Shown here piece by piece: positions 1-64,000 of a stretch of 64,000 nt of DNA. Position numbers and translations under genes: made by a program. The notes beneath the pieces were generated by a model. That model saw only the letters and a list, made by a program, of their open reading frames with translations, made no database searches and was not told where the DNA came from. Position 1 is the first letter of the stretch. Each line of letters starts with the position of its first letter. The stretch comes from an uncultured bacterium (GTDB lineage Bacteria > Bacillota_I > Bacilli_A > RF39 > UBA660), in contig CAOJEC010000003.1 in assembly GCA_948433885.1 (NCBI GenBank), positions 5,184 through 69,183 of the forward strand. Direction: 5' to 3'.

Positions 1-902
1 AAAACCCTCTTGTTGGTTTAGTTGTTTGTGGGTATTGTGGTAATAATATGACAAGACGACCATATTATATAAGAAAAGACGCAAAACCTACAGTAAAACG
101 AGTTTACGAAGTTGATAAGACTAAGTTAAGATTATTGCTTCGAGAACATAAAGGAGACTATAGTCTAAACGATATAGCTAGAGCTTTAAAAGTATCTAAA
201 TGCTGCGTAGATCACTGGTTCGCTAGTAATGACGATAAATTTACTATGCCATACGCTAATAAATGGGAAGATTTAAAGAAATTATTAAATATAGAAACTA
301 CGGAGTTTGATAAAGCAGTAACTACATTAGAAGAAAGCATAACGCCAGTACACGTCGATACTCTTATGTGTAGTCGACCTAGATGTAAATGTGTATCAAG
401 TGATTTAGAACTTGTAGAAACAAAAATATTACAAACATTAAAAATAATAAAAGAAGATTATAAAAAATATGTTGATAATTACGAAGAAGAAGTAAAAAAA
501 GAAATAAGAGATAATAAGGAAATTATACAAGTGATAGATAATGAAATCGACAAAGTCAATTCACAAATTGAAAAAGCGTGTGAATTAGTAGAGGCTGGAG
601 CTTATACTAAAGAGCTTTTTAAAAAAAGAATAGATGTTTTAAATAATCAATTAGAAGCACTAATAAATCAAAAACAAGAGTTACCTAACGCAAATAATAT
701 AACACAAGAATTTAATAATAAAAAGAAAGCAATACCTATTTTAGAAGACATTTTGAGTAAATATGCGCCTGAAATGACGGCCGAAGAAAAAAACGAGTTA
801 TTATCTACAATAATCAAAAAAGTTATATATAAAAAAGACCGTGGAGGCCGTTATTTAAAGGAAAATTTCAGTATTGATATTATTTTATTGCCCTTTGACT
901 GA
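1..902 (+). CDS. Large serine recombinase, C-terminal part (5' end lies outside the window)
   Basis: The frame is open from nt 3 (NPLVGLVVCGYCGNNM...). It has a zinc-ribbon CxxC pair, a second Cys cluster (CSRPRCKC), then a long heptad-rich coiled coil (KEDYKKYVDNYEEEVKKEIRDNKEI...), which is typical of LSR C-terminal domains. The segment is very AT-rich compared with the flanking DNA. Confidence 0.8.
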   Translation, partial: NPLVGLVVCGYCGNNMTRRPYYIRKDAKPTVKRVYEVDKTKLRLLLREHKGDYSLNDIARALKVSKCCVDHWFASNDDKFTMPYANKWEDLKKLLNIETTEFDKAVTTLEESITPVHVDTLMCSRPRCKCVSSDLELVETKILQTLKIIKEDYKKYVDNYEEEVKKEIRDNKEIIQVIDNEIDKVNSQIEKACELVEAGAYTKELFKKRIDVLNNQLEALINQKQELPNANNITQEFNNKKKAIPILEDILSKYAPEMTAEEKNELLSTIIKKVIYKKDRGGRYLKENFSIDIILLPFD

Positions 903-917
903 TAACATAATCGTAAA
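1..917. mobile_element. Right end of an integrated element (prophage/ICE-like) carrying the serine recombinase. The junction with host DNA is at about 903-925.
   Basis: Composition shifts abruptly from ~25% GC to ~45-48% GC immediately after the recombinase stop codon (900-902). Host-side homology to CotJC begins at about 918-921. Confidence 0.6.
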
Positions 918-1295
918 AATGAATTCGGTCACGCTGAAATGATCGGTGCGATGGTACACATGTTGACTAAAGATGCCACGTTGAAAGAAATGGAAGAAGC
1001 CGGCCTCGATGGCATGTATGCAGAACACGGTAAAGGTATCTATCCTTCCGATGCCAACGGCGTTCCTTTCTCGGCGATGACTTTCGCTTCCACGGGAGAC
1101 TATCTTGCGGACATTTCTGAAGATATGGCAGCCGAAGAAAAAGCTCGTGCTGCTTACGAAAGACTCATCGACATGGCAGAAGATCCTGCTTTGATCGAGC
1201 CGCTTCTCTTCTTGAGACAAAGAGAAATAGTTCATTTTCACCGTTTTAAAGAATTGTACGATTATTATAAAAAAGAGTACAAACAAAAAAAATAG
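906..1295 (+). pseudogene. cotJC: Manganese-catalase family spore coat protein CotJC, 3' two-thirds only (gene split by the element)
   Basis: The translation NEFGHAEMIGAMVHMLTKDAT...AAEEKARAAYERLIDMAEDP...FLRQREIVHFHRFKEL matches my memory of B. subtilis CotJC from about residue 60 (EEFAHLEMIATMVYKLTKDAT...AAEEKARATYQWLI...FLREREIVHSMRF). An in-frame stop sits at 903-905. About 60 N-terminal residues are missing. Confidence 0.75.
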
Positions 1296-1310
1296 AAGTG
1301 AATAATTACT

Positions 1311-1337
1311 AAAAATCGAAGGAAACCTTCGATTTTT
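1311..1337 (+). terminator. Rho-independent terminator after the cotJC fragment
   Basis: Hairpin atcgaagg-aaa-ccttcgat followed by a T-run. Confidence 0.6.
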
Positions 1338-1367
1338 AAATTTTCTATATCTTCTTTTCTCGATCGG

Positions 1368-1376
1368 TGATATAAT
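1368..1376 (+). promoter_or_regulatory. Extended -10 promoter element (TGaTATAAT) for the downstream gene
   Basis: tgatataat lies 22 nt upstream of the ATG at 1398. I found no good -35. Confidence 0.4.
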
Positions 1377-1397
1377 CTAGAGCGCTTGGAGGTTTTT

Positions 1398-2654
1398 ATG
1401 AGTCAAAACACTGCACAATTACCAATCGAACCTATTATACAAAATGATGAATTTGCCATATTTTGTACGGGAGATCTAGAAGATATAAAAGATGAATTAC
1501 TGAATCAACTATCATTTACCAAAATGAAATTGTTAAAATTCTTCGGCCTAAATACTTTTCCAAAAGTTAATATATATTTATTCGATAAAAATGTGTTTTT
1601 TAAATCACTTCCTTCATTCGATAGCTACTCTTCTCCAATGATCAATCACTCTTACAAAGTAAAATCTATTTCGAAAATAAAAGGAGTTTTATGTCACGAA
1701 CTTACTCACCTCGTTTACCGACAAATTTGGGAAGACTACTATCAAAGTCCCATATGGTTAGACGAAGGTTTGGCGCTTTTCTTCTCGGGCGAAAAAGACC
1801 ACATTACTACTGATTTTAAAAGATTTAAAAGTTGGTATTTAGAAAGAATAGTAGCATCTTCTAAAACGATACCCAAGATGGAGTTTTTGAACAAAAGAGG
1901 AACCAACTTTGGAGAATTTGTCGACGGAAAATCCAATACTTATAATGGATACGATATTTCTTTTATTCTAGTTTATTACTTGAGGAAACAATGCGACAAT
2001 TTTTCGGAAATGTTGTACGACGAACGAAGTATCGAAAAATTGAACGAACACATCCTAGAAGAATGTATAGCCTTTTTCAATCGCTTATTTCGTGTCGATG
2101 ACATTAAAGAGTCTTTTATAGATATCGAAACGCCAGATGAATTGATGGGCTATCTAGATAAAAATATCGTCTATGGTTGGTTAGATCGACAAGGAAATTT
2201 TCACAAAGATGTGGAAGTGACTTTTAGAGAAAACTATAGAACAGGTTCCTTAGAACAAATACTACAGTCCAAAGTAGGAACTTGTATCGAGCAAGCGAAA
2301 TTGATCAAAACTTTCTTCGATAAAATCGGTTTAGAAAGTAAAATATTCTGCCGAAGAAAATACGAAGACGAAGAAACACCAAAAGAAAAAACGAAGATGC
2401 ACTGCTTCGTGTTGTTCTCTCGCGATGACAAATGGTATCACTTTGAACATTCTAATGTGGCTGCAAGAGGTATTCACGAGTATTCTACTTTAGAAGAAGC
2501 TCTACAGGCCGAAAATTCCAAACGTCATCCGAGCGATGTACGAGTGCTCACCGAAATACCCGATATTCCATCAGGATTATCTTTCGAAGAGTTCAACTGC
2601 TACGTAAATTCTTTCGATCCTTACGACATGGCTCCTAAGATAAGTACAATTTGA
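1398..2654 (+). CDS. Two-domain putative protease: N-terminal MA-clan zinc peptidase-like domain plus C-terminal transglutaminase-like cysteine protease domain
   Basis: GGAGG lies 5 nt upstream of the ATG at 1398. The N-terminal half has HELTH ... WLDEGLALFF (HExxH plus a downstream Glu). The C-terminal half has GTCIEQAKL ... MHCFVLF ... WYHFEHS, a Cys/His pattern like transglutaminase-like cores. Confidence 0.55.
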   Translation: MSQNTAQLPIEPIIQNDEFAIFCTGDLEDIKDELLNQLSFTKMKLLKFFGLNTFPKVNIYLFDKNVFFKSLPSFDSYSSPMINHSYKVKSISKIKGVLCHELTHLVYRQIWEDYYQSPIWLDEGLALFFSGEKDHITTDFKRFKSWYLERIVASSKTIPKMEFLNKRGTNFGEFVDGKSNTYNGYDISFILVYYLRKQCDNFSEMLYDERSIEKLNEHILEECIAFFNRLFRVDDIKESFIDIETPDELMGYLDKNIVYGWLDRQGNFHKDVEVTFRENYRTGSLEQILQSKVGTCIEQAKLIKTFFDKIGLESKIFCRRKYEDEETPKEKTKMHCFVLFSRDDKWYHFEHSNVAARGIHEYSTLEEALQAENSKRHPSDVRVLTEIPDIPSGLSFEEFNCYVNSFDPYDMAPKISTI

Positions 2655-2735
2655 ATAAAACTCCCTTAGATAAGTAAACCTCGTTTTACTTTTTTTATTT
2701 TATATGCTAAAATTGACCACGAGAGGAGACGACCT

Positions 2736-3677
2736 ATGACTATCGTTTTTAAATTGAGTGATAACTTAAAAAGAGAAGTAATCGAGCATTATAAAGATAC
2801 TGCAAAACCTTCGCATCCGCCCTATTCGGTATTTCAAAGTGAAGATTGTGGTACAGTAGTAACATTATACGAATCGGGCAAGATCATGTTCCAAGGTGTC
2901 GGTGCAGACATCGACTACGCATTGTGGCGTGATCGCGAAGCGTTTTTGAACAGGAGAAATATCGATTCGGAACTTGCCAAAAAGGATGCCAAAGACCAAA
3001 AGAAAAAAGATGAGTTGAACGACTTGACATACAAATATGCGAGCACCGTAGGCTCCGATGAAGTTGGTACGGGAGATTACTTCGGTCCGATCGTCGTCAC
3101 CGCATCTTTCGTAAGTGTAGATAATATTAGCAAAATCGAAAGTTTAGGAGTCAGAGACTCGAAGAAGATAACTGATGAAAAAATCTTATCGATTGCACCT
3201 AAACTCATCAAAATGGTTCCGTATGTAAGTTACACCTTATCTCCTTCCGACTATAATCGCGTCGGTATTACGAACATGAACAAAGTAAAAGCCATATTGC
3301 ACAACAAAGTTTTAAATCTTCTTTTAAAGAAAGAAAGCTTCGAATATGACTACATCGTCGTCGATCAATTCTCACTCGTATCCAAATACTTCGAACACAT
3401 CAAAGAAGCACCTGAAAAAGTTACTAATATAGATTTTACGACTCACGCTGAAGATAAGTGCTTAAGTGTCGCGGTATCTAGTATCATAAGTAGATATATA
3501 TTCTTAGGTGAGATGAAAAAGATGAGCGAAAAATATGGAATGACAGTTCCTAAAGGAGCCGGTGCACAAGTTGACATCTTCGGTAAAGAATTTGTTCAAA
3601 AATTCGGCGAAGAGGAGTTGTCGAAAGCCGCTAAACTAAACTTCAAAAATACGGACAAAATAAAGAGGTCGTTGTAG
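2736..3677 (+). CDS. rnhC: Ribonuclease HIII
   Basis: The length, the N-terminal DUF3378-like domain and the GSDEVGTGDYFGPIVV catalytic motif fit RNase HIII. An RBS (gagaggag) is present. Confidence 0.9.
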   Translation: MTIVFKLSDNLKREVIEHYKDTAKPSHPPYSVFQSEDCGTVVTLYESGKIMFQGVGADIDYALWRDREAFLNRRNIDSELAKKDAKDQKKKDELNDLTYKYASTVGSDEVGTGDYFGPIVVTASFVSVDNISKIESLGVRDSKKITDEKILSIAPKLIKMVPYVSYTLSPSDYNRVGITNMNKVKAILHNKVLNLLLKKESFEYDYIVVDQFSLVSKYFEHIKEAPEKVTNIDFTTHAEDKCLSVAVSSIISRYIFLGEMKKMSEKYGMTVPKGAGAQVDIFGKEFVQKFGEEELSKAAKLNFKNTDKIKRSL

Positions 3678-3686
3678 ACCTCTTTT
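3663..3686. terminator. Bidirectional hairpin between convergent rnhC and holA
   Basis: aagaggtc-gttgta-gacctctt with flanking A and T runs. It overlaps both stop codons. Confidence 0.55.
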
Positions 3687-4623
3687 ACAATTCGAGTAAA
3701 AACTTTCTCAATTCATCATACCCTAAATTATCTTCACTTATGAGTTTCAAATTCATATTGCACAAATATAAAATAAGCGACTCCAATTTTTCTAAAGAAT
3801 ATTTCCCACTGGCATCTCTCAACAATTTAACTCGATAAGGGTGCATATTACCCATCTCTTTACTTATTTGATCGTTCGTATATTTCTTTTGAGCAAGCAG
3901 TTTTATGTTATATAATGCTTCGTATTCCTTGGCGATCATGACGACTAAAGGAACCAACTCCATTTTTGTAACCTCAGCATCGTCGATCATCTTCAAAGCT
4001 TTCTTTAAATCCATATTTATTATGGCATCCTTGAGACCAAAAGAGTCAGTCATATTGTAATTAGAAACATGCTCTTCGACATCTTGAAGGGTCACAATGG
4101 TGTTCTTCCCTTTGATTTTTTTTAACTTTTCGAATTCGTTTTTTGCTATGTCGTAATTGCCAGCACATTTCTCACAAAAAGCATCGAGAACATTTTTGGT
4201 CATTCCATAACCACTTGTCCGAAGTGTTTCTCCAAATATTTTAGCCAACTCGTAAGATTTACTTATTATGGGAGTTTCGATCACTGTCAATTTGGAAATT
4301 ATCGTTTTGAAAGTACTTTTAGCACTCGCCTTTTCATTGCTCGTAAATATCAATGTCGTATTTTCATTTGGCTCGGACAAATAAGCCTCCAAACTTGCCA
4401 AATCTTTTTCTCCATCTTTCTTTTTACTTCCATTTAAGACTTCAAAATTTCTTATGATGACTATCTTCTCCTCATCGAACATAGATCCATAACCGACATC
4501 TTCTAGTACACTTTTGAGCTCGATCTCCTCTAACGAATAAGAACTTGCCGGGCGTCCACATAAAATCTTCTCAATTTCGAGATCCACCAAATTAAAGCTG
4601 CTTCCGTATATTAAATAGTTCAT
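3685..4623 (-). CDS. holA: DNA polymerase III delta subunit
   Basis: The size is right, the N-terminus is MNYLIYG..., and it sits in the conserved position downstream of comEC as in Bacillus. The start moves to the ATG at 4623, preceded by GGGGAG. Confidence 0.8.
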   Translation of the reverse strand: MNYLIYGSSFNLVDLEIEKILCGRPASSYSLEEIELKSVLEDVGYGSMFDEEKIVIIRNFEVLNGSKKKDGEKDLASLEAYLSEPNENTTLIFTSNEKASAKSTFKTIISKLTVIETPIISKSYELAKIFGETLRTSGYGMTKNVLDAFCEKCAGNYDIAKNEFEKLKKIKGKNTIVTLQDVEEHVSNYNMTDSFGLKDAIINMDLKKALKMIDDAEVTKMELVPLVVMIAKEYEALYNIKLLAQKKYTNDQISKEMGNMHPYRVKLLRDASGKYSLEKLESLILYLCNMNLKLISEDNLGYDELRKFLLEL

Positions 4624-4802
4624 TTGTATTCTCCCCAATATAAATATATCACAAAATGTATCCCAATCGCAAGGGATACACTCGATAATTATCTCTATAT
4701 GAACACTCCTAGTAGTGGTTACTGTATTTTATGATAAAATCGGTCCCAAAGTTACACACCCGATTTTTTTAATCTCATCATGACGATTCATACATTCTCC
4801 TT

Positions 4803-5378
4803 TTAAGGTGGACACGTACTTATCTTGTATCCCCTTTTATTTAATTTAATCTCAATACTCCCGTCTATATCGGTTCTATAAATCCTACTTATTTTTATTG
4901 TATCCAATACGGACTTTTTCGGATGACCATATCTATTGTTCTTGCCTACACTTATGATCGAAAATTTCGGATCGATCTCATCTATAAAGTCTATACTCGA
5001 ACTCGTGTTGCTGCCGTGATGCCCAACTTTTAAAAAATCTATATCCAAGTTATAATTTTTTATTAAGTCTTCCTCGACTTTAACTCCCGCGTCGCCCATG
5101 AATAAAAATTTACGATCGTTCAATTTTGTATAAACGACGACCGAATTGTCATTCTCATTGCCATGATCTTTATCGTTTAAAAAATATAATTTGTTTCCTT
5201 CTACGTTCAATTCCTCGATACATGAATAATATGGTATTTCCCTTCTCTTCAAATCGTCGATGAGTTCTTTTTCTAAACCGTCGTAAGCACCACAGTTGAA
5301 GATCACCTCACCGACTTTCATGTTTTCTACTATATTCGACGCATCTCCCATGTGATCGTAATCACCATGTGGTGATTA
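4803..5378 (-). pseudogene. comEC: Displaced ancestral 3' end of comEC (metallo-beta-lactamase domain fragment)
   Basis: The translation PHGDYDHMGDASNIVENMKVGEVIFNCG...TCPP is collinear with the last ~190 aa of the intact ComEC (6991-9054), and I estimate about 60% identity. The frame is closed by a stop two codons upstream of HGDYDH, and there is no RBS. The composition is host-like. Confidence 0.85.
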
Positions 5379-5443
5379 TCGGTTACGCACACAAATTAAA
5401 GTTTTTTATTTCAAAGAAAAAAGAACCATCAAATTGATAATTC

Positions 5444-6061
5444 TCACATTTTTTGAATTTTATCATCAGTTATTACCAATGATTCATCATTGGTAAGTTT
5501 ATATACATTATATTTATTTTGTTTTACCAATTCATTGTATAGTTCTTCTCTTTTTAAAGGATTAAATTCTTCTGCTTCACAATGAGGAATAATTATTCCA
5601 TCAAATAACCCTAATGCATCAAAATTATCTAGATTGCAATAATTATCATCTAGTGAAAGTAAATGTTCTATATTTTTTGTAACTATATGAGCTCCACAAG
5701 AACCTCCAATATAAATTACACCATTTTTTATATAATTGATTATATGTTTATCGAATCTAGAATCCTTAATTTTCTTTAATGTTGCAAATGTATTACCACC
5801 ACTTATATATAATAAATCAATATCTAAATTTATAAATCTATCTGCATTTTCTTCATCAAACACATATATATTTTCTTTGTTTATAAAACCATCATCACAT
5901 AATCTATTATAGTACTTATCAGAATATATTTTTTCTTTTGTCGCCTTTTCATTTGGAATAAATAAAACTTTGCATTTATCTAAATCTTTATCTATATTAC
6001 TTAGAATAGTATTTTTCGAATTCTCATTAATAAAATCACATGAACTAAGAATCATTTTCAT
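5444..6061 (-). CDS. Peptidase S51 (dipeptidase E)-like protein
   Basis: ISGGNTF...GGSCGAHIV resembles the PepE family GGNT / GxSAG motifs. An extended -10 (tgatataat) and an AGGATG Shine-Dalgarno sequence lie upstream of the ATG at 6061. Confidence 0.6.
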   Translation of the reverse strand: MKMILSSCDFINENSKNTILSNIDKDLDKCKVLFIPNEKATKEKIYSDKYYNRLCDDGFINKENIYVFDEENADRFINLDIDLLYISGGNTFATLKKIKDSRFDKHIINYIKNGVIYIGGSCGAHIVTKNIEHLLSLDDNYCNLDNFDALGLFDGIIIPHCEAEEFNPLKREELYNELVKQNKYNVYKLTNDESLVITDDKIQKM

Positions 6062-6087
6062 TTCAATCACATCCTATTAACATTATA

Positions 6088-6978
6088 TCATACCAATTCA
6101 TATTCTCTAGCAATTATTCTATCATCAGAACAATATTTTATTACGTATTCATTATCTTGTTTACAAATTATTATTCCAACTGTATCATTTTCTTCAATTG
6201 TTTTTATATTTTTATTAATATAATTCATATATGTCATAATTTGACCTGTGTGTTCTTTCTTTAATTCAGTTACTTTCAATTCTACAACTGTATAACATTT
6301 ATATTTAATATTATATAAAAGCAAGTCAATATAATTATAGGCATTTCCTACTTTAATTCTATATTCATTACCAACATAAGTAAAACCAGAACCTAATTGA
6401 ATCAAAAAATCATCTAAATGATTTAGTATTAATTGTTTTAATGCATATTCAGTCAATTCTTCTTCAAATGAATTTGTTTTTATAATAATAGGATTTGGTA
6501 CTAAATCATTAACATATAATTGTTCTTTAGTAATAAGTTTATTTTTAGTTTTATCACTTAATCTATCATATTCATGATTTTTTATTTTTTCTTGCAATTG
6601 TCTTTTGGACAAATTGTTTTTCTCACATATATAAATATAATATATGATTTCATCAATATTTTTAATTGTTATTAATTCTCTATAATGACTCCAACTCAAT
6701 TTTGAACCCAGTGGGTTCAATTTTTCGTTGCTAAATACTTCATAAAATTTTCTCATTCCGTAAAGTGTTCTTTCATTATATTTTTTACCAACTTCTAACA
6801 TTAGACTTTTAGAATATTGTTTAATTATATTTTTACCATATTCTTTACCAGCCTCACTTAAAAGTTTCCCTGTTTCAAAATATACACTAACTTTATGCCT
6901 ATCTTTTGAGTAATCTTTGGCTCTATCATATATTTCACTTTTTATTAACTTTTCTTTTATCTCATTATAATAATTCAT
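6088..6978 (-). CDS. YhcG-like PDDEXK nuclease (DUF1016 family)
   Basis: The N-terminal helical region and the C-terminal IDLLLYN...VVELKV...K pattern (D...ExK) recall YhcG/DUF1016. AAGGAG RBS. Confidence 0.6.
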   Translation of the reverse strand: MNYYNEIKEKLIKSEIYDRAKDYSKDRHKVSVYFETGKLLSEAGKEYGKNIIKQYSKSLMLEVGKKYNERTLYGMRKFYEVFSNEKLNPLGSKLSWSHYRELITIKNIDEIIYYIYICEKNNLSKRQLQEKIKNHEYDRLSDKTKNKLITKEQLYVNDLVPNPIIIKTNSFEEELTEYALKQLILNHLDDFLIQLGSGFTYVGNEYRIKVGNAYNYIDLLLYNIKYKCYTVVELKVTELKKEHTGQIMTYMNYINKNIKTIEENDTVGIIICKQDNEYVIKYCSDDRIIAREYELV

Positions 6979-6990
6979 ATTAGCTCCTTT

Positions 6991-9054
6991 CTATGGTGGG
7001 CATGTTTCAATTTCTAATTTATTATTTTTGATTTTAAACATAATACTTCCTTCTTGATCTGTTCTATATATCTTTGAATCTTCTAAATTATCTAACACAC
7101 TAATATTTGGATGTCCATATCTATTATTCTTTCCTACGCTAATAACTGAATATTTAGGATTAATTTCATCAATAAAAGTTTTGCTAGAGCTTGTCTTACT
7201 CCCATGATGACCTACTTTTAATGCATCAATATTTTTTAAATTATATTTTTCTATTAAATCTTCTTCTACATCTACTCCTGCATCACCCATAAATAGAAAT
7301 TTATGATTATTAAGTTCTGTATAAATAACTGATGAATTATCATTCTCATTACCATAGTCTTTGTTATTTAAAAAATATAATTTATTGTTATCAATATTTA
7401 ATTCTTTAATACAAGAATAATACGGTATTTTCTTTTTAGCTAACACTTTAATTAATTCTTGTTCTAAATCATTAAACTCACCACAATTAAATATTACTTT
7501 CTCTACTTTGAAGTTATTTACTAAATTAATTGCTTCACCCATATGGTCATAGTCGCCATGAGTCAAAATTAGACTATCAACTCTATCTAAGCCGAGAGAA
7601 TGCAAATAAGTCACAATATTATCTGAGACTTTATAATTCGATTTACTATCGACTATGCCACCCGTATCTATGAGTACGATTTTTTTATTATGTTCGGTTC
7701 TTATGATAGCACAATCTCCTTGTCCGACATCCATGAATTCGACGTGTAGACTTGAGTCTAACAAAGGCTTAACCTTCCATAGCAAACATAATGTGATCAA
7801 AATCACGGCCGTCTTGTAAATCGATTTTCTTATAAATAAAATCAAAACGGCATAGTACAAAATGAATATCCAAGCGTTCAATTTAGGAACGATGAATATA
7901 AATTGATTTACCTCGGCACATATCGTATTGAGTAACTCCAAACCGTTTATAAACAATCCGGTTATCGGTTCTAACCACCTAACGAAGAAAGTCAATAAAC
8001 AAAGAGGATAGATGACAATCGAGACGAACGGAACGAACAACAAATTGAAAAACACACTTGCCAAATTGAACTTGTAAAAATTGTGTATCGTAATGGGTAA
8101 ACTGAACAAATTGGCTACCAAACTTGTTCCAAATATTTTGTGTTTCTCTATCGTCTTCGAAGAATAGATGAGTCCAAAAGTTGTTACATAAGAATATATA
8201 AAGCCCACATCGAATATCATTCTATAATCGAAAAGTACGAGAATCACCCCTACTAAAAATAACAGTTTGAGTTTTGGAATTTGCCAATTCGCCCATTTGT
8301 CTACCGCCACAAAAGTAAATAGAAGTCCTGCCCTAATCACACTTGCGCCGAAGCCTGCCAAGAAAGCATAAAACCAAATGAATATGACGACATACAAATC
8401 GACGTTTTTCTTTTTTATTTTACACTTTTTTAAAATCTTCCCTATTATCACCGCAAACAAACCGACATGCATACCCGATATTGCAAATAAATGTGTCACA
8501 CCATTGTCTCTATATTTCGAAAAAGTATCGTCATCCAACAACGATTTGTCTCCTATTATCATCGTATACAAATAATCTTTAATTTTAAAAGTCATCACCC
8601 TATCTATCACGGCGTTTTTGATTTTATAAAAAATGTTCATCGTTTTATCGATTACTTCTATCTCCTCGATAGTGCAAGTGTAATAAATTCCCTTATTGTA
8701 TAAATATTGACGATAATCGAAAGTATTGGGAACTGTATTCTTACTCGGTATCTTCAGCTTCCCCTTTACAGCTACCTTGCTCCCTAACGGTATGGATTTC
8801 CATAGATCTTCTTTCCGGTCGGCCTCGTCACTATAATAAGAACACAAAAGTGTTTCTTCTCCATCGAGTTCGAAAGATATTTTATTGCTTGTCACACTCC
8901 TTTTGACGACTGTCCCTTCGAAAACATCATCATCTATTTGATAAATAGAATTTCTCTCGACAGCCATCGCCAAGAATAGATGAACAATTGTCCCGATGAA
9001 TAAAAATACATAAAGTAAATTACCTTGAAGTACTCTTTTTATTTTGTTTTTCAT
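6991..9054 (-). CDS. comEC: DNA internalization competence protein ComEC/Rec2 (the 3' ~550 nt come from the inserted cassette)
   Basis: N-terminal OB-like region, a polytopic competence domain, and a C-terminal MBL domain (MDVGQGDC, THGDYDH, VGHHGS). It lies downstream of comEA. Confidence 0.9.
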   Translation of the reverse strand: MKNKIKRVLQGNLLYVFLFIGTIVHLFLAMAVERNSIYQIDDDVFEGTVVKRSVTSNKISFELDGEETLLCSYYSDEADRKEDLWKSIPLGSKVAVKGKLKIPSKNTVPNTFDYRQYLYNKGIYYTCTIEEIEVIDKTMNIFYKIKNAVIDRVMTFKIKDYLYTMIIGDKSLLDDDTFSKYRDNGVTHLFAISGMHVGLFAVIIGKILKKCKIKKKNVDLYVVIFIWFYAFLAGFGASVIRAGLLFTFVAVDKWANWQIPKLKLLFLVGVILVLFDYRMIFDVGFIYSYVTTFGLIYSSKTIEKHKIFGTSLVANLFSLPITIHNFYKFNLASVFFNLLFVPFVSIVIYPLCLLTFFVRWLEPITGLFINGLELLNTICAEVNQFIFIVPKLNAWIFILYYAVLILFIRKSIYKTAVILITLCLLWKVKPLLDSSLHVEFMDVGQGDCAIIRTEHNKKIVLIDTGGIVDSKSNYKVSDNIVTYLHSLGLDRVDSLILTHGDYDHMGEAINLVNNFKVEKVIFNCGEFNDLEQELIKVLAKKKIPYYSCIKELNIDNNKLYFLNNKDYGNENDNSSVIYTELNNHKFLFMGDAGVDVEEDLIEKYNLKNIDALKVGHHGSKTSSSKTFIDEINPKYSVISVGKNNRYGHPNISVLDNLEDSKIYRTDQEGSIMFKIKNNKLEIETCPP

Positions 9055-9271
9055 CTTTATGTTTATTATTCAATTTCGAACTGAAAGTCACAAATTCAGC
9101 TTCCATGATACGCATGTTGTCACTCGAAAAAGCTTCGCCAAACTCCGCCTCCAAAGTAGGCCCCAATTCTTCCAAAAACTTTTCGTATTTTTCTTCTCCA
9201 AATCTCAAATAATAATTATGTAAAAATTTCCCCATATTCATCCTAAAATCTTTAACATCATTTTTCTTCAT
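9020..9271 (-). CDS. Hypothetical 83-aa protein in the comE operon (in the position comEB occupies in Bacillus)
   Basis: A strong RBS (AGGAGGG) precedes the ATG at 9271. The gene is wedged between comEA and comEC and overlaps the comEC start by 35 nt. I recognise no family. Confidence 0.5.
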   Translation of the reverse strand: MKKNDVKDFRMNMGKFLHNYYLRFGEEKYEKFLEELGPTLEAEFGEAFSSDNMRIMEAEFVTFSSKLNNKHKDEKQNKKSTSR

Positions 9272-9280
9272 AATTCCCTC

Positions 9281-9997
9281 CTATAGTGTCAATTGATTTT
9301 TAATTTTTTCGTAAAGTGCTTCTCCGATGCCACTTACTTTTTGAATATCTTCGACTTTGTCAAAAGGACCATTGCTTTCCCGATATTCTATTATGGCCTT
9401 GGCTTTCGATTCACCTATGCCATCCAAAGTCAATAGCTCTTCTAAAGTTGCTTTGTTCAACGAAACTTTTTTATCCGATGACGGTTTTTGAGCATCGTCA
9501 TTTTTATTTTGATCGTTTCCATTGACCGACGGACATTCGGTTATCGTAACGGTCTCACATTCACATTTTGGAACTTCACAAACCACTTCGTTAGCCATTT
9601 CCTTCTTTTTGAGTTCGTCCTTCGTAAAAACGTACACGACCATCTCATCGTTAATCTTTTTAGAAAGATTGATATTGACGGTTGTGCCATTCTTGCCTAT
9701 TCCTCCTGCTGCGACGATTGCATCTTGAATCTTAGAACCGTCGTCTAATGTATAGACACCCGGTTTTTTGACTGCACCCTTGACGTCGACAGTCAACTGT
9801 TTAGATACTTCATCACCTTCATCAGTCACGTTTTCGAACTCATCTTCACAAAAGCATTCTTGACAATCGGAAACGTCGTGCAAACTCACATTGACATAGA
9901 TAAAACTTCCTACAAGCGAAATCAATCCAAAAAGGATAGCCAATATGCTTACCAAGTTACGTTTAACGATCTCAAAAATATCTTCCAAATAGTTCAT
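9281..9997 (-). CDS. comEA: Competence protein ComEA (DNA receptor)
   Basis: N-terminal transmembrane segment, an SLBB-like segment (VDVKGAVKKPGVYTL), and a C-terminal helix-hairpin-helix (LLTLDGIGESKAKAIIEYR...VSGIGEALYEKI). Confidence 0.85.
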   Translation of the reverse strand: MNYLEDIFEIVKRNLVSILAILFGLISLVGSFIYVNVSLHDVSDCQECFCEDEFENVTDEGDEVSKQLTVDVKGAVKKPGVYTLDDGSKIQDAIVAAGGIGKNGTTVNINLSKKINDEMVVYVFTKDELKKKEMANEVVCEVPKCECETVTITECPSVNGNDQNKNDDAQKPSSDKKVSLNKATLEELLTLDGIGESKAKAIIEYRESNGPFDKVEDIQKVSGIGEALYEKIKNQLTL

Positions 9998-10077
9998 AAC
10001 TTTTACCTCCCTCTACTATTATTCTACCGAAGAGTTTAAATTTTTCTCATTATTTTTTTCATTTTGGATAAAAAAGT

Positions 10078-10089
10078 GAACATTTGTTC
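10078..10089. promoter_or_regulatory. Cheo-box-like palindrome GAACATTTGTTC (possible LexA operator)
   Basis: It matches GAAC-N4-GTTC in the comEA / RHH-gene intergenic region. About one such match is expected by chance in 64 kb. Confidence 0.25.
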
Positions 10090-10294
10090 GTATCTTCTTC
10101 CAAAAATAAAAATTGACAAATCTCGTCATTGCCAATTTTACTTTTTCTTTTGCCTATATACACTGCCTATTATCATAACTTTTGACTGTTTTTCATTTTC
10201 TGCTGAAAATACACCCTATTTTTCGACCGATAGCATAATGCAGGCATAATTTTTTGCCATTTTTTGTTAATCTATATACAAAAGGAGTACCGCG

Positions 10295-10450
10295 ATGAAT
10301 AAAGAAGTTATCTACGTACGTATCGACGAAGATCTGAAGAAAACCCTCGATATGCTTGCTTTAGAGGAGCAGAGAAGTTTAAACAATTTGGTTGTTCGCA
10401 TCCTTTCTCGATACGTCGAACAAAAGAAAAAAGACACTGTCAAACAGTAG
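10295..10450 (+). CDS. Ribbon-helix-helix (CopG/Arc-like) small DNA-binding protein, 51 aa (absent from the ORF track)
   Basis: AAGGAG lies 7 nt upstream of the ATG. MNKEVIYVRIDEDLKKTLDMLALEEQRSLNNLVVRILSRYVEQ fits a beta-strand / helix / helix RHH pattern. A terminator follows. Confidence 0.6.
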   Translation: MNKEVIYVRIDEDLKKTLDMLALEEQRSLNNLVVRILSRYVEQKKKDTVKQ

Positions 10451-10456
10451 TCTCTC

Positions 10457-10473
10457 AGCCCAAAGGGCTTTTT
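10457..10473. terminator. Short bidirectional hairpin terminator (agccc-aaa-gggct plus T-run)
   Basis: It sits between the convergent RHH gene and rseP. Confidence 0.5.
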
Positions 10474-10480
10474 AAATTTT

Positions 10481-11545
10481 CTAAAATAAATTTATTACAT
10501 CTTTGATCGCGATCATGAGCATCAGTAACATCAAAAGTGCAAACCCTATCGAATTGATCGCATTTTCTATCTTTTGATTCATCTTCTTGCCACGCAACTT
10601 TTCGATGATCAACAATAGTACGCGACCTCCATCACATGCAGGGAAAGGCAAAATGTTGATAAATCCTAAATTCAAACTCAAGTATGCCATCAAATATATT
10701 ACCGATTCGACACTCGTCTTCGCAGCTTCTCCAACAATCGAATACATTCCGACCGGACCTGATAAAGCATTCAAAGATAATTGTCCCGTACATAGAGACC
10801 AAATTATAGACCCCATAGAAGATATGATCGATCCCGATTTGACAAAAGCATACTCGAGAGCAGAAACAAATCCTCTTTTTTTGGTCGTATCTTGACCTAT
10901 ACCGAAGACTTTACTTTCTTTGCCGTCTTCACCTTTTACTATTTTAGGAAGAACTTCGTATTCCTCAATATCGCCATTCGGTTTCTCCACTTTGAACAAA
11001 TATTCACTATCGTCATGATTCAAACTTAGTATGAGCATTATTTTATCCCAATTTGTAGCCTTTTTGCCATCGATACTTAACACTCTATCACCTTCGCGAA
11101 TACCTGCTTCATAAACGGGGTACCCTTCTGGAACGACTCCGACTATGCTCGATTGATCGGATGATCCCCAAATCAATGCCGAGATGAACAATAGTAAGAA
11201 ACCGGTGATAAAGTTCATAGTCACTCCGGCGATGAGAATTAAACATCTCTCCCAAATTTTCTTGTTGCACATATAATCGGATTTTTTCAATTTGACATCT
11301 TCATTGTCATCTTCATTGACTTCACCCGCAATCGCACAAAAACCTCCGATTGGAAACAAGCGAAGACTATAAAGTGTAGGATCTCCGGACTCTTTCTTTC
11401 TTTTGAAACTAAAAATCTTAGGACCCATACCTAGAGCAAACTCGTAAACGTATGCCCCTCTATTCTTGGCCGTTAAAAAATGACCCAATTCGTGAACGAA
11501 TATCAATATTCCTAAAATTACTATCAATAATATAAACGCTATCAT
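10481..11545 (-). CDS. rseP: Regulated intramembrane site-2 protease RseP/RasP (M50, with PDZ domain)
   Basis: HELGHF motif, a central PDZ-like segment, a C-terminal NxxPxxxxDGG motif, and the conserved position downstream of cdsA. Confidence 0.9.
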   Translation of the reverse strand: MIAFILLIVILGILIFVHELGHFLTAKNRGAYVYEFALGMGPKIFSFKRKKESGDPTLYSLRLFPIGGFCAIAGEVNEDDNEDVKLKKSDYMCNKKIWERCLILIAGVTMNFITGFLLLFISALIWGSSDQSSIVGVVPEGYPVYEAGIREGDRVLSIDGKKATNWDKIMLILSLNHDDSEYLFKVEKPNGDIEEYEVLPKIVKGEDGKESKVFGIGQDTTKKRGFVSALEYAFVKSGSIISSMGSIIWSLCTGQLSLNALSGPVGMYSIVGEAAKTSVESVIYLMAYLSLNLGFINILPFPACDGGRVLLLIIEKLRGKKMNQKIENAINSIGFALLMLLMLMIAIKDVINLF

Positions 11546-11557
11546 ACGTGTTCCTCC

Positions 11558-12352
11558 TTAAATGAACGCCCTCAATAAGACGAAGACAATCGTCACGAAA
11601 GTGAGACTATCTATTCTATCTAATATGCCACCATGACCTGGTATCAAATTAGAAAAATCTTTGATCTCGTACTCCCTTTTGATCGCACTGTAAAACAAAT
11701 CACCAAGTTCGCATACGAAACTCATCAAAGCGATAACCGGAATCACTGTCCACAAAGCTGCATTTCCAATCGCAGTCATATAGTACAAAGAAGATAAGAT
11801 AGTTGCCATGACGACTCCACCTATGAAACCTTCTAAGCTTTTATTTGCACTTATCGCCGTGATGTTTTTGTGTTTTCCTATCATAACTCCTGTAAAGTAT
11901 GCGAATGTATCGGTCAAGATAGTCACCAATAATATCAAAAAGAAATACATTTTATCGTAAATCATGATGTTAGTGAGCAAGTTGAGTGTTATTCCTATGA
12001 ACATCACGAATCCCATCAACCAAAATGCATCTCTCGTCGTATATTTTTTTGTCTTGTAGTAAAATATTGAAGGCAACAACATAGCCAAGACGGAAAAAGA
12101 TATATAACGATAATCGAGTCCGATCGTTCCATAAGTCAGCTCCCTATTGGAAAAGATCAGCAAAAGTATCACTATCAAACCTATTAATATAATACCTAAA
12201 GGATAGTTCTTCTTTCCCTTAAGTTCTATGATCTCTTTGAAAGCCATTACACCTAACAATCCTACTCCTATTCGAAATGGCCATCCGCCTATGATGAGAA
12301 GAGGAATACATATTGCAGCCATCAAAAGAGCACTCACAATTCGTTTTTTCAT
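11558..12352 (-). CDS. cdsA: Phosphatidate cytidylyltransferase
   Basis: A polytopic membrane protein with the C-terminal signature SxxKRxxxxKDxxxxxPGHGGxxDRxDS. The start is set at the ATG at 12352, preceded by AGGTGA. Confidence 0.9.
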   Translation of the reverse strand: MKKRIVSALLMAAICIPLLIIGGWPFRIGVGLLGVMAFKEIIELKGKKNYPLGIILIGLIVILLLIFSNRELTYGTIGLDYRYISFSVLAMLLPSIFYYKTKKYTTRDAFWLMGFVMFIGITLNLLTNIMIYDKMYFFLILLVTILTDTFAYFTGVMIGKHKNITAISANKSLEGFIGGVVMATILSSLYYMTAIGNAALWTVIPVIALMSFVCELGDLFYSAIKREYEIKDFSNLIPGHGGILDRIDSLTFVTIVFVLLRAFI

Positions 12353-12401
12353 TCTATTCACCTATAATCATTATAGTTTAATTTGTTCAAAAAATAAAGT
12401 A

Positions 12402-13154
12402 TTAATCGCGATTCATTGTAAAATGAGCCTTTAAAAATTCTTTTTCATGCACATCTTTTATATAATTGGTTCTATTTTTGAACATATTCTTCATCTTAGA
12501 AATATCGATCCTCGAATAATAAAAATCGTAAGTCATTCTTTCGACATAAAATTTGGCAAGTGCATATTTTCTCATCTTGAATTCTTCGATTATGGTAAAA
12601 ATTAAAAAGGCAAAGACGAATATGTTGTTTTCGATCAATTCGAAGGCAAACAATATAGACGCCCCTAGAAAGAGAATGCTCATCGTCAAAGTGCAAATGT
12701 AAGATATTTTATAAGGTACGATCAACTCTACTAACGATTTTACGATCTTATATCCATCTAAAGGACAAATCGGCACCAAATTGAATCCGATTATGAAAGT
12801 ATTGTAAGTAGATATAAATTCGAATGTACCATCATTCAAAAAACCTAAGTTGTATATTGCAAAGAAAACGTATCCCAATATCGTTTGAAAGAAAATGCCT
12901 CCTACAGCGATCAACAAATCTTCGAATATGTCGTCGCTTATTTTCCCTTCCATTCGAGTTAGTCCTCCAAATGGAAGTAGTTCGATAGAAAGTATTTTTC
13001 TTCCAAACAGTTTGGCCATCACGACATGTCCCAATTCGTGTACGAGAATTATGAAAAAAATACAAAATATGTATTTGAAATACCCTGTCAAAAGACTGAC
13101 CAAGCATATCAACAAGGTCAAAGGGTGTAATCGAATTTTACTTGACGACTTCAT
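12402..13154 (-). CDS. spoIVFB: M50 site-2 metalloprotease, SpoIVFB-like (pro-sigma-K processing candidate)
   Basis: HELGHV and NLVPICPLDG motifs. It overlaps the stop of an upstream M23-like gene, as in the spoIVFA-spoIVFB operon. It is shorter than B. subtilis SpoIVFB and has no obvious CBS domain. Confidence 0.6.
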   Translation of the reverse strand: MKSSSKIRLHPLTLLICLVSLLTGYFKYIFCIFFIILVHELGHVVMAKLFGRKILSIELLPFGGLTRMEGKISDDIFEDLLIAVGGIFFQTILGYVFFAIYNLGFLNDGTFEFISTYNTFIIGFNLVPICPLDGYKIVKSLVELIVPYKISYICTLTMSILFLGASILFAFELIENNIFVFAFLIFTIIEEFKMRKYALAKFYVERMTYDFYYSRIDISKMKNMFKNRTNYIKDVHEKEFLKAHFTMNRD

Positions 13155-13776
13155 CGTATTCTAAAAAGTCACTTCCCTTTTTAAAAGTCATGTATATTTT
13201 TTCCCCATCAGCAGTGCCCAAATAGTTTCCTTTGCTGACATAATCGTACAAAGACACCGACAAATTGGTCACATTCGAATACCAATAATCTACTTCGTCG
13301 ATCCCTTGGATGATGACAGTATTCCCGTATCCTTCCTTTTCACCCATGAAGACGACGATTCCCGAATTGACGATCGGAACGAGGTAATTTTTTTTGACTT
13401 TGAGCTCGTATCCGTCTTTGTAATTGGCAATTTCTTCGTATGTCATCTCTTCTGAAAAAACTGTTTGATCGTTTTTTAGAAATTTTTCAAATGGCAAAAC
13501 GTCTCCAAAATATTTATTATAAAGATTTGCTATTCCCGTGAAGGATATGTTTTCTCTGAGTACTTTTTCTTCGATAAAAGCCTCGCCTATTTCAGTAGTA
13601 TTGATGGCGATCGTCGCAGCAAAAAATATTATGACGGCGATTAAAAACCTCGTGATCAAAAAATTGACGTATTTGCGTGTTTTATCGTCCATGTCTTTGT
13701 TGTTACCGACACTTCCACTCGTCACTTCGTTTCTTCGTTTTTTCATGCGCATTTTGTATTCTTCTATTTCGTTCAT
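13138..13776 (-). CDS. spoIVFA: Degenerate M23/LytM-domain membrane protein, SpoIVFA-like
   Basis: N-terminal basic region plus a transmembrane segment. The C-terminal LytM-like fold (GIVVFMGEKEGYGNTVIIQG...) lacks the HxxxD/HxH metal ligands. It is paired with the M50 protease. Confidence 0.55.
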   Translation of the reverse strand: MNEIEEYKMRMKKRRNEVTSGSVGNNKDMDDKTRKYVNFLITRFLIAVIIFFAATIAINTTEIGEAFIEEKVLRENISFTGIANLYNKYFGDVLPFEKFLKNDQTVFSEEMTYEEIANYKDGYELKVKKNYLVPIVNSGIVVFMGEKEGYGNTVIIQGIDEVDYWYSNVTNLSVSLYDYVSKGNYLGTADGEKIYMTFKKGSDFLEYDEVVK

Positions 13777-13835
13777 CACCGATTTCACCCATTTAATTTT
13801 ATTTTACTGATACAAAAAAAAGAATAGCAAAATCG

Positions 13836-15209
13836 CTATTCTACGTTCAATTTTTCGACTAAATCCGAGTATTCTTTTTTGATTTCTTCCAGTCTATCTT
13901 CCGTTTTAGCTTCGAATCTCAAAGTCAAATTAGGACCTGTATTACTAGCCCGTACCAAAGCCCATCCATCGTCGTATTGGACTCTCACCCCATCTACGGT
14001 GATTATAGAGTACCCCTTCTCTTCGGCATACTTTTTGACTCCGTCGACTACCTCAAATTTTTTATGTTCGAAAGATGGCACTTTTATCTCAGGTGTACTA
14101 TAGTACTTATTGAATTTACTGTACAATTCACTCATGCAGGTATCATTTTTAGCAATTATCTCCAACAATCTTAAAGATGCATATATTCCATCGTCGAACC
14201 CATCCCATCTATCTCTGAAGAAAAGATGTCCGGAGAGTTCTCCACCGAATGCCAAGTCCATCTCTTTTATTTTGTTCTTTTGATAAGAATTTCCCGTCCT
14301 ATAGATGAACGGTTTTCCACCCAAACGTACAATTTCGTCTTCCAATTGCTTCGAGCATTTGACGTCGAACAAAGCAGTCTTATTCTCGACCTCCGGCATC
14401 AAATCATTCCAAATGACTGCCATCAAAGTATCGACACTGACAAAATTACCTTTTTCGTCGATTATACCAAGTCTATCTGCGTCTCCATCCAAGCCAATAC
14501 CCAAATCCGCTCCATTTTCTATCACGCTTTTTTTCAATTGAGACATGTTCTCTTCGACACTAGGATCGGGATGATGATTAGGAAATGATCCATCCGATTC
14601 ATCGTTGATGTAGATCGTCTCGACGTTCAATTTTTCAAAAATGTCGTGAACGACTATCGAAGGAGAAGCATTGGCAGGATCGACAACTACTTTCAGTTTT
14701 TTAGGCAAATCTATATCCTCGATCACTCGTTCTACATATGCACTTTTTATATCGACTTCACTTAGTGTACCGACACCTTCGGCGAACTTCCCTGTAACCG
14801 CGATATTGTATAACTCCTTTACACTTTCACCACAAGCATTGTTATAGTCACTCAGTGCGATTTTAAATCCGTTATCTCCGACTGGATTGTGACTCGCAGT
14901 GACCATGACTCCCGTATCTATACCTAAGTGGAGACATGCGAAATAGTACATCGGAGTCGTCACCAACCCCAAATATTTGACGTCCATACCTGTACTCAAA
15001 ATTCCTTTTAACAATGCATCGGTGAGTTCTTCTCCACTGAGACGATTATCGTGACCGACGACACATTCTTTTTTCCCAAGGCTTCGCACCTTTGTTCCGT
15101 ACGAAAGTCCGATTGTATAGGCAGTCTCTTTATCTATTTGAGTTCCATATTCTCCTCTTATATCGTATTCTCTAAATATTGTCTTGTTCAAATCTTTTTT
15201 TACTTCCAT
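13836..15209 (-). CDS. Phosphomannomutase/phosphoglucomutase family enzyme
   Basis: FREYDIRG, TASHNP, GLDGDADR and GELSGH motifs. Confidence 0.85.
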   Translation of the reverse strand: MEVKKDLNKTIFREYDIRGEYGTQIDKETAYTIGLSYGTKVRSLGKKECVVGHDNRLSGEELTDALLKGILSTGMDVKYLGLVTTPMYYFACLHLGIDTGVMVTASHNPVGDNGFKIALSDYNNACGESVKELYNIAVTGKFAEGVGTLSEVDIKSAYVERVIEDIDLPKKLKVVVDPANASPSIVVHDIFEKLNVETIYINDESDGSFPNHHPDPSVEENMSQLKKSVIENGADLGIGLDGDADRLGIIDEKGNFVSVDTLMAVIWNDLMPEVENKTALFDVKCSKQLEDEIVRLGGKPFIYRTGNSYQKNKIKEMDLAFGGELSGHLFFRDRWDGFDDGIYASLRLLEIIAKNDTCMSELYSKFNKYYSTPEIKVPSFEHKKFEVVDGVKKYAEEKGYSIITVDGVRVQYDDGWALVRASNTGPNLTLRFEAKTEDRLEEIKKEYSDLVEKLNVE

Positions 15210-15210
15210 A

Positions 15211-15726
15211 TTAACCGAATATTCCTTTCAAAATCCCATATGAGAAAATCATCATTATGACTCCTGCGATGAAGACACCCAAGAGAGCCGCTAAGAAACT
15301 TTTTTTCTTATCTAATCCTAGTAGCACAGCCAAAAAACATCCTGTCCATGCTCCACTTCCCGGCAACGGTACAGCCACGAATAGCATTATTCCCAAATAT
15401 CCATATTTCTCTATCGAGCTTTTCTTTTTCAATGTCTTTTCTTTAAATCGAGTGATGAGTTGCCCCAATTTTTTAAATCTCATCAAGAATTCCAGCACAG
15501 CCTCTATCAAGAAAAGCACGAACGGGATGATGAGTATGTTGGCAACCATACATACTATGAAAGCCCAAAGCGGCTCGATATCCAACAAAGAAGCGGCGAT
15601 CAATCCTCCGCGCAGTTCCAAAATCGGCATCAACGATATTATGAAGATGAGTGCATATTTTCCAAACAAACTGCCCGTAATTCCTCCAAATACTCCCAAA
15701 ATGCTCTTGACTAGTTTACTTGCCAT
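15211..15726 (-). CDS. Small multidrug-export-like membrane protein (COG2426-type)
   Basis: The LELRGGL motif and four transmembrane segments. The start is set at the ATG at 15726 (MASKLV), preceded by AAGGAG. Confidence 0.55.
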   Translation of the reverse strand: MASKLVKSILGVFGGITGSLFGKYALIFIISLMPILELRGGLIAASLLDIEPLWAFIVCMVANILIIPFVLFLIEAVLEFLMRFKKLGQLITRFKEKTLKKKSSIEKYGYLGIMLFVAVPLPGSGAWTGCFLAVLLGLDKKKSFLAALLGVFIAGVIMMIFSYGILKGIFG

Positions 15727-16396
15727 CGATAATCTCCTTTGCCAATTTGTATACATCCTCACCTATATCCTCGATACTGCGAGTCTTGCCTTCTACAGCA
15801 CACGGCACATATTTGAACCCGAAAAGGTCGTTCATTTCCAAGTATGCTCTCTCCGCTGCTTTTATGTATTCATCGTTTTGCTCTACTTTATCTAACTCTT
15901 CAACTCTTTTAGTGCGAATTTCGAACACGTTTTGTGCAGGCATATGGAGAAATATTACTCCATCAGGTCTCGGTAACCCACACATATCGAATTCTAACTT
16001 ATCGTAAAATTCGTATAATTCTTTTCGTTCTTCCTTCGTCGAAAGTTTTCCTCCTTGATGCCCCATATTCGAAGTAGTATATCTATCCAAAATGACGATC
16101 TTACCTTCTTCTAAGTTTTTTACAATCTCAGATGAATTGTAAAGCCTATCCGCGACATAATACAATCCAGCAACTTTCGGTGGAACACTCACCGGATCTT
16201 CAAAAAACGATTCACAGATGTGACTTTTTCCCAAAAGAGGCCCTCCTATGATCGCTCCTGTGGGTGTATCGTATCTCGGAAAAGGCATCGTAAATGTTTT
16301 GTACCCTTCACCATTTAATTTTTCTATCAACTTTTTACATTGAGTCTCTTTACCACTGCAATCGGTTCCTTCTATAATTATCAATTTACCTTTCAT
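15716..16396 (-). CDS. tmk: Thymidylate kinase family protein
   Basis: P-loop IIEGTDCSGKETQ, the DRY motif (LDRYTTS) and a lid region. Confidence 0.75.
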   Translation of the reverse strand: MKGKLIIIEGTDCSGKETQCKKLIEKLNGEGYKTFTMPFPRYDTPTGAIIGGPLLGKSHICESFFEDPVSVPPKVAGLYYVADRLYNSSEIVKNLEEGKIVILDRYTTSNMGHQGGKLSTKEERKELYEFYDKLEFDMCGLPRPDGVIFLHMPAQNVFEIRTKRVEELDKVEQNDEYIKAAERAYLEMNDLFGFKYVPCAVEGKTRSIEDIGEDVYKLAKEIIDGK

Positions 16397-16545
16397 AAAA
16401 TTTTACTCCTTTAACATATTAATTATACATTTTTAGAAACTTTTTGGCAATGCCCGACTCTCATCTTTGACAATGCACATGAATAACAGACATTTTGCAA
16501 GAACAAAAAAAGCACATAACTTTTTTGAAAATTATATGCTTTATT

Positions 16546-17925
16546 TTACAATTTCAACTTCTCTTCGATATAACCTTTAAGTCTCGTTATATGGATAGTA
16601 ATTTGCTCCATTGTGTCCCTGTCACGCAGTGTAACAGTATCATTGGCAAGTGTTTCGTCATCTATCGTGATGGCAAATGGAGTACCTATCGCATCGCTTC
16701 TTCTATAACGTTTTCCTATACTTCCGGTCTCGTCATAAGAAACAGGGAATTCACTGCAAAGTTCGCCGAATATTTGTTTTGCTTTCTCGGCATGAACTTT
16801 TTTGATCAAAGGTAAAATAGTAACCTTATAAGGTGCTAAAGCTGGAAGAAGATGAAGTACTTCTCGCTCATCACCATCGGCCAAGATTTCCTTATCGTAT
16901 GCATCACACAATACTGCTAAGAACAATCTATCCAACCCTACTGAAGGCTCGATGACATATGGAAGATATTTTTCATTTGTCTCGGGATCCAAATATCTCA
17001 TGTCGACTTTCGAATGCTCCATATGGACACCTAAATCGTAATCGGTTCTATCGGCAATACCCCAAAGTTCGCCCCATCCCATCGGATACTTATATTCTAT
17101 ATCTGTCGTCGCTTTACTGTAAAAGGACAACTCCTCGGGTTTATGATCGCGATAACGAAGATTCTCTTTCTTGAGTCCCAACGTTTTCAAAAAGTCTAAA
17201 CAAGAATTTTTATAAAATCCGAACCATTCCAAATCGGTTCCCGGCTTACAAAAGAATTCCAATTCCATTTGTTCGAATTCACGTACCCTGAAAATGAAAT
17301 TTCCTGGTGTTATCTCGTTTCTAAAAGATTTTCCTATTTGACCTATTCCGAAAGGAACTTTCAATCTCATAGCTCTTTGAACATTGTTGAAGTTGACAAA
17401 TATTCCTTGGGCAGTTTCTCCTCTCAAATAAACTGTACTCTTCGTATCTTCTGTGACACCGATGTGTGTTTCGAATAACAAATTGAACTTACGAATAGGC
17501 GTAAAATCGGCCGCCCCGCATGTCGGACATACGATGCCTTTTTCTTTGATAAAGGTTTCCAATTCTTCATTGCTCCAACCGTCCCCGGTCTCAGCACCTT
17601 CGGTGAAGTCTTCGATCATCTTGTCCGCTCTATGTCTACTTTTACATTTTTTACAATCGACCAAGGGATCGGCAAAGTTCGCCACGTGTCCACTCGCAAC
17701 CCAAACATTTGGATTCATCAAAATTGCCGAATCCAAACCGACATTGTATATGTTTTCTTGAATGAACTTTTGATGCCAAGCACGCTTGATGTTCTCTTTT
17801 AGTTCTCTTCCCAAAGGACCGTAATCCCAAGAGTTCGATAAACCTCCATATATTTCACTACCTTGAAAAACATAACCATACTGTTTAGTATACGCTACGA
17901 TATCTTCCATTTTCAAATTTTTCAT
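16546..17925 (-). CDS. glyQS: Glycine--tRNA ligase (single-chain alpha2 type)
   Basis: Class II motifs, the N-terminus ...FQGSEIYGGLSNSWDYGPLG, and ~459 aa. Confidence 0.95.
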   Translation of the reverse strand: MKNLKMEDIVAYTKQYGYVFQGSEIYGGLSNSWDYGPLGRELKENIKRAWHQKFIQENIYNVGLDSAILMNPNVWVASGHVANFADPLVDCKKCKSRHRADKMIEDFTEGAETGDGWSNEELETFIKEKGIVCPTCGAADFTPIRKFNLLFETHIGVTEDTKSTVYLRGETAQGIFVNFNNVQRAMRLKVPFGIGQIGKSFRNEITPGNFIFRVREFEQMELEFFCKPGTDLEWFGFYKNSCLDFLKTLGLKKENLRYRDHKPEELSFYSKATTDIEYKYPMGWGELWGIADRTDYDLGVHMEHSKVDMRYLDPETNEKYLPYVIEPSVGLDRLFLAVLCDAYDKEILADGDEREVLHLLPALAPYKVTILPLIKKVHAEKAKQIFGELCSEFPVSYDETGSIGKRYRRSDAIGTPFAITIDDETLANDTVTLRDRDTMEQITIHITRLKGYIEEKLKL

Positions 17926-17933
17926 AAATCCTC

Positions 17934-19568
17934 CTAAATTTCTTGTATGACTGCGATGATCATCGGCTTAGATTCCGTCTCGCTGTAAAAATATTTGCCC
18001 AAATGTTCTCTAATTTCCGTTTTGATGTTGTTGTAATCGACATATTCGGCTGTCGTATTTTTGATAATGATATCTTCGCTTATTCTCTTTATCTCGGAGA
18101 TAATCTCCGAAGAATCTTTGACATATATGAAGCCTCTCGTCGTAACTTCGGGTCCGACCAATATTTGTTTGGTTTTTTTCGATAGACTTGCACTTACGAG
18201 CACTATTCCGTTTTCTCCTAAAACTTCTCTATCTTTGATGACCAATTCTCCGACATCTTCTCCCATCGACCCGTCGATCAACGTTTCGTTTATCTTTATG
18301 GTCTCTGTCTTCTCTTGCAACACGCCGTTTTCGATCGTGACGATCTCTCCATTTTGTTTCAAAATGATGTTTTCATTTGGAATACCCAAACTAGAAGCTA
18401 AGTTGGCATTACCGACCATGTAACGATATTCGCCTTCGACAGGCATGACGTATTTCGGTTTCAATAAATCTATCATCATCATCAAATCTTCAGTACTCGC
18501 ATGATGCAATATATTCTTATCTTTTGGAATGGTGAAAGACTCGACATTCATGAGAGCCAATTCGTTTTGTAAATCGACTAATCGCTTTTCATTGTAATCG
18601 TAAGATGGCTCGGCAAACAAAATAGTGTCGTGTTCTTTCAAGGTTACGAATTTGTCGTATCCATCGACTATTTTACGAACATTGTGATATTGGTTTTTCT
18701 TATTGTCGGAAACCATGATGACCGTCTTACCATCTTTCAGATCGTCCAATGTGCCAATCGTTCCTTCTTTTACACTCAAATATTTGTTTTGAACAGCCAT
18801 ATTGATCAAATTTTGCAACTTGTGTCCCATGATGACGACTTTTCTATGTGTATTGTCCAAAGAGTTGAAAATTTCTTGTATCGTATATAGATGATCGTCG
18901 AACAAAGAGATGATCAATCTTCCAGGTGCTTTGTTGACGATGTCCTTATAAAACTTTTCGAACTTGTGATTTGGACTCGTATGTCCTACTCTTTCGGAGA
19001 AAGAAGATTCACTCATCAAACACAAGACACCGAGTTTTCCTACATAAGCAATTTTTCCCAAGTCCATACTGTAACTTCCCGTCATAGATGGATCTATCAA
19101 AAAGTCTCCTGTGTAAACTATCGCTCCGTCTTTCGTATTGACGACATACATCACCGCGTCGGGTACCGAATGATTTATGTTTATTGGAAAGACACTTACC
19201 GATCCAAAGTTTATCTTGTGATGCGCTGTAATTTCGATGACCTTATTAGCATCGAATCCGTTCAACTTCAAATATTCTATCGTATACTTCGTCGCAAAAA
19301 TTTTGATTCCAGGTAATACTTTTACCAAATCGAAAATTCCATCGACATTTTCAGGATGAGCATGCGTCAAAAAAACGCCTCGTATCCTCTTTTTATTTTT
19401 TACGAGGTAATCGTAATCGGGAATGATGTAATCTATCCCGTACATTTCCTCACTTACAAATTTGATTCCCACATCGAAAATGAAAATCGCATTATCGACT
19501 TCTATACAGTAGGTATTCTTCCCATTTTCGTTGAGGCCACCTAATGCCATTATCTTAATTTTACTCAT
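17934..19568 (-). CDS. rnj: Ribonuclease J homologue with non-canonical metal-binding motifs
   Basis: It is collinear with my memory of B. subtilis RNase J1 (GGLNENGKNTY, GIDYIIPDY, TGDF, the beta-CASP region and the C-terminal domain). However, HGHEDH is HAHPEN (19347-19364) and PIHGE is PVEGE. Confidence 0.85.
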   Translation of the reverse strand: MSKIKIMALGGLNENGKNTYCIEVDNAIFIFDVGIKFVSEEMYGIDYIIPDYDYLVKNKKRIRGVFLTHAHPENVDGIFDLVKVLPGIKIFATKYTIEYLKLNGFDANKVIEITAHHKINFGSVSVFPININHSVPDAVMYVVNTKDGAIVYTGDFLIDPSMTGSYSMDLGKIAYVGKLGVLCLMSESSFSERVGHTSPNHKFEKFYKDIVNKAPGRLIISLFDDHLYTIQEIFNSLDNTHRKVVIMGHKLQNLINMAVQNKYLSVKEGTIGTLDDLKDGKTVIMVSDNKKNQYHNVRKIVDGYDKFVTLKEHDTILFAEPSYDYNEKRLVDLQNELALMNVESFTIPKDKNILHHASTEDLMMMIDLLKPKYVMPVEGEYRYMVGNANLASSLGIPNENIILKQNGEIVTIENGVLQEKTETIKINETLIDGSMGEDVGELVIKDREVLGENGIVLVSASLSKKTKQILVGPEVTTRGFIYVKDSSEIISEIKRISEDIIIKNTTAEYVDYNNIKTEIREHLGKYFYSETESKPMIIAVIQEI

Positions 19569-19649
19569 ATAAACACTTTCCTTTCAATTATATAATTTTA
19601 TAATAAGTTAAACAGATAAGAAAATTATAACACAAAAAAAGAAGAAAGT

Positions 19650-20435
19650 CTAACGTCCTCTCTCTTTTTCGTCGATTAGTTTAGAAATATGAACGATTTC
19701 TAAATCTTTATATTCGAGTTCATTCAAAATTACCTTCAAACTTTCCAGTTTGGCCGATGAAGTTAAAAGGATGATGCTTCCCGGCTCGATGGCATTTTTG
19801 GCCTCGATTAAATTTGTACTTGTAAGTTTTATTTTGGGGTCTATTAGAAAGTACTTATTTTTTTTGCAAAGAGCTTCATCGCTCACATCTTTTAAGCAAA
19901 GTTTACTTGCGTCTTTAAGTTTGGAATTTAAAGAATTGAATTTTTCTTTAGTGGATGCTCCATTTAAAAGTTCTACATTTTCATTGGGTTCGATCATTTC
20001 ATCGACAGCTAAATTGTATTTTCGGTTTGAGGAATCTAGATAGTTTACAATTTCTTGATTATCCGAAACTACGAGACTCACCTGTCTTTTGTTTTTGTTG
20101 CCCGCTAAAATGTATTTATCTTTGTTATCTTCTAAAGATTTTTCGGGTTTTACATAATCATATACGAGATAGTTTTCGTTGAACATTCCAAAATCGTGCA
20201 TGGAAAGATAACTTTCTTGATTATTGACTGTACGACCAAATTTCCCTGGCACGATGGTGTTATCTTCTTCATCGATGACTGCATCTATAGGACTTTCTTC
20301 GTATTCTGCACTTACTGCTTTTATTTCCTGCATCAAGTCGCTCTTATTAGCTACTAAAAGGCTAACTTTATCGGTAAAGTAAAAGCTGAACGCGACGATC
20401 GCAAAACCACCTATCCACTCAAAGATTCTTCGCAT
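19650..20435 (-). CDS. Membrane-anchored polysaccharide-deacetylase-like protein (NodB-like, apparently lacking catalytic His/Asp motifs)
   Basis: An N-terminal transmembrane segment. TIVPGKFGRTVN and the C-terminal GSIILLTS...LEIVHISKLI resemble PdaB/YlxY-type proteins, but the LLHD-type motif is LLTS. The start is set at the ATG at 20435 after AGGTGA. Confidence 0.4.
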   Translation of the reverse strand: MRRIFEWIGGFAIVAFSFYFTDKVSLLVANKSDLMQEIKAVSAEYEESPIDAVIDEEDNTIVPGKFGRTVNNQESYLSMHDFGMFNENYLVYDYVKPEKSLEDNKDKYILAGNKNKRQVSLVVSDNQEIVNYLDSSNRKYNLAVDEMIEPNENVELLNGASTKEKFNSLNSKLKDASKLCLKDVSDEALCKKNKYFLIDPKIKLTSTNLIEAKNAIEPGSIILLTSSAKLESLKVILNELEYKDLEIVHISKLIDEKERGR

Positions 20436-20473
20436 ATTAATCACCTATTTAAATTTATGATCATTTCACAATT

Positions 20474-20860
20474 TTATTCAGCATTTACGATATCTTCTTC
20501 ACACTCTTCTTTTTCTTCTACGGGTTCCAAATTGTCGTCTCGACATTTCTGAGATGTCATAAACGATACTTGATCTGCTATAATCTCATATGCATAAACT
20601 TTATTATCTTCTTTATCGACATAATTGTTATTTTGTACGCGAGCCTTGACCGAGATGATATCTCCTTTCTTACAAAACTCACAAACCTTTTCGGCAATGA
20701 CATTCCAAACAGTACACGATATAAAATCGGTCTCATAAATGCCATCAGAGTTTTTATACGGTCTTTTGACAGCCACAGTAATATAGCAGTTGTTCTTCCC
20801 TTCCAATTTTTTTAAAGTGGGATCTTTTGTAAGCCTTCCCACCAAAAACAGTTGGTTCAT
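20474..20860 (-). CDS. ssb: Single-stranded DNA-binding protein paralogue
   Basis: An OB fold (MNQLFLVGRLTKDPTL...) with an AGGAGG RBS. The tail is acidic but lacks the canonical terminal D-D-D-(I/L)-P-F tip. The gene is not in the rpsF-ssb-rpsR context. Confidence 0.8.
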   Translation of the reverse strand: MNQLFLVGRLTKDPTLKKLEGKNNCYITVAVKRPYKNSDGIYETDFISCTVWNVIAEKVCEFCKKGDIISVKARVQNNNYVDKEDNKVYAYEIIADQVSFMTSQKCRDDNLEPVEEKEECEEDIVNAE

Positions 20861-20946
20861 AAGTAGTTCCTCCTTTCTGCCATCACTATAGCAAAATCTT
20901 CTATGCCAAAGCAAAGACCAAAAAAGTTTATTTTGACATACAAAAA

Positions 20947-20971
20947 ATGTAAATCTCGTCAGTATTTACAT
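20947..20971. terminator. Hairpin atgtaaat-N9-atttacat flanked by A and T runs (bidirectional)
   Basis: It lies downstream of spmB on the minus strand. Confidence 0.5.
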
Positions 20972-21032
20972 CTTTTTGTACAAATATAGTTCAAAAAACG
21001 TCAATTGGTATCTCAAAATTCGATTTTTAGTA

Positions 21033-21554
21033 TCAAAAACCAAAAAAGTAATAAACGATGATCGTACTGGCGATTATTCCGACTAAATCGGCACTCAGAC
21101 CAGCTTTGAGAGCGTATCTAATCTTTTTGACTCCGATACTTCCAAAATATAGAGTAACGACGTAAAAAGTAGTATCGGTACTTCCTTGTAAGACGGAAGC
21201 CAACCTTCCTATGAAAGAATCTGTTCCATAGTTCATGAAGATATCCGTCATGATAACTTGGCTCGCCGCTCCACTTATTGGACGCAAAATTGCCATCGGA
21301 AAAATAGATGTCGGAATCATCGGCCCTAAAAAGTTCGATAACCCCGAAAATATGAAGTCTAGAATCCCACTATGTAAGAAGATATTGACCGCGAAAACCA
21401 TCGCCACTGTAAACGGAAATATGCCAAAAGCGCTTTGAATTCCATCCGTCGCCCCTTTGACAAAAGATGAATAAATATCCACTTTTTTGGTAATTCCATA
21501 GACGACGATTCCTCCGACCATCAAAGGAATCAGCAATAAAGACACTGTGTTCAT
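21033..21554 (-). CDS. spmB: Spore maturation protein B
   Basis: A nucleoside-recognition-like membrane protein and the last gene of a dacB-spmA-spmB arrangement. Confidence 0.8.
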   Translation of the reverse strand: MNTVSLLLIPLMVGGIVVYGITKKVDIYSSFVKGATDGIQSAFGIFPFTVAMVFAVNIFLHSGILDFIFSGLSNFLGPMIPTSIFPMAILRPISGAASQVIMTDIFMNYGTDSFIGRLASVLQGSTDTTFYVVTLYFGSIGVKKIRYALKAGLSADLVGIIASTIIVYYFFGF

Positions 21555-22129
21555 CTATTTTTCCTCCTTATCAAATAATCGACGCTTAGCCCGGCAACTG
21601 TCGAACAAAGAGTTGCTGCCAAAGCTGGACCGATTATTTCGCTAGGATTTGTGCTTCCGAACATCGCACGTAAACTTATTATTGATGTAGGTATCAATGT
21701 TACTCCCGAAGTATTCAAAACTAAAAATGTTATCATGGCCGGCGTTGCTGTGTCTTTTTGGGGATTCAGTTCCTGTAGTTTTTCCATCGCTTTCAGCCCG
21801 AATGGAGTTGCGGCACCACCAAGTCCGACCATGTTTACTATGATGTTAGAAGCGATGAGTCCCAATGATTCGTGTCCTTCCGGAATACTCGGGAACAACC
21901 GTTTCAATATGAAAGAAAACTTGTATGCTACTTTTGAAAGAAGACCCGAGTCGCTTGCAATTTGCATCAATCCCATCCAAAGAACCATCACCGGTAACAT
22001 TGTAAGAAACATCTCCAAGGCTTGCGCTGAACTTTTCAGTACTTCATCGTTCACTAAAGAAATGTTGCCACTGATAAAACTGTAAACGATACCTATTAGT
22101 AATAAACCGCCCCATACCAAACTTACCAT
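21551..22129 (-). CDS. spmA: Spore maturation protein A
   Basis: A membrane protein that overlaps both neighbours by 4-7 nt, in the classic operon position. Confidence 0.8.
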   Translation of the reverse strand: MVSLVWGGLLLIGIVYSFISGNISLVNDEVLKSSAQALEMFLTMLPVMVLWMGLMQIASDSGLLSKVAYKFSFILKRLFPSIPEGHESLGLIASNIIVNMVGLGGAATPFGLKAMEKLQELNPQKDTATPAMITFLVLNTSGVTLIPTSIISLRAMFGSTNPSEIIGPALAATLCSTVAGLSVDYLIRRKNR

Positions 22130-23181
22130 TTAAAAAACTCCTTTATTTTCTCCCACCAAGTTTTAGGTTTTGGTATTCCTTCGGCATATATATTGACTTT
22201 TTCGTATACTTTTCCATCTAATGACACCGAAATAGTGCCGATTACTGTAGAACGTTCACCTACTTCTACACCTTCGTAAAGTTCGACTTCTCTTTTGACT
22301 TTTTTATGCTCTTCTTCAGTCAAAAGCATCGAAAACGAAGAAGAAGTATAAACTTTATATCCCGGTTTATAATTGATCATCAAATTGTCTTTATCGATCA
22401 GAGTATATTTCTCGTACATTGAAAAGTACTTTTCATAAAGTTTTTCATGCGTATCGAATCTATCGGCATCGACGAATGTTGCGATCAACAAATTCTTATC
22501 ATCCTTCGAAGCAGAAGATACGAAGGTATGTCTCGCCCGAGGAGTATAACCTATTTTTCCCCCTGTCGCATATTTATAGTCGGTAATCAATTTGTTTTTA
22601 TTGTACCATTCGTACGATCCAAAATTTGTTTTAACCGAATACTTCTTAGCTTTGGTTATCTCCCTAAATTCTTCGTTTTCCATCGCTTCTTTCATGAGCA
22701 AACACATATCATTGGCCGTGCTTTTATTTTCAGTCTCATTATCTAGACCATGAGGATTAGAAAATTTTGAATCGTGCATTCCGATCATCAACGCTGTGTC
22801 GTTCATGAGTTTGGCAAATCCTTCCGTACTTCCCGCGGTATATTTTGCAATAGTCATCGCCGCATCATTACCACTTCGAAGCATCAGTCCATATAATAAA
22901 TCGCGCATGGTCATCTTTTCTTGAGGCTTCAAATAAATCGAGCTTCCATGCACTTCCAATATTTCTTCGCCCGCCGTGACGACATCATCCAAGTCTACAT
23001 ACTCCAAAGCAACTAAAGCAGTCATTATCTTCGTCGTCGACGCGAGTAAATACTTTTTATCTCCGTTTTTAGAATACAAAACTCTTCCACTATCGGCATC
23101 CATGACTGTAATCGCTTCGACAGCATGAACACTACTTACAAATAATAAAGAAACTACCAAAAATACAATTACTTTTTTCAT
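22123..23181 (-). CDS. dacB: D-alanyl-D-alanine carboxypeptidase (S11), sporulation-type DacB
   Basis: A signal peptide plus the SxxK (ASTTK), SGN and KTG-like (GKIGYT) motifs. It lies upstream of spmAB. Confidence 0.85.
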   Translation of the reverse strand: MKKVIVFLVVSLLFVSSVHAVEAITVMDADSGRVLYSKNGDKKYLLASTTKIMTALVALEYVDLDDVVTAGEEILEVHGSSIYLKPQEKMTMRDLLYGLMLRSGNDAAMTIAKYTAGSTEGFAKLMNDTALMIGMHDSKFSNPHGLDNETENKSTANDMCLLMKEAMENEEFREITKAKKYSVKTNFGSYEWYNKNKLITDYKYATGGKIGYTPRARHTFVSSASKDDKNLLIATFVDADRFDTHEKLYEKYFSMYEKYTLIDKDNLMINYKPGYKVYTSSSFSMLLTEEEHKKVKREVELYEGVEVGERSTVIGTISVSLDGKVYEKVNIYAEGIPKPKTWWEKIKEFFKW

Positions 23182-23259
23182 ACTATCACATCTAAATATA
23201 TGTGAACTTCTAAGAAAAAGAAGTTGCGAATGATTTTATACAAAAAAATCATAAGCATC

Positions 23260-23285
23260 AAAAAAGCCATCACTTACATGATGAC
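23260..23285 (-). terminator. Rho-independent terminator after the large surface-protein gene
   Basis: The minus strand reads gtcatca-tgtaag-tgatggc followed by tttttt. Confidence 0.6.
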
Positions 23286-23298
23286 TAAAATTTTATTA

Positions 23299-25929
23299 TC
23301 AAACTGCTTGATAAGGATCCGTCATAATACCTGTTCCTCTCAAGGTTTTCACGTAATCTGCACTTAAATTTACGACCGGTGCTACGTCACCATTAATATT
23401 GACATCCGTAGCAGCATTGAAATTACCGTTATACATCATAATGAAAACAACAGCACTACCGTAATATAGATGAGAAGGCGAGAGCGACCAATAATTTGAT
23501 CCTCTATATAAATAATAACTTTTATTGTCTGTATAATATTTTCCTGATCCTGCAGCTACTATTTCATCTGCTGTTATTAACCCTACTGGATATGTCAATG
23601 CCCCATTTCCTTTATTCGTGTCATTCACTGTAAATGCGTCGTTCTTTTGTGGACATTTGAAGGTTGGTGTTACTCCTGTATATCCACTGAATGATACTCT
23701 CATTCTTGCATTAGCTCCGTACGCTGTTGCTTGCGTTCCATACCCTAGTCCTGTATCACTACTCCAACCTGTTGATGCCTTTCCTGGTGTGCTTCTATCA
23801 TTACAAAACAATGTATCTGATACTGCATTTCCATAACCTTTATCAGCTATATTTGCCTTGTACCATGCATCTACTACTCCTTTGATTGTCGAGTCTGCTA
23901 TATTAGTTTGTGCTTGTACTTTACTTGTACTTGCTGTCGATCCTGAAGGTCCATACATCCACCCTAGATATTTGTTGTCGTTATAATTTGTGTTGTATGC
24001 AGTACCTCCAATAAAGCTATTAGAACTGCTTGCTCCATTCGCATGGCTTTGTGTTCCATCGTACATTATTCTTAAAGACCCATCTCCATTGACTCGGATG
24101 ATCCTCCAATAGAATCCTGCAAATTTGACATAATTATTTGTCACTGCTCCTCGATAGTAATAACTTGTCCCATAGTCGTCTTCCATCTCGAAGACTCCTT
24201 CTGCTGTCGTTGCTGGATCATCGAAGCCATTCTTCACACCATTTGAAGTAATGTTCAAAGTCGCTAGAGTCTCTTTCGCAGGATCTTTCTTCTTCCAATG
24301 TGCAAACAATGTTTGATTTCCAGTTATAGATACTTTTGTCGAAGATGTCACTTGTGTTCCTCCACTAGTCGCGGTGAACCATCCTAAGAATTCATAACCT
24401 AGGTATGTAGGTGTTGGAAGTGTTCCATATGTAGAATCATATGTTACTGTCTTGCTTCCTGTTGGAGTTGTTCCTCCGTTTGGATTGAATGTTACACTGA
24501 AGGTCTTCGGTGTGTAGTTCGCCGTGACAGTCGCATTGCCATTTCCCATTGTGAAGTTGTTACCATTTACTGTTCCGCTCGTCGAACTCCAATTTGCAAA
24601 GTTGTATCCTGTCTTCACAGGTACATTCAACGTTTTTGTTGAGCCATAATACATACTTTGTGTTGTCTCTCCACCGTATGTTCCTCCATTGGCATTGATT
24701 GTCAATGTATATTGGTTTCTTGCATAATTGTAATCTATCTTATTTTGTACTGGTGGATACACTGTCTCTGCTTTTATAATTAAACTTTGGAATGCTGGAC
24801 TAGTGAACCCTATATATGTCTTAACTTCAGGAGTGACTGTCGTACCATAAGCTGCTTCCCCTTCATCGGTGTCGGCACTTACTAAGGTATATCCTGTTCC
24901 ACTCACGTTCATTTGATGATGATATACGATGTACTTGTAGTCGTTTACTTGCCAATTTGCTGTTAGAGTCGAATTCTTCGCTTCACTCATAGTGAATTTT
25001 GTGCCTTCTAAAGTTCCTCCATTCACTGTCCAACCAGTGAAGGTGTAACCAACTCTCGTCGGATTCGATATTTCTATCGAAGAATTGAAATCTATATTTT
25101 GATTAGTCTCTTCACCATACGTTCCACCATTCGCATCGATCGTAAGTTGATATTGTTTAACTTCCCACCTGGCAACTAACTCAGCATCACTTATTCCCAT
25201 CGTGAACAAGTTGTCTTCTATACTTAAAGATACCCCTTTGATATCCCATCCTACAAATGTGTAACCTGCTCTCGTCGGACTTTCGATAGTCTTTGTCTCT
25301 TCGTTCTTTAGTAAGTATTCTTGTGGTGAAGCGTATTCTCCCCATGTACCTCCATTTGGATCTATTCTAAGTCTGTAATATCTGTATTTCAAAGGTTGTC
25401 CTACGTCGAATGAGGTATTGAATATTGCATCTAAATCATCGGATTGATCAATATCGGGTAAATTGTTCAATGTTATTTCTAAGTTGTAATAATAAGTTTC
25501 TCCTACAGGTACCGATAGTTCACTTGCCATCGTTTGAGTAAGTGGTGTCGAAGACGTTGGAACATTGCTAGATGGTAGTATTTCTTTGTATTCACCATCT
25601 TCTTCGGCACTATAAGTAAGTCTAAAAGTGAGACTATCATTCAAATAGGTATTAATCATATTATTCCAGTCTAAACTGAGAGATGCCTCCGCTGTACCAG
25701 TATTCTCGATCAAGAACTTCTTGGTGACTGTCTCTCCAAAACCTAGTTCAGCGTCTATACCATTGTCATTATCCGCGAACCTTAAAGAAAGAGTTGCCAT
25801 CGACAAAGAAGTATCCTGTTTTTGGGTTGTACCTGTTGCCGTGAAATAAGCATATGATACTGCTCCTATTATAGTGATAATCATCAATGCAATAACTATT
25901 GTATATAACGTTTTGGTTTTCTTATTCAT
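23299..25929 (-). CDS. 876-aa secreted protein with a SipW-type signal peptide, a TasA/camelysin-like domain, four Listeria-Bacteroides (Flg_new-type) repeats and an unassigned C-terminal domain
   Basis: The start is the ATG at 25929 with AGGAGTG upstream. The N-terminus MNKKTKTLYTIVIALMIITIIGAVSYAYFTATGT...SMATLSL parallels TasA/CalY (GGGTFAFFSD...AAGTLDL). The repeats carry the motifs IDPNGGTW...GYTFVGW, IDANGGTY...GYTFTGW, INANGGTY...GYNFANW and FNPNGGT...GYEFLGW. The C-terminal ~330 aa contains FYWRIIRVNGDGS, YWSLSP and VAPVVNL. Confidence 0.8.
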   Translation of the reverse strand: MNKKTKTLYTIVIALMIITIIGAVSYAYFTATGTTQKQDTSLSMATLSLRFADNDNGIDAELGFGETVTKKFLIENTGTAEASLSLDWNNMINTYLNDSLTFRLTYSAEEDGEYKEILPSSNVPTSSTPLTQTMASELSVPVGETYYYNLEITLNNLPDIDQSDDLDAIFNTSFDVGQPLKYRYYRLRIDPNGGTWGEYASPQEYLLKNEETKTIESPTRAGYTFVGWDIKGVSLSIEDNLFTMGISDAELVARWEVKQYQLTIDANGGTYGEETNQNIDFNSSIEISNPTRVGYTFTGWTVNGGTLEGTKFTMSEAKNSTLTANWQVNDYKYIVYHHQMNVSGTGYTLVSADTDEGEAAYGTTVTPEVKTYIGFTSPAFQSLIIKAETVYPPVQNKIDYNYARNQYTLTINANGGTYGGETTQSMYYGSTKTLNVPVKTGYNFANWSSTSGTVNGNNFTMGNGNATVTANYTPKTFSVTFNPNGGTTPTGSKTVTYDSTYGTLPTPTYLGYEFLGWFTATSGGTQVTSSTKVSITGNQTLFAHWKKKDPAKETLATLNITSNGVKNGFDDPATTAEGVFEMEDDYGTSYYYRGAVTNNYVKFAGFYWRIIRVNGDGSLRIMYDGTQSHANGASSSNSFIGGTAYNTNYNDNKYLGWMYGPSGSTASTSKVQAQTNIADSTIKGVVDAWYKANIADKGYGNAVSDTLFCNDRSTPGKASTGWSSDTGLGYGTQATAYGANARMRVSFSGYTGVTPTFKCPQKNDAFTVNDTNKGNGALTYPVGLITADEIVAAGSGKYYTDNKSYYLYRGSNYWSLSPSHLYYGSAVVFIMMYNGNFNAATDVNINGDVAPVVNLSADYVKTLRGTGIMTDPYQAV

Positions 25930-26058
25930 ATTGTCACTCCTAACTGATTTTTGACACATTAAAGACTGGCGCTTCCACCCTTTTTTGCTTTTAATAGACA
26001 TTAGAATATTCTCTTTTTCTACTGAGATAATCTTCGTCTACTATATCTTATACTTGAG

Positions 26059-26089
26059 ATTATACCCCCCCCCCCGAGCTTTTTGTCAA
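26059..26089 (-). promoter_or_regulatory. Consensus sigma-A promoter (TTGACA-19 nt-TATAAT) with a G11 tract in the spacer
   Basis: The minus strand reads cTTGACAaaagctcGGGGGGGGGGGTATAATctc. The -35 is at 26089-26084 and the -10 at 26064-26059. It lies ~130 nt upstream of the ATG at 25929. Confidence 0.75.
26065..26075. repeat. Homopolymeric C11/G11 tract
   Basis: I counted it directly. It is the only long G/C run I saw in this AT-rich window. Confidence 0.95.
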
Positions 26090-26090
26090 G

Positions 26091-26118
26091 AAAAAAAACA
26101 CACTTTTTTCTGTGTTTT
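26091..26118 (-). terminator. Weak AU-rich hairpin terminator after the second ABC gene
   Basis: The minus strand reads aaaacaca-gaaaaaag-tgtgtttt followed by tttt. It overlaps the stop codon. Confidence 0.4.
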
Positions 26119-28547
26119 TAATCTACATCTGTACGAGATAAAATCTCTGCAGGCGTTTTCCTGATCGTTGAATACACCGGAACTAATCCGACGAAAATAT
26201 TGAGCAAATATAATAGAATTATTGCTACGAACGCGACGAATGGATTCATCACGAACATGTTTCCAAAAAACGATATTGATGCAACTTCTTTCATGATAGA
26301 TCCCATCAAGATAACTCCTGGAAGTCCTGCAAACGTCGTTATGACGACGATCTCTCCTAAGAACATCTTATAAATGTCTTTCTTTTTTACACCGATAGCT
26401 CTATAAATACCGACTTCTTTAATTCTAGATAAGAATGATGCTCTTATTATCAAGAATATTTCGATAAAGCTTATAGCTAAAAGCACTCCGGCCAAAATCA
26501 AGGCTTCGATAATACTATTTTCGACTTGATCGATATAGTTCTCTCTAAGATTTTCGTAATTGTCTTTTGCGGCATATCCCTTCTCTTGAAGAGTATTTAT
26601 CATGGCTTTTTTATCGTCCGCTGCAATGAGCATGTGTGGATTTTTTATAATGATGTTGTATTTATAAGTGTTCGCATTGACTAGATATTCATCAAGTCCA
26701 TCATTTGAAGAATAATACCCAACTACTTTGAGTTCTTTACCGTCCAATTTGAAATCGATAGCTTTTCCAATTGGCATTAGATTTTTATTTGCTATATTGA
26801 CTATGACTTCATAATTGTCGATAGGCCAACTGCCTTCTTTTAAAACTATATCGTCCTTGCGATCTTCATATTTTTCTATTCTTACCGCTGACTCTACTAT
26901 TTCATCTTGACTAGTACTTGTACTAAGAAAAGTATTATCGAGGATGTCGATCATAACGTCTTCATAAAAGTAAATACAAGGATCTTTCGTATCACTAATA
27001 CCGACGATTTTAAAAGTCATATCACCTTTAATCATGTCTAAATCGATGAAATCTTCGTAATCGTGTATATCTAACATCTCGATAGTAATATCTTCTTCTT
27101 TAGCGCGATCGATGACGAACTTGTCGATGACGATCTCATTAGAATTCGAAGGATATTTACCATAGACGATATTTTCCTCTTTCAGCAAGTTTATGCTCGC
27201 AAGTGATCCTGTTATTCTTTTTGGAACGTCGGTTAATTGCCATATTTTAGGATTGCTGATAAACATATTTACTATGGAATCGCCAGGAATGACATACTTG
27301 ACACCTGCTAATTTTTCGATACTGAGATAATCTTCTATCTTGTTTGCTTTATTCTCGATAGAAATGTACTCTCTATGAGCAGTCAAGAAATTCTCATCTT
27401 TGATATTGGTCACTCCGAACATACTAGACAGTGCATACGTGATAAATATTGCTGAGAAGAAAAATCCTAACAACAATATCTTTTTCATTTTAGAGTAATT
27501 TAGGACTTTTTTTAGACCCGTTTTCAACATCGTAAACGTATTGTATATAGACGAATATCTAATCTTATCTTCAAATTTCAATTTACTCATGTCGTATTCT
27601 TTGGAATCGAAATCGTCTTGTTTGATCTTCTTATAATGGTCGTCGACAAACTCGATAGCCGAATTTTCGTCGACAACTTCTATTTTGACATTATCGTCCC
27701 CTTTTATATAGACGTTGCCATTTTTGACGACTATATCGAAATGCATTTTTTCTTTTTTATCAGAATAGATCACCACCTCAGAATCACAGCCTGCAGCTTT
27801 TTCGACGTTCTCAAAATCTTTCAAATATATCTTATTATCTATTCTATAATCCAATTCATTCTCGTGATCATTTTTTAAATCGGATACAATTTTTCCATCG
27901 ACTAAATTTATTATTCGAGAAGCATAAAAGTGCGCCAAATCTCTTTCATGAGTTACCAAAATGACGAGTTTTTCTTGAGAAATTTTCTTTATGATGTTCA
28001 TTATTTCGATAGTATTCTTAGAATCCAAATTGCCTGTCGGTTCGTCGGCGATTATTACATCTGGATTTTTGACCAAAGCACGTGCTATACCTACTCTTTG
28101 TCTTTGTCCACCTGACAAATATCCGGCGAGTTTGTCTTTATATCGATACATGTCTACTGCATTCAATATGTAGTCTACACTATATCTTATTTCGCTCATG
28201 TTTTTGATTCCTATCATCTTTAAAGATAACGCGACATTTTCGAAGACAGTCAAATTATCCACCAAATTGTAGTCTTGAAAAATATATCCTATCTTCAATA
28301 CGCGAATTTTATCCTTACGATTATTTCCATTTCTAGCCATCTTTTCTCCATCGATGATGATCTCACCAGAGTTCACTTTATCGAGTCCACCGATAGCATT
28401 CAACAAAGTAGTTTTACCTGAGCCTGAAGGACCTAGCAATGCGACTAATCCGGTCTCGTCCAATTCCAATGAAGTGTTATCGATGACATGAATCTCGTTT
28501 TTCTTATGACGAAAGAAATACTTATTTACATTCTTTAAAGTTATCAT
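26118..28547 (-). CDS. MacB-type fused ABC transporter: N-terminal ATPase plus FtsX-like permease with a large extracytoplasmic domain (809 aa)
   Basis: Walker [10 protein letters not shown], signature LSGGQRQR, Walker [12 protein letters not shown]. One transmembrane segment at about aa 355, a ~320-aa hydrophilic domain, then three C-terminal transmembrane segments with an FtsX-like pattern ([12 protein letters not shown]). Confidence 0.85.
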
Positions 28548-28549
28548 CC

Positions 28550-30760
28550 TTACACTTCCTCTCTATATGTATTCATTACCGAATCTTTGAACAATTTATG
28601 TGCATATCTATTCGAAATGCATAGACTCATCAAAGTCAATACTAAATAAACCATGACATAATCTTTAAATGTGAAGAATTTGACCATATCGCTTATAAAT
28701 TTCCACGATATAACATCGATCCTAGTCAAATACGTTAAGACTAGAAATACTAAGAAGGCAACATTTATGTCGACTAATAGTTCTATATTCAATAAACTGT
28801 TCGATACTTTTTTAGTCGCGCCCAAAATTCTGATCGTAGAAAAGTATACATTGCGAGATTTTAATATTATCTTTATTATGAAATAACTGATGAAAAACAA
28901 AGCAGCTGTCGCGATTATGAATATAACATTTCTAAATATTTTGATTATTCCCATAATCTGCTCATTCATATTCACTAGATTATCTTTCATGAAGTAATAA
29001 TCGTAACCTGTATCTTCTAAAAATTTTAAAGTTTCATCCGCCTTGAGCAAATCGTCCAAAAATAAACTGATTTGATAATCTCCTTTTTCGAACAACCTAG
29101 CATAATCGTTCGTATTTAAGAACACTACATCGGCAACTTCTTCGTATGAATTGGCTTCCACAAAATTTTTGTAGTTTTCCTTATTTATCAAATTTGCAAT
29201 TTTTAGTTCCATTTCTTCTGTATAGTATATATTTGAAGTAGACACATTCAAAAGGGATTCGACACAATCGTAATTTTTACAAGCATTACTCCAAACAGCA
29301 GGAATGAAAACTTCTCCTTCCTTTACCTTGGAACTCGTTCGCACCATGACGGCATCATTAGAAATCATTCCCGGATTTCTATCGTCTATCTCGAAAGAGA
29401 TTTTATTCTTTTTATTCGTAATCATCGTTTTGATATCTTCGAACATTTTATCGGAAATGTAAACCGTGACCCCATCGTCGTCACTATCATTGTAAACGAC
29501 ACCACTTATCTCGACTTTAAAAATATTATCGATGTTCTCTAATTGTAAATTGTAGCTTTTTGTGAAAAATTCATCTAAATAATATTTGATATAGGAATCT
29601 TTATATGATTCGACGACTATTTCATTATTTGCTTTTCCCAATTCCCCTTCATCAACATGATCGAGTTCATTTTTTCTTTTGAAAGAAACCATCGAATAAA
29701 ACGAATAATGCTCATCATATATTGTTCCATTTGCATCCAACATCAAATCGTCTTTTTCAATAAAATCTACATTTTCTACATTTCTTAATTTTTCGATTTC
29801 CTCTTCAGTAAATGCTGTTTTGTCTTTTTTATTGACTACAACGCGTTCGGGATCGTTTACGTAGAATAGAGAGTTGTACCCACCCAATGAATTCGAAAAA
29901 TCTTGCTTTTGGATATTGGAATACTCTGAGAAAACCAATAAAGTCAAAAAGAAATATACCGCGAACAAAAGAGCAAATTTGGTCTTTATATTGAACGCAT
30001 TTCTGAATCCCAATTTGAGTTTATTTTTAAAGATCAAATCGTCATACGAGACGAGCTCAGCATCACATTTTTCATAAGATTTCAACTTTTTGTCTTCGAT
30101 AATCTTACCATCGCTCATGGAAATCTTTCTCGTCGCATATTCTTCGACTTGATCGTAGTTATGAGTGACTATTACTACCAATTTTTTCTTAGATATTTCA
30201 CTTAGAAGTTTCAATATACTTTTTGCACTTTTCACGTCCAAATTACCGGTTGGTTCATCTGCGACGATGATAGGTGTATCTTTGGCCAATGCTCGCGCAA
30301 TCGCCACGCGTTGTTTTTGCCCTCCCGACAACTTCGATGCCTTGGTATTTTTGTACTTCTTCAAACCGACGACATCTATTATCTCGTCGACCTTTTTCTT
30401 TATTGCGCGTTCATCACAACCGTTTAAAAGAAGCACTAATTCGACGTTTTGTCTAACCGTATAACTATTTACTAAATTGAAGTGTTGGAATATGTTTCCT
30501 ATGTAAGTTCTACGATAATTTTCATAATCTATCTCCGTATAATGACTCGTTTCCTCGCCATCTATGTACATTTCTCCTTCTTCATAAGAATCTAGTCCTG
30601 AAATGACATTCAACAAAGTCGATTTACCACTTCCAGATTCTCCTGTGATGACGACAAACTCGCCCATTTCTAAATCCAAATTTATTCTACTAAATCCTGT
30701 AGAAATAGATTTCTTATTGCGATAAAACTTCGAAACATTCTTAAGTGAAATTATACTCAT
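28550..30760 (-). CDS. MacB-type fused ABC transporter paralogue (736 aa)
   Basis: Walker A GESGSGKST, signature LSGGQKQR, Walker [12 protein letters not shown]. Its topology matches the downstream paralogue. Its start codon abuts the ttcA stop. Confidence 0.85.
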   Translation of the reverse strand: MSIISLKNVSKFYRNKKSISTGFSRINLDLEMGEFVVITGESGSGKSTLLNVISGLDSYEEGEMYIDGEETSHYTEIDYENYRRTYIGNIFQHFNLVNSYTVRQNVELVLLLNGCDERAIKKKVDEIIDVVGLKKYKNTKASKLSGGQKQRVAIARALAKDTPIIVADEPTGNLDVKSAKSILKLLSEISKKKLVVIVTHNYDQVEEYATRKISMSDGKIIEDKKLKSYEKCDAELVSYDDLIFKNKLKLGFRNAFNIKTKFALLFAVYFFLTLLVFSEYSNIQKQDFSNSLGGYNSLFYVNDPERVVVNKKDKTAFTEEEIEKLRNVENVDFIEKDDLMLDANGTIYDEHYSFYSMVSFKRKNELDHVDEGELGKANNEIVVESYKDSYIKYYLDEFFTKSYNLQLENIDNIFKVEISGVVYNDSDDDGVTVYISDKMFEDIKTMITNKKNKISFEIDDRNPGMISNDAVMVRTSSKVKEGEVFIPAVWSNACKNYDCVESLLNVSTSNIYYTEEMELKIANLINKENYKNFVEANSYEEVADVVFLNTNDYARLFEKGDYQISLFLDDLLKADETLKFLEDTGYDYYFMKDNLVNMNEQIMGIIKIFRNVIFIIATAALFFISYFIIKIILKSRNVYFSTIRILGATKKVSNSLLNIELLVDINVAFLVFLVLTYLTRIDVISWKFISDMVKFFTFKDYVMVYLVLTLMSLCISNRYAHKLFKDSVMNTYREEV

Positions 30761-31591
30761 CTATTCATCTTCCTTTCCTTTAAATATATCGTTAAAATCG
30801 CGATATATGTCCTTATATTTGTATCCTAAAATACATTCCAAATTTACGTTTTCCATGCTTTTATATATATTGTGATCGATATTCTCATCTATTTTTCTAA
30901 AACTCTCGATGAGCTTTTTGATTTCTATTCTCTTTCCTGCATCGTGTTCAGGACGTTTCGTAAAATCGCATGCACAATTGATAAATTCCAACTTATTGAA
31001 ACGTACCCAATTCAAAATATCTCGTTCCTTTATCAAAGTCATAGGTCTTATCAATTGTAGTCCGTCGTAATTCGAACTTGTCACCTTCGGTACCATCGTC
31101 TTGATTTCGGCTCCATACAACATGGAAAGTAAAGTTGTTTCTATGACGTCGTCGAAATGATGTCCCAAAGCAATTTTATTGCAACCTAATTCTCGCGCCT
31201 TGTCGTATAAATACCCACGCCTCATCCGAGCACACATATAACATGGACTATCTTTAGCTATCTTCGAAATGACCTTGAAAATATCGGTTTCGAATACTTC
31301 GATATCCAAATTCAATATTTTCGCATTTTCTTCGATTTTTTCTCTCGCCTGTTTTTCGTATCCCGGATCCATGACCACATACTTTAACTCGAAAGGAAAT
31401 TCTCCATGCTTCGCTAATTCTTCCAAAAGTTTAGCTAACAAAAACGAATCCTTTCCTCCAGAAATACAAACCATGATCTTGTCGCCTTCTTCGATGAGAT
31501 TGTAATCCTTGACACCTTTTACGAATTTGGCCCATATTTCCTTACGATAAGTTTTGATGATACTTCGTTCGATTTCTTTATATTTTTCCAT
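30761..31591 (-). CDS. ttcA: tRNA 2-thiocytidine biosynthesis protein TtcA-like PP-loop ATPase
   Basis: IEEGDKIMVCISGGKDS PP-loop and Cys motifs (CYMCARMRRG, CACDF). Confidence 0.75.
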   Translation of the reverse strand: MEKYKEIERSIIKTYRKEIWAKFVKGVKDYNLIEEGDKIMVCISGGKDSFLLAKLLEELAKHGEFPFELKYVVMDPGYEKQAREKIEENAKILNLDIEVFETDIFKVISKIAKDSPCYMCARMRRGYLYDKARELGCNKIALGHHFDDVIETTLLSMLYGAEIKTMVPKVTSSNYDGLQLIRPMTLIKERDILNWVRFNKLEFINCACDFTKRPEHDAGKRIEIKKLIESFRKIDENIDHNIYKSMENVNLECILGYKYKDIYRDFNDIFKGKEDE

Positions 31592-31807
31592 ATCGACTCT
31601 CCCATCTAATTCGTTTTAAGAGTACCATAAAGTGACTACCTTTGCAATAAACAAAAAAGTAAATTTTACAACACAAAAAGTTAAAAATTGTTTCGAACAC
31701 CAGGCAATTATGAATAATTGGAAAAACTTTTTCAAAAATTCGATTCCAAAAATTATTTTTTGTAGATAAAAAAATGAAGATCGCATCTCCATTTCATTCT
31801 TCACTAT

Positions 31808-32533
31808 TTAGCAGTGATTATCACATGTCGTATCGTTGTTCTCGACGACTTCTTTTATCAAGTTTTCGAAAATCACTTCTAGTTCACTTCTTTGAACATC
31901 ACTCAAGTCGTCAAATGGACTTTGAGTATCTCCGAGCTCTACCGACCCCGTATGAGCACTTACGACCTTGCCATTTCTAACGCCGACGACCAAAGGAAGA
32001 TATATTCTCTTCTCGGGCACTACATGTTCTACACCATCGTCATCTTTGATCGAATAGTTTTCCAAATGCTCGTCCAACAATTCCAACAATCTATAATAGT
32101 CTTGGTCTGCTTGTTCGGTCTCTACAGGTTTATTATCTTTGACTTCATAAGTATTTCGTTTGCCTGTCATGTCTACGTATAGGACATTTTCTAAACAAGA
32201 ACAATCGATCTTTTTTAGAAGTGACGGAACGATACTTCTACACCAAGGACAATCAGGGGCTCCAAAATACACAACTCCAGTTCCTTCGGCCAACAGTGCA
32301 ACCGCATCTTCTAAAGTACCGTACTTTACCTTGTTATCTTTATCTATACTCAATTTTTGATACGTTTGTCCTGTACTCGACTTTTCTCCGTTCAATTTCT
32401 CATATTCTTCTTTGAATTTAGCCGCGTCCATCGATCTAGGTTTAAATATCATAATTCCTACTAGCAATATTAAAAGTCCCGCGATGACTCCACCGATTAT
32501 ATAATGTTGCCGTTCCAATTTAATTTTTTTCAT
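31808..32533 (-). CDS. Membrane-anchored thioredoxin-fold protein (CPWC)
   Basis: An N-terminal transmembrane segment and a GAPDCPWC active-site-like motif. The start is ambiguous (32533 or 32539). Confidence 0.6.
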   Translation of the reverse strand: MKKIKLERQHYIIGGVIAGLLILLVGIMIFKPRSMDAAKFKEEYEKLNGEKSSTGQTYQKLSIDKDNKVKYGTLEDAVALLAEGTGVVYFGAPDCPWCRSIVPSLLKKIDCSCLENVLYVDMTGKRNTYEVKDNKPVETEQADQDYYRLLELLDEHLENYSIKDDDGVEHVVPEKRIYLPLVVGVRNGKVVSAHTGSVELGDTQSPFDDLSDVQRSELEVIFENLIKEVVENNDTTCDNHC

Positions 32534-32538
32534 TTGCA

Positions 32539-33078
32539 TCAAACCTCCATAAGTTCGGCTTCTTTTTCTTTGATCTTTTCATCAATTACTTTGTTATATT
32601 TGTTTATGAGTTCTTGAATATCTTCCAAAACTCTCTTTTCTTCATCTTCGGGAAGTTCTTCGGCCTTGACTTTATTATTTCCATCTTGACGTATGTTTCT
32701 AAGTGCGACTTTCGTCTCTTCACCCATTGTCTTAGCCTGTTTGACATAGTCTCTTCTTTTCTCTTCGGTTAGTTCAGGCAAAGTCAAAATGACCATTTCT
32801 CCATTGTTCGTCGGATTGATACCCAAATTGGCCTCTTGAATAGCCTTTTCGATATCTTTTAATGTACTTCTATCGAAAGGTTTGACGAACAATTGTCTAG
32901 CTTCAGGTACTGTTATATTTGCCACTGCATTCAAAGCAGTCGGAGCCCCGTAATATTCGACCATTATTCCATTTAACATTCCCGGATTAGCGCGTCCTGC
33001 ACGAACAGTCGTAAGTCTTTTTTCCAAAGTCTCTATGGCTTCCTCCATTTTAAATTCTACATCATCTAAATGATTCAT
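32539..33078 (-). CDS. frr: Ribosome recycling factor
   Basis: The RAGRANPGMLNGIMVEYYG and ITVPEARQL motifs and ~180 aa. Confidence 0.9.
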   Translation of the reverse strand: MNHLDDVEFKMEEAIETLEKRLTTVRAGRANPGMLNGIMVEYYGAPTALNAVANITVPEARQLFVKPFDRSTLKDIEKAIQEANLGINPTNNGEMVILTLPELTEEKRRDYVKQAKTMGEETKVALRNIRQDGNNKVKAEELPEDEEKRVLEDIQELINKYNKVIDEKIKEKEAELMEV

Positions 33079-33107
33079 AATCAATAATTCACCTTTTCCT
33101 TGACAAT

Positions 33108-33137
33108 ATTATAATAAATAACGCACTACCTCGTCAA
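33108..33137 (-). promoter_or_regulatory. Sigma-A-type promoter for frr (TTGACG-18 nt-TATAAT)
   Basis: I read the hexamers on the minus strand: -35 at 33137-33132 and -10 at 33113-33108. Confidence 0.5.
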
Positions 33138-33201
33138 CCAAATTAAACAAAAAATGCACCCGCTGAGGTACACTTTGTTCATTCTTCTATCTGAGTTTGA
33201 C

Positions 33202-33633
33202 TTAAAGACACTCTACACAAGTATCGTTTAGACATCTGATGCTGCAAAGACAATCTAAGTTTATGGTAAAGAAACTGTTCGTACTGACGTATGGATAAAG
33301 TCCTGTATCTTCCGTATTCGGAGCCAAGACCCTAAAAGTTGCTGCATTGCATTCGAGTTTTTCAATTCTGAAAACGTTCGAACATTGTGCAGGATCCGTA
33401 CAAGTTGTGATGTCTTTACTTATTGGCATTGAGACAGCATTTTGCCCACTTGGACAGCAAGTATAGAGCATTATAGGTCTCGTATTGCATACGCAACAAG
33501 TTGTTCCACACCCTAAGACTGGTCTATCGCATGAATCTAAACAGCTTTCAGGGCAAGATGCATTTTGTTGCAAAATCAATATCACTTGTAGTATTTCCGC
33601 TATGCCGTTCGTTTCATTATTATTGTTAGACAT
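33202..33633 (-). CDS. Cysteine-rich spore coat/exosporium protein of the CotY/CotZ family
   Basis: The C-terminal FRIEKLECNAATFRVL...FTINLDCLCSIRCLND parallels B. subtilis CotZ from memory ([25 protein letters not shown]). There are many Cys residues. Confidence 0.7.
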   Translation of the reverse strand: MSNNNNETNGIAEILQVILILQQNASCPESCLDSCDRPVLGCGTTCCVCNTRPIMLYTCCPSGQNAVSMPISKDITTCTDPAQCSNVFRIEKLECNAATFRVLAPNTEDTGLYPYVSTNSFFTINLDCLCSIRCLNDTCVECL

Positions 33634-33768
33634 AATATTCACCCTTTCATTTCTTTCATTAATAATCTATGATTAATTGTTAAAATAGTGCATATTTCGT
33701 CGAACAGTTTTCAAATTAGTATATTTTTTATTTAAAACGTTGTATAATTATGAACAGGTGATAAATAT

Positions 33769-34080
33769 ATGGGTTGGGAATATTTGATAATTGCTTTGGT
33801 ACTCGTCGTAGTAGCCCTCGTAGCAATCAAGGTTTCTAGTAAGAGTTTCGACGAAGATATGAACAAACTCGTCAAGTATCTAGGAGGCAAGGACAACATC
33901 ATCGACTGCGAAGTATCGGTGTCGCGATTCAAAGTTACTTTGAAAGACGTAACTCTTGCCAATAAAGAAGGAATTCAAAAATTGGGTGCTCAGGGTATCG
34001 TCGAGATAGATAATCAATTGAAAATCGTCTTTGACAAAAATGCTAGAGCATTAAAAAAATACATCAAAGATATGCGTTGA
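33769..34080 (+). CDS. Small membrane-anchored PTS EIIB(Glc)-like domain protein
   Basis: An N-terminal transmembrane segment. LVKYLGGKDNIIDCEVSVSRFKVTLKD resembles the EIIB motif (LGGxxNIxxxxxCxTRLR) but is degenerate. Confidence 0.5.
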   Translation: MGWEYLIIALVLVVVALVAIKVSSKSFDEDMNKLVKYLGGKDNIIDCEVSVSRFKVTLKDVTLANKEGIQKLGAQGIVEIDNQLKIVFDKNARALKKYIKDMR

Positions 34081-34114
34081 TGTATTTTTTAATTACTTTA
34101 AAAAATATAGTTGA

Positions 34115-34948
34115 TCATCTATCCCTATTGTTTTGGCGATCGCGTTTTCTTCTCATCAAAAAGGATTTTTCGTAGTCTAAAGATTCGTAATTTACACTGA
34201 AATCATCGAATAAGCTTAAAACATCTCGTACAATCTTAAATTTATGCCTAATGCTATGTTTAATTTGTTCAGTCCTATGATATGATACTTTCATCAAATT
34301 TGCAATTTCTTTACCTGTATATCCCATATCCCGGTATTCCAAATATTGTCTTTCAAGATCTGTCAAATATTTAACATGTAACAATCTAAAAAATTCATCC
34401 TGACGAATTACGTCTTCTTCAGGATCGCTTAAAAAGCCGTGCTGAAGATCTAAACTGTCGTCCGTCACATCGTCAAAATATGTCAAATACGCACGATCTT
34501 TGAATTTCAATACAGTTTCAATCAACTCTTTAGAACAATTTAAATGTTCACACATTTCACTCAAGAGTGGTTCTCTACCGAGTTTATTCGTCAAGTCATT
34601 ATAAGTATAAAGAACCACTACTATGCTTTCTTTTTTTATAACCCGAGTGTATTTTCCTTCACTCAGCTTGAGTTCACCGATTACGGATCCGACAATTGCA
34701 CACACCGATTTATGAATTTCCTTAATAACTTCTTTAAAAAGATTTTTATAACTTTTAGATAAAACTTTATCTACACCTCTAATCAATCCTTCGTATGCCG
34801 ATTGAACAAGATCTTCATCGTCGACACCTAATCCACTATATTCTAAAGCTATTTTCTCGGCCTGAGCTTTATACGTATTTATCAATTTGTTTCGCTTTTC
34901 GGTATAATTTTCTTTTAGTTCATTCCCAATATTTACATTTGTATCCAT
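34115..34948 (-). CDS. Sigma-70 family RNA polymerase sigma factor (atypical, with a basic C-terminal tail)
   Basis: Region 2-like DLVQSAYEGLIRGVDK, region 3-like LGREPLLSEMCEHLNCSKE, and a region 4 HTH LTDLERQYLEYRDMGYTGKEIANLMKVSYHRTEQIKHS. The start is the ATG at 34948 after AAGGGGGA. Confidence 0.6.
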   Translation of the reverse strand: MDTNVNIGNELKENYTEKRNKLINTYKAQAEKIALEYSGLGVDDEDLVQSAYEGLIRGVDKVLSKSYKNLFKEVIKEIHKSVCAIVGSVIGELKLSEGKYTRVIKKESIVVVLYTYNDLTNKLGREPLLSEMCEHLNCSKELIETVLKFKDRAYLTYFDDVTDDSLDLQHGFLSDPEEDVIRQDEFFRLLHVKYLTDLERQYLEYRDMGYTGKEIANLMKVSYHRTEQIKHSIRHKFKIVRDVLSLFDDFSVNYESLDYEKSFLMRRKRDRQNNRDR

Positions 34949-35018
34949 AAAAATCCCCCTTTTTTCAAGAAAGTATTCTATCACAAGACCACAAAAAAAG
35001 CAAACATCCTCAAATTTG

Positions 35019-35264
35019 CTATTTTTTGTGTGCTGTTATGATCGTATAGCTATGGATATTGACTGTAATCCTCACACCATCGTACTCACAATAGTAATTC
35101 TTACCTCGAATACTGACTTTGCACTCGCTGTTTGTAATGATCTTTTTGCAATGATCGACGACATCCGCGTCTCCTAAAAGAAGATTTTTGCTTATTCTCG
35201 CGACACCCATCGGAGTCGTGTGAACTTTATCTATATTCGAAAGCAGCCTATCTTTTGCGTTCAT
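35019..35264 (-). CDS. DUF3781-like small protein
   Basis: [15 protein letters not shown]...GKNYYC...[10 protein letters not shown] matches my recollection of the DUF3781 pattern. It overlaps the valS stop by 4 nt. Confidence 0.55.
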
Positions 35265-37786
35265 GCAGTTCTCAATTTTTCTAATTCTGCTTCCTCTTCT
35301 TGTAGTTTTTGTCTATCTTTTAAAACTATATCTTGAGGAGCCTTGCTAGTATAATTTTCATTAGAAAGCAGTTTTTTTCTTCTCGCGATCGAATCTTCTA
35401 ATTCGCTTATTCTCTTCTTGGCAGCGTCTATAGAAGAAGAATCGTCTTTATTAAAGAAGACCGAAATGCTGTATTCTTTATATATGACATCGTAAGAAGC
35501 ATTGCCTTTTTGTCCTTCCGTTTTGCCATCTAGTTTTAACAAATTGGTTATAATTCTATAATGGGCCTTGCTATTGTACTCGATATAGAATTCTTTACCT
35601 ACACCATTTTCTAATTTGAAAGTTCTAAATAGACGAACAAATTCTAACATATCATCTACATCTTTAGTATCGAAATCGTATTCCTTCGAATAAGTAGGAT
35701 ACTCGTCTATCATGATCGAATCGCATTTCTTAAATGGCATCATGGTATATATTTCTTCACTTACATAAGGCATGAATGGACTTATCGCCCTAATGACAGA
35801 AGATAACACATGATACAAAGTAGATTTTGTCACGACATCGTCCGCTGAAAATTTGGCCATTTCTATATAGTTATCACAAAAGTCGTTCCATATAAAATTG
35901 TAAAGAGAGGCTCCTGCATTGTTGAACTCGTACTTATCCAAATATTTGCGAGTATCGGAAATCGCCTTATTCAATTTAGACAAAATCCATTCGTCTTCCT
36001 CTTTCAAACCATCTAACGTGAACTCTTCCTCACTCAGATTTTCTATATTTAAAAGTACGAATCTCGAAGCATTCCAAAGTTTATTGATGAAATTCCAAGT
36101 ACTTTTGACCTTGTCTTCATCGTACTTCAAATCCATGCCAGCACTTACCTCGGTCGTAAGATAATATCTCAAAGCATCAGCTCCATATGCTTCGATGACA
36201 TCCATCGGATCGACACCGTTACCCAAAGATTTGCTCATCTTGCGGCCTTCTTTGTCGCGAATCAATCCGTGAATAATACAATCTTCGAATGGTCTCTTGC
36301 CCGTGAAGTGTAGTCCTTGAAAAGTCATACGATTGACCCAAAATGGTATGATATCGTATCCGGTCACTAAACAGTTGTTCGGGTAGTATCTTTCGATTAG
36401 TTCGTTTCCTTCCGGCCAACCGAGAGTCGAAAATGGCCAAAGAGCACTCGAAAACCATGTATCCAAAACATCTTCATCTTGAATCCATCCTTCGCCTTTT
36501 GGTTCTTCCACGCCTACGTACACTTCTTCACCTCTATACCAAGCTGGTATTCTATGTCCCCACCAAAGTTGACGAGAAATACACCAATCGTAAGTTATTT
36601 CCATCCAATGGTTCATTATCTTTTCGAAGCGACTAGGCCAAAAATTGACTTTTGTATCTTTGTTCTTTTGATTTTCTAGTACAGCATCGGCAAGCGGTCT
36701 CATGCGAACGAACCATTGTTTTGAAAGGTAAGGTTCTACCATGACATCAGTTCTCTCGGAATGTCCTACATTGTGAGTGATCTTCTCTATGCGTATGAGA
36801 ATTCCTTGTTCTTCCAAATCCTTGACGACGGCTTCACGACAAGCGAATCTATCCATTCCGTCGTATTTCTCCCCACAAAGAGCATTCATCGTTCCATTCG
36901 GATTCATGATGATCTTTCTTTCCAAGTTGTGTCTATTACCTACTTCGAAATCGTTAGGATCGTGAGCAGGAGTAATCTTGACGACACCTGTACCGAATTC
37001 CATATCGGCGTGCTCATCTCCGACGACAGGAATTTTCTCATTTAAAATTGGCAAGATGACATTCTTTCCGATCAAATGCTTATATCTTTCATCATTGGGA
37101 TTTACAGCCACAGCCGTATCTCCGAACAAAGTCTCCGGTCTCGTCGTCGCGACTTCCAAATATTCGTCGCTTCCTTCGATGAAATATTTCAAATGATAGA
37201 AAGCACCTTCGACATCCTTATATATGACCTCTTCATTGGAAAGAGCCGTCATCGCTTCGGGATCCCAATTTATAATTCTCTCTCCCCTATAGATTAGCCC
37301 TTCCTCATAAAGATGTACGAACACTTTGCGAACAGCCTCAGAAAGTCCTTCATCCAAAGTGAATCTTTCTTTAGTATAATCTAAAGACAAACCTAGAGTT
37401 GCCCATTGATCGTGAATATTAGAAGCGTATTCGTCTTTCCAAGCCCATGCTTTTTTGAGCCACTCTTCTCTATCCATACTCCTAGGATCCATGCCTTCTT
37501 CGCGTAGCTTCCTATCGACTTTAGCTTGTGTCGCAATGCCCGCATGGTCCATACCGGGTAACCACAATGCATCATATCCACACATTCTCTTGTAACGAAT
37601 CAATACGTCTTGAATGCTAGTATCCCAAGCATGTCCTAAATGCAATTTACCTGTTACATTTGGCGGAGGAATGACTATACAAAATGGCTTTTTTGTCGTA
37701 TCTCCCGACTTGAAATATCCTTTTTCCTTCCAATTCTCGTATTTTCCTTTTTCTACCCTTTTATGATCGTATTTAGTTTCTAACAT
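35261..37786 (-). CDS. valS: Valine--tRNA ligase
   Basis: HIGH-type motif ([14 protein letters not shown]), KMSKS, and a C-terminal coiled coil. The start is set at the ATG at 37786. Confidence 0.95.
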
Positions 37787-38504
37787 TTTTATCAATCCTT
37801 TCATTCATATATTTTAAAACTTCACCAAATAAATCGTCTAAGTTGCTTGACTTCCTCACTCGATGAAAATAGGCTTCCAAATACTCTTTCATATTTTTCA
37901 AACAACAATCGAAGTTTATATCGAAAGCTAGTAACATAGTCGACGCGATTTTATCGTTGTTCGTCTTTACAAATTCATTTTTGACACATGATCGTTCAAA
38001 AAAACACTTGCTAACTTCAGAAGATATAGAAGAATCATCTTCGCAGCTATCGTAGTTTCCTAGCACACCTAACAAATAGACGATATCCAACTTGTCGGCG
38101 TCTCTGATCATTTTACCCATTTTATAAGATAAACTATCGCTCGTCTTTGGAAGCTCTAATTTGTTGTGATTTCTTATGGCGTACTCTACGACAGGATACC
38201 ACTCTTTTTTATCAGTAAACCTTTCAATGAGACCTTCTTCAAATAAAATGTCCGCCCCATATTCAGCGTGATCTATCGAATGAGCATCATCGAAAGAGTT
38301 GTACAACTTTACTTGTTCGAATCTACCTATGTCGTGTAACAACCCTATTAGTTCGGCTAGTTCACACTCTTCGCGAGTAAATCCTTCTTGTTTAGCTATT
38401 TTCATAGCTTGCATACGTACTCTCAGTGAATGTTCTTTTTTGAAGCGTATTGCGTCTTCTTGTTCGTTGTATGTACTTACATATTTTAAAAATTCATCGA
38501 CCAT
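37773..38504 (-). CDS. HD-domain phosphohydrolase
   Basis: H...HDIGR motif ([10 protein letters not shown]). The stop overlaps the valS start by 14 nt. It is the first gene behind the T-box leader. Confidence 0.7.
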
Positions 38505-38520
38505 TTTTTCACCTTCCAAC

Positions 38521-38735
38521 AAAAAAAGTTATAATGCTCGAGGGCGACATTTATCGCTGTACCACCTCGGCTTTATAACTCATAATTACAAGTTAATCTC
38601 ATCGATCTCCTTAACGCGAAGTCACGATTTTTCTCACTTTTCGACCTTCGAAGATCCCATCTATCGGCTCCCACCACACGCCGACTCTCTATAAGACGAG
38701 TGTCTCCTACTCCTAAAAGTTCATCGAAAACTAAA
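38521..38735 (-). promoter_or_regulatory. T-box riboswitch leader (likely Val-specific), including the terminator/antiterminator
   Basis: The minus strand shows an AGAGAG bulge, a GGUGGGA-type distal loop (tcggc gtgtggtggga gccga) and the T-box sequence aaagccgaGGUGGUAcagcg. The terminator helix is agttataa..cgagg / cctcg..ttataact followed by T7 (38521-38580). The candidate specifier GUC is at 38645-38643. Confidence 0.75.
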
Positions 38736-38738
38736 CTG

Positions 38739-38767
38739 ATTATACTATAAAAATCTATATAGCGCAA
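38739..38767 (-). promoter_or_regulatory. Sigma-A promoter of the T-box/HD/valS operon (TTGCGC-17 nt-TATAAT)
   Basis: I read the hexamers on the minus strand with the correct spacer. Confidence 0.6.
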
Positions 38768-38782
38768 GTCACAAAATTTGGT

Positions 38783-40243
38783 TTATTTATAAGTCTTTTG
38801 AAAAGAATCGTGGAAGTGTTTTTGCCATTTTTCCATGGAAACTCTAACTTCTTTATAGCCTTCTTTCATTTCATATGTCACTATACCTTTTTCCACTAGG
38901 ACTGCGAGACCATCTCCGCAAACCATAACTTCATCATCGACGAATTTTTTTATATCGTTATCATAATATAAGGTTAAACCATTGTTTAAAACTATTTTAT
39001 AACAAAATTTGATATCCCCGGAGGTCGTTTCATAAATAAATAAGTTTTCATCACTAATGTACGCTTGAACATCAATTTCATAGTCAATTTGATCTTCTAT
39101 TGGATTTGTGCCGTCGATCATATCATAGACCATCGATTTTATAATTCTTTGACAATCTCCATAAAACATTTCGATATTCTCATCGCCATTGCCAATTTGA
39201 TTTCCTATAAAACGATCATCTATACAATTTTCAGCTAAATCGTGAATAGCTTTTTCATCGTTGCCTTCGTTTGCCCAACGCTCACTCATATCTTCGAATA
39301 CACTCATATATATTTGTTGTCTCTTACAGTTAGTAGGCATTCCAAAAAGGTCATCATCTAGAGATTTCATCAATTCGATCGGATTGTGTATACCTTCATC
39401 AGTCATATCATCGATCAACTCTAAAGGCCCATTTTCACGAAAATCACCGACGTCACTTTTAGAACATTCTAGAAATAGATCAAACACATCGACATACTCA
39501 TAATATGCATTAATGCTTCTATCAACAAAACCATGCCATTCTACAGAAACGTGATCTTTTCCTGAGTACATGAAATTGGCAAGTTCGCTCGCACCTTCAT
39601 AAAGGGCGATGCCTACTCCTTTTATTTTATCATTTTCGAAAACACACAAATAATTGATTCGATAAACTGTTTTATCATTCAATTCTATCGATGCTGAATC
39701 GATCGTATGTACCATCTCATGAAATAATACATTTCTATCGAACTCGCTGTTCAAGTCAAAATTTTCTGACAAATATATTGTTCTAGAAATCACATCAAAG
39801 TACGCATTCGTCACTTTACCATTGGCAGAAATATTTAATTCATTCATTTCTTCATCTTTCAAAAACTCGAATTTTATATCCTGCAAATTATAATAGAATA
39901 CACACAAATCGGCCTTTGGTTCTTCTCTTTCAAAATTTTCACAAAATTGCAACAAAAGTTTCTTTAAATCTTTTGGAATGTTCGATTTATTTTCTATTAC
40001 TTGCTTAGTTTGCTCAAAAGTCGGATGTTTAACCTCTAAATAATCTCGGACTTCATCATTCGAATACGCTATAATGTTTGTTTTAAAGCCATCATAAACC
40101 TCCGTCACTGCCAAAGTACCGTCATCTAATTCGCATACTGTTGCTTGAGGGGAGCCATTTTTAGAACTTCTGCATCCCAATGTAGGGAAAAGCATGCTCA
40201 AAGAAAGTGCCGCAGACAAGATTCTCTTTTTCCATATCTTCAT
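38783..40243 (-). CDS. Lipoprotein with an HExxH motif (putative secreted metalloprotease)
   Basis: A lipobox (LFPTLGC) and LFHEMVHTID. I recognise no further family. Confidence 0.5.
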   Translation of the reverse strand: MKIWKKRILSAALSLSMLFPTLGCRSSKNGSPQATVCELDDGTLAVTEVYDGFKTNIIAYSNDEVRDYLEVKHPTFEQTKQVIENKSNIPKDLKKLLLQFCENFEREEPKADLCVFYYNLQDIKFEFLKDEEMNELNISANGKVTNAYFDVISRTIYLSENFDLNSEFDRNVLFHEMVHTIDSASIELNDKTVYRINYLCVFENDKIKGVGIALYEGASELANFMYSGKDHVSVEWHGFVDRSINAYYEYVDVFDLFLECSKSDVGDFRENGPLELIDDMTDEGIHNPIELMKSLDDDLFGMPTNCKRQQIYMSVFEDMSERWANEGNDEKAIHDLAENCIDDRFIGNQIGNGDENIEMFYGDCQRIIKSMVYDMIDGTNPIEDQIDYEIDVQAYISDENLFIYETTSGDIKFCYKIVLNNGLTLYYDNDIKKFVDDEVMVCGDGLAVLVEKGIVTYEMKEGYKEVRVSMEKWQKHFHDSFQKTYK

Positions 40244-40420
40244 AAAATTTGACCTTCTATGTGTAATGTATCGTTCGCTTTTGTACTTGTATCAAGTCTT
40301 TTTTATTATTTTATATCACACTTTACAATACACAATTCCCTTTCAATAGATCATATAATAGCACTATAAAAAGTCAAAGTCAAATTATCATGTCATTTTA
40401 TCATGTCGATCTTAGATGGT

Positions 40421-40942
40421 TTATCGATCACAAGAAATACTTTTTACAACTAAATTTTGCAAAAAATAATAAAAAATGTTCAAATGTACTAATTCATCTT
40501 CGATTATTCTTTCCAATAATGCTTTAATAAACTCATCATCGATAGCTTCGATATGCTCACGATATTTTTTGATTGCGCCTTCTTCTCTAGCGATATCGGC
40601 AAGTAACATCTCATTTAAATCGATAGTATATTCTACACAAGAAGCATTCCACGGGATAAACCATTCATCACGTGGTGAACCAAAAATTGGTTTGACTCCT
40701 AAAGCTCCAATCGTCTCACCCAAAAGTTTCAAATGATACATCTCGACCTTCGAAATTTCTTCCAAAACTTTGGACAATTCTTCGTTTTGCTCTCGCAGTA
40801 TCAAAGATTGATACAAATACAAATGTATAGCGGTATCTTCGCTCGTGCATCCAGCATAATCTTCTAAAAGAAGTTTTGCATATTCCTCATTCGGACAAAG
40901 TTTTTCTACTTTCGGATAAGGTTTTAAACTTTTACAAATCAC
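40421..40942 (-). CDS. Ferritin-like / manganese-catalase-like (CotJC-related) protein; start uncertain
   Basis: PNEEYAKLLLEDYAGCTSEDTAIHLYLYQS...VEMYHLKLLGE...EEGAIKKYREH resembles di-metal four-helix-bundle ExxH motifs. The longest ORF overlaps miaA by 38 nt, so I chose the GTG at 40942. Confidence 0.5.
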   Translation of the reverse strand: MICKSLKPYPKVEKLCPNEEYAKLLLEDYAGCTSEDTAIHLYLYQSLILREQNEELSKVLEEISKVEMYHLKLLGETIGALGVKPIFGSPRDEWFIPWNASCVEYTIDLNEMLLADIAREEGAIKKYREHIEAIDDEFIKALLERIIEDELVHLNIFYYFLQNLVVKSISCDR

Positions 40943-40985
40943 TTTATCACCAATTAAAAATATGATAAAACAAAAAAAGCAATTC

Positions 40986-41849
40986 CTAGAATCGTTTTTT
41001 ATCGATGAAAGCACACACTTCATCTACTGTCTTCGAAAAATCTTCGTAGTCGGTTTCGAACCATTCGACTTGCATCTGATGCAAAAACCAAGTATATTGT
41101 CTCTTCGCATATTTGCGGCTTTTCTGTTTGATGAGTCTCACTGCTTCATCCAAAGTCATAAGTCCTTCGAAATACGCGATCAATTCTTTATAACCTATAC
41201 CGGTCTTCATCGCTTTAGAAAGACCGTATTTTTTATATAAAGATTCAGCTTCTTCGAGAAGTCCATCCTCCATCATTTTATCGACACGTCGATTTATCTT
41301 GTCGTAAAGATTTTGTCTATTTGTCGTCAATCCGATCATGCAAACATCTTCGTAAAGTAAGACATCCTTACGACCATTGTTACCAGTCGAATTCAATTTG
41401 GATATCATTCTTCTTCTATTGTTGACGTGTACATCGTCAGTATTTTTACCACTTTCTTGGAGCAGCGCATACAATTTTTCATTGGAAAGATTTTCGTATT
41501 CATTCAACTCAGCTCGTTCGTCGAACTCGTAATCGTAAAGACCTGCTTTCAAATAAAGTCCCGTCCCACCGACGATTACGACATTTCGGTCAGCGTAGTC
41601 TTTCAAAATTCTTCTCAGATCTCTCTGATAATCGAAAACCGTATATATTTCATCGGGCCTAACTATATCGAAAAGGAAATGAGGTTTTCCCATGTCTTCC
41701 TCTTTCGTGTATTTAGCCGTGCCGATGTCCATTTCTTTGTAAACTTGCATCGCATCACAATTTACGACGACTGCATCGTATCTTTGTGATAATTCTTCTG
41801 CTAGTTTAGTTTTACCTACTCCCGTAGGCCCTACGACGCATAAAATCAT
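40986..41849 (-). CDS. miaA: tRNA dimethylallyltransferase
   Basis: P-loop GPTGVGKT and the family-typical layout. Confidence 0.9.
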   Translation of the reverse strand: MILCVVGPTGVGKTKLAEELSQRYDAVVVNCDAMQVYKEMDIGTAKYTKEEDMGKPHFLFDIVRPDEIYTVFDYQRDLRRILKDYADRNVVIVGGTGLYLKAGLYDYEFDERAELNEYENLSNEKLYALLQESGKNTDDVHVNNRRRMISKLNSTGNNGRKDVLLYEDVCMIGLTTNRQNLYDKINRRVDKMMEDGLLEEAESLYKKYGLSKAMKTGIGYKELIAYFEGLMTLDEAVRLIKQKSRKYAKRQYTWFLHQMQVEWFETDYEDFSKTVDEVCAFIDKKRF

Positions 41850-41850
41850 A

Positions 41851-43032
41851 CTATTTTAAGTTGACTTTCTTGAAAACTTTTTTACCTTTTTGAACGACCA
41901 CCGGACTACCCTCGATCGCAGTTTTCACGTCGGTTACCTTTTCACCATCGACACTGATGCCACCTTGTTCGACCAATCTTCTCGCTTCAGATTTTGAAGG
42001 AGCAATCGCTACATCGACGAGTAAATCCAAAATGTTCGCACCTCTACTCAAAGTAGATTCGACTTCGGGCATGTTCGTAGAATCGCCGGCAAATATTTCC
42101 TCACTCATCTTTTTGGCATTATCTGCTTCCTCGACTCCATGAACGAATTTTGTAACCTCGTAAGCCAATGTCTTATGTGCTTCGCGAAGTTCGGGATGTT
42201 CTTTGTGACTTGCTTCCAAAGCTTCTATTTCTTCTCGTGACAAGAATGTAAAATGTTTCAAATAATCGATGACTTTCTCATCTTCAGAATTTATGAAAAA
42301 TTGATAAAATTCGTATGGACTAGTTTGTTCTTTATCCAACCAAATGGCCTTACCTTCGCTCTTTCCGAACTTAGTTCCATCCTTTTTGGTAACCAAAGGC
42401 ATAGTAAAAGCATACGCTTCTTTTCCAAGTTTCTTTCTGATGAGGTCTACTCCCGCGGTGATATTTCCCCATTGATCTTGACCTGCTACTTGCATCGTAC
42501 AATTTTTTTGTTCGTACAAAACACAAAAATCCATAGCTTGCATGATTTGATAAGAAAATTCAGTATAAGTTATACCTTCGTCCAATCTTCTTTTGACGAT
42601 ATCTTTATTTATCATATAATTGACATTGAAGTATTTACCATAATCTCTAAGAAAAGTGATGAAATCTACATCTTTACTCCATTCGTAATTGTTAACAAAT
42701 TCGATATTATCAAAAATTTTCTCGAATTGTGCAGTCAATTTTTTTACATTGTTATTGACCTTTTCGTAAGATATGATTTCTCTTTCTTTAGAGGGCCTTG
42801 GATCTCCTATCAAACCCGTAGCTCCTCCTACCAAGACGATCGGATGATGCCCATGGTCGGAAAGTCTTTTACAAATCAAAAAACTCGATAAGTGTCCTAC
42901 GTGCAAAGAGTCACCAGTCGGATCAGTTCCAATATAGAAAGTGACCTTCTCTTCATCTAACAATCTTTTAATCTCAGGACTAGTCGAGTCTTTGATCAAT
43001 CCACGCCATTCTAGCTCTTCGTATAATGTCAT
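41851..43032 (-). CDS. tyrS: Tyrosine--tRNA ligase
   Basis: HVGHL (HIGH), KFGKS (KMSKS), and a C-terminal S4 domain. Confidence 0.95.
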   Translation of the reverse strand: MTLYEELEWRGLIKDSTSPEIKRLLDEEKVTFYIGTDPTGDSLHVGHLSSFLICKRLSDHGHHPIVLVGGATGLIGDPRPSKEREIISYEKVNNNVKKLTAQFEKIFDNIEFVNNYEWSKDVDFITFLRDYGKYFNVNYMINKDIVKRRLDEGITYTEFSYQIMQAMDFCVLYEQKNCTMQVAGQDQWGNITAGVDLIRKKLGKEAYAFTMPLVTKKDGTKFGKSEGKAIWLDKEQTSPYEFYQFFINSEDEKVIDYLKHFTFLSREEIEALEASHKEHPELREAHKTLAYEVTKFVHGVEEADNAKKMSEEIFAGDSTNMPEVESTLSRGANILDLLVDVAIAPSKSEARRLVEQGGISVDGEKVTDVKTAIEGSPVVVQKGKKVFKKVNLK

Positions 43033-43167
43033 AATTATCCTCTTCTTTCAGTTATCTCAATTATATTCTATTTGATTATCTTTGTCAAAAACTTCTCTTC
43101 TTTCAATTTTTGATAACAAAATTTACCGGCGTACCATAGACTATAGTAGGAGTTAGGAGGTTATATT

Positions 43168-43380
43168 ATGTATTATTACGGATATAATAACGGCTATGCC
43201 GGAGCCAACACAGGTTATTATCAAAACCCTTGCTGTGGCAATAACGGTTTCGTAGGATACACTCAAGGCGGTTATGGCTTTGGTGCAGCCCTTTGGATTG
43301 TACTTTTCATCTTACTAGTCATCATAATCGGAGCCGGCTGGTCCTTTGGTGGAAATAATAACATGGGACCAAGACGTTAA
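43168..43380 (+). CDS. Tiny Gly/Tyr/Asn-rich transmembrane protein, YjcZ-like sporulation protein
   Basis: A GGAGG RBS. A low-complexity GYG-rich N-terminus followed by LWIVLFILLVIIIGA resembles the YjcZ / tiny-TM family. Confidence 0.5.
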   Translation: MYYYGYNNGYAGANTGYYQNPCCGNNGFVGYTQGGYGFGAALWIVLFILLVIIIGAGWSFGGNNNMGPRR

Positions 43381-43410
43381 AAGGAATGACACTCGTCACT
43401 CCTTTTTCTT
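43381..43410. terminator. Bidirectional hairpin terminator between the yjcZ-like gene and the HerA-like gene
   Basis: aaggaatgac-actc-gtcactcctt followed by a T-run. Confidence 0.6.
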
Positions 43411-43424
43411 TTTTCGTAATTTTA

Positions 43425-45146
43425 CTAAAACCATATTTTCGAAATTTCGGCATTCTCACTTTGAGGAGATGGACTAGGCATTTTGAAATCTATGCTCACT
43501 GGCAAATTGAAACTTTTTCCGAATACCAATGCACTTCCCGGAGATAAAGATTTTATTTTATCTATCATTCCCTCCGTAATATACGGAACAGAACCCCTTA
43601 TGAAATCCAAATCTTTGGCATGCGTCATTTTGAAGATGAAATAATTGGAACATTGTGAAATACAAGTTTCCGAAAGTTCTAATGGTCTTTGAGATATGAA
43701 TCCCATCAACACACCGTATTTTCTTCCCTCTTTACAAATTCTTTCGAATATGTTGTATCCGATGACATCGACATCTGTATCGTTTTGGACGTATCTATGA
43801 GCCTCTTCCAAGATGATATTGAAAGATTCCCCTGATCGTTCTTCGGCTTCTTTGGCATAATCGTAAATTAATCGAGAATATATTTTGGTCACCGTCTTCG
43901 CAAAACGATCGTCTATGTAATTGATGTTGTAATTTATTATTTGAGCCATAGAACCATCCTGATTCGCGAAGAGTCCTTTGATGAAGTCTTCACCCGAGAC
44001 GTAGTCCATCTCGAAATATTTACTGTAGTCGTTTTTTATGAGATTTTGTAATCTTATCTTCAAGAAATTTATCGAATCGTAAGTATCTTCGCTTTTCCAA
44101 ACTCCTTCGTCTATCAAAGCAAAATCTAAAGAGTCCAACAACTGATTCAATGTGTATTTGAAGGAACCATCCGGCAAAGAAAGATTTATGTCGTCGACGA
44201 TGAATTCTTGCAGCTTACTTCCGACCAATTCTATCGAACTCAATTTGCCTGTCGAATCGATCAACATACACGTCTTAATAGATCTCGTATATCCTGGTTG
44301 CACTATCTTAGTCTCGGCATTCAACTCCGCCGTATTATAACGAGCCAACAAAGAAAGAACATGATCTCTTATTTGAACCGCGGATCTTCCACTACTCAAT
44401 ATTTCCAAAAGTGCGGTGGCAATTATGCTGTTTTTATAACGGTTTGCATCTTCGGTATCTTGAGCAAATATGTTGACAAAGCGAAGTGCTTTATCGATGA
44501 CGAGTATCTGAGAACTCTTCGTCGCATTCAACAAAAGTGCCAAATCATCTTTATTCAAAAGCCAAAGTGGAATCTTTAACAATTCGTCGTCGCTCTTCGT
44601 ATTCGTCGTATACGATTTGAAAACGCCACTTCCGAGTCCTGAAAAGGCATTTTTATATTCACCATACGCGTCGAATATCAAAAATTTTGCTCTTTTTGGA
44701 CCGATTGAAAAAAAGTTTTGGATCATTCTCGCAAAACCACAAGACTTACCCGAACCTGTCGACCCAAATATCGAATAATGAGAACCGAAAAAACTCTCCA
44801 CGTCGATCGTAATATCTATGCCATATAGACTAGCTTCCCCAAGAGGAAAAGATATTCCTGTCGGTTTACCGAAGATAGTCGGCACGAATTCTTTCGAAAG
44901 TAAATAGACCTTCGCCCTGAATGATGGTCGTCTCATCGTCCCATAGATGAACTTTCCTTCGGCATACTCCCCCATGACTCTTATGTATGCGATGCCATTC
45001 GTAATCGCCACTATTTCTCCAACATATTGAATCCCATCGTCTACAAACAATGCGAACATGAACAACAAACTTTTCGCTTTGGTCACGTCAAAAGACAATT
45101 TTACTTGTATTTCGATATCTTTTATTTCTAGTATTTCACCCAACAT
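43425..45146 (-). CDS. HerA/FtsK-superfamily ATPase (DUF87-like) with a HAS-barrel-like N-terminus
   Basis: Walker A GSTGSGKS, Walker B IILEEAHRY, and FISQRP. It has its own extended -10 (tgttataat) and an AAGGGTGA RBS. Confidence 0.7.
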   Translation of the reverse strand: MLGEILEIKDIEIQVKLSFDVTKAKSLLFMFALFVDDGIQYVGEIVAITNGIAYIRVMGEYAEGKFIYGTMRRPSFRAKVYLLSKEFVPTIFGKPTGISFPLGEASLYGIDITIDVESFFGSHYSIFGSTGSGKSCGFARMIQNFFSIGPKRAKFLIFDAYGEYKNAFSGLGSGVFKSYTTNTKSDDELLKIPLWLLNKDDLALLLNATKSSQILVIDKALRFVNIFAQDTEDANRYKNSIIATALLEILSSGRSAVQIRDHVLSLLARYNTAELNAETKIVQPGYTRSIKTCMLIDSTGKLSSIELVGSKLQEFIVDDINLSLPDGSFKYTLNQLLDSLDFALIDEGVWKSEDTYDSINFLKIRLQNLIKNDYSKYFEMDYVSGEDFIKGLFANQDGSMAQIINYNINYIDDRFAKTVTKIYSRLIYDYAKEAEERSGESFNIILEEAHRYVQNDTDVDVIGYNIFERICKEGRKYGVLMGFISQRPLELSETCISQCSNYFIFKMTHAKDLDFIRGSVPYITEGMIDKIKSLSPGSALVFGKSFNLPVSIDFKMPSPSPQSENAEISKIWF

Positions 45147-45195
45147 TCGGCCATCACCCTTATTCTATTTCAAATTATAACATCTATCGCCGAAT

Positions 45196-45258
45196 AAAGA
45201 TATACATTTTTTCTAATTTTTCTTCCCGTAAAAATCTTAATTTCAATTTATATTCTAA
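45196..45258 (+). repeat. Left copy of an imperfect direct repeat (core taatttttcttccc-gtaaaaatc)
   Basis: It aligns with 45857-45946. The 14-nt core is identical, and the flanks share aaagatata and tttcaa...aatttata. Confidence 0.6.
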
Positions 45259-45268
45259 CAAAAATATA

Positions 45269-45736
45269 TTATGAGATTTCAAATTCTACTGAAAATTCAT
45301 ATAGTTTATTTTCTATTTCAGTACTTTTAACCAATCTATATTCTCCTTTTTCCAATTCACCATAAGTTTTCGACCAATCTATATCTATTTCAAGCTTATT
45401 ATTTTCATCAACGTATGAACCCTGTAAGTAGGAAGGAAAATTCTTAATTTTCTTCACTTCTTCCCATTTATTATTTAACCTTCTATCAATTCTATAATCG
45501 CAACTTCCACCATAAACATTCTTATAATTAGTTGTGTCTATTATAACTACGGACATGCCAGTTTTTGTAAGCGTATTTTCTTTAATAACCATACTTATAC
45601 CATCAATACTATTCATTTCGTATTTATTCGATGATTCTACCATTTTTTCTATAGTGGCACTTATTCCGATAACTAAAACCATGAATATGGAAATTATAAA
45701 GATCTTTTTGAAATTTTTGCTTTTTTGTTTCGACAT
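45269..45736 (-). CDS. Membrane-anchored hypothetical protein (155 aa), very AT-rich
   Basis: An extended -10 (tggtacaat) and an AGAGGA RBS. An N-terminal transmembrane segment is followed by a beta-rich ectodomain. I recognise no family. Confidence 0.5.
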   Translation of the reverse strand: MSKQKSKNFKKIFIISIFMVLVIGISATIEKMVESSNKYEMNSIDGISMVIKENTLTKTGMSVVIIDTTNYKNVYGGSCDYRIDRRLNNKWEEVKKIKNFPSYLQGSYVDENNKLEIDIDWSKTYGELEKGEYRLVKSTEIENKLYEFSVEFEIS

Positions 45737-45856
45737 AAACACACTATTCCTCTTTTCAATTTCATTGTACCACCTTTCTGACGAAAAGTCATTAGTTTAA
45801 AAACCAAAAAAGTTGCAAAATAAAAAGTGCTGGATTATTATAAATCTCGCAAAATG

Positions 45857-45946
45857 AAAAGATATATTTTCTCTCTTTTTAATTTTTCTTCCCCTGAAAA
45901 ATCGTTCTTTTCGCTTTCAAAGTATCTTATTCGACAATTTATAATA
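45857..45946 (+). repeat. Right copy of the direct repeat; it coincides with the sigK upstream/promoter region
   Basis: See the left copy. It lies 20-110 nt upstream of the sigK ATG. Confidence 0.6.
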
Positions 45947-45967
45947 TACTTAATCAGGTGAATTTAA

Positions 45968-46666
45968 ATGTTTGGTTTATTATTATCTTTTCTAAAAGGC
46001 CTTTCTCTCTTCACAGGATCTTATTCTATTAAAGTTTTCCCCGATCCACTTTCGAAAGAAGAAGAAAACAAATGCATCGAAGGATTGCTCGCCAATGATG
46101 AAGCTTCTCGAAACAAACTGATCGAGCACAATTTACGACTCGTAGCCCATATAGTAAAAAAATATGACGCAAAAGGAACGATGACCGACGACCTCATTTC
46201 GATAGGAACTATAGGGCTAATAAAAGGTATCGATTCTTTCAAACCGGCTAAAAATACGAAACTGACGACGTATGTTGCTCGCTGCATCCAAAACGAAATT
46301 CTCATGTACTATCGAGCAAACAAAAAGACAGCTAAAGATGTCAGTTTAAACGATTACATCGGTTTCGACAAAGAAGGAAACGAAGTGAGTCTTTTAGAAG
46401 TGCTACGTGATGACGAATACGATATTTTAGAAAATCTTCATCTACAAGAATTGCTCGATAAACTGCAAGAATACGTATCCATATTGAATCCTCGCGAACG
46501 ATCTATCATAGAAAATCGCTATGGTCTAGGAGACCGTGAAGAGAAAACTCAAAACGAAATAGCTGAGAATTTACACATTTCGAGAAGTTATGTTTCTCGC
46601 ATAGAAAAAAGAGCTCTTACAAAGATAATGAAAGAGTTCTTGAAAGATAATCCTCAAATGAAATGA
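45968..46666 (+). CDS. sigK: Sporulation sigma factor SigK (pro-sigma-K), uninterrupted
   Basis: FPDPLSKEEE...LIEHNLRLVAHIVKKY...DLISIGTIGLIKGIDSF...TYVARCIQNEILMYYR matches my memory of B. subtilis SigK closely. An N-terminal pro-sequence is present. Confidence 0.85.
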   Translation: MFGLLLSFLKGLSLFTGSYSIKVFPDPLSKEEENKCIEGLLANDEASRNKLIEHNLRLVAHIVKKYDAKGTMTDDLISIGTIGLIKGIDSFKPAKNTKLTTYVARCIQNEILMYYRANKKTAKDVSLNDYIGFDKEGNEVSLLEVLRDDEYDILENLHLQELLDKLQEYVSILNPRERSIIENRYGLGDREEKTQNEIAENLHISRSYVSRIEKRALTKIMKEFLKDNPQMK

Positions 46667-46673
46667 CACATCG

Positions 46674-48090
<1,417 letters not shown>

Positions 48091-48097
48091 TCACCTA

Positions 48098-49126
48098 CTA
48101 TTTTATGATCATCGCATCTCCGAATGAGAAAAATCTATATTTCTCATCTACCGCATGCTCGTACACTTTTAAAATAAATTCTCTACCGGCGAAGGCACTT
48201 ACTAACATCAACAAAGTGCTCTTCGGCAAATGAAAATTCGTTATTATAGCATCTACACATCCGAACTCGTAGCCAGGATAGATGTATATGCCTGTATCTT
48301 CCTCACACTCGATAAATTTTCCATATTTAGAATATACGGATTCCAAAGTGCGAACACTTGTCGTACCTACGGCGACGATTCGTCCACCGCGCTCTTTTGT
48401 CTCGTTGAGAACGTCGGCACTTTCTTTGTTCATGACGAAGTGTTCGACGTGCATTTTATGATCTCTTATATCCTCTTCCTCTACAGGTCTAAATGTGCCG
48501 AGTCCGACATGCAAAGTAACATGAACGATCGAGACACCTTTTTTCGCTATTTTATCGAGCAATTCTTCCGTAAAATGAAGACCCGCTGTCGGAGCGGCTG
48601 CGCTTCCTGCAAATTCTGCATATACGGTTTGGTAACGTCCTTGGTCTTTCAATTCCTCATGAATATATGGAGGAAGTGGCATAGTACCCAATTTTTCCAA
48701 AACTTCCATCAAAATACCTTCGTAATGAAGCTCGACATGGACTATTCCCTCATCGCAAATATCCTTAACTTCAGCCACTAGTAATCCTTCGCCGAAAGAT
48801 ACTTTTGTTCCGACTTTGAGCCTTTTTGTCGGCCTACTTAATGCTTCCCAAACGTCACCTTCCAAATTTTTCAAAAGCAAAATTTCTATTTTGGCTCCCG
48901 TCTCTTCCTTGAGACCGATCAACCTAGCAGGAATGACTTTCGTATCGTTTATGACCAACGCGTCCCCTTCGTTTAGATAATCTATTACATCGGTAAAAAC
49001 TTTATCTTCGTACGCTTTATCTTTTCTATCGACGACCAATAATTTCGACGAACTTCTATTGGCAAGTGGAACTTGAGCGATCAATTCTTTCGGCAATTCG
49101 TAATTATAATCTTCTATATTCATCAT
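48098..49126 (-). CDS. queA: S-adenosylmethionine:tRNA ribosyltransferase-isomerase
   Basis: [12 protein letters not shown]-type N-terminus, TAGLHFT, and [10 protein letters not shown]. Confidence 0.95.
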
Positions 49127-49185
49127 TACACGTCCTTTTTGTCCTGATTATTTTAAGTCATATATGAACTTTTATCAATCACAAA

Positions 49186-50409
49186 TTAATTTTTAAGTGG
49201 ATGAGCATTCGTCAATTCCAAAACTTGCGTCTTCAATTCTTCCAAATAATCTATGTTGTCCGGATTTTTTAGAGCTTCTGAGATTATATAGCCGACCTTT
49301 TTGAAGTCTTCTTCGTCGAAGCCTCTCGTCGTCATCGCTGGGGTACCCAATCTGATGCCACTCGTCACGAACGGCTTTTCAGTATCGAATGGAATCGTAT
49401 TTTTGTTGACCGTTATGTATATCGAATCTAGTACCTTCTCAGCTTCTTTTCCTGACAAATTTACCGATGAAAGCGTATCGACTAACATCAAATGATTGTC
49501 AGTACCACCCGACACGATTCTGAAGCCTTCTTCCATCAACACTGCGCATAGTGCATGAGCATTTTTGATGATTTGTTCGGCATACTCGACGAATCCTTCT
49601 TCCGAAGCTTCCTTGAAACATTGAGCCTTGGCTGCTATCACGTGCATCAAAGGCCCACCTTGAATGCCAGGGAAAATCGTCTTATCTATTGCTTTGGCTA
49701 TTTCTTCGTCGTTGGTCAAAATCAGTCCACCACGAGGTCCTCTTAAAGTTTTGTGAGTTGTCGAAGTGACCACATGTGCATGAGGGATTGGCGAAGGATG
49801 AAGACCTGCGGCAACCAATCCAGCAATATGTGCCATGTCGACGACCAAATATGCACCGACTGAATCGGCAATTTCTCTAAATCTTTTGAAATCTATAACT
49901 CTAGAATAGGCACTTGCCCCGGCAATTATCATTTTAGGTTTTTCGACCTTGACGCGACGAGCCAATTCTTCATAGTCGATAGTTTCCGTTCTTTGATCGA
50001 CCGAATAATCGATGATCGTATAATCTCTACCGCTAAAATTCAAAGGATGACCGTGTGTCAAATGTCCTCCGTGAGAAAGATTCATTCCCATGACGACATC
50101 GCCTTTGGCAAGTAGAGCTCTGTACACTGCCAAATTGGCATTCGAACCCGAATGCGGTTGAACATTGGCATACTTGCATCCGAACAATCGACAAGCATAC
50201 TCGATAGCCTTCTCTTCGAAGATGTCGATGTACTCACATCCTCCATAATATCTTTTATGTGGATAACCTTCTGCATACTTATTCGTTAAAATACTTCCCT
50301 GTAATTCTCTCACACTCTTCGATACATAATTTTCGCTCGCTATGAGTTCTATGTTGTTATGTTGTCTCTTCGTTTCATTTTCTAAAGCTTCTTTCAAGCA
50401 TTTATCCAT
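49186..50409 (-). CDS. glyA: Serine hydroxymethyltransferase
   Basis: IELIASENY, and [17 protein letters not shown] (the PLP lysine motif). Confidence 0.95.
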
Positions 50410-50413
50410 TCTT

Positions 50414-51244
50414 TCACCTCTTCATTGTCTTTGCTATTATCAAATTATCTATTATCATCGCTACGGTCATCGGACCTACACCACCAGGCACAGGAGTGAT
50501 AAAACTCGCTTTGCTCGCGACACCTTCAAAATCGAAATCGCCATACAATTTGCCCTCGATGCGATTTATTCCTACATCTATTCCGACAAACCCATCCGCG
50601 ACCATATCTTCGGTAATCACACCCTTCTTACCTACGGCACTTATTACGATGTCTGCATTCTTCGTATGTTCAACCAAATCACGCGTTTTCGAATGACACA
50701 CTGTCACAGTAGCATCGCGATTTATTAGAGCCAAAGTAAGTGGTTTACCTACGATCTCGCTTCTTCCGACGACTGTAACGTTCTTTCCTTTTAAATCGAT
50801 TTTATAATGTTCTAGTAAAATCATTATACCCTTCACCGTACAAGGCACTAATGATTCGCGACCCAAATACAAATTTCCGATGTTATATAATGTAAATCCA
50901 TCTATATCTTTATGGTGAGCAATTCTTCCTGCACACTTCTTGAAATCCAATCCCTCCGGAATCGGACTTTGCAAGATTATACCTGTCACTTTATCATTCG
51001 AATTTAGTTCATCGATCAGTTCGATTATATCTTTCTCGCCGACTGAATTTGCTAACTTGTGAGTGATTACCTCGATCCCCACTTCGGTAGCATACTTAAC
51101 TTTGTTGCGTACGTATACTTCACTCGCCGCATCTTCCCCAACTGTGATGATATCCAATCTGATAGCTAAAGATTCTTTTTCGATTTTCTCTTTATACTTT
51201 TGCAACAATTCGTCTCTCAAAGACTTGCCATCCATCAAAGTCAT
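50414..51244 (-). CDS. folD: Bifunctional methylenetetrahydrofolate dehydrogenase/cyclohydrolase
   Basis: [25 protein letters not shown], and [10 protein letters not shown]. Confidence 0.95.
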
Positions 51245-51245
51245 A

Positions 51246-52274
51246 CTATTCCTCCTCTTGTGTATCGAATATTGTATATGAATGATTGATTCCCAAATGT
51301 CGATACGATTTCTCGGTCGCTATGCGCCCACTTCGAGTTCTTTTGATAAATCCTTCTTGTAATAAGAAAGGCTCTACCACATCTTCGATAGTCGTCACCT
51401 CTTCGCCTATGGAAGTCGCAATTGTCTCGAGACCAACAGGCCCACCGTTGAATTTTTGAATCAGGCTCGAAAGATATTCTATATCTATTGCATCTAAACC
51501 GTAGTTGTCGACTTTGAGTCTCTCCAAAGAACTTTTCGTAATTTTCAAATCGATACGCTCGTATCCGCCGACTAAAGCGAAATCTCGAACTCTTTTGTAC
51601 AATCTATTCGCTATACGAGGAGTTTTCCTACTTCTCTTGGCAAGCTCTAAAGCAGCTTCATCTTCGATCGGTATTCCTACTATCTTTGATGTTCTTTTGA
51701 CGATCGTCGACAATTCCTCATCGGTATAATAATTGAGCTTACATACTATTCCGAATCGATCGCGCAGCGGACTCGACAAATCTCCACTTCTCGTCGTCGC
51801 ACCGACCAAAGTGAATGGTGGAAGATTGATCTTGATGCTCTTCGTACTTCCCTCCGTGCCGATGATTATATCCAACTGAAAATCTTCCATAGCTGGATAC
51901 AATATTTCTTCGACCGCTCGAGGCATACGGTGAATTTCATCTATGAATAACACATCTCCCGGTTCCAATGTAGACAAAACCGCAGCCAAATCGCCGCTTT
52001 TTTCTATAGATGGTCCACTTGCCGTTTTGATATTTACTCCCAATTCGTTCGCTATTATATGAGACAAAGTCGTCTTACCTAAACCCGGTGGACCGTAAAG
52101 CAATACGTGATCTAAAGATTCGTCTCTCATTTTGGCCGCCTCGACGAAGACTCGAATGTTCTCTTTGACGTCAGTTTGACCTATATAATCATCCAATCTT
52201 TGAGGTCTTATGTTGCTCTCAAACTCGTCCCCCATAACTTTGTTGCCATCTAATACATTATCTTTTTCTTTCAA
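51246..52274 (-). CDS. ruvB: Holliday junction branch migration helicase RuvB
   Basis: [21 protein letters not shown], and DEIHR. Confidence 0.95.
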
Positions 52275-52287
52275 AACCTCTACCTCC

Positions 52288-52845
52288 TCACTTCAAAAGC
52301 AGTTTGAGCGCTTCCTTGACTTGACTTTCGATATCCAACTCTTTGTCGACATTTGGAACGATCTTGTTGATGTCGGCAGATTTGTATCCCAAAGACTCCA
52401 AAACACTTATGAGTTCGAAAGAATCGTTGTTTTTGCCGACATCGATGTTCAAGCCACCCAACTTTCCTTTCAAATCCAAGACGATCTGTTTGGCAAGTTT
52501 ATCTCCGACTTTTGGAAACTTCTTCAAGTATAAAACGTTTTCCCTATCGATCGCATCGACTATCCCGGCCATACTACCTGTCGCAAAGAAACCTAACCCG
52601 ACCTTTGGCCCCAATCCTTTGACATTCAAAAGTTTTAAGAACAGTTCTCGTTCATCTTTGGATTTGAATCCATATAGAGAATGTTCATCTTCTCTAATTT
52701 GATTGTATACGTAAACTGTCGTCTCCGATCCTTCCTCGAAACTGTAAGGATTAGCAACGAACACACTGTACCCTATCCCATTGTTCTCGATGACGATCAT
52801 ATTTGCTTCGACAAAGGTTACTTTTCCTGTTATATAATTGTACAT
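52288..52845 (-). CDS. ruvA: Holliday junction DNA helicase RuvA
   Basis: An OB-fold N-terminus and HhH motifs ([12 protein letters not shown]). It lies upstream of ruvB. Confidence 0.9.
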
Positions 52846-53021
52846 AATACCACCTGTTAAAAACTTTCTATCCCCTTAAACAACATTATACTAGAAAATC
52901 AACTTAAAAAAAAGCCCTCGGTAGACTTTTTGGAATTTTTGAATTGTACACTTTATAATCGTAATCGAGATATTTCTCACTCGTCAAGATATGTCAAAAA
53001 AATTTATTTGACATTTCCCAA

Positions 53022-53041
53022 GAAAAAAAGCCTCACGGCTT
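53022..53041 (-). terminator. Rho-independent terminator after the S11 carboxypeptidase gene
   Basis: The minus strand reads aagcc-gtga-ggctt followed by T7. Confidence 0.65.
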
Positions 53042-53057
53042 AGCGGTATTTTCGATT

Positions 53058-54200
53058 TTATGCTGTGCCGCCCGAAACGAATACGTCGAACACTCGTTTT
53101 AAGACGGTCCAAAAAGAACATTTTAGGACATTTCTTTTGACAGTAATATCCATTTCTCCGATCAATTCTTCATTCGAATATATTTCCAAAGTTCCCACTT
53201 TTTCTCCCCTTTTTATTGGGGCTCTCACTTTATCCAAATTCATCTTATAAGAATAATTCTCTTCTTCGCCATTCATCTTTACTAAGTCCTTCGCATCCTC
53301 TAATATAGTTATTTCCTCTTTGAGACGTTCTCCTAGTTCGATATCTATCTCACCCAATACGGAATCTTTTTCCAAAATGGTATTTACCTTGTAGACACTT
53401 TTACCGTAGTTCAAAAGTGCAATAGTATCTTTACTTCTAGCGTCTTGATCCGGTTCACCCATGACGACACTTATCAAACGTAGACCTTTCCAATCTCCAG
53501 TAGCAGTGAGGCAAAATCCTGCTTTGCCTGTATATCCTGTTTTGAGTCCATCTACACCTTGATAAAATCTTACCAATTTATTGGTATTTACCATCCAAAG
53601 ACTAGATCCGTCTTTTTTCTTTAGATAATCTTCGTATATACTAGAGTATTTTAAAATTAAGTCGTGTTTTATCAATTCCCTCCCTATTTTGGCCATATCC
53701 CTAGCACTCGACAAGTGCCCGTCGGCATCCAACCCATAAACATTTACAAAATTGGTCGCTGTGAGTCCTAACTCTTTCGATTTTTCGTTCATCATCTCTA
53801 CGAAATGTTGAGTACTTCCACCGATCGCCTCAGCCAACACCACCGCCGCATCATTCCCAGACGCGATACATACTGCCTTTATTATTTCGTCTAATGTATA
53901 CATTGCGCCTGCCTCTAAGAAAACTTGACTACCCCCCATGGAAGCAGCATTTTCACTGACCGGGACTTCATCTTCCAAACCGATCTTACCTTTTTCTATG
54001 GCTTCCATCGTCAAAAGTAAAGTCATCATCTTGGTCATCGACGCCGGAGCTAAGGCTTCATCGGCATTTTTTTCGTACAAAACTTCACCTGTACTTGCCT
54101 CGATCAATATGGCACTTTTGGCACTTTCAGTGAGATCGGCAGCATTTACCACACCAAACATGGAAAACAGGCATAAGAAAGTCAACAATATTTTTTTCAA
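53058..54200 (-). CDS. D-alanyl-D-alanine carboxypeptidase (S11, DacA/DacF-like PBP5)
   Basis: A signal peptide, SxxK (PASMTKMMT), SGN, KTG (LKTGYT), and the C-terminal PBP5 beta domain. Confidence 0.85.
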   Translation of the reverse strand: MKKILLTFLCLFSMFGVVNAADLTESAKSAILIEASTGEVLYEKNADEALAPASMTKMMTLLLTMEAIEKGKIGLEDEVPVSENAASMGGSQVFLEAGAMYTLDEIIKAVCIASGNDAAVVLAEAIGGSTQHFVEMMNEKSKELGLTATNFVNVYGLDADGHLSSARDMAKIGRELIKHDLILKYSSIYEDYLKKKDGSSLWMVNTNKLVRFYQGVDGLKTGYTGKAGFCLTATGDWKGLRLISVVMGEPDQDARSKDTIALLNYGKSVYKVNTILEKDSVLGEIDIELGERLKEEITILEDAKDLVKMNGEEENYSYKMNLDKVRAPIKRGEKVGTLEIYSNEELIGEMDITVKRNVLKCSFWTVLKRVFDVFVSGGTA

Positions 54201-54451
54201 ACTTCATCACCTAATTAATAAATATTGTTAACTCTCCCTTTTTAGAACATTCAAAAAAGGAACAAACACTTCTCTATCGTTATTATTAAAAGAATAATGA
54301 TGCTTTTAAAATCGATATAACAAAATTACTTAAGAGTCCGTGAATCGATCTTTTTTATAAATTATGAGAAAAATTGAAACTCGTCGGTAGAATAATAGTA
54401 GAGGGCCCTATAAAATCCCTCTAAGAAAAAATTCATAGAAAGGAGAAATGT

Positions 54452-55396
54452 ATGTCCAAAAAAGAAGTCAGTTATCTAAAAAATGATAAAATTTATTTAC
54501 AAAATTGCACCATCTCGAAAGAAGGAAGAATCGAAAATACTAAAACCATTGCCGAACTTACCGATGACGACCAAATATCCATAGTATCAGATGCGATGTT
54601 CAAAACGATGCTTTGCACAGTAGAAAGAAAAAAATACGTTTGTAAATTGCTCTCGGAATTGTTACAAATACCGTACGAATATCTTTTAAACAATGCAGAG
54701 TATTATAAAAATGAACTAGACAAAGATACTGTGGACGCAAAGGGCGAACGAGGAGATTTGGTTTTGAAACTCGAAGATAGATACATTTTAGTCGAAATGA
54801 ATATGCGAGATGAAGTTTCTAGAAATGTCGAATATGGCGATAGACTATACAGGTCTAAGATCAAAATTGGATCAGAATATATTTATCCCGATATACTTTG
54901 TGTTTCCTTCGACAATTATTATTATAAAGAACTTTCTTCGACCCCTATACGAGTATTCTATGTTCAAGATGATGAAGGAATTTGTCTAGTAAAAAAGACT
55001 TATGTGACGATTTCCATTCCATTATTGATGAAAAAATGGTACACTGTAGGTGTAAAAGAATTGAGTAACTTCGAGAAAACTACTCTCGTCATGGTGAGCA
55101 CGGATAGAAATCGAATTCTCGAATTGGTGAGCGGAGATGATATGATGAAAAATTATATAGAAGATGCAAAAAATGTAGAAAAGGATGATACGATTTTGAA
55201 AGAAGCATATGATCACGAATTGTCGGCGAGAAAAGCTGAACGAGAAATAGGATATGAAAAAGGTTTGAGTGAAGGTCGTCGCATCATCGAAGGCATGCTC
55301 AAGAAGATGACTGTTGCCGAGATAAGCGAACTTTGTGATATCCCCCTAGAAGAACTCGAGAAGATAATTGAGCAAATTGAGAATTCTTCAAAATGA
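54452..55396 (+). CDS. PD-(D/E)XK nuclease family protein, Rpn/YhgA-like (transposase-like)
   Basis: A GERGDLVLKLEDRYILVEMN core (D...E-x-N/Q pattern) and a C-terminal helical region, as in Rpn-family proteins. AAAGGAG RBS. Confidence 0.5.
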   Translation: MSKKEVSYLKNDKIYLQNCTISKEGRIENTKTIAELTDDDQISIVSDAMFKTMLCTVERKKYVCKLLSELLQIPYEYLLNNAEYYKNELDKDTVDAKGERGDLVLKLEDRYILVEMNMRDEVSRNVEYGDRLYRSKIKIGSEYIYPDILCVSFDNYYYKELSSTPIRVFYVQDDEGICLVKKTYVTISIPLLMKKWYTVGVKELSNFEKTTLVMVSTDRNRILELVSGDDMMKNYIEDAKNVEKDDTILKEAYDHELSARKAEREIGYEKGLSEGRRIIEGMLKKMTVAEISELCDIPLEELEKIIEQIENSSK

Positions 55397-55397
55397 A

Positions 55398-55426
55398 AAG
55401 CAGGAAAATGAAATTCTTGCTTTTTT
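55398..55426. terminator. Bidirectional hairpin terminator (aagcaggaa-N7-ttcttgctt plus T-run)
   Basis: It lies between the convergent Rpn-like and WG-repeat genes. Confidence 0.6.
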
Positions 55427-55434
55427 ATATCATT

Positions 55435-56427
55435 TTATTTTTGACTTTCTAAATTTAACTTTTTTATAAAGGCCTGAGTATCATTTAAGACATTTACTCC
55501 CGATTTACTAGCAATTTGTAAGGCATCCTCTAAAGTTGAGTAATACCCTTTTGCAAATAAAATTCTATCCTGTAATACTTTATATCCCTCAGGACCGAAT
55601 CGAATGAATCCTATATCTCGAAAAGATAGTTCTCGTCTTGCAAAGTTTACTGGACCGAATACACATTGCTGTTCACCCAAAATATTACCATCGAAACGCC
55701 TAAATACCTGTATTGAACCATCGGATTTTAAATATACAACCCTACCTTCTTTGTGAAATCTACTAGTAAACATCGTAGATAGTGGATCAGAGCCATTCGG
55801 AAAATCGCTCAAAAATTCCCATTCTCCACCTCTCAAAATATTTTCTCTTAGTACATTCTTACACGAAATTTTATTGCCACTCATGGATAAGTATTCGAAA
55901 TTGTGATCGATCCAATTGACACAGCCGTTCTTTCCGATCATCGCCAAACCGTACTCGTTGAATTCGCTCGCTATATCGAATTTGAATGGACATATTTCTT
56001 CACCATTCCCCTTTTTAACGTATCCAAACGTACCATCTACAAATCTGACAAGTCGATACCCAAAATGAAAACTATCACTAGAATTTTCCCAATCTATTGT
56101 AAAATCTTCTGATTCGATATCATCGATAGGTTTTTCTATCGCGAAATCTCTTTGTTTATTCTCTTCGCCAAAAGTAAAAATATACCTCGCCCTTTTTATC
56201 TTTTCGATACCATCACTTCTTATAAATTCAAGATGTGATTCGATCGTGTTGAATCTTTTTGGAAACTCCACCACTATACCTCCACTCCCTATATCCATTA
56301 TAGCACAATCTCGAAAAACTGACCGATTTATTTGCGTACCATCTTCATATGAAGTATAATTGAAAAAGAAAGAGGTCGGTGCGATGAAATTCATCTTCAT
56401 AAAATTGATCGAATTGTATAGGAGCAT
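55435..56427 (-). CDS. WG/KWG-repeat-like hypothetical protein; start codon uncertain
   Basis: [44 protein letters not shown] resembles WG-containing repeats. Candidate starts are 56436, 56427, 56400, 56394 and 56298. All but the last overlap the divergent yidD 5' end. Confidence 0.45.
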
Positions 56428-56590
56428 TCCATTCATCACCCATACTTATTGCAAATTCACCCCGACTTGCTCGGAATACGCACTCGAAGCATTTAGAAGA
56501 TATGGAACATTGAAAGCACTGTATTTGACTGTAAAAAGAATCCTTCGTTGTAACCCATTCGGCAAAGGTGGACATGACCCACTTCCCTAG
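56384..56590 (+). CDS. yidD: Membrane protein insertion efficiency factor YidD
   Basis: [19 protein letters not shown]...[17 protein letters not shown] is the YidD signature. The start is set at MKFIF. Confidence 0.85.
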
Positions 56591-56647
56591 GCCATAGTTT
56601 ATACGATCCAAAAAATATGATCATAACCTACTATTAGGTGATAAAAA

Positions 56648-57424
56648 ATGATAGAATTTTTTTCAAATTTAAATCCTATTTTACAAGCATTTTTAGCCAC
56701 TATGATGACATATGCCTTCACGATGGCAGGTAGTTCTTTAGTTTTCTTCTTCAAAAAAGTAAACCGCAATGTCATGGACGCCCTCTTAGGTATTGCAGGT
56801 GGAGTGATGATCGCTGCGTCTTTCTTCAGTCTTATCGCTCCAGCAATCGAAAAATGCGAAAAATTAAATCAAATTCCTTGGCTCGTCGTCTCACTAGGAT
56901 TTTTGCTAGGAGGTGTCCTTCTTTTCATCACGGACAAACTGAGCGAAAAGTATTTCGAAGACTCCTGCAAAAAGAGAAACTTCATGTTGATGCTCTCTAT
57001 CACTATGCACAATATTCCCGAAGGAATGGTCGTCGGCTTGGCCTTCGGTTCGATAGCCTACGGAAATGTCACTTTGATGAGTGCTTTCATGCTCGCTCTT
57101 GGAATCGGCATTCAAAACTTTCCGGAGGGATCTAGTATATCGCTTCCTCTTAGAAGAAGCGGAATGTCCCGTAAAAAAGCCTTTTTCTTAGGGCAAATAA
57201 GTGGCATTGTCGAGCCGATTGCCGGCGTTCTAGGAGCTATCCTCGTCCTCAGAGTCGAATGGATCTTACCCGTTTCTCTAGCCTTCGCTGCAGGAGCTAT
57301 GATCTATGTCGTCGTCGAAGAGATCATTCCCGAAAGTCAAACGAACAAAAGAAAAGACCTCATGGCCTTCTTCACGTTGATTGGATTTGTCATCATGATG
57401 GTCTTGGATGTCGGTCTAGGATAG
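56648..57424 (+). CDS. ZIP family divalent metal (zinc) transporter
   Basis: HNIPEG and the later QNFPEG motifs, and eight transmembrane segments. Confidence 0.8.
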   Translation: MIEFFSNLNPILQAFLATMMTYAFTMAGSSLVFFFKKVNRNVMDALLGIAGGVMIAASFFSLIAPAIEKCEKLNQIPWLVVSLGFLLGGVLLFITDKLSEKYFEDSCKKRNFMLMLSITMHNIPEGMVVGLAFGSIAYGNVTLMSAFMLALGIGIQNFPEGSSISLPLRRSGMSRKKAFFLGQISGIVEPIAGVLGAILVLRVEWILPVSLAFAAGAMIYVVVEEIIPESQTNKRKDLMAFFTLIGFVIMMVLDVGLG

Positions 57425-58087
57425 ACCAGAGCTCACGATATAATAACTTATATAGACTGTCGCTACACTCACAAGAGTCAACAACATGACTGCGATCAAA
57501 TTTATAAAAGCATAACCGCTGTTGGGGGTAAAAGTTACCATCTGCTGCTGTTCTGCTTTTTTTGGTGCTCTCTCGACTTTTGTGTTAGCGTCGGTCATAT
57601 ATTCCAAATTGAAATCACATATTCTGATGATCTCTCCCGTATCGTTCACCGATGTACTCAAAAAGTATTTCTTATCACAAGATAATCGAGTGTCGTAACA
57701 ATTTCCCGTATCGACGTCGTAGCTTCGTACATAGTAGCCCTCTTCTATTTCATCGAAAGGCATCAAAACGAATTTTACATTCCCCGCAATAAAACTGAAT
57801 CCATAATCGGCTTTATCGGTATATCTACTGGAATCCCATTCGTTTATATAAAGAAAATTGTTCTTTATTATCTGTCTAAGCGAAGCCATGTTGGCACTTT
57901 CAGTTAAAAGAGTGATGTTCGTAAAAGTATCTTCGATATCTCCACTCCAAATAGCTCTTGCGTATTTGATCGAAAAATAAACCCTGTTATAAAATGTCGG
58001 CATACTCTTCAGCAATTCTTTTGCACTGAGAAAAATTTGAGTATCGAAACTGATATAATATGAATACTTTTTAGGTGGTTGATTCAT
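57416..58087 (-). CDS. Hypothetical protein with a C-terminal transmembrane anchor
   Basis: A GGAGG RBS before the ATG at 58087. A single C-terminal transmembrane segment (FINLIAVMLLTLVSVATVYISYYIV). I recognise no family. Confidence 0.45.
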   Translation of the reverse strand: MNQPPKKYSYYISFDTQIFLSAKELLKSMPTFYNRVYFSIKYARAIWSGDIEDTFTNITLLTESANMASLRQIIKNNFLYINEWDSSRYTDKADYGFSFIAGNVKFVLMPFDEIEEGYYVRSYDVDTGNCYDTRLSCDKKYFLSTSVNDTGEIIRICDFNLEYMTDANTKVERAPKKAEQQQMVTFTPNSGYAFINLIAVMLLTLVSVATVYISYYIVSSGLS

Positions 58088-58121
58088 AATGTATGCCTCC
58101 TCTATTCTCGAGACAATTATA

Positions 58122-59297
58122 TCAAATAGCCTCTTTTTTAGCAAGTTTTTTGTTGATCAAATTTCCGGCAACTGAATAAATGACCGCGAACACCGGAACT
58201 CCGAAAATCATCCCGACGAAGCCGAACAATCCGCCGAATAAAAGAATCGAGAACAGTACCCAAAAACTCTTCATTCCAGTCCGGTCTCCTATCAATTTTG
58301 GCCCCAAAATATTGCCATCGAACTGTTGTATCAAAAGTATCAAAATACAAAAAGTCAAACTTTTTGCAGGACTGATGAGCAGCAACAACAATGCACACGG
58401 AACAGCCCCGATGAACGGCCCAAAATATGGAATGATGTTCGTCACTCCGACGATGACCGAAATGACCAAAGCGTAAGGAATTTTAAAAATGGAAATTACG
58501 ATGAAAGTGATCACACCGATGAGAACAGAATCGATTATTTTGGCGACCATGAACCCACCGAAAACTTTATCCACCGATTGCAAAGTAGTCATCGTCATAT
58601 CATAAAAACGCGAAGGCAAAGTAGCTTTCAAAATCTTCTTAGTGCCAGCTACAAACGAATCTTTGTCGTAAATCAAGTAAACCGAGACGATCAATCCGAT
58701 GATGATATTTATGAGCCACTTGAATAAAGAAGAAATGCCTGCCGTAATATTGACCATCAAAGTATCCATCGAAGGAAGCATCAAGGAACCAGTGAATTGA
58801 GTTATATCTGCACTCATATTGTCTACTAATCCCATCAAATCGGGATTGCTCTTCAAGACGTCTTTGAAATAGTCGTAAATGTTGTTTATGTATACGGGCA
58901 CATTCGTGAGCATCAAGTTGATACTTTCGAACAAACTAGGAACGACGAATTTAAAGAACAATACAATCAAAATGATTGCCAACAAATAAGTCGTAAATAT
59001 CGCAGTAAGCCTAGCCACTCTCGCTTTACCTTTAGCCTTTTTGAAAACTTTTTTGTAAATATAATCGACGATATACTTAGTAAAATACTTCTCGATCAAC
59101 TTGACTAAAGGGTTCAAAAGATATGCGAACATTATTCCCAAAAATATCGGAGATAAAATGCCCATCAATTTCAATAGAAAATCGAAAAGAAGCTCCAACT
59201 TCGACAAGACAAAAAAGAGAATTATAGACGCGGCTACCACTCCAAAAAGAGTCACTCCCCATTTTATATAATCGTTTTCTTTAAATTTTTCTTTCAT
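58122..59297 (-). CDS. AI-2E family transporter (PerM/YtvI-like)
   Basis: Polytopic. The C-terminal IPYFGPFIGAVP motif is typical of the family. GGGAGG RBS. Confidence 0.75.
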   Translation of the reverse strand: MKEKFKENDYIKWGVTLFGVVAASIILFFVLSKLELLFDFLLKLMGILSPIFLGIMFAYLLNPLVKLIEKYFTKYIVDYIYKKVFKKAKGKARVARLTAIFTTYLLAIILIVLFFKFVVPSLFESINLMLTNVPVYINNIYDYFKDVLKSNPDLMGLVDNMSADITQFTGSLMLPSMDTLMVNITAGISSLFKWLINIIIGLIVSVYLIYDKDSFVAGTKKILKATLPSRFYDMTMTTLQSVDKVFGGFMVAKIIDSVLIGVITFIVISIFKIPYALVISVIVGVTNIIPYFGPFIGAVPCALLLLLISPAKSLTFCILILLIQQFDGNILGPKLIGDRTGMKSFWVLFSILLFGGLFGFVGMIFGVPVFAVIYSVAGNLINKKLAKKEAI

Positions 59298-59312
59298 ATA
59301 TCCTCCCATGCA

Positions 59313-59963
59313 TCAAAATTCGAACTGTAGATCGTACAACGTATTATCGAAGCTGATTTCTATTCGTTCTATACTAGACTCGTTCGTCGTAACTCGATAA
59401 TTCTTGCCCGCACGAACATAACTGTATATTTTTTTGTCGTCGATTCTCTCGATGATCGCCGTCTTACTGTTCAAGCGAGAAAACAAAAGTTCGAAATCGA
59501 ATGCTTCTTTATCGTGTCCCAAATAGAGATCCTCGATTTTTTCTTTCTCTCCGTCATTTATTTTGTATGCCGTTCCCTCTTCGACGACATAGTAAATTAA
59601 TTCGCCTTCTGTTTCTCTAAAACCGCTCTCTTTACCACGATCGTTCTCTCCTAAGAAAGAGATTTCTTCATTTTCGGTCTTTATTTTATATGCGAATTCG
59701 TACTTGCCTTCATATAGAAGTTTTTGTTTTTCGAAATACGTCAAACTGTCCTTTGTGTCCGTCGACTCTTCTCTTTTGCTCTCCTCTTTTTGGGCGGACT
59801 CACCCGATTCCAATCCACCTTTAGAAGCAGAGTCGAATCCACCCATCGCACCTGCTACTACACACAAGATGATGACAAAAAAGAAAAACAGTAGATAGAG
59901 AGAAAACTTGAGAATTATCTTCCCTCTTTCGGTACTTTGCATTTCTTTAATCCAATTGATCAT
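59313..59963 (-). CDS. Membrane-anchored hypothetical protein with an acidic linker
   Basis: An N-terminal transmembrane segment, a Ser/Glu/Lys-rich linker, then a ~130-aa globular domain. It overlaps the fmt stop by 17 nt. Confidence 0.45.
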   Translation of the reverse strand: MINWIKEMQSTERGKIILKFSLYLLFFFFVIILCVVAGAMGGFDSASKGGLESGESAQKEESKREESTDTKDSLTYFEKQKLLYEGKYEFAYKIKTENEEISFLGENDRGKESGFRETEGELIYYVVEEGTAYKINDGEKEKIEDLYLGHDKEAFDFELLFSRLNSKTAIIERIDDKKIYSYVRAGKNYRVTTNESSIERIEISFDNTLYDLQFEF

Positions 59964-60891
59964 TCAGTTTCACTCCCAGCAAAGACTCACCCTTTATGCC
60001 GTTGAAATAATCTTTCACTTTCACTCTATTTTTCCCTTCGGGTTTGATGTCGGTTATGACGATTTCACCATCCAAAGTACCTACTCCGAATCCATCTTCG
60101 TACACTGAATTTATGGTTCCTACTTCGCCCTTTTTCTCCATATTCATTCTAGATGCATAGACCTTAACATGCTTGCCGTTCATCACAAAATACGCACCCG
60201 GCACGGAGTTTAAGCCTCTAATGTGGTCGTATACTTCTTTTGTCTTTCTATCGAATGTCACCAACTCATCATCTTTTTTGATGACATATCCAAATGACAC
60301 CTCGTCATCTTTTTGAGGAGTTCTAGTTGCAGTACCCGAAATTATACTCGGCAAGGTACTCTCCAACAATTCACTTCCCACTTTTCTCAACTTTTGACTT
60401 AATGAATCCAAAGTATCATCCAAAGTGATTTCGACATCCCTTGAAGAGATGATATCTCCACTGTCCATACCTTCGTCCATGTACATTATAGTGATGCCAG
60501 TCTTGTCAAAACCTTCCAAAATAGCTCTATGTATAGGAGCTCCACCACGCAACTTTGGCAACAAAGAAGCATGAACGTTTATAGGACCTAATTTAGGAAT
60601 ATCCAAGACAGCTTTTGGAACAATTTGACCGTACGCGCATGTTACTATCAAATCGGGTTCTACTTCTTCTATCCTAGCATAATCATCTCTAATCTTAAGA
60701 GGCGTAATCACTTCTATCCCGTGGCCCAAAGCACTCTGTTTGACAGGAGACGGCGTGATCACTCTCTTTCGACCAACCGGTTTATCGGGCTGACTGACGA
60801 CCAAGACTACAGTCGTATTTTTTATCAAGGTTTCCAAAATGGGTACAGCAAACTCAGGTGTTCCCATGAATACTACGCGTGTTTCTTTCAT
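59947..60891 (-). CDS. fmt: Methionyl-tRNA formyltransferase
   Basis: VVFMGTPEFAVP, and HASLLPKLRGGAPI (SLLP motif). Confidence 0.95.
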   Translation of the reverse strand: MKETRVVFMGTPEFAVPILETLIKNTTVVLVVSQPDKPVGRKRVITPSPVKQSALGHGIEVITPLKIRDDYARIEEVEPDLIVTCAYGQIVPKAVLDIPKLGPINVHASLLPKLRGGAPIHRAILEGFDKTGITIMYMDEGMDSGDIISSRDVEITLDDTLDSLSQKLRKVGSELLESTLPSIISGTATRTPQKDDEVSFGYVIKKDDELVTFDRKTKEVYDHIRGLNSVPGAYFVMNGKHVKVYASRMNMEKKGEVGTINSVYEDGFGVGTLDGEIVITDIKPEGKNRVKVKDYFNGIKGESLLGVKLNDQLD

Positions 60892-60940
60892 TTCAAAGTC
60901 TCCATTTCTCAATATCATTTTAACACAACTATCCCAATAA

Positions 60941-60967
60941 TAAAAGAGCCGTTACTACAAACGACTC
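60941..60967 (-). terminator. Hairpin terminator upstream of fmt
   Basis: The minus strand reads gagtcgtt-tgtagt-aacggctc followed by tttta. Confidence 0.5.
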
Positions 60968-60983
60968 CTAGAAGACTATTAAA

Positions 60984-62291
60984 TTATTCTATAGGTCTCA
61001 TTCTAAAACTTTTGACTTCTTCCTCGTGCAATAAATCTAATGAAGACTCATATAGGCGCTCAGCTTCTTCGAAATAAATATCTCCCTTTTCGATGACTGC
61101 TTTTTCCAAAGCATCTACATCTAAACCGGATATATTTCTCGGACTCAAGACATCTTCTTGTCTCACCATCAATCCTCTATTTATAGCCACCTCTCGTCTA
61201 AATTTAAAAATCTCTTTGACTACCATATCTATGAACACATCATCCCCGTGACGACTTCTCAAACTAGATACGATCTCATCGATTTCTTCGAGTGAAATTC
61301 TATTTGGAGCCAATACATCTAAAGCATACTCTTCTCTTTGGATTGGTGCATATGCTTCTTCTCTTTTCGTGTCGATAGAAACACATATTCGCCCAACTTT
61401 TTTGATGACTTCAATTTTATAGTAAATCGTACCTGCTACTCCTTTAAAACACATTGCCGAAGCGATGCCAACTCTCTTTCGAGGATTACTTCCACTCCAA
61501 TTCGAAATTGCACTCGGCACAGGCATAGAAGAATTTTCAAAGTATCGAACATTGTCCGAACAAAATCCCGATATTACAGCTCCTTTTGGATCACCCTTCG
61601 CGACGATCATTTTGTTATTTAAACCGTAAAATACTCCGCTTACTCCTCTATAAACATAGCAATCTACCTTGTCATCAATATCACCTAGAAAAAATGGTTC
61701 ACAATTGCGAAAACATTCCAATTCGCTCATGCTAGTGTCGGCATACTTGTTAAGCTTTCTTTCTAATAAAATCTTTTTATCTCGTCCATTACCATTAGAA
61801 ACAAAATCGCCTTTTGAATATACTACTCTAGTTTCTTCCGTCATGGACAACATTCCAAAACTTGTCGAAAAGCCATCGATCAATTCTAAATTGTGCCCGT
61901 CCTTCTCGATTATCATCTTACGAACGAGCGATTTCTTACTTGTCGTGCTGACACTTGGATAAAGCTGATCCATTCTATAGTCGTCACAAATCTTCGAAAC
62001 GACGATAAATCTCTCATAATTTTCTTTGTTTAACCCGAACTCAGAAGCCCGACTTGTAAATGCACTTTTATAAATCGTCATAGTAGCTCTATCCATGATC
62101 AATATAGATGGTGCTTCATCCAATTCGATCGAAACGATGCGATAATCTTCTATCCTCTCTTTGTCGATCGGAATATGAAAACACTCACATATGTCGGCTA
62201 TGCTTCTTTTTTTATCTTTCAATTCTCCTTTATATCTTTTATAATCATCTCGTAATTCATTTATTCTTTTTATTACGTCAAATTTACTCAT
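60984..62291 (-). CDS. Hypothetical cytoplasmic protein (435 aa), family not recognised
   Basis: A strong RBS (AGGGAGG) before the ATG at 62291. No transmembrane segment or signal peptide. The composition is host-like. Confidence 0.5.
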   Translation of the reverse strand: MSKFDVIKRINELRDDYKRYKGELKDKKRSIADICECFHIPIDKERIEDYRIVSIELDEAPSILIMDRATMTIYKSAFTSRASEFGLNKENYERFIVVSKICDDYRMDQLYPSVSTTSKKSLVRKMIIEKDGHNLELIDGFSTSFGMLSMTEETRVVYSKGDFVSNGNGRDKKILLERKLNKYADTSMSELECFRNCEPFFLGDIDDKVDCYVYRGVSGVFYGLNNKMIVAKGDPKGAVISGFCSDNVRYFENSSMPVPSAISNWSGSNPRKRVGIASAMCFKGVAGTIYYKIEVIKKVGRICVSIDTKREEAYAPIQREEYALDVLAPNRISLEEIDEIVSSLRSRHGDDVFIDMVVKEIFKFRREVAINRGLMVRQEDVLSPRNISGLDVDALEKAVIEKGDIYFEEAERLYESSLDLLHEEEVKSFRMRPIE

Positions 62292-62403
62292 TTTTTCCTC
62301 CCTACTTAAATTATAACAATAGCGCTCCAATAAGTAAATTATTAACCATTTTATATTCATCAAAAAAGATGACATCATAAAGAGTGCCATCTCATCATAT
62401 AAA

Positions 62404-63861
62404 TCAATCTTCTTCCAAAATTTCGTTCAATTTAAGTTTTGCACTCGTCACCGAATCTTCATCGGGATTCATGACGTACAGCTTTGTCTTTCCTGCCGAA
62501 TAAGTCACATTGCTCGCATCGGTACCTGTTGCATTTTGTACCTCGACAGTCCATTTTGGATTGTCATTGAGTTGCATCTTGGCGAGAGAAAGAATGTCCT
62601 CTTCGCTCATGTTGGTGACGAAGGATTTGCTCATCGTATCCAATATACTCATGTACTTGCTGATGATACTCGGACTAGATGCTTTTTCGATCAGAGCCTT
62701 TATCACAGCTTCTTGGTTTTCTCCTCGCGATATATCACCCAATGGTAGTTCTTTTCTCGAACGAGAGAACGCCAAAGCAGCAGCCCCACTCAAATGATTT
62801 TTGCCTTTATGAAATGTAAATCCATCGTAGCTAAAATTGTACTTGGAATCGACATCTACTCCACCCAAAGTATCGACGATTTTGACTAATGAACTGAAGT
62901 TCACTTTGAAATAGAAGTCGACATCTGTCACATAAAGATCTTCTAAAGTCCCGATAGATTCTTCGACCCCATAAATTCCTGCATGAGTAAGTTTGTCGAA
63001 AGCTTTCTTAGAATGAAGTTTAACATAGTAGTCGCGAGGTGTATTGACGAGCAATATTTTGTTCGTCTTAGGATTGACGGCCATCAAAATATTCACGTCA
63101 CTTCTAGAAACAGTTCCAATGGAACCGTAAGTATCTATTCCACTTATGTAGATCAAAAATGGTTCCTTCGTCACATCGACGTCGCTTTTCTCTATCGTTT
63201 CGTTCGACGCGACTGTGTATTCGCCCAACAACTTGAATTGTTCGAACAAGTCTTTATAATCTTCTTTGATGATGTCACTCATCGCCGAATTTATATACAA
63301 AGCTTCGATCTTCTTGTCTACTCCATCTTTGAACATCTCTAAAAAGTCGTCATATGTTTTCTCTGTTTTAAATGTCGCATGTTTTTTCAAGATTTTAACT
63401 GCCTCGTCCAAAGAATCGCTTTTGCTGTCGTAGATGCCCAAGTCGGTTTTCGAAAGTTCAGAAATACTCTCATACTTACTAGATTTCAAAACGTAAACTT
63501 CGTATCTCTCTTCCTTGACCGCGACACTTACTATTCGATCGACGAGCATCTCGGCAAAACTTATGTTGTAAGTCGCGAATGAGAATACACCGAACAAGAT
63601 TATCGACATTGCCAAAAACGGCATCTTGATGACAACCTTGAAACGTTTGTTCAATACGAACAATATGCAAAAATCTACTATTCCTATGACTGTCATAATG
63701 AGAGCCAAATATTTGAATCCCAATAAGTCGATCCTGAATAATGATATTAGAAACACAATTGTCGAGACGATCAATAAAATACTCGCTCCCTTGAACAGTC
63801 TCCAATATCTCATCGGCGTTTTCTTTTTGATTATTTTTTTTCTTACTACTTGTTTGTCCAT
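62404..63861 (-). CDS. LytR-CpsA-Psr (LCP) family cell-wall glycopolymer transferase
   Basis: N-terminal transmembrane segments. SDVNILMAVNPKTNKILLVNTPRDYYV...THAGIYG...GGVDVD...R..R are typical LCP motifs. Confidence 0.8.
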   Translation of the reverse strand: MDKQVVRKKIIKKKTPMRYWRLFKGASILLIVSTIVFLISLFRIDLLGFKYLALIMTVIGIVDFCILFVLNKRFKVVIKMPFLAMSIILFGVFSFATYNISFAEMLVDRIVSVAVKEERYEVYVLKSSKYESISELSKTDLGIYDSKSDSLDEAVKILKKHATFKTEKTYDDFLEMFKDGVDKKIEALYINSAMSDIIKEDYKDLFEQFKLLGEYTVASNETIEKSDVDVTKEPFLIYISGIDTYGSIGTVSRSDVNILMAVNPKTNKILLVNTPRDYYVKLHSKKAFDKLTHAGIYGVEESIGTLEDLYVTDVDFYFKVNFSSLVKIVDTLGGVDVDSKYNFSYDGFTFHKGKNHLSGAAALAFSRSRKELPLGDISRGENQEAVIKALIEKASSPSIISKYMSILDTMSKSFVTNMSEEDILSLAKMQLNDNPKWTVEVQNATGTDASNVTYSAGKTKLYVMNPDEDSVTSAKLKLNEILEED

Positions 63862-63915
63862 TTAAAAAACCTCACTTAACAACTATTATACGTCGTTTAT
63901 ACTGAGGTTAACACA

Positions 63916-64000
63916 TTAATTGAAAATATCTTCGTAAACTTCTGTAAAGCAATTGACAGTTTTTACTTCCATGTCTTTGAATACTTTCTTCGGAACCTTT
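63916..64000 (-). CDS. 3' end of an unidentified gene (5' part outside the window)
   Basis: The open frame ends ...KVPKKVFKDMEVKTVNCFTEVYEDIFN*. It is too short to assign. Confidence 0.3.
   Translation of the reverse strand, partial: KVPKKVFKDMEVKTVNCFTEVYEDIFN

Follow-up and report, generated by a model that had tools for sequence, protein, structure and literature searches.

A probable temperate siphovirus integrated in the spore coat gene cotJC of uncultured gut spore-formers

The analysed stretch of 64,000 nucleotides (the window) opens on the forward strand with the 3' part of a large serine recombinase (LSR, integrase) gene at positions 1..902. The gene is cut by the window edge, which leaves approximately residues 424-722 of 722, and its stop codon TGA (900-902) is directly followed by a TAA (903-905). 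After 18 nt from the stop, at the Glu65 codon (921), the spore coat gene cotJC resumes on the same strand. This 3' fragment (921..1295) covers residues 65-188 and the stop codon of a manganese catalase gene of the CotJC type, and is 100% identical to the corresponding part of the intact 188-aa gene of locus L001. An earlier note on this DNA had described a cotJC split by an element whose LSR gene ends at the junction, with the LSR stop close to the break and a jump in GC content at that point, all of which is borne out: GC rises from 0.287 (1-920) to 0.437 (921-1295), and from 0.24-0.28 to 0.475-0.51 in intervals of 200 nt. The C-terminal cotJC fragment reported there is likewise real; the E-F-G-H-A-E-M identity opens at G921 (Glu65), and the preceding Asn codon is phage DNA. 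Downstream of the fragment, a hairpin with a T-run read from the sequence (TCGAAGG-AAA-CCTTCGA-TTTTT; 1316..1337, + strand) is likely the terminator of the cotJ operon, and the same hairpin follows the intact cotJC of L001. In agreement with the earlier note, sigK is uninterrupted and full-length (45968-46663; NF004471 303 bits against a cutoff of 252, profile positions 8-232 of 235).

Assignment to the CotJC type is based on the Pfam profile Mn_catalase (PF05067), which matches both the window fragment and the intact gene; within the window, 906-1292 matches profile positions 65-189 (E 1e-27). The intact gene encodes about 190 aa and lies directly 3' of cotJB, and the two genes overlap in L001 (ATGTAATG). 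The NCBIfam equivalog for manganese catalase scored 103 bits against a cutoff of 350, which is expected given that CotJC is a short subfamily. A mother-cell-type -10 element, CATAnnnTA, is found 20-25 nt before cotJB in 7/7 distinct hosts (background, 1/57 host ORFs), and by analogy with cotJ of B. subtilis the operon would be expressed in the mother cell.

Translation of window positions 3-899 gives the 299-aa C-terminus of the LSR, with a zinc ribbon at aa 2-21 followed by a long coiled-coil region. The Pfam Zn_ribbon_recom match at aa 2-21 (23.1 bits) is slightly under the cutoff of 25.3, and a CxxC ... CxxxxC pair and a long heptad-rich tail can be read in the translation, which also matches the PHROG integrase family phrog_95. 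The fragment is 96% identical in amino acids to residues 424-722 of the 722-aa LSR of L009, in which Resolvase (PF00239, aa 26-143, E 8e-7, above cutoff), LysM, Recombinase (PF07508, aa 316-407) and Zn-ribbon domains are present; the catalytic domain of the window copy lies beyond the window edge. The closest solved structure is SprA, the integrase of SPbeta, to which L009 aa 25-227 align with an E of 4e-29. At the DNA level, the LSR region of the window is 96-97% identical to L022, L008 and L009, and such conservation of an intact ORF across several other hosts indicates recent mobility.

The junction has the make-up of an attR site. Its phage half-site (P arm, CTGATAACATAATCGTAAAAAT; 899..920, + strand) overlaps with the stop codon of the integrase gene and is found fused to five or more distinct host cotJC sequences; the left arms of attP, both free in the phage genomes L017 and L023 and as reconstructed from contig 223, are homologous to it. 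Identity with the empty site begins at the following GA (921..922, + strand), the predicted crossover dinucleotide, which forms the first two bases of the Glu65 codon. The bacterial half-site (B' arm; 923..946, + strand) lies within cotJC, encodes (E)-F-G-H-A-E-M-I and is identical to attB of L001, L002, L007 and L058; across hosts, it is conserved only at the codon positions fixed by E-x-(G/A)-H-x-E-M. Free attP in L017 and L023 is 46 bp long, with arms CTGATAA(C/G)...GTTATCAG, and GA occupies positions 23-24 of the quasi-palindromic site in L017. In the attP reconstructed from contig 223, 17/24 arm positions match around GA, which is the centre of symmetry, and the core common to attP and attB is GAA only (3 nt). 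The symmetry and this 3-nt core point to GA as the predicted crossover, with AA as the alternative. Sites with a GA centre (window, L009-L018, L081) have the LSR adjoining the 3' half of cotJC, and those with a TC centre (L019, L020, L091-L095 and the attP of L023) have it adjoining the 5' half; the comparison shows the predicted central dinucleotide of attP, GA or TC, to set the orientation of insertion. A P' arm predicted from P by symmetry (E-F-L-R-x-C-Y-Q) led to a class of 95-aa stubs, which we rejected as window-type attL because they are reverse-orientation insertions reading through the LSR end antisense. An exact P-arm search of viral and metagenome contigs for window-type attL or attP returned further attR junctions only.

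The LSR (~720 aa) very probably recombined the 46-bp quasi-palindromic attP with an attB in cotJC, with the predicted crossover at the GA of the Glu65 codon. The target is the CotJC stretch T-E-E-(F/L)-x-H-x-E, which we take to contain metal ligands of the manganese catalase. Because this target is a protein-constrained motif, the same phage could insert into cotJC even in hosts between which the remaining DNA has diverged beyond alignment. Integration leaves cotJC in two parts: a 5' stub of about 65 codons, placed beside the lysis genes of the phage at an attL beyond the window edge, and a 3' fragment after the integrase stop (attR). Window positions 1-946 very probably represent the attR of a temperate siphovirus of about 30 kb integrated in cotJC by its LSR.

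The window covers the last 920 nt of this phage, and the completeness, attL and attP of the copy are extrapolated from 96-97% identical relatives and from more distant family members. Among the former, L024/L066 carry large terminase, portal, protease, major capsid and major tail proteins; tape measure and tail tube genes are also carried by close relatives, and the upstream region of L009 holds the full-length LSR and a lysogeny switch of the standard cI/cro type. The free phage genomes L017 and L023, which are more distant, present attP followed by endolysin, holin and tail fibres. On contig 223, a related prophage of 30,405 bp (GA to GA) has both cotJC halves on one contig. The 5' fragment, which the earlier note expected at the other end of a contiguous element, lies there in this relative, together with cotJB and 30.4 kb away, and when the halves are joined in silico at GA, a CotJC of 192 aa is obtained in frame. 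Of the IMG/VR contigs, the closest one (102513; 26.4 kb) breaks off in the region of the tail fibres. Apparent frameshifts in the LSR and cotJC 3' fragment of L021 were considered as decay of a grounded prophage and discarded, since the breaks are runs of 10 N.

At the species of the window, empty sites with an intact 188-aa cotJC are found in the conspecific loci L001, L002, L007 and L058, and tracing a 98%-identical CotJB likewise ended at an empty site. Among contigs of the same species whose host DNA is 100% identical, some are empty, some contain the window phage, and some have a different phage at the same position, which indicates recent turnover. Given these differently occupied sites on identical host DNA, and given that precise excision restores an intact gene, integration should be reversible. 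The phage family occurs in cotJC of more than a dozen host species and in both orientations: the window-like arrangement is seen in 10 representative species and the reverse one in L019, L020 and L091-L095. Samples in which the site is occupied include SRR15604563 and SRR29149395. All hosts are uncultured MAGs or metagenome contigs, for which we infer both sporulation and phage activity. The earlier note raised the idea of a skin-like element; if this is taken to mean a defective and domesticated relic, the idea is not upheld, as the family consists of complete temperate phages, members of which also occur as free attP genomes, and the window-type phage has recently spread between divergent hosts and is variably present within the species. 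SPbeta in spsM is the better analogy for the window element.

SPbeta of B. subtilis (SprA integrase, SprB directionality factor (RDF)) is likewise an active temperate phage inserted by an LSR in a mother-cell sporulation gene, whose precise excision restores the ORF (PMC4191935, PMC5499854), and in both cases the integrase is probably expressed in the lysogen. The two differ in target (spsM versus cotJC) and in size (134 kb versus about 30 kb). Moreover, the LSR described here, of about 720 aa, has a LysM-like insert and a split zinc ribbon, and aligns to SprA in its catalytic domain only. We found neither an SprB homologue nor a sporulation promoter, and excision of this phage in sporulation would be an analogy. 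The skin element in sigK (SpoIVCA in B. subtilis; RDF CD1234 in C. difficile) also splits a mother-cell gene by means of an LSR element with the recombinase gene at one end; unlike the complete and variably present phage found here, beside an intact sigK, skin is a defective remnant that is excised as a step of the developmental programme. Listeria phage A118 / phi10403S in comK, a case of active lysogeny, is again an LSR phage in a conserved gene unneeded for growth, where reversible excision could switch the gene, but there the context is a competence regulator and phagosome escape instead of the spore coat, and the relation is at the level of the LSR superfamily only. Serine recombinase elements have also been described in the mother-cell sporulation genes gerE (gin), spoVFB (vfbin), spoVR (vrin) and yabG (yin) (PMC5595907, PMC4191935, PMC10747680). 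In contrast to the window phage, these are mostly defective or non-phage elements of cultured Bacillus or Clostridium, in which rearrangement has been experimentally shown or studied. The same gene, cotJC, has been noted as interrupted by a mobile element in spore-formers before: in Laceyella sacchari by a skin-like element, as mentioned by Galperin et al. (bioRxiv 10.1101/2022.02.25.481979), and among the integration targets of Abe et al. 2013, as cited in bioRxiv 10.1101/2021.11.22.469490. Both mentions are one-line bioinformatic notes on cultured Bacilli, which we compare by their description. The window phage is a well-supported new example of this known kind of event; beyond the earlier mentions, the sequence comparisons define the phage family with its predicted att sites and crossover, its two orientations and its distribution over uncultured gut hosts.

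Food for debate is whether the host's sporulation programme could act on the prophage. The integrase gene is on the same strand as the cI-like repressor and downstream of it, and appears to have no strong sigma-70 promoter of its own, so that integrase would probably be made in lysogens. Excision would be gated by an RDF, as it is for other phages with an LSR. A conserved palindrome is followed by an invariant CATAnnnTT with variable central bases, located about 30 nt ahead of the LSR start; this motif has no recognisable -35, its last base departs from CATAnnnTA, and its background frequency is 3-5%. The conserved LSR leader had no match in Rfam, and RNAalifold gave no covariation, owing to the near invariance of the region. 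Across 15 loci, with about 181 kb of phage DNA in total, regex matches to sigmaE, sigmaK, sigmaF and sigmaG motifs were not above shuffles, the consensuses being those of B. subtilis, which may not fit these hosts. No sporulation sigma motif recurred before a conserved small ORF in the same 15 loci. Among 10 small early phage proteins, PHROGs gave no match to an RDF or excisionase, and RDFs are too diverse for this negative to count; a similarity search for RDFs with concatenated unannotated early proteins against all PDB sequences, including SprB/YotN, returned nothing.

That the junction is an assembly or binning chimera, in which a phage end was joined to a cotJC fragment, is scarcely credible. 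The source is probably a metagenome-assembled genome, and in Logan, contigs with an occupied site end 25-30 nt inside the phage arm, both of which speak for an artefact. Yet the identical junction was recovered in the independent assemblies L004 and L006, from independent samples, and the same arrangement is present in at least 10 other species, which argues that it is not one. Indeed, the architecture recurs in more than 15 independent assemblies of different species, among them L018, which is a complete circular MAG chromosome, and a contig with both junctions. The contig ends were also considered as evidence of excision, since L004 starts 30 nt, and L006 25 nt, to the left of the crossover, in keeping with de Bruijn graph branching at an att site, but the same signature arises from the same arm in another host and the candidate was dropped. 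Alternatively, the window copy could be a skin-like remnant that lost its phage functions and survives as an intervening element, given that decay is possible outside the visible 920 nt and that the IMG/VR contig of its closest relative is incomplete at 26.4 kb. We consider this very improbable, as the visible integrase ORF is intact and 96-97% identical in DNA to those of several other hosts, complete structural modules and free attP forms are seen in relatives, and conspecifics with identical flanks have an empty site.

For the phage, cotJC may be nothing but a conserved target unneeded in vegetative growth; excision would then occur on lytic induction only, and lysogens would form spores without this CotJC. 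We hold this plain inactivation to be probable, if only just. LSR phages commonly target conserved motifs inside genes, as A118 does in comK. Several features suit this reading: the phage is fully equipped and spreads horizontally, its switch is of the standard cI/cro type, occupancy varies within the species, sporulation promoters are not enriched in its DNA, and no RDF was found under one. The reading also agrees with the phenotype of C. difficile CotJC-family catalase mutants, which, as stated in PMC11222575 (citing Permpoonpattana 2013), have no major coat defect. Against it, published prophages in mother-cell genes favour coupled excision, and the mother-cell-type cotJ promoter and the weak CATAnnnTT before the integrase leave room for coupling. 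The phage-integration explanation could indeed be extended: the prophage might be excised in the mother cell through an RDF and/or integrase driven by a sporulation sigma factor, restoring cotJC there, while the forespore keeps the prophage as in an SPbeta-like switch. In PMC4191935, PMC5595907 and PMC5025042, every intervening element followed for excision in sporulating cells, namely skin, SPbeta, vfbin, vrin and gin, was excised at that stage. As to the window phage, the interrupted cotJC is part of an operon that has a conserved mother-cell-type -10, its ORF would be restored by precise excision, no solved relative of the LSR is closer than SprA, and the invariant CATAnnnTT behind its palindrome adds a weak hint. 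In lysogens, every cotJC 3' fragment is still an intact ORF, but this is uninformative if the phage was recently acquired. Moreover, no RDF match was obtained with PHROGs or with solved RDFs including SprB, sporulation sigma motifs are no commoner than in shuffled phage sequence, and the LSR-leader motif has the weaknesses described above. Both insertion orientations occur, so that there is no fixed transcriptional coupling to cotJ, and cotJC may be dispensable, leaving little selection to restore it. Excision coupled to sporulation is thus conceivable but on the whole doubtful. More speculative still is the proposal, to which we give rather little credence, that a widespread active siphovirus family uses cotJC as a reversible developmental switch, in which integrase and/or RDF would be expressed from a mother-cell-type promoter (such as the leader CATAnnnTT), the prophage would leave the chromosome of the mother cell, restoring the coat catalase, but stay in the forespore, and the natural flips of the attP centre between GA and TC would be a sign that either orientation works.

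Should excision prove to be tied to sporulation, active lysogeny of the SPbeta type would extend to abundant uncultured gut spore-formers and to the gene of a coat enzyme. The phage family is common in metagenomes, and its hosts are uncultured gut spore-formers with small genomes. Lysogeny at cotJC differs between otherwise identical strains and may affect the composition of their spore coats. Additionally, one phage arm combined with at least five diverged attB and two polarity classes makes a natural set of LSR, attP and attB that is useful for studies of serine-integrase specificity and for tool development. There is also a consequence for annotation: in gut MAGs, short cotJC 5' stubs terminating after ...TE-E, frequently at a length of 68 aa, and 3' fragments that measure about 118-124 aa are phage junctions and not pseudogenes or assembly errors. 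The cotJC 5' stubs fall into around 120 protein clusters, most of which diverge after ...TE-E, and in the two abundant clusters that we inspected the stub leads into attL and then into lysis and tail genes.

The window opens within an ORF that closes at the TGA of 900-902, immediately followed by TAA. The 299 residues translated from it begin with a recombinase zinc-ribbon motif (Pfam) and run on into a long coiled-coil-like tail; from 906 onwards, this frame codes for part of a manganese catalase, aligned to Pfam profile positions 65-189 at E 1e-27. GC content is 0.287 in window 1-920 vs 0.437 in 921-1295, and sigK is full-length at 45968-46663. The facts given in the earlier note are all correct, among them the stop of this large serine recombinase (LSR), the catalase fragment, the GC step and the complete sigK. 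One refinement concerns the start of the cotJC homology, which the note placed at NEFGHAEM: the Asn codon is phage DNA and host DNA starts at G921, in Glu65 (E-F-G-H-A-E-M). The phage (P) arm spans window 899-920, the crossover GA 921-922 and the bacterial (B') arm 923-946. The gene immediately 3' of cotJC (window 1386-2654) encodes a 418-422-aa product found in both empty and occupied strains, with weak, below-cutoff matches to Peptidase_MA_2 and a transglutaminase core.

Sites from the same species were found on seven public contigs through the exact protein of the neighbouring gene, and on an additional NCBI MAG contig (L058). In four of these (L001, L002, L007 and L058) cotJB-cotJC is intact and encodes a catalase of 188 aa, and L004 and L006 have the same junction as the window. 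The element and the split gene proposed in the earlier note are real. A different element occupies L005; its recombinase tail is 34-39% identical to the window LSR family and meets cotJC at the identical base. Given that host DNA of 921-3700 is 100% identical across empty, occupied and L005 contigs, occupancy of the cotJC site changes on a very recent timescale, and at least two phage lineages compete for attB within one species. The end of the second, distant serine recombinase lies at L005:1-432, with the junction ..GTACAGAA[GA]ATTCGG. The Logan contigs L004 (1-30) and L006 (1-25) start to the left of the crossover, by 30 and 25 nt respectively. This fits an assembly graph (k=31) that branches at the att site, with the phage arm in more than one context per sample; the further context may be attP or, equally, the same phage in another host.

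We defined the att sites by aligning the sequence 3' of each recombinase stop. The junctions read from a conserved phage arm, CTGATAA(C/G)-N14, through GA into host cotJC. A free attP (L017) is 46 bp long, with inverted ends CTGATAAG ... GTTATCAG and GA at its centre. Both junctions are present on contig 223, a related 41.6-kb IMG/VR contig rebuilt from L081, L025 and L076, where attL reads ...GCAACCGAA[GA]ATTAACACAATTAAGTTATCAT and attR ...CAACTTAAATGTACTAAT[GA]AATGGCACATC, 30,405 bp apart from GA to GA. In this related prophage the 5' cotJC fragment lies at the far end of one contiguous element. The reconstructed attP is symmetric about GA at 17/24 positions. The reconstructed attB rejoins the halves in frame, and the resulting CotJC, 192 aa long, shows 59% identity to the intact protein in a gap-free alignment. 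The target site encodes T-E-E-(F/L)-x-H-x-E, which we take to be a putative metal-ligand motif of Mn catalases.

Insertion occurs in two orientations. At L019, L020 and L091-L095, it is the 5' fragment of cotJC that borders the LSR, which belongs to the same family and lies on the opposite strand; the junction consists of the P arm, TC and the reverse complement of the host left half. TC is also the centre of the free attP of L023, whose P arm differs from that of L091 by one base. In serine integrases the central dinucleotide sets insertion polarity. By comparison of the GA and TC sites, the dinucleotide sets polarity here too, in the form of natural variation.

A search of species-representative genomes with the LSR fragment returned 14 loci, every one in a MAG of an uncultured gut Firmicute; the labels are Bacilli, Clostridia or 'Firmicutes bacterium CAG:582'. 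In ten of them a cotJC fragment begins at residue 65 (62 in one alignment) within ~20-30 nt of the LSR stop, its product being 51-69% identical to the window CotJC. One locus (L018, OZ007038.1) is on a complete MAG chromosome of 1,538,818 bp (1.54 Mb); the hosts seem to be gut Firmicutes with small genomes, this single complete representative having about 1.5 Mb. With sigK in the window host and cotJB-cotJC in the sampled related hosts, they keep at least part of a sporulation gene set.

An IMG/VR contig 96.6% DNA-identical to window 1-920 encodes HNH, small and large terminase, portal, protease, major capsid, connectors, tail tube and tape measure. In L009, the LSR is preceded by a variable gene, by a cI-like/cro-like HTH pair whose strong sigma-70 promoters diverge, and by early genes. 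L017 and L023 have a short non-coding site after the LSR stop instead of cotJC, and beyond it the opposite strand encodes endolysin, holin and tail fibres; these two are free phage genomes, about 30 kb in size and not integrated, that carry attP. The structural genes and free attP genomes make the family a complete temperate siphovirus, so the 'skin-like' label of the earlier note gives way to a putatively active SPbeta-like temperate phage. The best match to the large terminase of the family, at 73% identity, comes from an unannotated faecal phage; Caldibacillus and C. difficile phages reach ~49%. The early operon includes a SpoVG homologue (L009:5524-5778, L091:15095-15373 and the contig 223 prophage), matching NF009749 with 97 bits, slightly under the cutoff of 108. 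In related cotJC-integrated phages (L096:9350-10868, L100:12001-13555, L101:11924-13478), an RVT_1 reverse transcriptase overlaps a Phage_tail_APC gene and adjoins the tail-fibre region, an arrangement that may be a diversity-generating retroelement.

Searching with CotJC residues 1-65 yielded about 120 clusters of N-terminal fragments (63-111 aa). Most diverge directly past ...TE-E into several classes of tail, among them LTQ*, LIQ*, SVC* and LVH*; a smaller share are normal CotJC sequences truncated where the contig stops. Two of the abundant stubs, with index entries in 32 and 80 collection blocks, have endolysin, holin and tail genes from this type of phage as neighbours. No fewer than five distinct cotJC sequences of hosts are fused, base for base, to the window-type P arm, and phage DNA is 96-97% identical between hosts with scarcely alignable flanks, which indicates recent horizontal spread.

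Serine-recombinase prophages and prophage-like elements inside mother-cell genes form an established class, including skin in sigK, SPbeta in spsM, vfbin, vrin, gin and yin (PMC4191935, PMC5595907, PMC5025042, PMC10747680). A passage of Galperin et al. places a skin-like element in Laceyella sacchari cotJC (bioRxiv 10.1101/2022.02.25.481979), and a passage of bioRxiv 10.1101/2021.11.22.469490, citing Abe et al. 2013, counts cotJC among frequently used integration genes. No experimental study of cotJC rearrangement was found in the literature searched. Both the target and the class are therefore already known; new here are the defined phage family, its att sites and crossover, the two polarity classes and the wide spread in uncultured gut hosts. 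The likeness to SPbeta is that of a temperate phage with an LSR inside a mother-cell gene, probably so for cotJC. Only the LSR catalytic domain aligns to SprA; skin differs in that the cotJC family is a complete siphovirus.

The earlier note suggested that excision could be tied to sporulation. CATAnnnTA occurs about 20-25 nt 5' of cotJB in 7/7 distinct hosts (L001:8860-8891 and the upstream regions of L059, L076, L091, L094, L096 and L100), with unconserved flanks and a background of 1/57 host ORFs. This is the -10 pattern of B. subtilis mother-cell sigma factors. It is likely a sigmaE/sigmaK-type -10, making cotJ probably a mother-cell operon in these hosts, and may be of use for defining sporulation promoters across such uncultured lineages. 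Moreover, among solved structures SprA of SPbeta comes closest to the LSR, and the strongly conserved LSR leader holds CATAnnnTT with variable middle bases. However, this leader motif has a background frequency of 3-5% and no recognisable -35, 181 kb of phage DNA shows no excess of consensus motifs for sigmaE, K, F or G, and the two orientations imply no fixed transcriptional coupling of phage to cotJ. Searches with PHROGs and against solved recombination directionality factors, SprB included, found no such factor. We consider sporulation-coupled excision plausible, though less likely than not; plain lysogenic disruption of cotJC is somewhat likelier, and we lean slightly towards it.

The full integrase gene (L009:8732-10897), 96% identical in protein to the window fragment, corresponds in its C-terminal part to window 3-899. 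Its 722-aa product matches Resolvase, LysM-like, Recombinase and Zn-ribbon domains. At 718-722 aa the integrase is remarkably long; the LysM-like insert (about aa 229-300) separates the catalytic domain from the recombinase domain, and there is a zinc ribbon (CGYCG ... CSRPRCKC) split by an HTH-like insert of about 110 aa. The leader (L009:8590-8731; homologues in L010-L023, L080, L081 and L091, alignment A2) is nearly invariant over ~130 nt before the integrase start, though the LSRs of these phages are only about 60% identical. It matched no Rfam family and no strong sigma-70 promoter. It contains a GC-rich hairpin, the invariant AAGCTATCACACT and a 14-bp inverted repeat, CTATAATTGTATAG-GTTTTT-CTATAC(G/A)ATTATAG, with matching one-base insertions in both arms in L021, L023 and L091. 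A third CTATAAT copy touches the LSR ATG and could pair with the right arm of the repeat; candidate roles of the leader are an operator or an RNA switch.

Follow-up and report, generated by a model that had tools for sequence, protein, structure and literature searches.

Replacement of the 3′ end of comEC by a cassette probably delimited by a serine-integrase phage attachment site

The DNA analyzed here, referred to as the window, is a stretch of 64,000 nucleotides from an uncultured bacterium in which an intact comEC gene is followed by an additional copy of the ComEC C-terminus. The elements of the comEC locus named in a preliminary description are all present where it had placed them; to these we add a yhcG 5′ remnant and a conserved 27-nt motif that it had not noted. 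Everything lies on the minus strand:

9281–9997, minus strand: comEA (SLBB and HHH domains), which opens the comEA-orf83-comEC unit; the order matches that of the empty-site loci L001/L002
6991–9054, minus strand: intact comEC, 687 aa, with DUF4131, Competence, and Lactamase_B domains
7561–9054, minus strand: host-derived portion of comEC, codons 1–498, with DUF4131, the Competence domain, and the first ∼57 MBL residues
7534–7585, minus strand: attB-type junction in the intact comEC, with host arm ...CTAATTTTGACT, crossover CA (7560–7559), and donor sequence TGGCGACTATGACC...
5370–7560, minus strand: entire insert, 2,191 bp with one CATGG copy counted
6991–7560, minus strand: cassette-borne ComEC C-terminus, HGDYDHMG...TCPP, 189 codons plus stop, in frame with the host N-terminal portion
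6088–6978, minus strand: YhcG/DUF1016 PD-(D/E)XK nuclease-family gene (Pfam YhcG_C 6.6e-36, DUF1016_N 4e-25)
5444–6070, minus strand: Peptidase_S51 (PepE-like) cargo gene (Pfam 1.3e-29)
5417–5444, minus strand: terminator-like hairpin AGAATTATCA-ATTT-GATGGTTCT plus T-run, read off the sequence, which ends the cargo
5370–5396, minus strand: 27-nt non-coding motif ATTTGTGTGCGTAACCGATAATCACCA, abutting the orphan
5344–5369, minus strand: right-hand crossover CA (5369–5368) and putative host B′ half-site; from CATGGTGATTACGATCAC on, the sequence is again that of the host and matches L001 exactly
4803–5369, minus strand: displaced ComEC C-terminus (orphan), an open frame of 188 codons plus stop
4729–4791, minus strand: yhcG 5′-end remnant MNRHDEIKKIGCV..., behind the orphan and seen too in the empty-site locus L001
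3685–4638, minus strand: holA (DNA polymerase III delta, Pfam), the ancestral comEC neighbor, with 100% aa identity in L001/L002

The insert carries the new C-terminus, yhcG, the S51 peptidase gene, the terminator, and the 27-nt motif, which we interpret below as a phage P arm. Gene calls and domain annotation of the insert revealed no recombinase, in line with the preliminary description, which had recognized neither an integrase nor a transposase among the cargo. Along the locus, the GC content drops from ∼35% to 20–25% between ∼7540 and ∼5400 (insert 23.2%, orphan 35.4%, host-derived comEC portion 34.7%, whole window 36.4%), which bears out the AT-rich insert and host-like orphan first described. 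Alignment of the 188-aa orphan to ComEC residues 499–687 gave 68% identity (E = 2e-89), confirming that there are two copies of the C-terminus and that these are collinear through the final TCPP. The similarity between the copies does not end at the stop codons but takes in the first 9 yhcG codons. The two 23-nt blocks (5347–5369 and 7538–7560) agree at 18 of 23 positions, as had been reported, with mismatches at 6, 9, 12, 15, and 18, all of them third codon positions. The YhcG/DUF1016 gene matches PADLOC candidate PDC-S02 (2e-64) and phrog_22762. It is no exotic cargo, contrary to the initial description: yhcG or a remnant of it usually adjoins comEC throughout the clade, the host's empty-site allele included, and in 33 of 56 species loci no other gene comes between comEC and yhcG. 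The S51 peptidase is 95% identical (aa) to its counterpart in a cassette of another species (L016) and 82–83% identical to those in L093/L094, and the terminator-like hairpin is also present ahead of the P arms in L007, L009, L016, L043, L065, and L075.

Related strains with an uninterrupted comEC–holA arrangement, which the preliminary description had led us to expect, do exist. The host-derived portion of ComEC is 99% identical (aa) to the N-termini of P0002/P0003 from such strains, in which a functional, orphan-type C-terminus (97% aa identity to the orphan) is in frame and holA directly follows comEC. The insert is missing from L001/L002, window positions 5369–3601 are collinear with L001 9495–11266 at 98.4%, and haplotype 2 of the orphan equals the functional L001/L002 copy at every variable site. 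With distant relatives (P0036/P0040), identity is 89–90% for the new C-terminus but only ∼40% for the N-terminus. These empty-site strains and donor-like relatives support the original reading that the AT-rich segment came in by horizontal transfer and took the place of the comEC 3′ end, the orphan being the ancestral end. The insertion is polymorphic within the species; at least 22 contigs carry the insert, and in these the orphan is without signs of decay. A search for the cassette elsewhere located it in the other species, L016, where the C-terminus, yhcG, pepE, motif, and orphan occur in identical order at 78% nucleotide identity, and found none on IMG/VR phage contigs. Because this compact layout recurs, the cassette appears to have moved as a unit. 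Its parts differ in their closest relatives: L003/L008/L072 for the C-terminus, L018 (82%) for YhcG, and L016 for PepE.

At the left junction, the window equals L001 up to ACTCATGG and is donor-like from the following base. The break relative to the empty-site allele falls exactly at CATGG, and the crossover can be placed no more precisely than within these 5 nt; the direct repeats at the insert ends are spaced 2,191 bp apart. Between the host and donor blocks, stretches of identity are short throughout, with CATGG among the two longest, and the junctions alone are therefore compatible with short-homology recombination. We interpret the motif at the other end (5370–5396) as a half-site, the P arm in a B-type variant, of the attP of a phage with a serine integrase. 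We found no exact phage match to this variant; the closest, identical at 21 of 27 positions, is the attR P arm of lysogen L149, and the attP of phage L099 is identical at 19 of 28. The P arm with the right-hand CA and B′ half-site would then form an attR-type site, and the left junction (7560) a regenerated attB. The copies do meet at a conserved block, as first described, but the meeting point itself is the central CA of the attachment site of a large serine recombinase (LSR), with a probable attP half-site at the far end.

Temperate LSR phages integrate in comEC at ACT-CA-TGG, with strand exchange at the CA, in the His codon of the metallo-beta-lactamase (MBL) motif HGDYDHMG, and their attP, attL, and attR were all found. 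The integrase of one IMG/VR phage (L096/L098) is 473 aa long and combines Resolvase, Recombinase, and Zn_ribbon_recom domains. The attP of this phage, ATTCGACTTACTTTTTGACAATCACCA-CA-TGGAGGTATGTGGTTAGTAAGTCGAAT, lies directly 3′ of the integrase stop codon and forms an imperfect palindrome of 56 bp, in which the outermost 12 nt on either side are inverted repeats without a mismatch; the left half is 100% identical over 32–34 nt to the junctions that precede orphans in 7 species. With integrases at 65–73% identity, the attP variants share a CCA-CA-TGG center and include a B-type arm resembling the window motif. In lysogens, attL with an identical integrase occurs in 7 distinct comEC alleles, each reading ...AC(N)-CA-TGG followed by P′, at the position of the window's left junction, and attR was found in L095 and L149. 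The integrase accepts very different B arms, and other MBL-fold genes too. None of the phages found has a ComEC C-terminus of its own, and their integration truncates ComEC. We found no cassette-carrying phage or lysogen; a clade-type ComEC C-terminus was on no IMG/VR contig searched, and the integrase gene, P′ arm, and phage body DNA were absent from all ∼90 comEC loci.

Extra copies of the ComEC C-terminus are present in about two thirds of the genomes of related species, all gut bacteria (38 of 56), in arrays that hold up to five displaced fragments and always extend at the comEC-proximal end. All 35 full-length orphans begin at the crossover CA, and a recognizable P arm lies ahead of all but one or two of them. 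The motif has the same position and length ahead of 35 orphans in ∼30 genomes, with identities of 0.91 (type A) and 0.83 (type B) against ∼0.63 in the flanks (background) and 0.5 at downstream third codon positions; the type-A array motifs are identical to the phage P arm. In L021 and L074, the same orphan type follows differing P-arm types at identical junction positions. The two parts of ComEC differ in mean clade-wide identity, which is 76% for residues 499–687 and 38% for residues 1–498 (r = 0.03), and the step sits within the MBL domain, at residue 499. In some closely related pairs, such as L021/L074, identity inside the C-terminus is mosaic, which indicates that homologous exchange occurs as well. 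Cassettes of one kind have accumulated behind comEC, and part of a core gene thus behaves as mobile DNA.

We think it probable, with some reservation, that the insert is a non-autonomous cassette whose ends were set by an LSR-phage attachment site and which a phage integrase moved via an alternative attR. The cassette would lack an integrase because the enzyme is phage-encoded and acts in trans, and standard integrase reactions would suffice for the proposed route. A prophage would reside in the comEC of a donor that already holds comEC-cassette-attR-orphan. Its excision via the second attR, not the first, would place the cassette on the phage circle, and attP × attB integration would carry it into the next host. 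Later excision via the first attR would leave the cassette in frame with the host comEC 5′ part and shift the resident 3′ end downstream. Repeated cycles could build arrays and spread one ComEC C-terminus family, with the adjoining YhcG/DinD genes, across species. We infer both the alternative-attR excision and that the integrase, not homologous recombination, moved the cassette of the window. The first two-attR array may, speculatively, go back to a tandem duplication within a lysogen.

Homologous or short-homology recombination as the sole process, for example after natural transformation, is in our judgment unlikely, although several observations speak for it. In this case, the P-arm junctions would go back to one or a few phage integrase events, and HGDYDHMG-coding blocks or the ∼75% identical C-terminal sequence flanking the cassettes would allow host recombination to insert, delete, and exchange them, by analogy with the displacement of effector and immunity genes at T6SS, Rhs, and CDI loci. 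The short identical runs that include CATGG, the mosaic C-termini, the different closest relatives of the C-terminus, YhcG, and PepE, and the uptake machinery that these very bacteria encode agree with such a process, by which T6SS arrays are thought to have formed (PMC5361080). However, in the single cleanly resolved event (window versus L001), both junctions fall in one and the same 5-nt stretch, at the far 5′ limit of a potential homology tract of ∼570 bp. The P arms are also far more conserved than the adjoining neutral sequence and identical to the attP of a living phage, as would be expected if they passed repeatedly through a functional attP, and the L021/L074 junctions coincide despite their different P-arm types.

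A noncanonical reaction, in which phage integrase inserted free cassette circles with a P-arm/CA/C-terminus (attR-type) site into an intact comEC attB, seems to us quite improbable. It would resemble the movement of ccr-less SCC elements by Ccr recombinases, or integron cassettes, and it suits the structure, which is that of a simple circle insertion at CA with the core directly repeated, as well as the comEC-proximal array growth and the integrase's tolerance toward its targets. Against it, phage LSRs such as Bxb1 and phiC31 are known to react only as attP × attB, or as attL × attR with a directionality factor; an attR-type × attB pair would not be permitted. It is very improbable indeed that a phage with its own comEC 3′ end integrated and then decayed in place by deletion of its integrase and structural genes. 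The right end of the insert as a phage P arm, the occurrence of YhcG and DinD families in phages (phrog_22762, phrog_8036), and the precedent of Tn1207.1, a defective remnant of this sort within celB/comEC of pneumococci (PMC4260502), would fit this history, but the phages found lack a ComEC C-terminus and truncate ComEC, no cassette contains phage body sequence, the compact layout is shared with another species, and the comEC–yhcG adjacency is the ancestral chromosomal context.

The streptococcal elements Phi1207.3, Phi10394.4, and Tn1207.1 (Streptococcus pyogenes, S. pneumoniae) are serine-recombinase prophage-type elements that are site-specific in comEC (celB) at a defined dinucleotide, and a short defective derivative occupies the same site (PMC4260502). 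Site-specific serine-recombinase integration inside comEC at a dinucleotide is common to both systems, but the target dinucleotide is GA there, whereas here it is CA, within the HxHxDH motif's His codon. The streptococcal elements disrupt comEC without a replacement 3′ end, whereas here one is supplied, and the arrays of displaced C-termini present here have not been described for them. ICESt1/ICESt3 and the CIMEs at the fda 3′ end are cis-mobilizable elements with tandem accretion (review, PMC5704250), and Dehalococcoides has tandem ssrA islands (PMC3146451). There, as here, non-autonomous att-bounded elements stand in tandem at a gene's 3′ end, newcomers adjoin the target gene, and older elements are displaced outward. 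In those systems an autonomous element integrates alongside and can excise via outer sites with its neighbors aboard, whereas co-excision is only presumed for comEC. In ICESt1/ICESt3 the recombinases are of the tyrosine type and every site has the same core; here the mobilizer would be an LSR phage, and therefore only attL × attR pairs would be allowed. The traveling piece of the target gene is 189 codons of a catalytic domain here and a few terminal codons in CIME-type systems.

SCC composite islands at rlmH (orfX) are moved by Ccr large serine recombinases and share with the comEC cassettes, as we interpret them, the use of LSRs, a target that lies within the 3′ portion of a conserved gene, tandem build-up, and recombinase-less pseudo-elements mobilized in trans. 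SCC elements have recombinase-recognized ends on both sides and duplicate only the last rlmH codons, whereas comEC cassettes would have a phage arm on one side and the gene's coding sequence on the other. Prophage e14 in icd of E. coli K-12 brings a 3′ end that restores a hybrid gene, with the old 3′ end as a pseudogene at the far junction. The comEC insertion likewise rebuilds an intact hybrid gene from within the coding sequence and leaves the old end at the far junction, but e14 is a single element with its own integrase, whereas the comEC cassette has none, occurs in arrays of up to five fragments, and carries a replacement end not present on the phages found. LSR prophages also split host genes in A118 (Listeria comK), SPbeta (spsM), and skin (sigK). 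The comEC phages resemble these in their LSR, an attP beside int, and intra-ORF integration, as does a second LSR element, which is integrated inside the ORF of the window's Mn-catalase gene. In the A118, SPbeta, and skin systems the gene is restored by excision only, and we know of no replacement cassettes or orphan arrays left by such prophages.

C-terminal displacement in Rhs/CdiA polymorphic toxin and T6SS effector/immunity arrays (PMC5361080, PMC3967940) had been proposed as an analogy in the preliminary description. The likeness holds for the layout: a new C-terminus with an adjacent gene at a conserved demarcation motif, and the old C-terminus and its partner downstream as promoterless orphans, in arrays. 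It does not extend to function. The swapped part of ComEC is more conserved than the remainder rather than hypervariable, it includes the core catalytic motifs of a nuclease domain that has a housekeeping role, and it shows no evident toxin-immunity relation; the comEC junctions, in addition, appear to bear a phage attP half-site. The other resemblance drawn at the outset, to integrative elements with a replacement 3′ gene end of their own, is upheld.

The structure in the window is best described, from its sequence, as a non-autonomous cassette, predicted to be bounded by phage attachment sites, which has replaced the 3' third of comEC and recurs across a clade of gut Bacilli. The genes at the locus run in the order comEA, small ORF, comEC, YhcG/DUF1016, Peptidase_S51, ComEC fragment and holA.

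9281-9997, minus strand: comEA
6991-9054, minus strand: comEC, 687 aa
6088-6978, minus strand: YhcG/DUF1016 gene
5444-6070, minus strand: Peptidase_S51 gene
4803-5369, minus strand: ComEC C-terminal fragment (the orphan), 188 codons
4729-4791, minus strand: yhcG-start remnant behind the orphan, seen as similarity between the two copies
3685-4638, minus strand: holA

The preliminary description, a model's reading of the window alone, had claimed two copies of the ComEC C-terminus, and this is borne out: the orphan is 68% identical to ComEC residues 499-687 (E = 2e-89) and collinear with them from HGDYDHMG to the final TCPP. Its 23-nt blocks do match at 18 of 23 positions, with all five differences at third codon positions. 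The similarity of the copies extends beyond their stop codons into a ribosome-binding site and the first nine yhcG codons, and therefore leaves the yhcG-start remnant behind the orphan. The GC content falls to 20-25% between ∼7540 and ∼5400, and the contrast drawn between an AT-rich cassette and a host-like orphan holds (23.2% for the insert and 35.4% for the orphan, with 36.4% for the window). The absence of an integrase from the cassette is likewise confirmed, as the 2,191-bp insert holds only three ORFs, none of them a recombinase; a tblastn search with the phage integrase described below gave no match in the window or in ∼90 comEC loci.

Two strains show the locus before insertion. Among the ComEC homologues, proteins P0002 and P0003 are 99% identical to window ComEC residues 1-498, and their C-termini match the orphan at 97% identity but the current C-terminus of the window at only 69%. 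The contigs of the empty-site strains, L001 and L002, read comEA-orf-comEC-holA-rnhC uninterrupted, and L001 is continued by window 5369-3601 at 98.4% identity. The empty site with an in-frame ancestral 3' end, which the preliminary description expected in related strains, is thus present, with comEC followed directly by holA. Proteins P0036 and P0040 have N-termini only ∼40% identical to that of the window and C-termini 89-90% identical to its new one, and their source loci have 22% GC and the same gene order; the predicted donor of the cassette is a distant relative. In a five-way alignment, the window equals L001 up to ...TTGACTCATGG, is donor-like from the next base, and returns to host sequence at CATGGTGATTAC on the other side of the insert, with CATGG at both flanks. 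The insert brings a comEC 3' end that restores the reading frame and leaves the old end at the far junction. This exact arrangement is found on at least 22 contigs from many samples. The orphan occurs as two haplotypes, one of which matches the functional C-terminus of the empty-site strains at every variable site; the insertion is therefore recent and the orphan undecayed. Three findings rule out tandem duplication followed by divergence: the difference in GC, the existence of an empty-site allele and the donor-like relatives.

The interpretation first placed on these observations is only partly supported. The yhcG gene does lie in the insert, as described, but it is not exotic cargo, since the L001-type empty-site allele also has the yhcG-start remnant and yhcG belongs to the ancestral context. 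At locus L003 the yhcG gene has collapsed, and at L004 the beginning of a DinD-like gene is present. In a different species, L016 carries C-terminus, yhcG, pepE, junction and orphan in the window order, aligning with the window cassette over 2.7 kb at 78% nucleotide identity (PepE, 95% amino acid identity), and by this layout the cassette pre-existed as a unit. A donor search with the exact YhcG protein returned only the same species and layout, no record of the exact PepE was found, and scanning metagenomes with PepE turned up two short contigs, 82-83% identical.

We note several features upstream in the locus. An 83-aa ORF (window 9020-9271, minus strand) overlaps the comEC start and is weakly similar to the DUF1016_N part of PDC-S02/YhcG models (E = 1e-4); its position is conserved in L001 and in the comparison loci L085-L092. 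L016 has a YhcG gene upstream of comEA. In the window, a T-rich tract followed by GATACGAACAAATG lies upstream of comEA (∼10085-10100, minus strand; ∼90 nt before the comEA start), where TACGAACA matches the streptococcal ComX box, TACGAATA, at 7/8 positions. This region is a possible promoter specific to competence, which would drive comEA-comEC and, through the fusion, the cassette genes as well.

When species-representative genomes were scanned with the chimeric ComEC, 80 loci came up, all from uncultured gut MAGs, with titles that include "uncultured Bacilli bacterium", Firmicutes or Clostridium sp. CAG:582/914/1000, Ca. Coprovivens and Ca. Faecisoma (the last placed by NCBI in Mycoplasmatota). 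Over 3,783 pairs, mean identity is 38% for residues 1-498 and 76% for residues 499-687; the two values are uncorrelated (r = 0.03), and in 99.8% of pairs similarity is higher in the C-terminus. Close genomes reverse the relation, with N-terminal versus C-terminal identities of 93% vs 79% (L021/L074), 92% vs 81% (L009/L018) and 90% vs 76% (L078/L081). The step falls inside the MBL domain, where the mean rises from 0.50 over residues 442-498 to 0.77 over residues 499-555, and at the nucleotide level distant pairs step from 0.65 to 0.85 at the junction. These identities indicate that ComEC in this clade consists of a vertical N-terminal part and a mobile C-terminal part with unrelated histories. 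Apart from the window and L001, the close pairs whose breakpoints were compared (L021/L074, L009/L018, L056/L059) have histories too layered for a second clean comparison of insertion and empty site.

The orphan in the window is one instance of a common pattern. When the loci were searched by tblastn with parts of the window, extra ComEC C-terminal copies or fragments were found behind comEC in 38 of the 56 loci with at least 1.5 kb downstream of comEC; these include full-length extra copies in 19 loci and five fragments in two loci. All arrays (38/56 species) are in direct orientation, and the N-terminal 498 residues are never duplicated in the same loci. YhcG directly follows comEC in 33 loci; its place is taken by a DinD equivalog with a Bro-N domain in 13 loci and by another gene in 10. 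The YhcG and DinD families are the PADLOC defense candidates PDC-S02 and PDC-S13, both also have PHROG families, and both are known as inserts in restriction-modification loci (PMC9881135). The two partner genes are interchangeable and unlinked to the junction motif type, and the other cargo is diverse (S51 peptidase, Zn-phospholipase C-like, FGase-like, WDGH domain and others). In ∼17/20 full-length-orphan arrays, counted by eye, divergence from the cassette family grows with distance from comEC, identity falling to 38-55%, which fits displaced native ends. Short orphans form a separate class that covers only ComEC residues ∼139-189 (IPVGKNNRYGHP...) and is preceded by a conserved ATATGTACTAACTACTCAATACCA and then GTTGG. 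They occur at L024 9326, 10956, 12031, 12902 and 13681, L033 9566, L040 11217, L080 11159 and 12008, and L094 ∼3090, and some follow a P arm and a degenerate HGDYDHM block, as though a deletion had removed the middle 125 codons. The sequence ATATGTACTAACTACTCAATACCA, a second junction type, had no match in viral contigs.

Every one of the 35 full-length orphans, from ∼30 genomes, starts exactly at the His codon of HGDYDHMG. Directly before it lies a fixed-length non-coding motif, recognizable in 33-34/35 of this unbiased, orphan-based list, of type A (ATTCGACTTACTTTTTGACAATCACCA) or type B (ATTCGTATGCATAAACGTATGTCACCA); the window motif, ATTTGTGTGCGTAACCGATAATCACCA (5396-5370), is a B-type variant. 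Mean pairwise identity in junction sets chosen by motif match is 0.91 for type A and 0.83 for type B, compared with 0.61-0.66 in the flanks, the background for aligned AT-rich DNA, and 0.46-0.51 at third codon positions just downstream. Without exception the motif lies on the coding strand and is followed by CAYGG; it occurs once in the 64-kb window. The motif types are not tied to the cargo: A and B both terminate YhcG cassettes as well as DinD cassettes, which disposes of a cargo-motif link and of YhcG as a homing-type nuclease with its own site. Other candidate functions were rejected as well. An RNA element had no Rfam match in the arrays or the window, a promoter (TTGACA-N16-TATGAT in type A) is absent from type B, and no core sites of an integron attC were found. 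The B-type left arm resembles the XerC arm of E. coli dif (8-9/11, by eye) and the XerD arm is absent; the dif/Xer reading is superseded by the finding of a phage attP.

Searching viral contigs with the type-A motif led to L095, an integrated form, and L096, a phage contig. L096 and the phage contig L098 encode a 473-aa large serine recombinase with Resolvase, Recombinase and Zn_ribbon_recom domains (in L096 at 3540-4958; PF00239 1e-32, PF07508, PF13408; phrog_95 integrase 1e-99). Directly behind the integrase stop codon of L098 lies its attP, ATTCGACTTACTTTTTGACAATCACCA-CA-TGGAGGTATGTGGTTAGTAAGTCGAAT, which has the architecture of a serine-integrase attP: 27 + 2 + 27 nt with outer 12 nt that form perfect inverted repeats. 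Over 32-34 nt, array junctions in seven species match its left half and core at 100% identity, and the junction motif is accordingly read as a putative phage attP half-site. Four further phage contigs, L099-L102, share this attP architecture, and throughout L098-L102 the attP starts immediately past the integrase stop. The L099-L102 integrases are 65-73% identical, and their attP variants keep the CCA-CA-TGG center, with arms that include the GTGTGCATAA type, like that of the window.

Integrated forms place the target in comEC. The end of L097 is an attL, TTAATAATAACT-CA-TGGAGG..., whose host arm encodes the comEC codons LIIT; attL sites (L097, L137, L139-L144) and attR sites (L095, L149) all lie at AC(N)-CA-(T/C)GG of comEC. 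Two integrases of the L096 family, P0123, listed in 185 collection blocks, and P0121, could be followed to lysogens in which the integrase gene is convergent with a truncated comEC (480-513 aa) and comEA. The host backgrounds of these lysogens are clearly different and number seven; six share the identical P0123 and one has P0121, and all their junctions read ...AC(N) or AG(T)-CA-TGG, then P'. L148 is the phage in unintegrated form. On the attR side of the lysogen L149, a lysin and a terminator are followed by ATGTGTGTGCATAAAAACTAATCACCA-CA-CGG and the resident C-terminus; its P arm is identical to window 5396-5370 at 21/27 positions, with the same length and the same ATCACCA-CA-TGG center. 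The left window junction lies at the attB position of the phage integrase, and the junctions of the window cassette are predicted to correspond to att sites of this phage system. Among the viral contigs searched, no exact match to the P-arm variant of the window, no type-B motif and no close relative of the cassette C-terminus was found; a profile search gave only distant MBL proteins (30-47% identity). The ComEC C-terminus is absent from the phages found, and their integration truncates ComEC (HGGMWLVSRIT-stop in the L096 frame).

The same phage, with identical integrase P0123, also sits in other MBL-fold genes (L145 11436-11600; L146 and L147 11436-11606), at the equivalent ...(L/F)ITH-G position and next to ClpP or RhuM-UvrB-UvrA. 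From these positions, the target in effect appears to be the DNA for MBL motif 2 and not comEC alone. The comEC-targeting phages carry a 352-aa reverse transcriptase (RVT_1, YMDD motif) between tail and lysis genes (L102 11844-12902; L099 12140-13198; L148 14141-15199; L149 6755-7813), which suggests a diversity-generating retroelement in the phage. A lead from lysin P0280 proved irrelevant: it ended in a related group of phages that have tyrosine integrases and integrate at different sites. In the window at ∼4745-4775 (minus strand), between the yhcG remnant and holA, GGGTGTGTAACTTTGGGACCGATTTTATCA loosely resembles the B-type P arm GTGTGCGTAACCGATAATCACCA. The resemblance is weak; if it is a decayed P arm, the "ancestral" C-terminus of the host was itself an earlier cassette arrival. 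At window 1-1295, a second, unrelated large-serine-recombinase element lies in a Mn-catalase (CotJC-like) gene.

48-902, plus strand: ORF for the C-terminal part of an integrase (phrog_95 1.5e-15, weak CcrC match)
939-1295, plus strand: Mn-catalase fragment

Its junction is at 921, and the window matches the intact L085 gene only from GAATTCGG, inside the codons ...TEEFGHAEM. A 722-aa Resolvase+Recombinase protein interrupts the Mn-catalase gene of L086; in L085, L087, L088 and L089, the gene is intact and followed by cotJB.

How a cassette that lacks both an integrase and a P' arm reached comEC has to be inferred. As judged from the sequences, the left junction of the window is at the attB crossover and the right one is of attR type, with P arm, CA and host half-site. 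The route we consider probable is that the phage integrase moves the integrase-less cassette by excision at an alternative attR. The donor would hold a prophage in comEC with a cassette already present beyond it, and then a second attR. Excision by attL x attR(second) would carry the segment from attR through C-terminus and cargo into the phage circle, which would integrate into a new host by attP x attB. Later excision by attL x attR(first) would leave host N-terminus, cassette C-terminus, cargo, P arm, CA and resident C-terminus. This route would account for the exact junctions, for ∼90 loci free of phage DNA and integrase, for array growth at the comEC-proximal end and for an arm type independent of cargo. 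It would also explain purifying selection on P arms, because each round passes through a working attP, and one C-terminus family across hosts, because the phage demonstrably infects several. Among the viral and lysogen contigs searched, none was a cassette-bearing phage or a lysogen with an adjoining cassette.

Recombination between conserved blocks, for example after transformation, is an unlikely route by itself; it also seems to contribute, to judge from mosaic identity inside the C-terminus in close pairs. Less likely still is a non-canonical reaction of attR-type sites with attB on cassette circles, and a prophage decayed in place, set beside the same ∼90 phage-free loci, is very improbable. 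Excision at an alternative attR remains our preferred route. In L021 (7480-12043) and L074 (7480-9068), whose ComEC N-termini are 93% identical, the same divergent terminal orphan (HGDADHLGDSLNLLE, 98% nucleotide identity) sits behind a type-A arm in one genome and behind a type-B arm in the other, which independent insertions of two phage types at the same nucleotide would explain. More tentatively, and leaning somewhat to the doubtful side, we suggest that the C-terminal nuclease third of comEC and the defense-like genes behind it (YhcG/PDC-S02, DinD/PDC-S13, varied cargo) form a clade-wide, phage-mobilized cassette system. As parts of this joint reading, and with the same reserve, the arrays might be integron-like and built from serine-integrase attR sites, each new cassette might be expressed by in-frame fusion to the core gene, and excision at alternative attR sites could possibly spread cassettes between species and switch the C-terminus fused to comEC.

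A core gene is here split into vertical and mobile parts within a single catalytic domain. If the cassette-system reading is true, a housekeeping protein domain lives on as mobile DNA, spreading in sweeps through species and displacing their native versions, and a temperate phage with a large serine recombinase moves small non-phage cassettes between species by the two reactions normal to it, attL x attR and attP x attB. Such transfer would be a form of specialized transduction not described for this integrase class, and would place defense-candidate genes under control of the competence operon. It would also link the phages, whose integration destroys comEC, with cassettes under which comEC stays intact, a phage-competence conflict. 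The integrases and their sites are a natural series of related attP/attB pairs, potentially useful for engineering the genomes of uncultured gut Bacilli, and their host range is broad, one integrase being present in two other MBL genes and in no fewer than seven comEC alleles.

To our knowledge, neither comEC cassette arrays nor a domain-level vertical/mobile split of ComEC has been described, and no paper on comEC C-terminal cassette arrays was found in the literature searched. The arrays are not integrons: they have no tyrosine recombinase and their junction is half a serine-integrase attP, unlike the attC of an integron, with no Rfam match. They also differ from a diversity-generating retroelement, as the comEC locus has no reverse transcriptase and the copy differences involve all bases over 570 nt. 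The phage side belongs to the known large-serine-recombinase prophages that split genes, comEC included; streptococci are already known to harbor prophages with serine recombinases in comEC, where the site used is a different one (GA; PMC4260502). The layout looks like Rhs/CDI/T6SS orphan arrays, the last a published lookalike (PMC5361080), in that the 35 orphans start at a demarcation motif, HGDYDHMG. The Rhs/CDI analogy drawn in the preliminary description survives as far as orphan modules that begin at a conserved motif, but not for a hypervariable toxic C-terminus with an immunity gene (conservation of 0.76 vs 0.36-0.50). The system is not of the polymorphic-toxin class because the ComEC C-terminus is conserved and catalytic (MBL motifs) and comes without a toxin-immunity pair. 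Like e14 in icd, the insert supplies a replacement 3' end; unlike that autonomous type, it has no integrase of its own and so is not an autonomous integrative element. The cassettes would work like ICESt/CIME, ssrA islands and SCC composites, by tandem accretion and cis-mobilization at the 3' end of a gene. As with cis-mobilizable elements, they lack recombination genes, are bounded by attB-type and attR-type sites and form tandem arrays at one target. This logic of accretion and cis-mobilization is known from ICEs and CIMEs (PMC5704250), and in the model proposed here it would be applied to a serine-integrase phage.

Follow-up and report, generated by a model that had tools for sequence, protein, structure and literature searches.

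A poly-G tract in the spacer of a consensus promoter as a candidate phase-variation switch for a surface-protein gene of an uncultured gut Bacilli lineage

Phase variation mediated by sequence repeats has been charted mostly in pathogens, for example of the genera Neisseria, Haemophilus, Campylobacter, Helicobacter, Treponema and Mycoplasma. In Bordetella pertussis fim (poly-C) and Haemophilus influenzae hifA/B ((TA)n), the length of a promoter repeat switches fimbrial or adhesin genes; the fim tract is positioned between an activator-binding site and the -10 element, and the hif dinucleotide repeat is common to divergent promoters. The vlp genes of Mycoplasma hyorhinis encode variable surface proteins and carry a poly-A homopolymer in the promoter spacer, with a conserved block of promoter, leader and signal peptide in front of divergent coding bodies. 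Poly-G tracts between the -35 and -10 hexamers, with an optimal spacing of 17 nt, are experimentally established for Treponema pallidum tp0126 and Neisseria meningitidis porA (PMC7864442). In porA the length of the G homopolymer alters the spacing and the transcription of a surface-protein gene, and in T. pallidum poly-G tracts of 7-11 are found in the promoters of the surface-protein genes tp0126 and tpr (E, G, J, L), with lengths that vary within and between isolates (PMC7864442). According to a recent review, repeat-mediated phase variation seems to be restricted to pathogens, possibly as a result of sampling or database bias (PMC11868660).

Here we describe a locus of an uncultured gut bacterium that is comparable to these systems, found in a 64-kb stretch of DNA that we call the window (the whole stretch that was analysed). 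With porA and tp0126 it shares the G homopolymer between the -35 and -10 hexamers of a surface-protein gene, and with vlp the homopolymer in the spacer as well as the conserved promoter and leader before divergent coding bodies. porA belongs to a Gram-negative pathogen and encodes an outer-membrane porin, whereas the host here is a low-GC gut Firmicute and the target a secreted repeat protein; moreover, both hexamers here are perfect consensus sequences, and the effect on expression is predicted here from sequence alone. The spirochaete T. pallidum, a pathogen, carries many tracts across its genome, whereas a single tract was seen in the DNA examined here, and its lengths were compared between assemblies. 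The vlp genes have poly-A tracts and are clustered lipoprotein genes of a wall-less parasite, whereas the present tract is poly-G, at a single locus between housekeeping genes and in an organism with spore genes. Neither the placement between activator site and -10 known from fim nor the dinucleotide of divergent promoters known from hif applies here. Of the organisms with known examples, mycoplasmas are probably the closest in phylogeny, because relatives of the window are labelled as Bacilli, Tenericutes or Mycoplasmatota metagenome-assembled genomes (MAGs). Since the mechanism is well established in other phyla, the locus would represent a new host and a new target and not a new principle.

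The features of the locus, all on the minus strand, are the following.

26118..30760, minus strand: two genes for fused ABC ATPase/FtsX-type permeases (736 and 809 aa); genomic context, outside the proposed switch
26094..26119, minus strand: AT-rich terminator-like hairpin with T run, directly 5' of the -35 box (repeat analysis)
26084..26089, minus strand: -35 hexamer TTGACA, perfect sigma-A/sigma-70 consensus (sequence)
26076..26083, minus strand: non-repetitive left part of the spacer, AAAAGCTC (sequence, contig comparison)
26065..26075, minus strand: poly-G tract G11 (C11 on the plus strand), proposed hypermutable element setting the -35/-10 spacing
26059..26064, minus strand: -10 hexamer TATAAT, perfect consensus (sequence)
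near 26053-26051, minus strand: predicted transcription start
25930..26058, minus strand: conserved untranslated leader (about 79% identity between alleles)
about 26043-25992, minus strand: 5' stem-loop in the leader
25980-25955, minus strand: conserved leader block GGGTGGAAGCGCCAGTCTTTAATGTG
25941-25937, minus strand: ribosome-binding site AGGAG, 7 nt before ATG 25929
23299..25929, minus strand: gene proposed to be controlled, encoding an 876-aa predicted secreted/surface protein (Pfam and NCBIfam matches)
23265..23286, minus strand: terminator-like hairpin between the surface-protein gene and the D-Ala-D-Ala carboxypeptidase gene (terminator scan)

The minus strand from 26089 to 26059 reads TTGACA-AAAAGCTC-G11-TATAAT with a spacer of 19 nt. 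The initial annotation had described exactly this perfect hexamer pair with G11 in a 19-nt spacer, as well as the lack of comparable G/C runs, and both statements are borne out. Apart from the C11 at 26065-26075, the window (36% GC) has no G or C run of at least 7, and this C11 is also its longest homopolymer of any base, with A/T runs reaching 8 at most; from base composition, about 0.002 G/C runs of at least 11 are expected per 64 kb. The poly-G tract is also the only G/C run of at least 7 in about 185 kb of same-species contigs, and there are two such runs in 1.1 Mb of related genomes. Perfect TTGACA-N15-20-TATAAT pairs occur twice in the window, compared to 0.12 expected from shuffled sequences. 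The window's other perfect pair is located at 43060-43088. A consensus scan of the minus strand with spacers of 16-18 nt detected no second promoter-like site between the ABC stop codon and the ATG. A plus-strand ORF (25985-26164) that runs across the C tract was considered and rejected: it overlaps the 3' end of the ABC gene, and its ABC-proximal half has no counterpart in one of the same-species lineages (lineage C, see below), where other DNA precedes the promoter.

The distance of about 130 nt from the promoter to the ATG at 25929 of the 876-aa ORF is likewise as first annotated, with AGGAG positioned 7 nt before this ATG. Gene callers prefer a longer start at ATG 26001 (900 aa). We take 25929 as the start, because the ribosome-binding site for 26001 is poor and because the window and the lineage C contig L133 do not have the same reading frame across the leader block. 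Exact-protein look-ups gave no record for the 876-aa or the 900-aa product, nor for P0001, P0002 or P0043.

The initial annotation had proposed a comparison of the orthologous intergenic region. Using the 809-aa ABC protein as the anchor for orthologous loci, we retrieved same-species contigs with the ABC protein of the window and three variants at an identity of at least 90%. These contigs fall into three same-species lineages, with pairwise identities of 94-96.5% in the ABC region, and the comparison showed a module conserved in all three lineages with a polymorphic tract length. Every intact copy has the same order of -35 hexamer, short unique part of the spacer, G tract, -10 hexamer and leader, with 13 copies across the contigs. 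The homopolymer between the two hexamers of the window (TTGACA-N8-G11-TATAAT) exceeds the length of about 7 nt that marks a promoter-spacer contingency locus. The -35 hexamer TTGACA is unchanged across 13 contigs and the -10 hexamer TATAAT in every intact copy; foreign DNA has taken the place of the latter in the contigs L001 and L003. The copies are listed below.

Lineage A (window, L002): unique part AAAAGCTC, G11, spacer 19 nt
Lineage B (L080): unique part ACAAGTTC, G11, spacer 19 nt
Lineage B (L081): unique part ACAAGTTC, G9, spacer 17 nt
Lineage B (L084): unique part ACAAGTTC, G8, spacer 16 nt
Lineage B (L083): unique part ACAAGTTC, G6TGG, spacer 17 nt
Lineage B' (L082): unique part AACGAGTTC (9 nt), G11, spacer 20 nt
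Lineage C (L133, L134, L136, L139): unique part AACGAGTTC (9 nt), G10, spacer 19 nt

The tract thus occurs as G8, G9, G10, G11 and the interrupted G6TGG, with spacers of 16-20 nt that fall on both sides of the 17 +/- 1 nt optimum, and 9 of the 13 copies have a spacer of 19-20 nt, which is the modal state. These lengths were taken from Illumina short-read metagenome assemblies (Logan, SPAdes contigs), several of them with low coverage (cov 3-9 in the contig names); homopolymers are error-prone in such assemblies, and the length polymorphism rests on them. Within lineages the assemblies are concordant, with G11 in both the window and L002 and with G10 in four of four lineage C samples, so that no tract variation was found in lineage C. 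In lineage B, the tract is the one place at which the contigs of four separate sequencing runs differ over 3.9-6.7 kb. L080 and L081 align over 6654 bp with 0 mismatches and 1 gap, L080 and L084 over 3894 bp with 0 mismatches and 1 gap, and L081 and L083 over 4858 bp with a single mismatch, a G-to-T change inside the tract. As the tract is the sole difference over kilobases, it appears to mutate faster than the several kilobases of DNA around it. The substitution in L083 keeps the spacer at 17 nt, creates an extended -10 (TGgTATAAT) and interrupts the repeat, and this allele therefore looks like a locked or stabilised ON allele. The left flank TGTGTTTTTTTTCTTGACAA was additionally scanned against a metagenome contig collection, which gave 47 chance matches and 0 at this locus; that collection therefore appears not to contain this organism.

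The 876-aa protein begins with an N-terminal signal anchor ending in SYAYFTA, followed by a beta-sandwich domain of about 200 aa, which is weakly similar to camelysin/TasA. Six InlB-type B repeats (Flg_new, Flg_new_2) and a conserved C-terminal domain of about 330 aa with no family match are also present. The label "TasA-like", which had been attached to the protein, stands only as a sub-threshold assignment. Peptidase_M73 (Pfam: PF12389, camelysin/TasA) matches only residues 6-81 with an E-value of 7e-4 and 19.9 bits, below the gathering cut-off of 22.5, and some homologues have a precomputed PF12389 match. The AlphaFold2 model of residues 1-215 is a beta-sandwich (pLDDT 79), and in a fold search of the PDB the TasA fibre (8aur_A) ranked 5th with a TM-score of 0.35 and a TasA-like pilus (7ueg) 11th. 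The score is about 0.3-0.35 for both, many generic beta-sandwiches are found as well and no match reaches an E-value of 0.001 or below. The similarity to TasA is thus weakly supported and should be seen as a lead rather than a finding. The model of the C-terminal domain has a pLDDT of 41, and a profile search of PDB sequences returned nothing meaningful.

The C-terminal domain is common to the 876-aa protein, to a 437-aa allele and to paralogues of about 510 aa. The 437-aa allele differs from the 876-aa form in its signal sequence and N-terminal region and ends in the shared C-terminal domain, with 84% nucleotide identity to the window from position 24229 to past the stop codon. The homologues of about 510 aa lack the repeats, and homologues are numerous in gut MAGs. 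Two close homologues at other loci (L078 and L079, 79-85% identical) have ordinary promoters with no tract; the promoters of close homologues consist of TTGACA or TTGACT, a spacer of 17-18 nt and TGnTATAyT, with a divergent HTH gene alongside. One sample carries a nonsense allele, a TCA-to-TGA change at window position 23819. The gene product is predicted to be surface-exposed, and the signal anchor, the InlB-type B repeats, the allelic diversity and the nonsense allele suggest a surface product under fluctuating selection.

We consider it probable that the tract is a slipped-strand promoter-spacer phase-variation switch of the surface-protein gene, the reading that had been put forward from the window alone. 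It is supported by the conserved module, by tract lengths of 8-11, by the tract being the sole difference within one lineage, and by a target that is predicted to be a secreted repeat protein, the typical cargo of such switches. Slipped-strand mispairing at replication would add or remove G's in the poly-G tract, and each change would shift the distance between TTGACA and TATAAT within 16-20 nt together with the rotational phasing of the two hexamers. Transcription of the surface-protein gene would be up at about 17 nt (G9 in the lineage of the window) and down at 19-20 nt, so that the G11 of the window (19 nt) is predicted to be weak or OFF. The outcome would be a contingency locus, with an expression of the surface protein that is heritable, reversible and mixed in the population. 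That the promoter is used, that tract length affects expression and that the change is reversible within a clone is what we infer. The 19-20-nt majority could also represent a fixed weak promoter, or a 19-nt spacer that works with an unknown factor.

The last of these points leads to an alternative in which the tract is a static element, i.e. a binding site or DNA structure (for example for an activator that offsets the 19-nt spacing), or in which the gene is co-transcribed with the ABC genes, and the changes in length are neutral drift. The modal spacer of 19-20 nt instead of 17 nt is in line with this, and the sequence between the ABC genes and the promoter may permit read-through. The initial annotation had placed a terminator-like hairpin at the end of the ABC genes. 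An AT-rich hairpin with a T run is indeed found there (26119-26094, 9 bp, about -12 kcal/mol with flanks, following the stop codon of the second ABC gene), but the consensus terminator scanner does not call it, because it has too few G-C pairs. As it is weak and AT-rich, read-through from the ABC genes across it is possible. Furthermore, the conservation and structure of the leader hint at additional regulation. Alleles with different coding 5' ends have leaders of about 79% identity, and in the window the leader is single-copy. Its folding is stronger than that of shuffled sequence (z = -3.1) and the 5' stem-loop is mostly kept, with few compensatory changes in the consensus hairpin. No Rfam family matches the leader or any other part of the window; one guess for its role is mRNA stabilisation.

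Several observations speak against a static element. A binding site should keep its length and sequence, but the tract varies while the hexamers stay perfect. Between lineages A/B and lineage C the homology begins exactly at the -35 hexamer and continues at about 79% through the tract, the -10 hexamer and the leader to the start codon. Upstream of it, lineage C has about 230 nt of different DNA with two further hairpins between the ABC stop codon and the module, which argues for an autonomous promoter and against co-transcription. The lineage C module precedes a different allele, of 437 aa compared to 876 aa. The tract has been retained in all three lineages despite the AT-rich base composition, and neutral drift would not keep a G run of 8-11 nt in an AT-rich genome across diverged lineages. 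Because G8-11 is kept while flanks and cargo change, these comparisons argue for selection on the tract itself. We therefore regard a static element or co-transcription with drifting tract length as improbable.

The genomic neighbourhood suggests a second alternative to the slippage switch, namely that the tract is a hotspot of recombination or insertion, a boundary of DNA exchange that marks a variable slot and does not tune any spacing. The ABC pair is conserved in 64 related genomes whose ABC protein has 40-59% identity, labelled as uncultured Bacilli, Tenericutes, Mycoplasmatota or Clostridia MAGs and mostly from guts, and no homologue of the surface-protein gene was found within 10 kb of the pair. 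The idea of a conserved partner of the ABC genes was thus discarded, and the site of the gene is instead a variable slot with housekeeping genes on either side. Located between abc2 and dac, this slot has different alleles by lineage and is empty in the relative L015, where abc1-abc2-dac-spmA-spmB are directly adjacent. The organism carries the spore genes spmA/B and CotZ. Moreover, in two samples (L001 and L003) the ABC region is 100% identical to the window and the identity extends through TTGACA-AAAAGCTC-G9, after which unrelated DNA begins abruptly at the 3' end of the tract. The foreign DNA encodes a C5 cytosine methylase that is split, a pair of HTH proteins and one unknown protein, and in these samples dac is still preceded by the 3' end of the surface-protein gene. 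The end of the L001 insertion has 0 matches to viral contigs, and in a blastn search against phages the match is limited to the methylase core at about 70% identity.

An invertible promoter was tried as an explanation of this junction and rejected. Nothing in the whole 64-kb window matches the foreign DNA of L001, and the terminator hairpin is the only inverted repeat beside the promoter. An insertion or replacement has therefore occurred and not a site-specific inversion. The same two results count against the tract as an exchange boundary. One insertion type has been seen, and the boundaries of allelic exchange are located away from the tract, with the homology running through the -10 hexamer and the leader to the start codon. 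An insertion would also inactivate the promoter, which is compatible with the slippage switch as a third OFF route. A tract that acts solely as a boundary of DNA exchange is thus hardly likely.

A possible second instance of the arrangement is found in a more distant relative. L013 is a Bacilli MAG with 26% GC from goat rectum, and it holds one of the two G/C runs of at least 7 found in the 1.1 Mb of related genomes. The sequence reads TTGACT-TC-G9-AATA-TATACT, which is promoter-like with a spacer of 15 nt, and the tract is positioned about 40 nt upstream of a gene that adjoins the orthologous ABC pair and encodes a signal-peptide protein of 392 aa. The similarity of this protein to the surface-protein family is weak (pairwise BLASTP E-value 7e-6, hhalign probability 12%). 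Because it resembles the 437-aa allele only weakly, we count L013 as a supportive, not conclusive, second and independent case. A G tract beside the same ABC pair in such a distant genome suggests that the arrangement could be ancient and functionally tied to the transporter.

The least likely alternative is that the tract lengths are sequencing or assembly errors in an ordinary promoter that is fixed, weak or regulator-dependent and does not switch: all length data do stem from metagenome assemblies of Illumina reads, several of which have a low coverage (cov 3-9), and lineage C is constant at G10 in four samples, but the differences reach 3 nt (G8 compared to G11), the substitution variant G6TGG gives exactly a 17-nt spacer and an extended -10, independent samples and assemblers agree within lineages, and errors would leave unexplained both why G8-11 is kept at 36% GC while the flanks diverge and why a G9 is similarly placed in a relative of 26% GC. 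Each of the three alternatives explains less than a phase-variation switch by slippage.

Beyond such a switch, the locus may be part of a layered surface-variation system in a gut Bacilli lineage that bears spore genes and is related to Mollicutes. In the first layer, a portable module of consensus promoter, poly-G spacer and structured leader would switch by slippage. In the second layer, alleles and paralogues that share their 5' and 3' ends would be recombined in behind the module, and in the third layer the tract edge itself would be targeted by the insertion of foreign DNA. We offer the combination of all three layers tentatively and hold it to be rather doubtful. If true, it would be the walled-Firmicute counterpart of the vlp and vsa systems of mycoplasmas.

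The locus would be a concrete and testable counter-example to the restriction of repeat-mediated phase variation to pathogens, in an uncultured gut commensal Firmicute. Public metagenomes already hold alleles that look ON-like (16-17 nt), OFF-like (19-20 nt) and locked (G6TGG), which suggests that contingency loci can be revealed by strain-resolved metagenome assemblies. The presence of this gene in a MAG thus does not necessarily mean that it is expressed, and the locus may help to tell which of its surface proteins the organism varies in the host.

The poly-G tract between the TTGACA and TATAAT boxes marks a break point in two contigs, L001 and L003, and the 876-aa predicted surface protein gene behind this promoter occurs in alternative and broken forms. 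The positions are:

L001:5119-8076 and L003:4522-4944, tract-edge junction (at the equivalent of window 26065/26064)
L133:8430-10247 (slot equivalent to window 26117-23182), allele of lineage C
Window 23819 (L068:639 region), nonsense substitution TCA to TGA in sample ERZ14867581

The ABC region of L001 and L003, which come from two samples, is 100% identical to the window. In both contigs the promoter is broken off precisely where the tract, here G9, ends on its 3' side, and unrelated DNA takes over. That DNA carries genes for a C5 cytosine DNA methylase in split form, for two HTH regulators and for an unknown protein of 162 aa. The arrangement resembles an insertion, or else a replacement, at the tract edge.

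In L133 the slot is occupied by a different allele of 437 aa, located behind the same promoter and leader as in the window. Its product starts with a signal sequence and N-terminal region unlike those of the window protein, and then continues into the C-terminal domain that the two have in common. L133 also carries about 230 extra nucleotides with two hairpins between the ABC stop codon and the -35 box. The nonsense substitution, found in one metagenome assembly, breaks the surface-protein gene into ORFs of 212 aa and 170 aa; the promoter contig of the same sample, L002, is in the G11 (19-nt) state.

Two features of the leader, the stretch of about 130 nt between the -10 box and the ATG at 25929, were also considered:

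Window 25999-26001, minus strand, in-frame leader ATG
Window 26020-26035 and 27320-27335, exact 16-nt direct repeat TACTGAGATAATCTTC (plus strand)

From the upstream ATG, gene callers give a 900-aa product (P0001). This N-terminal extension is probably an annotation artefact, because lineage C does not keep this reading frame through the conserved block of the leader. One copy of the repeat is found in the leader and the other inside the gene of the 809-aa ABC protein. The repeat is probably due to chance, since lineage B does not conserve the copy in the leader. An Rfam search of the window (1-64000) found no families at the gathering score, and no tRNA, rRNA or riboswitch.

Comparable promoters and G runs were found at these positions:

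Window 43060-43088, minus strand, second perfect TTGACA/TATAAT pair with a 17-nt spacer
L013:130-210, G9 in a promoter-like spacer, TTGACT-TC-G9-AATA-TATACT, in a Bacilli MAG (26% GC, goat rectum)
L120 (JAEEGL012894216.1), reverse strand, TTGACA-AAAGGCTTTTC-G6-TATAAT with a 17-nt spacer
L078:214-580 and L079:3654-4000, surface-protein homologues and their promoters

Apart from the tract promoter, the pair at 43060-43088 is the only perfect one in the window, and a 393-aa ORF (41851-43032) begins 28 nt downstream of it. The 1.1 Mb of related loci contain just two G/C runs at least 7 nt long, one of them being the G9 of the distant relative L013. This element precedes a 392-aa signal-peptide protein, after which the orthologous ABC pair follows directly. 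L120, an unrelated metagenome contig, was a chance find. Its G6 promoter precedes an unrelated gene, thus a G run adjoining the -10 box is also found elsewhere.

The homologues in L078 and L079 have 79-85% identity to the surface protein and are located at other loci, each with a small divergent HTH gene. The G tract is absent from both promoters, which are ordinary TTGACA/TTGACT promoters with 17-18-nt spacing and an extended -10. Dockerin-like and cadherin-like protein genes come after the homologue in L078.

Short-read contigs from independent samples end at one identical base. In lineage B (L080-L084) this is 36 nt into the coding sequence, just within the signal-peptide coding region, and in lineage C (L135, L137 and L138) 45 nt upstream of the tract, just before the promoter module. 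These shared end points suggest that the samples concerned contain either polymorphic versions of the sequences or repeated ones, in the form of paralogues with a common 5' end.
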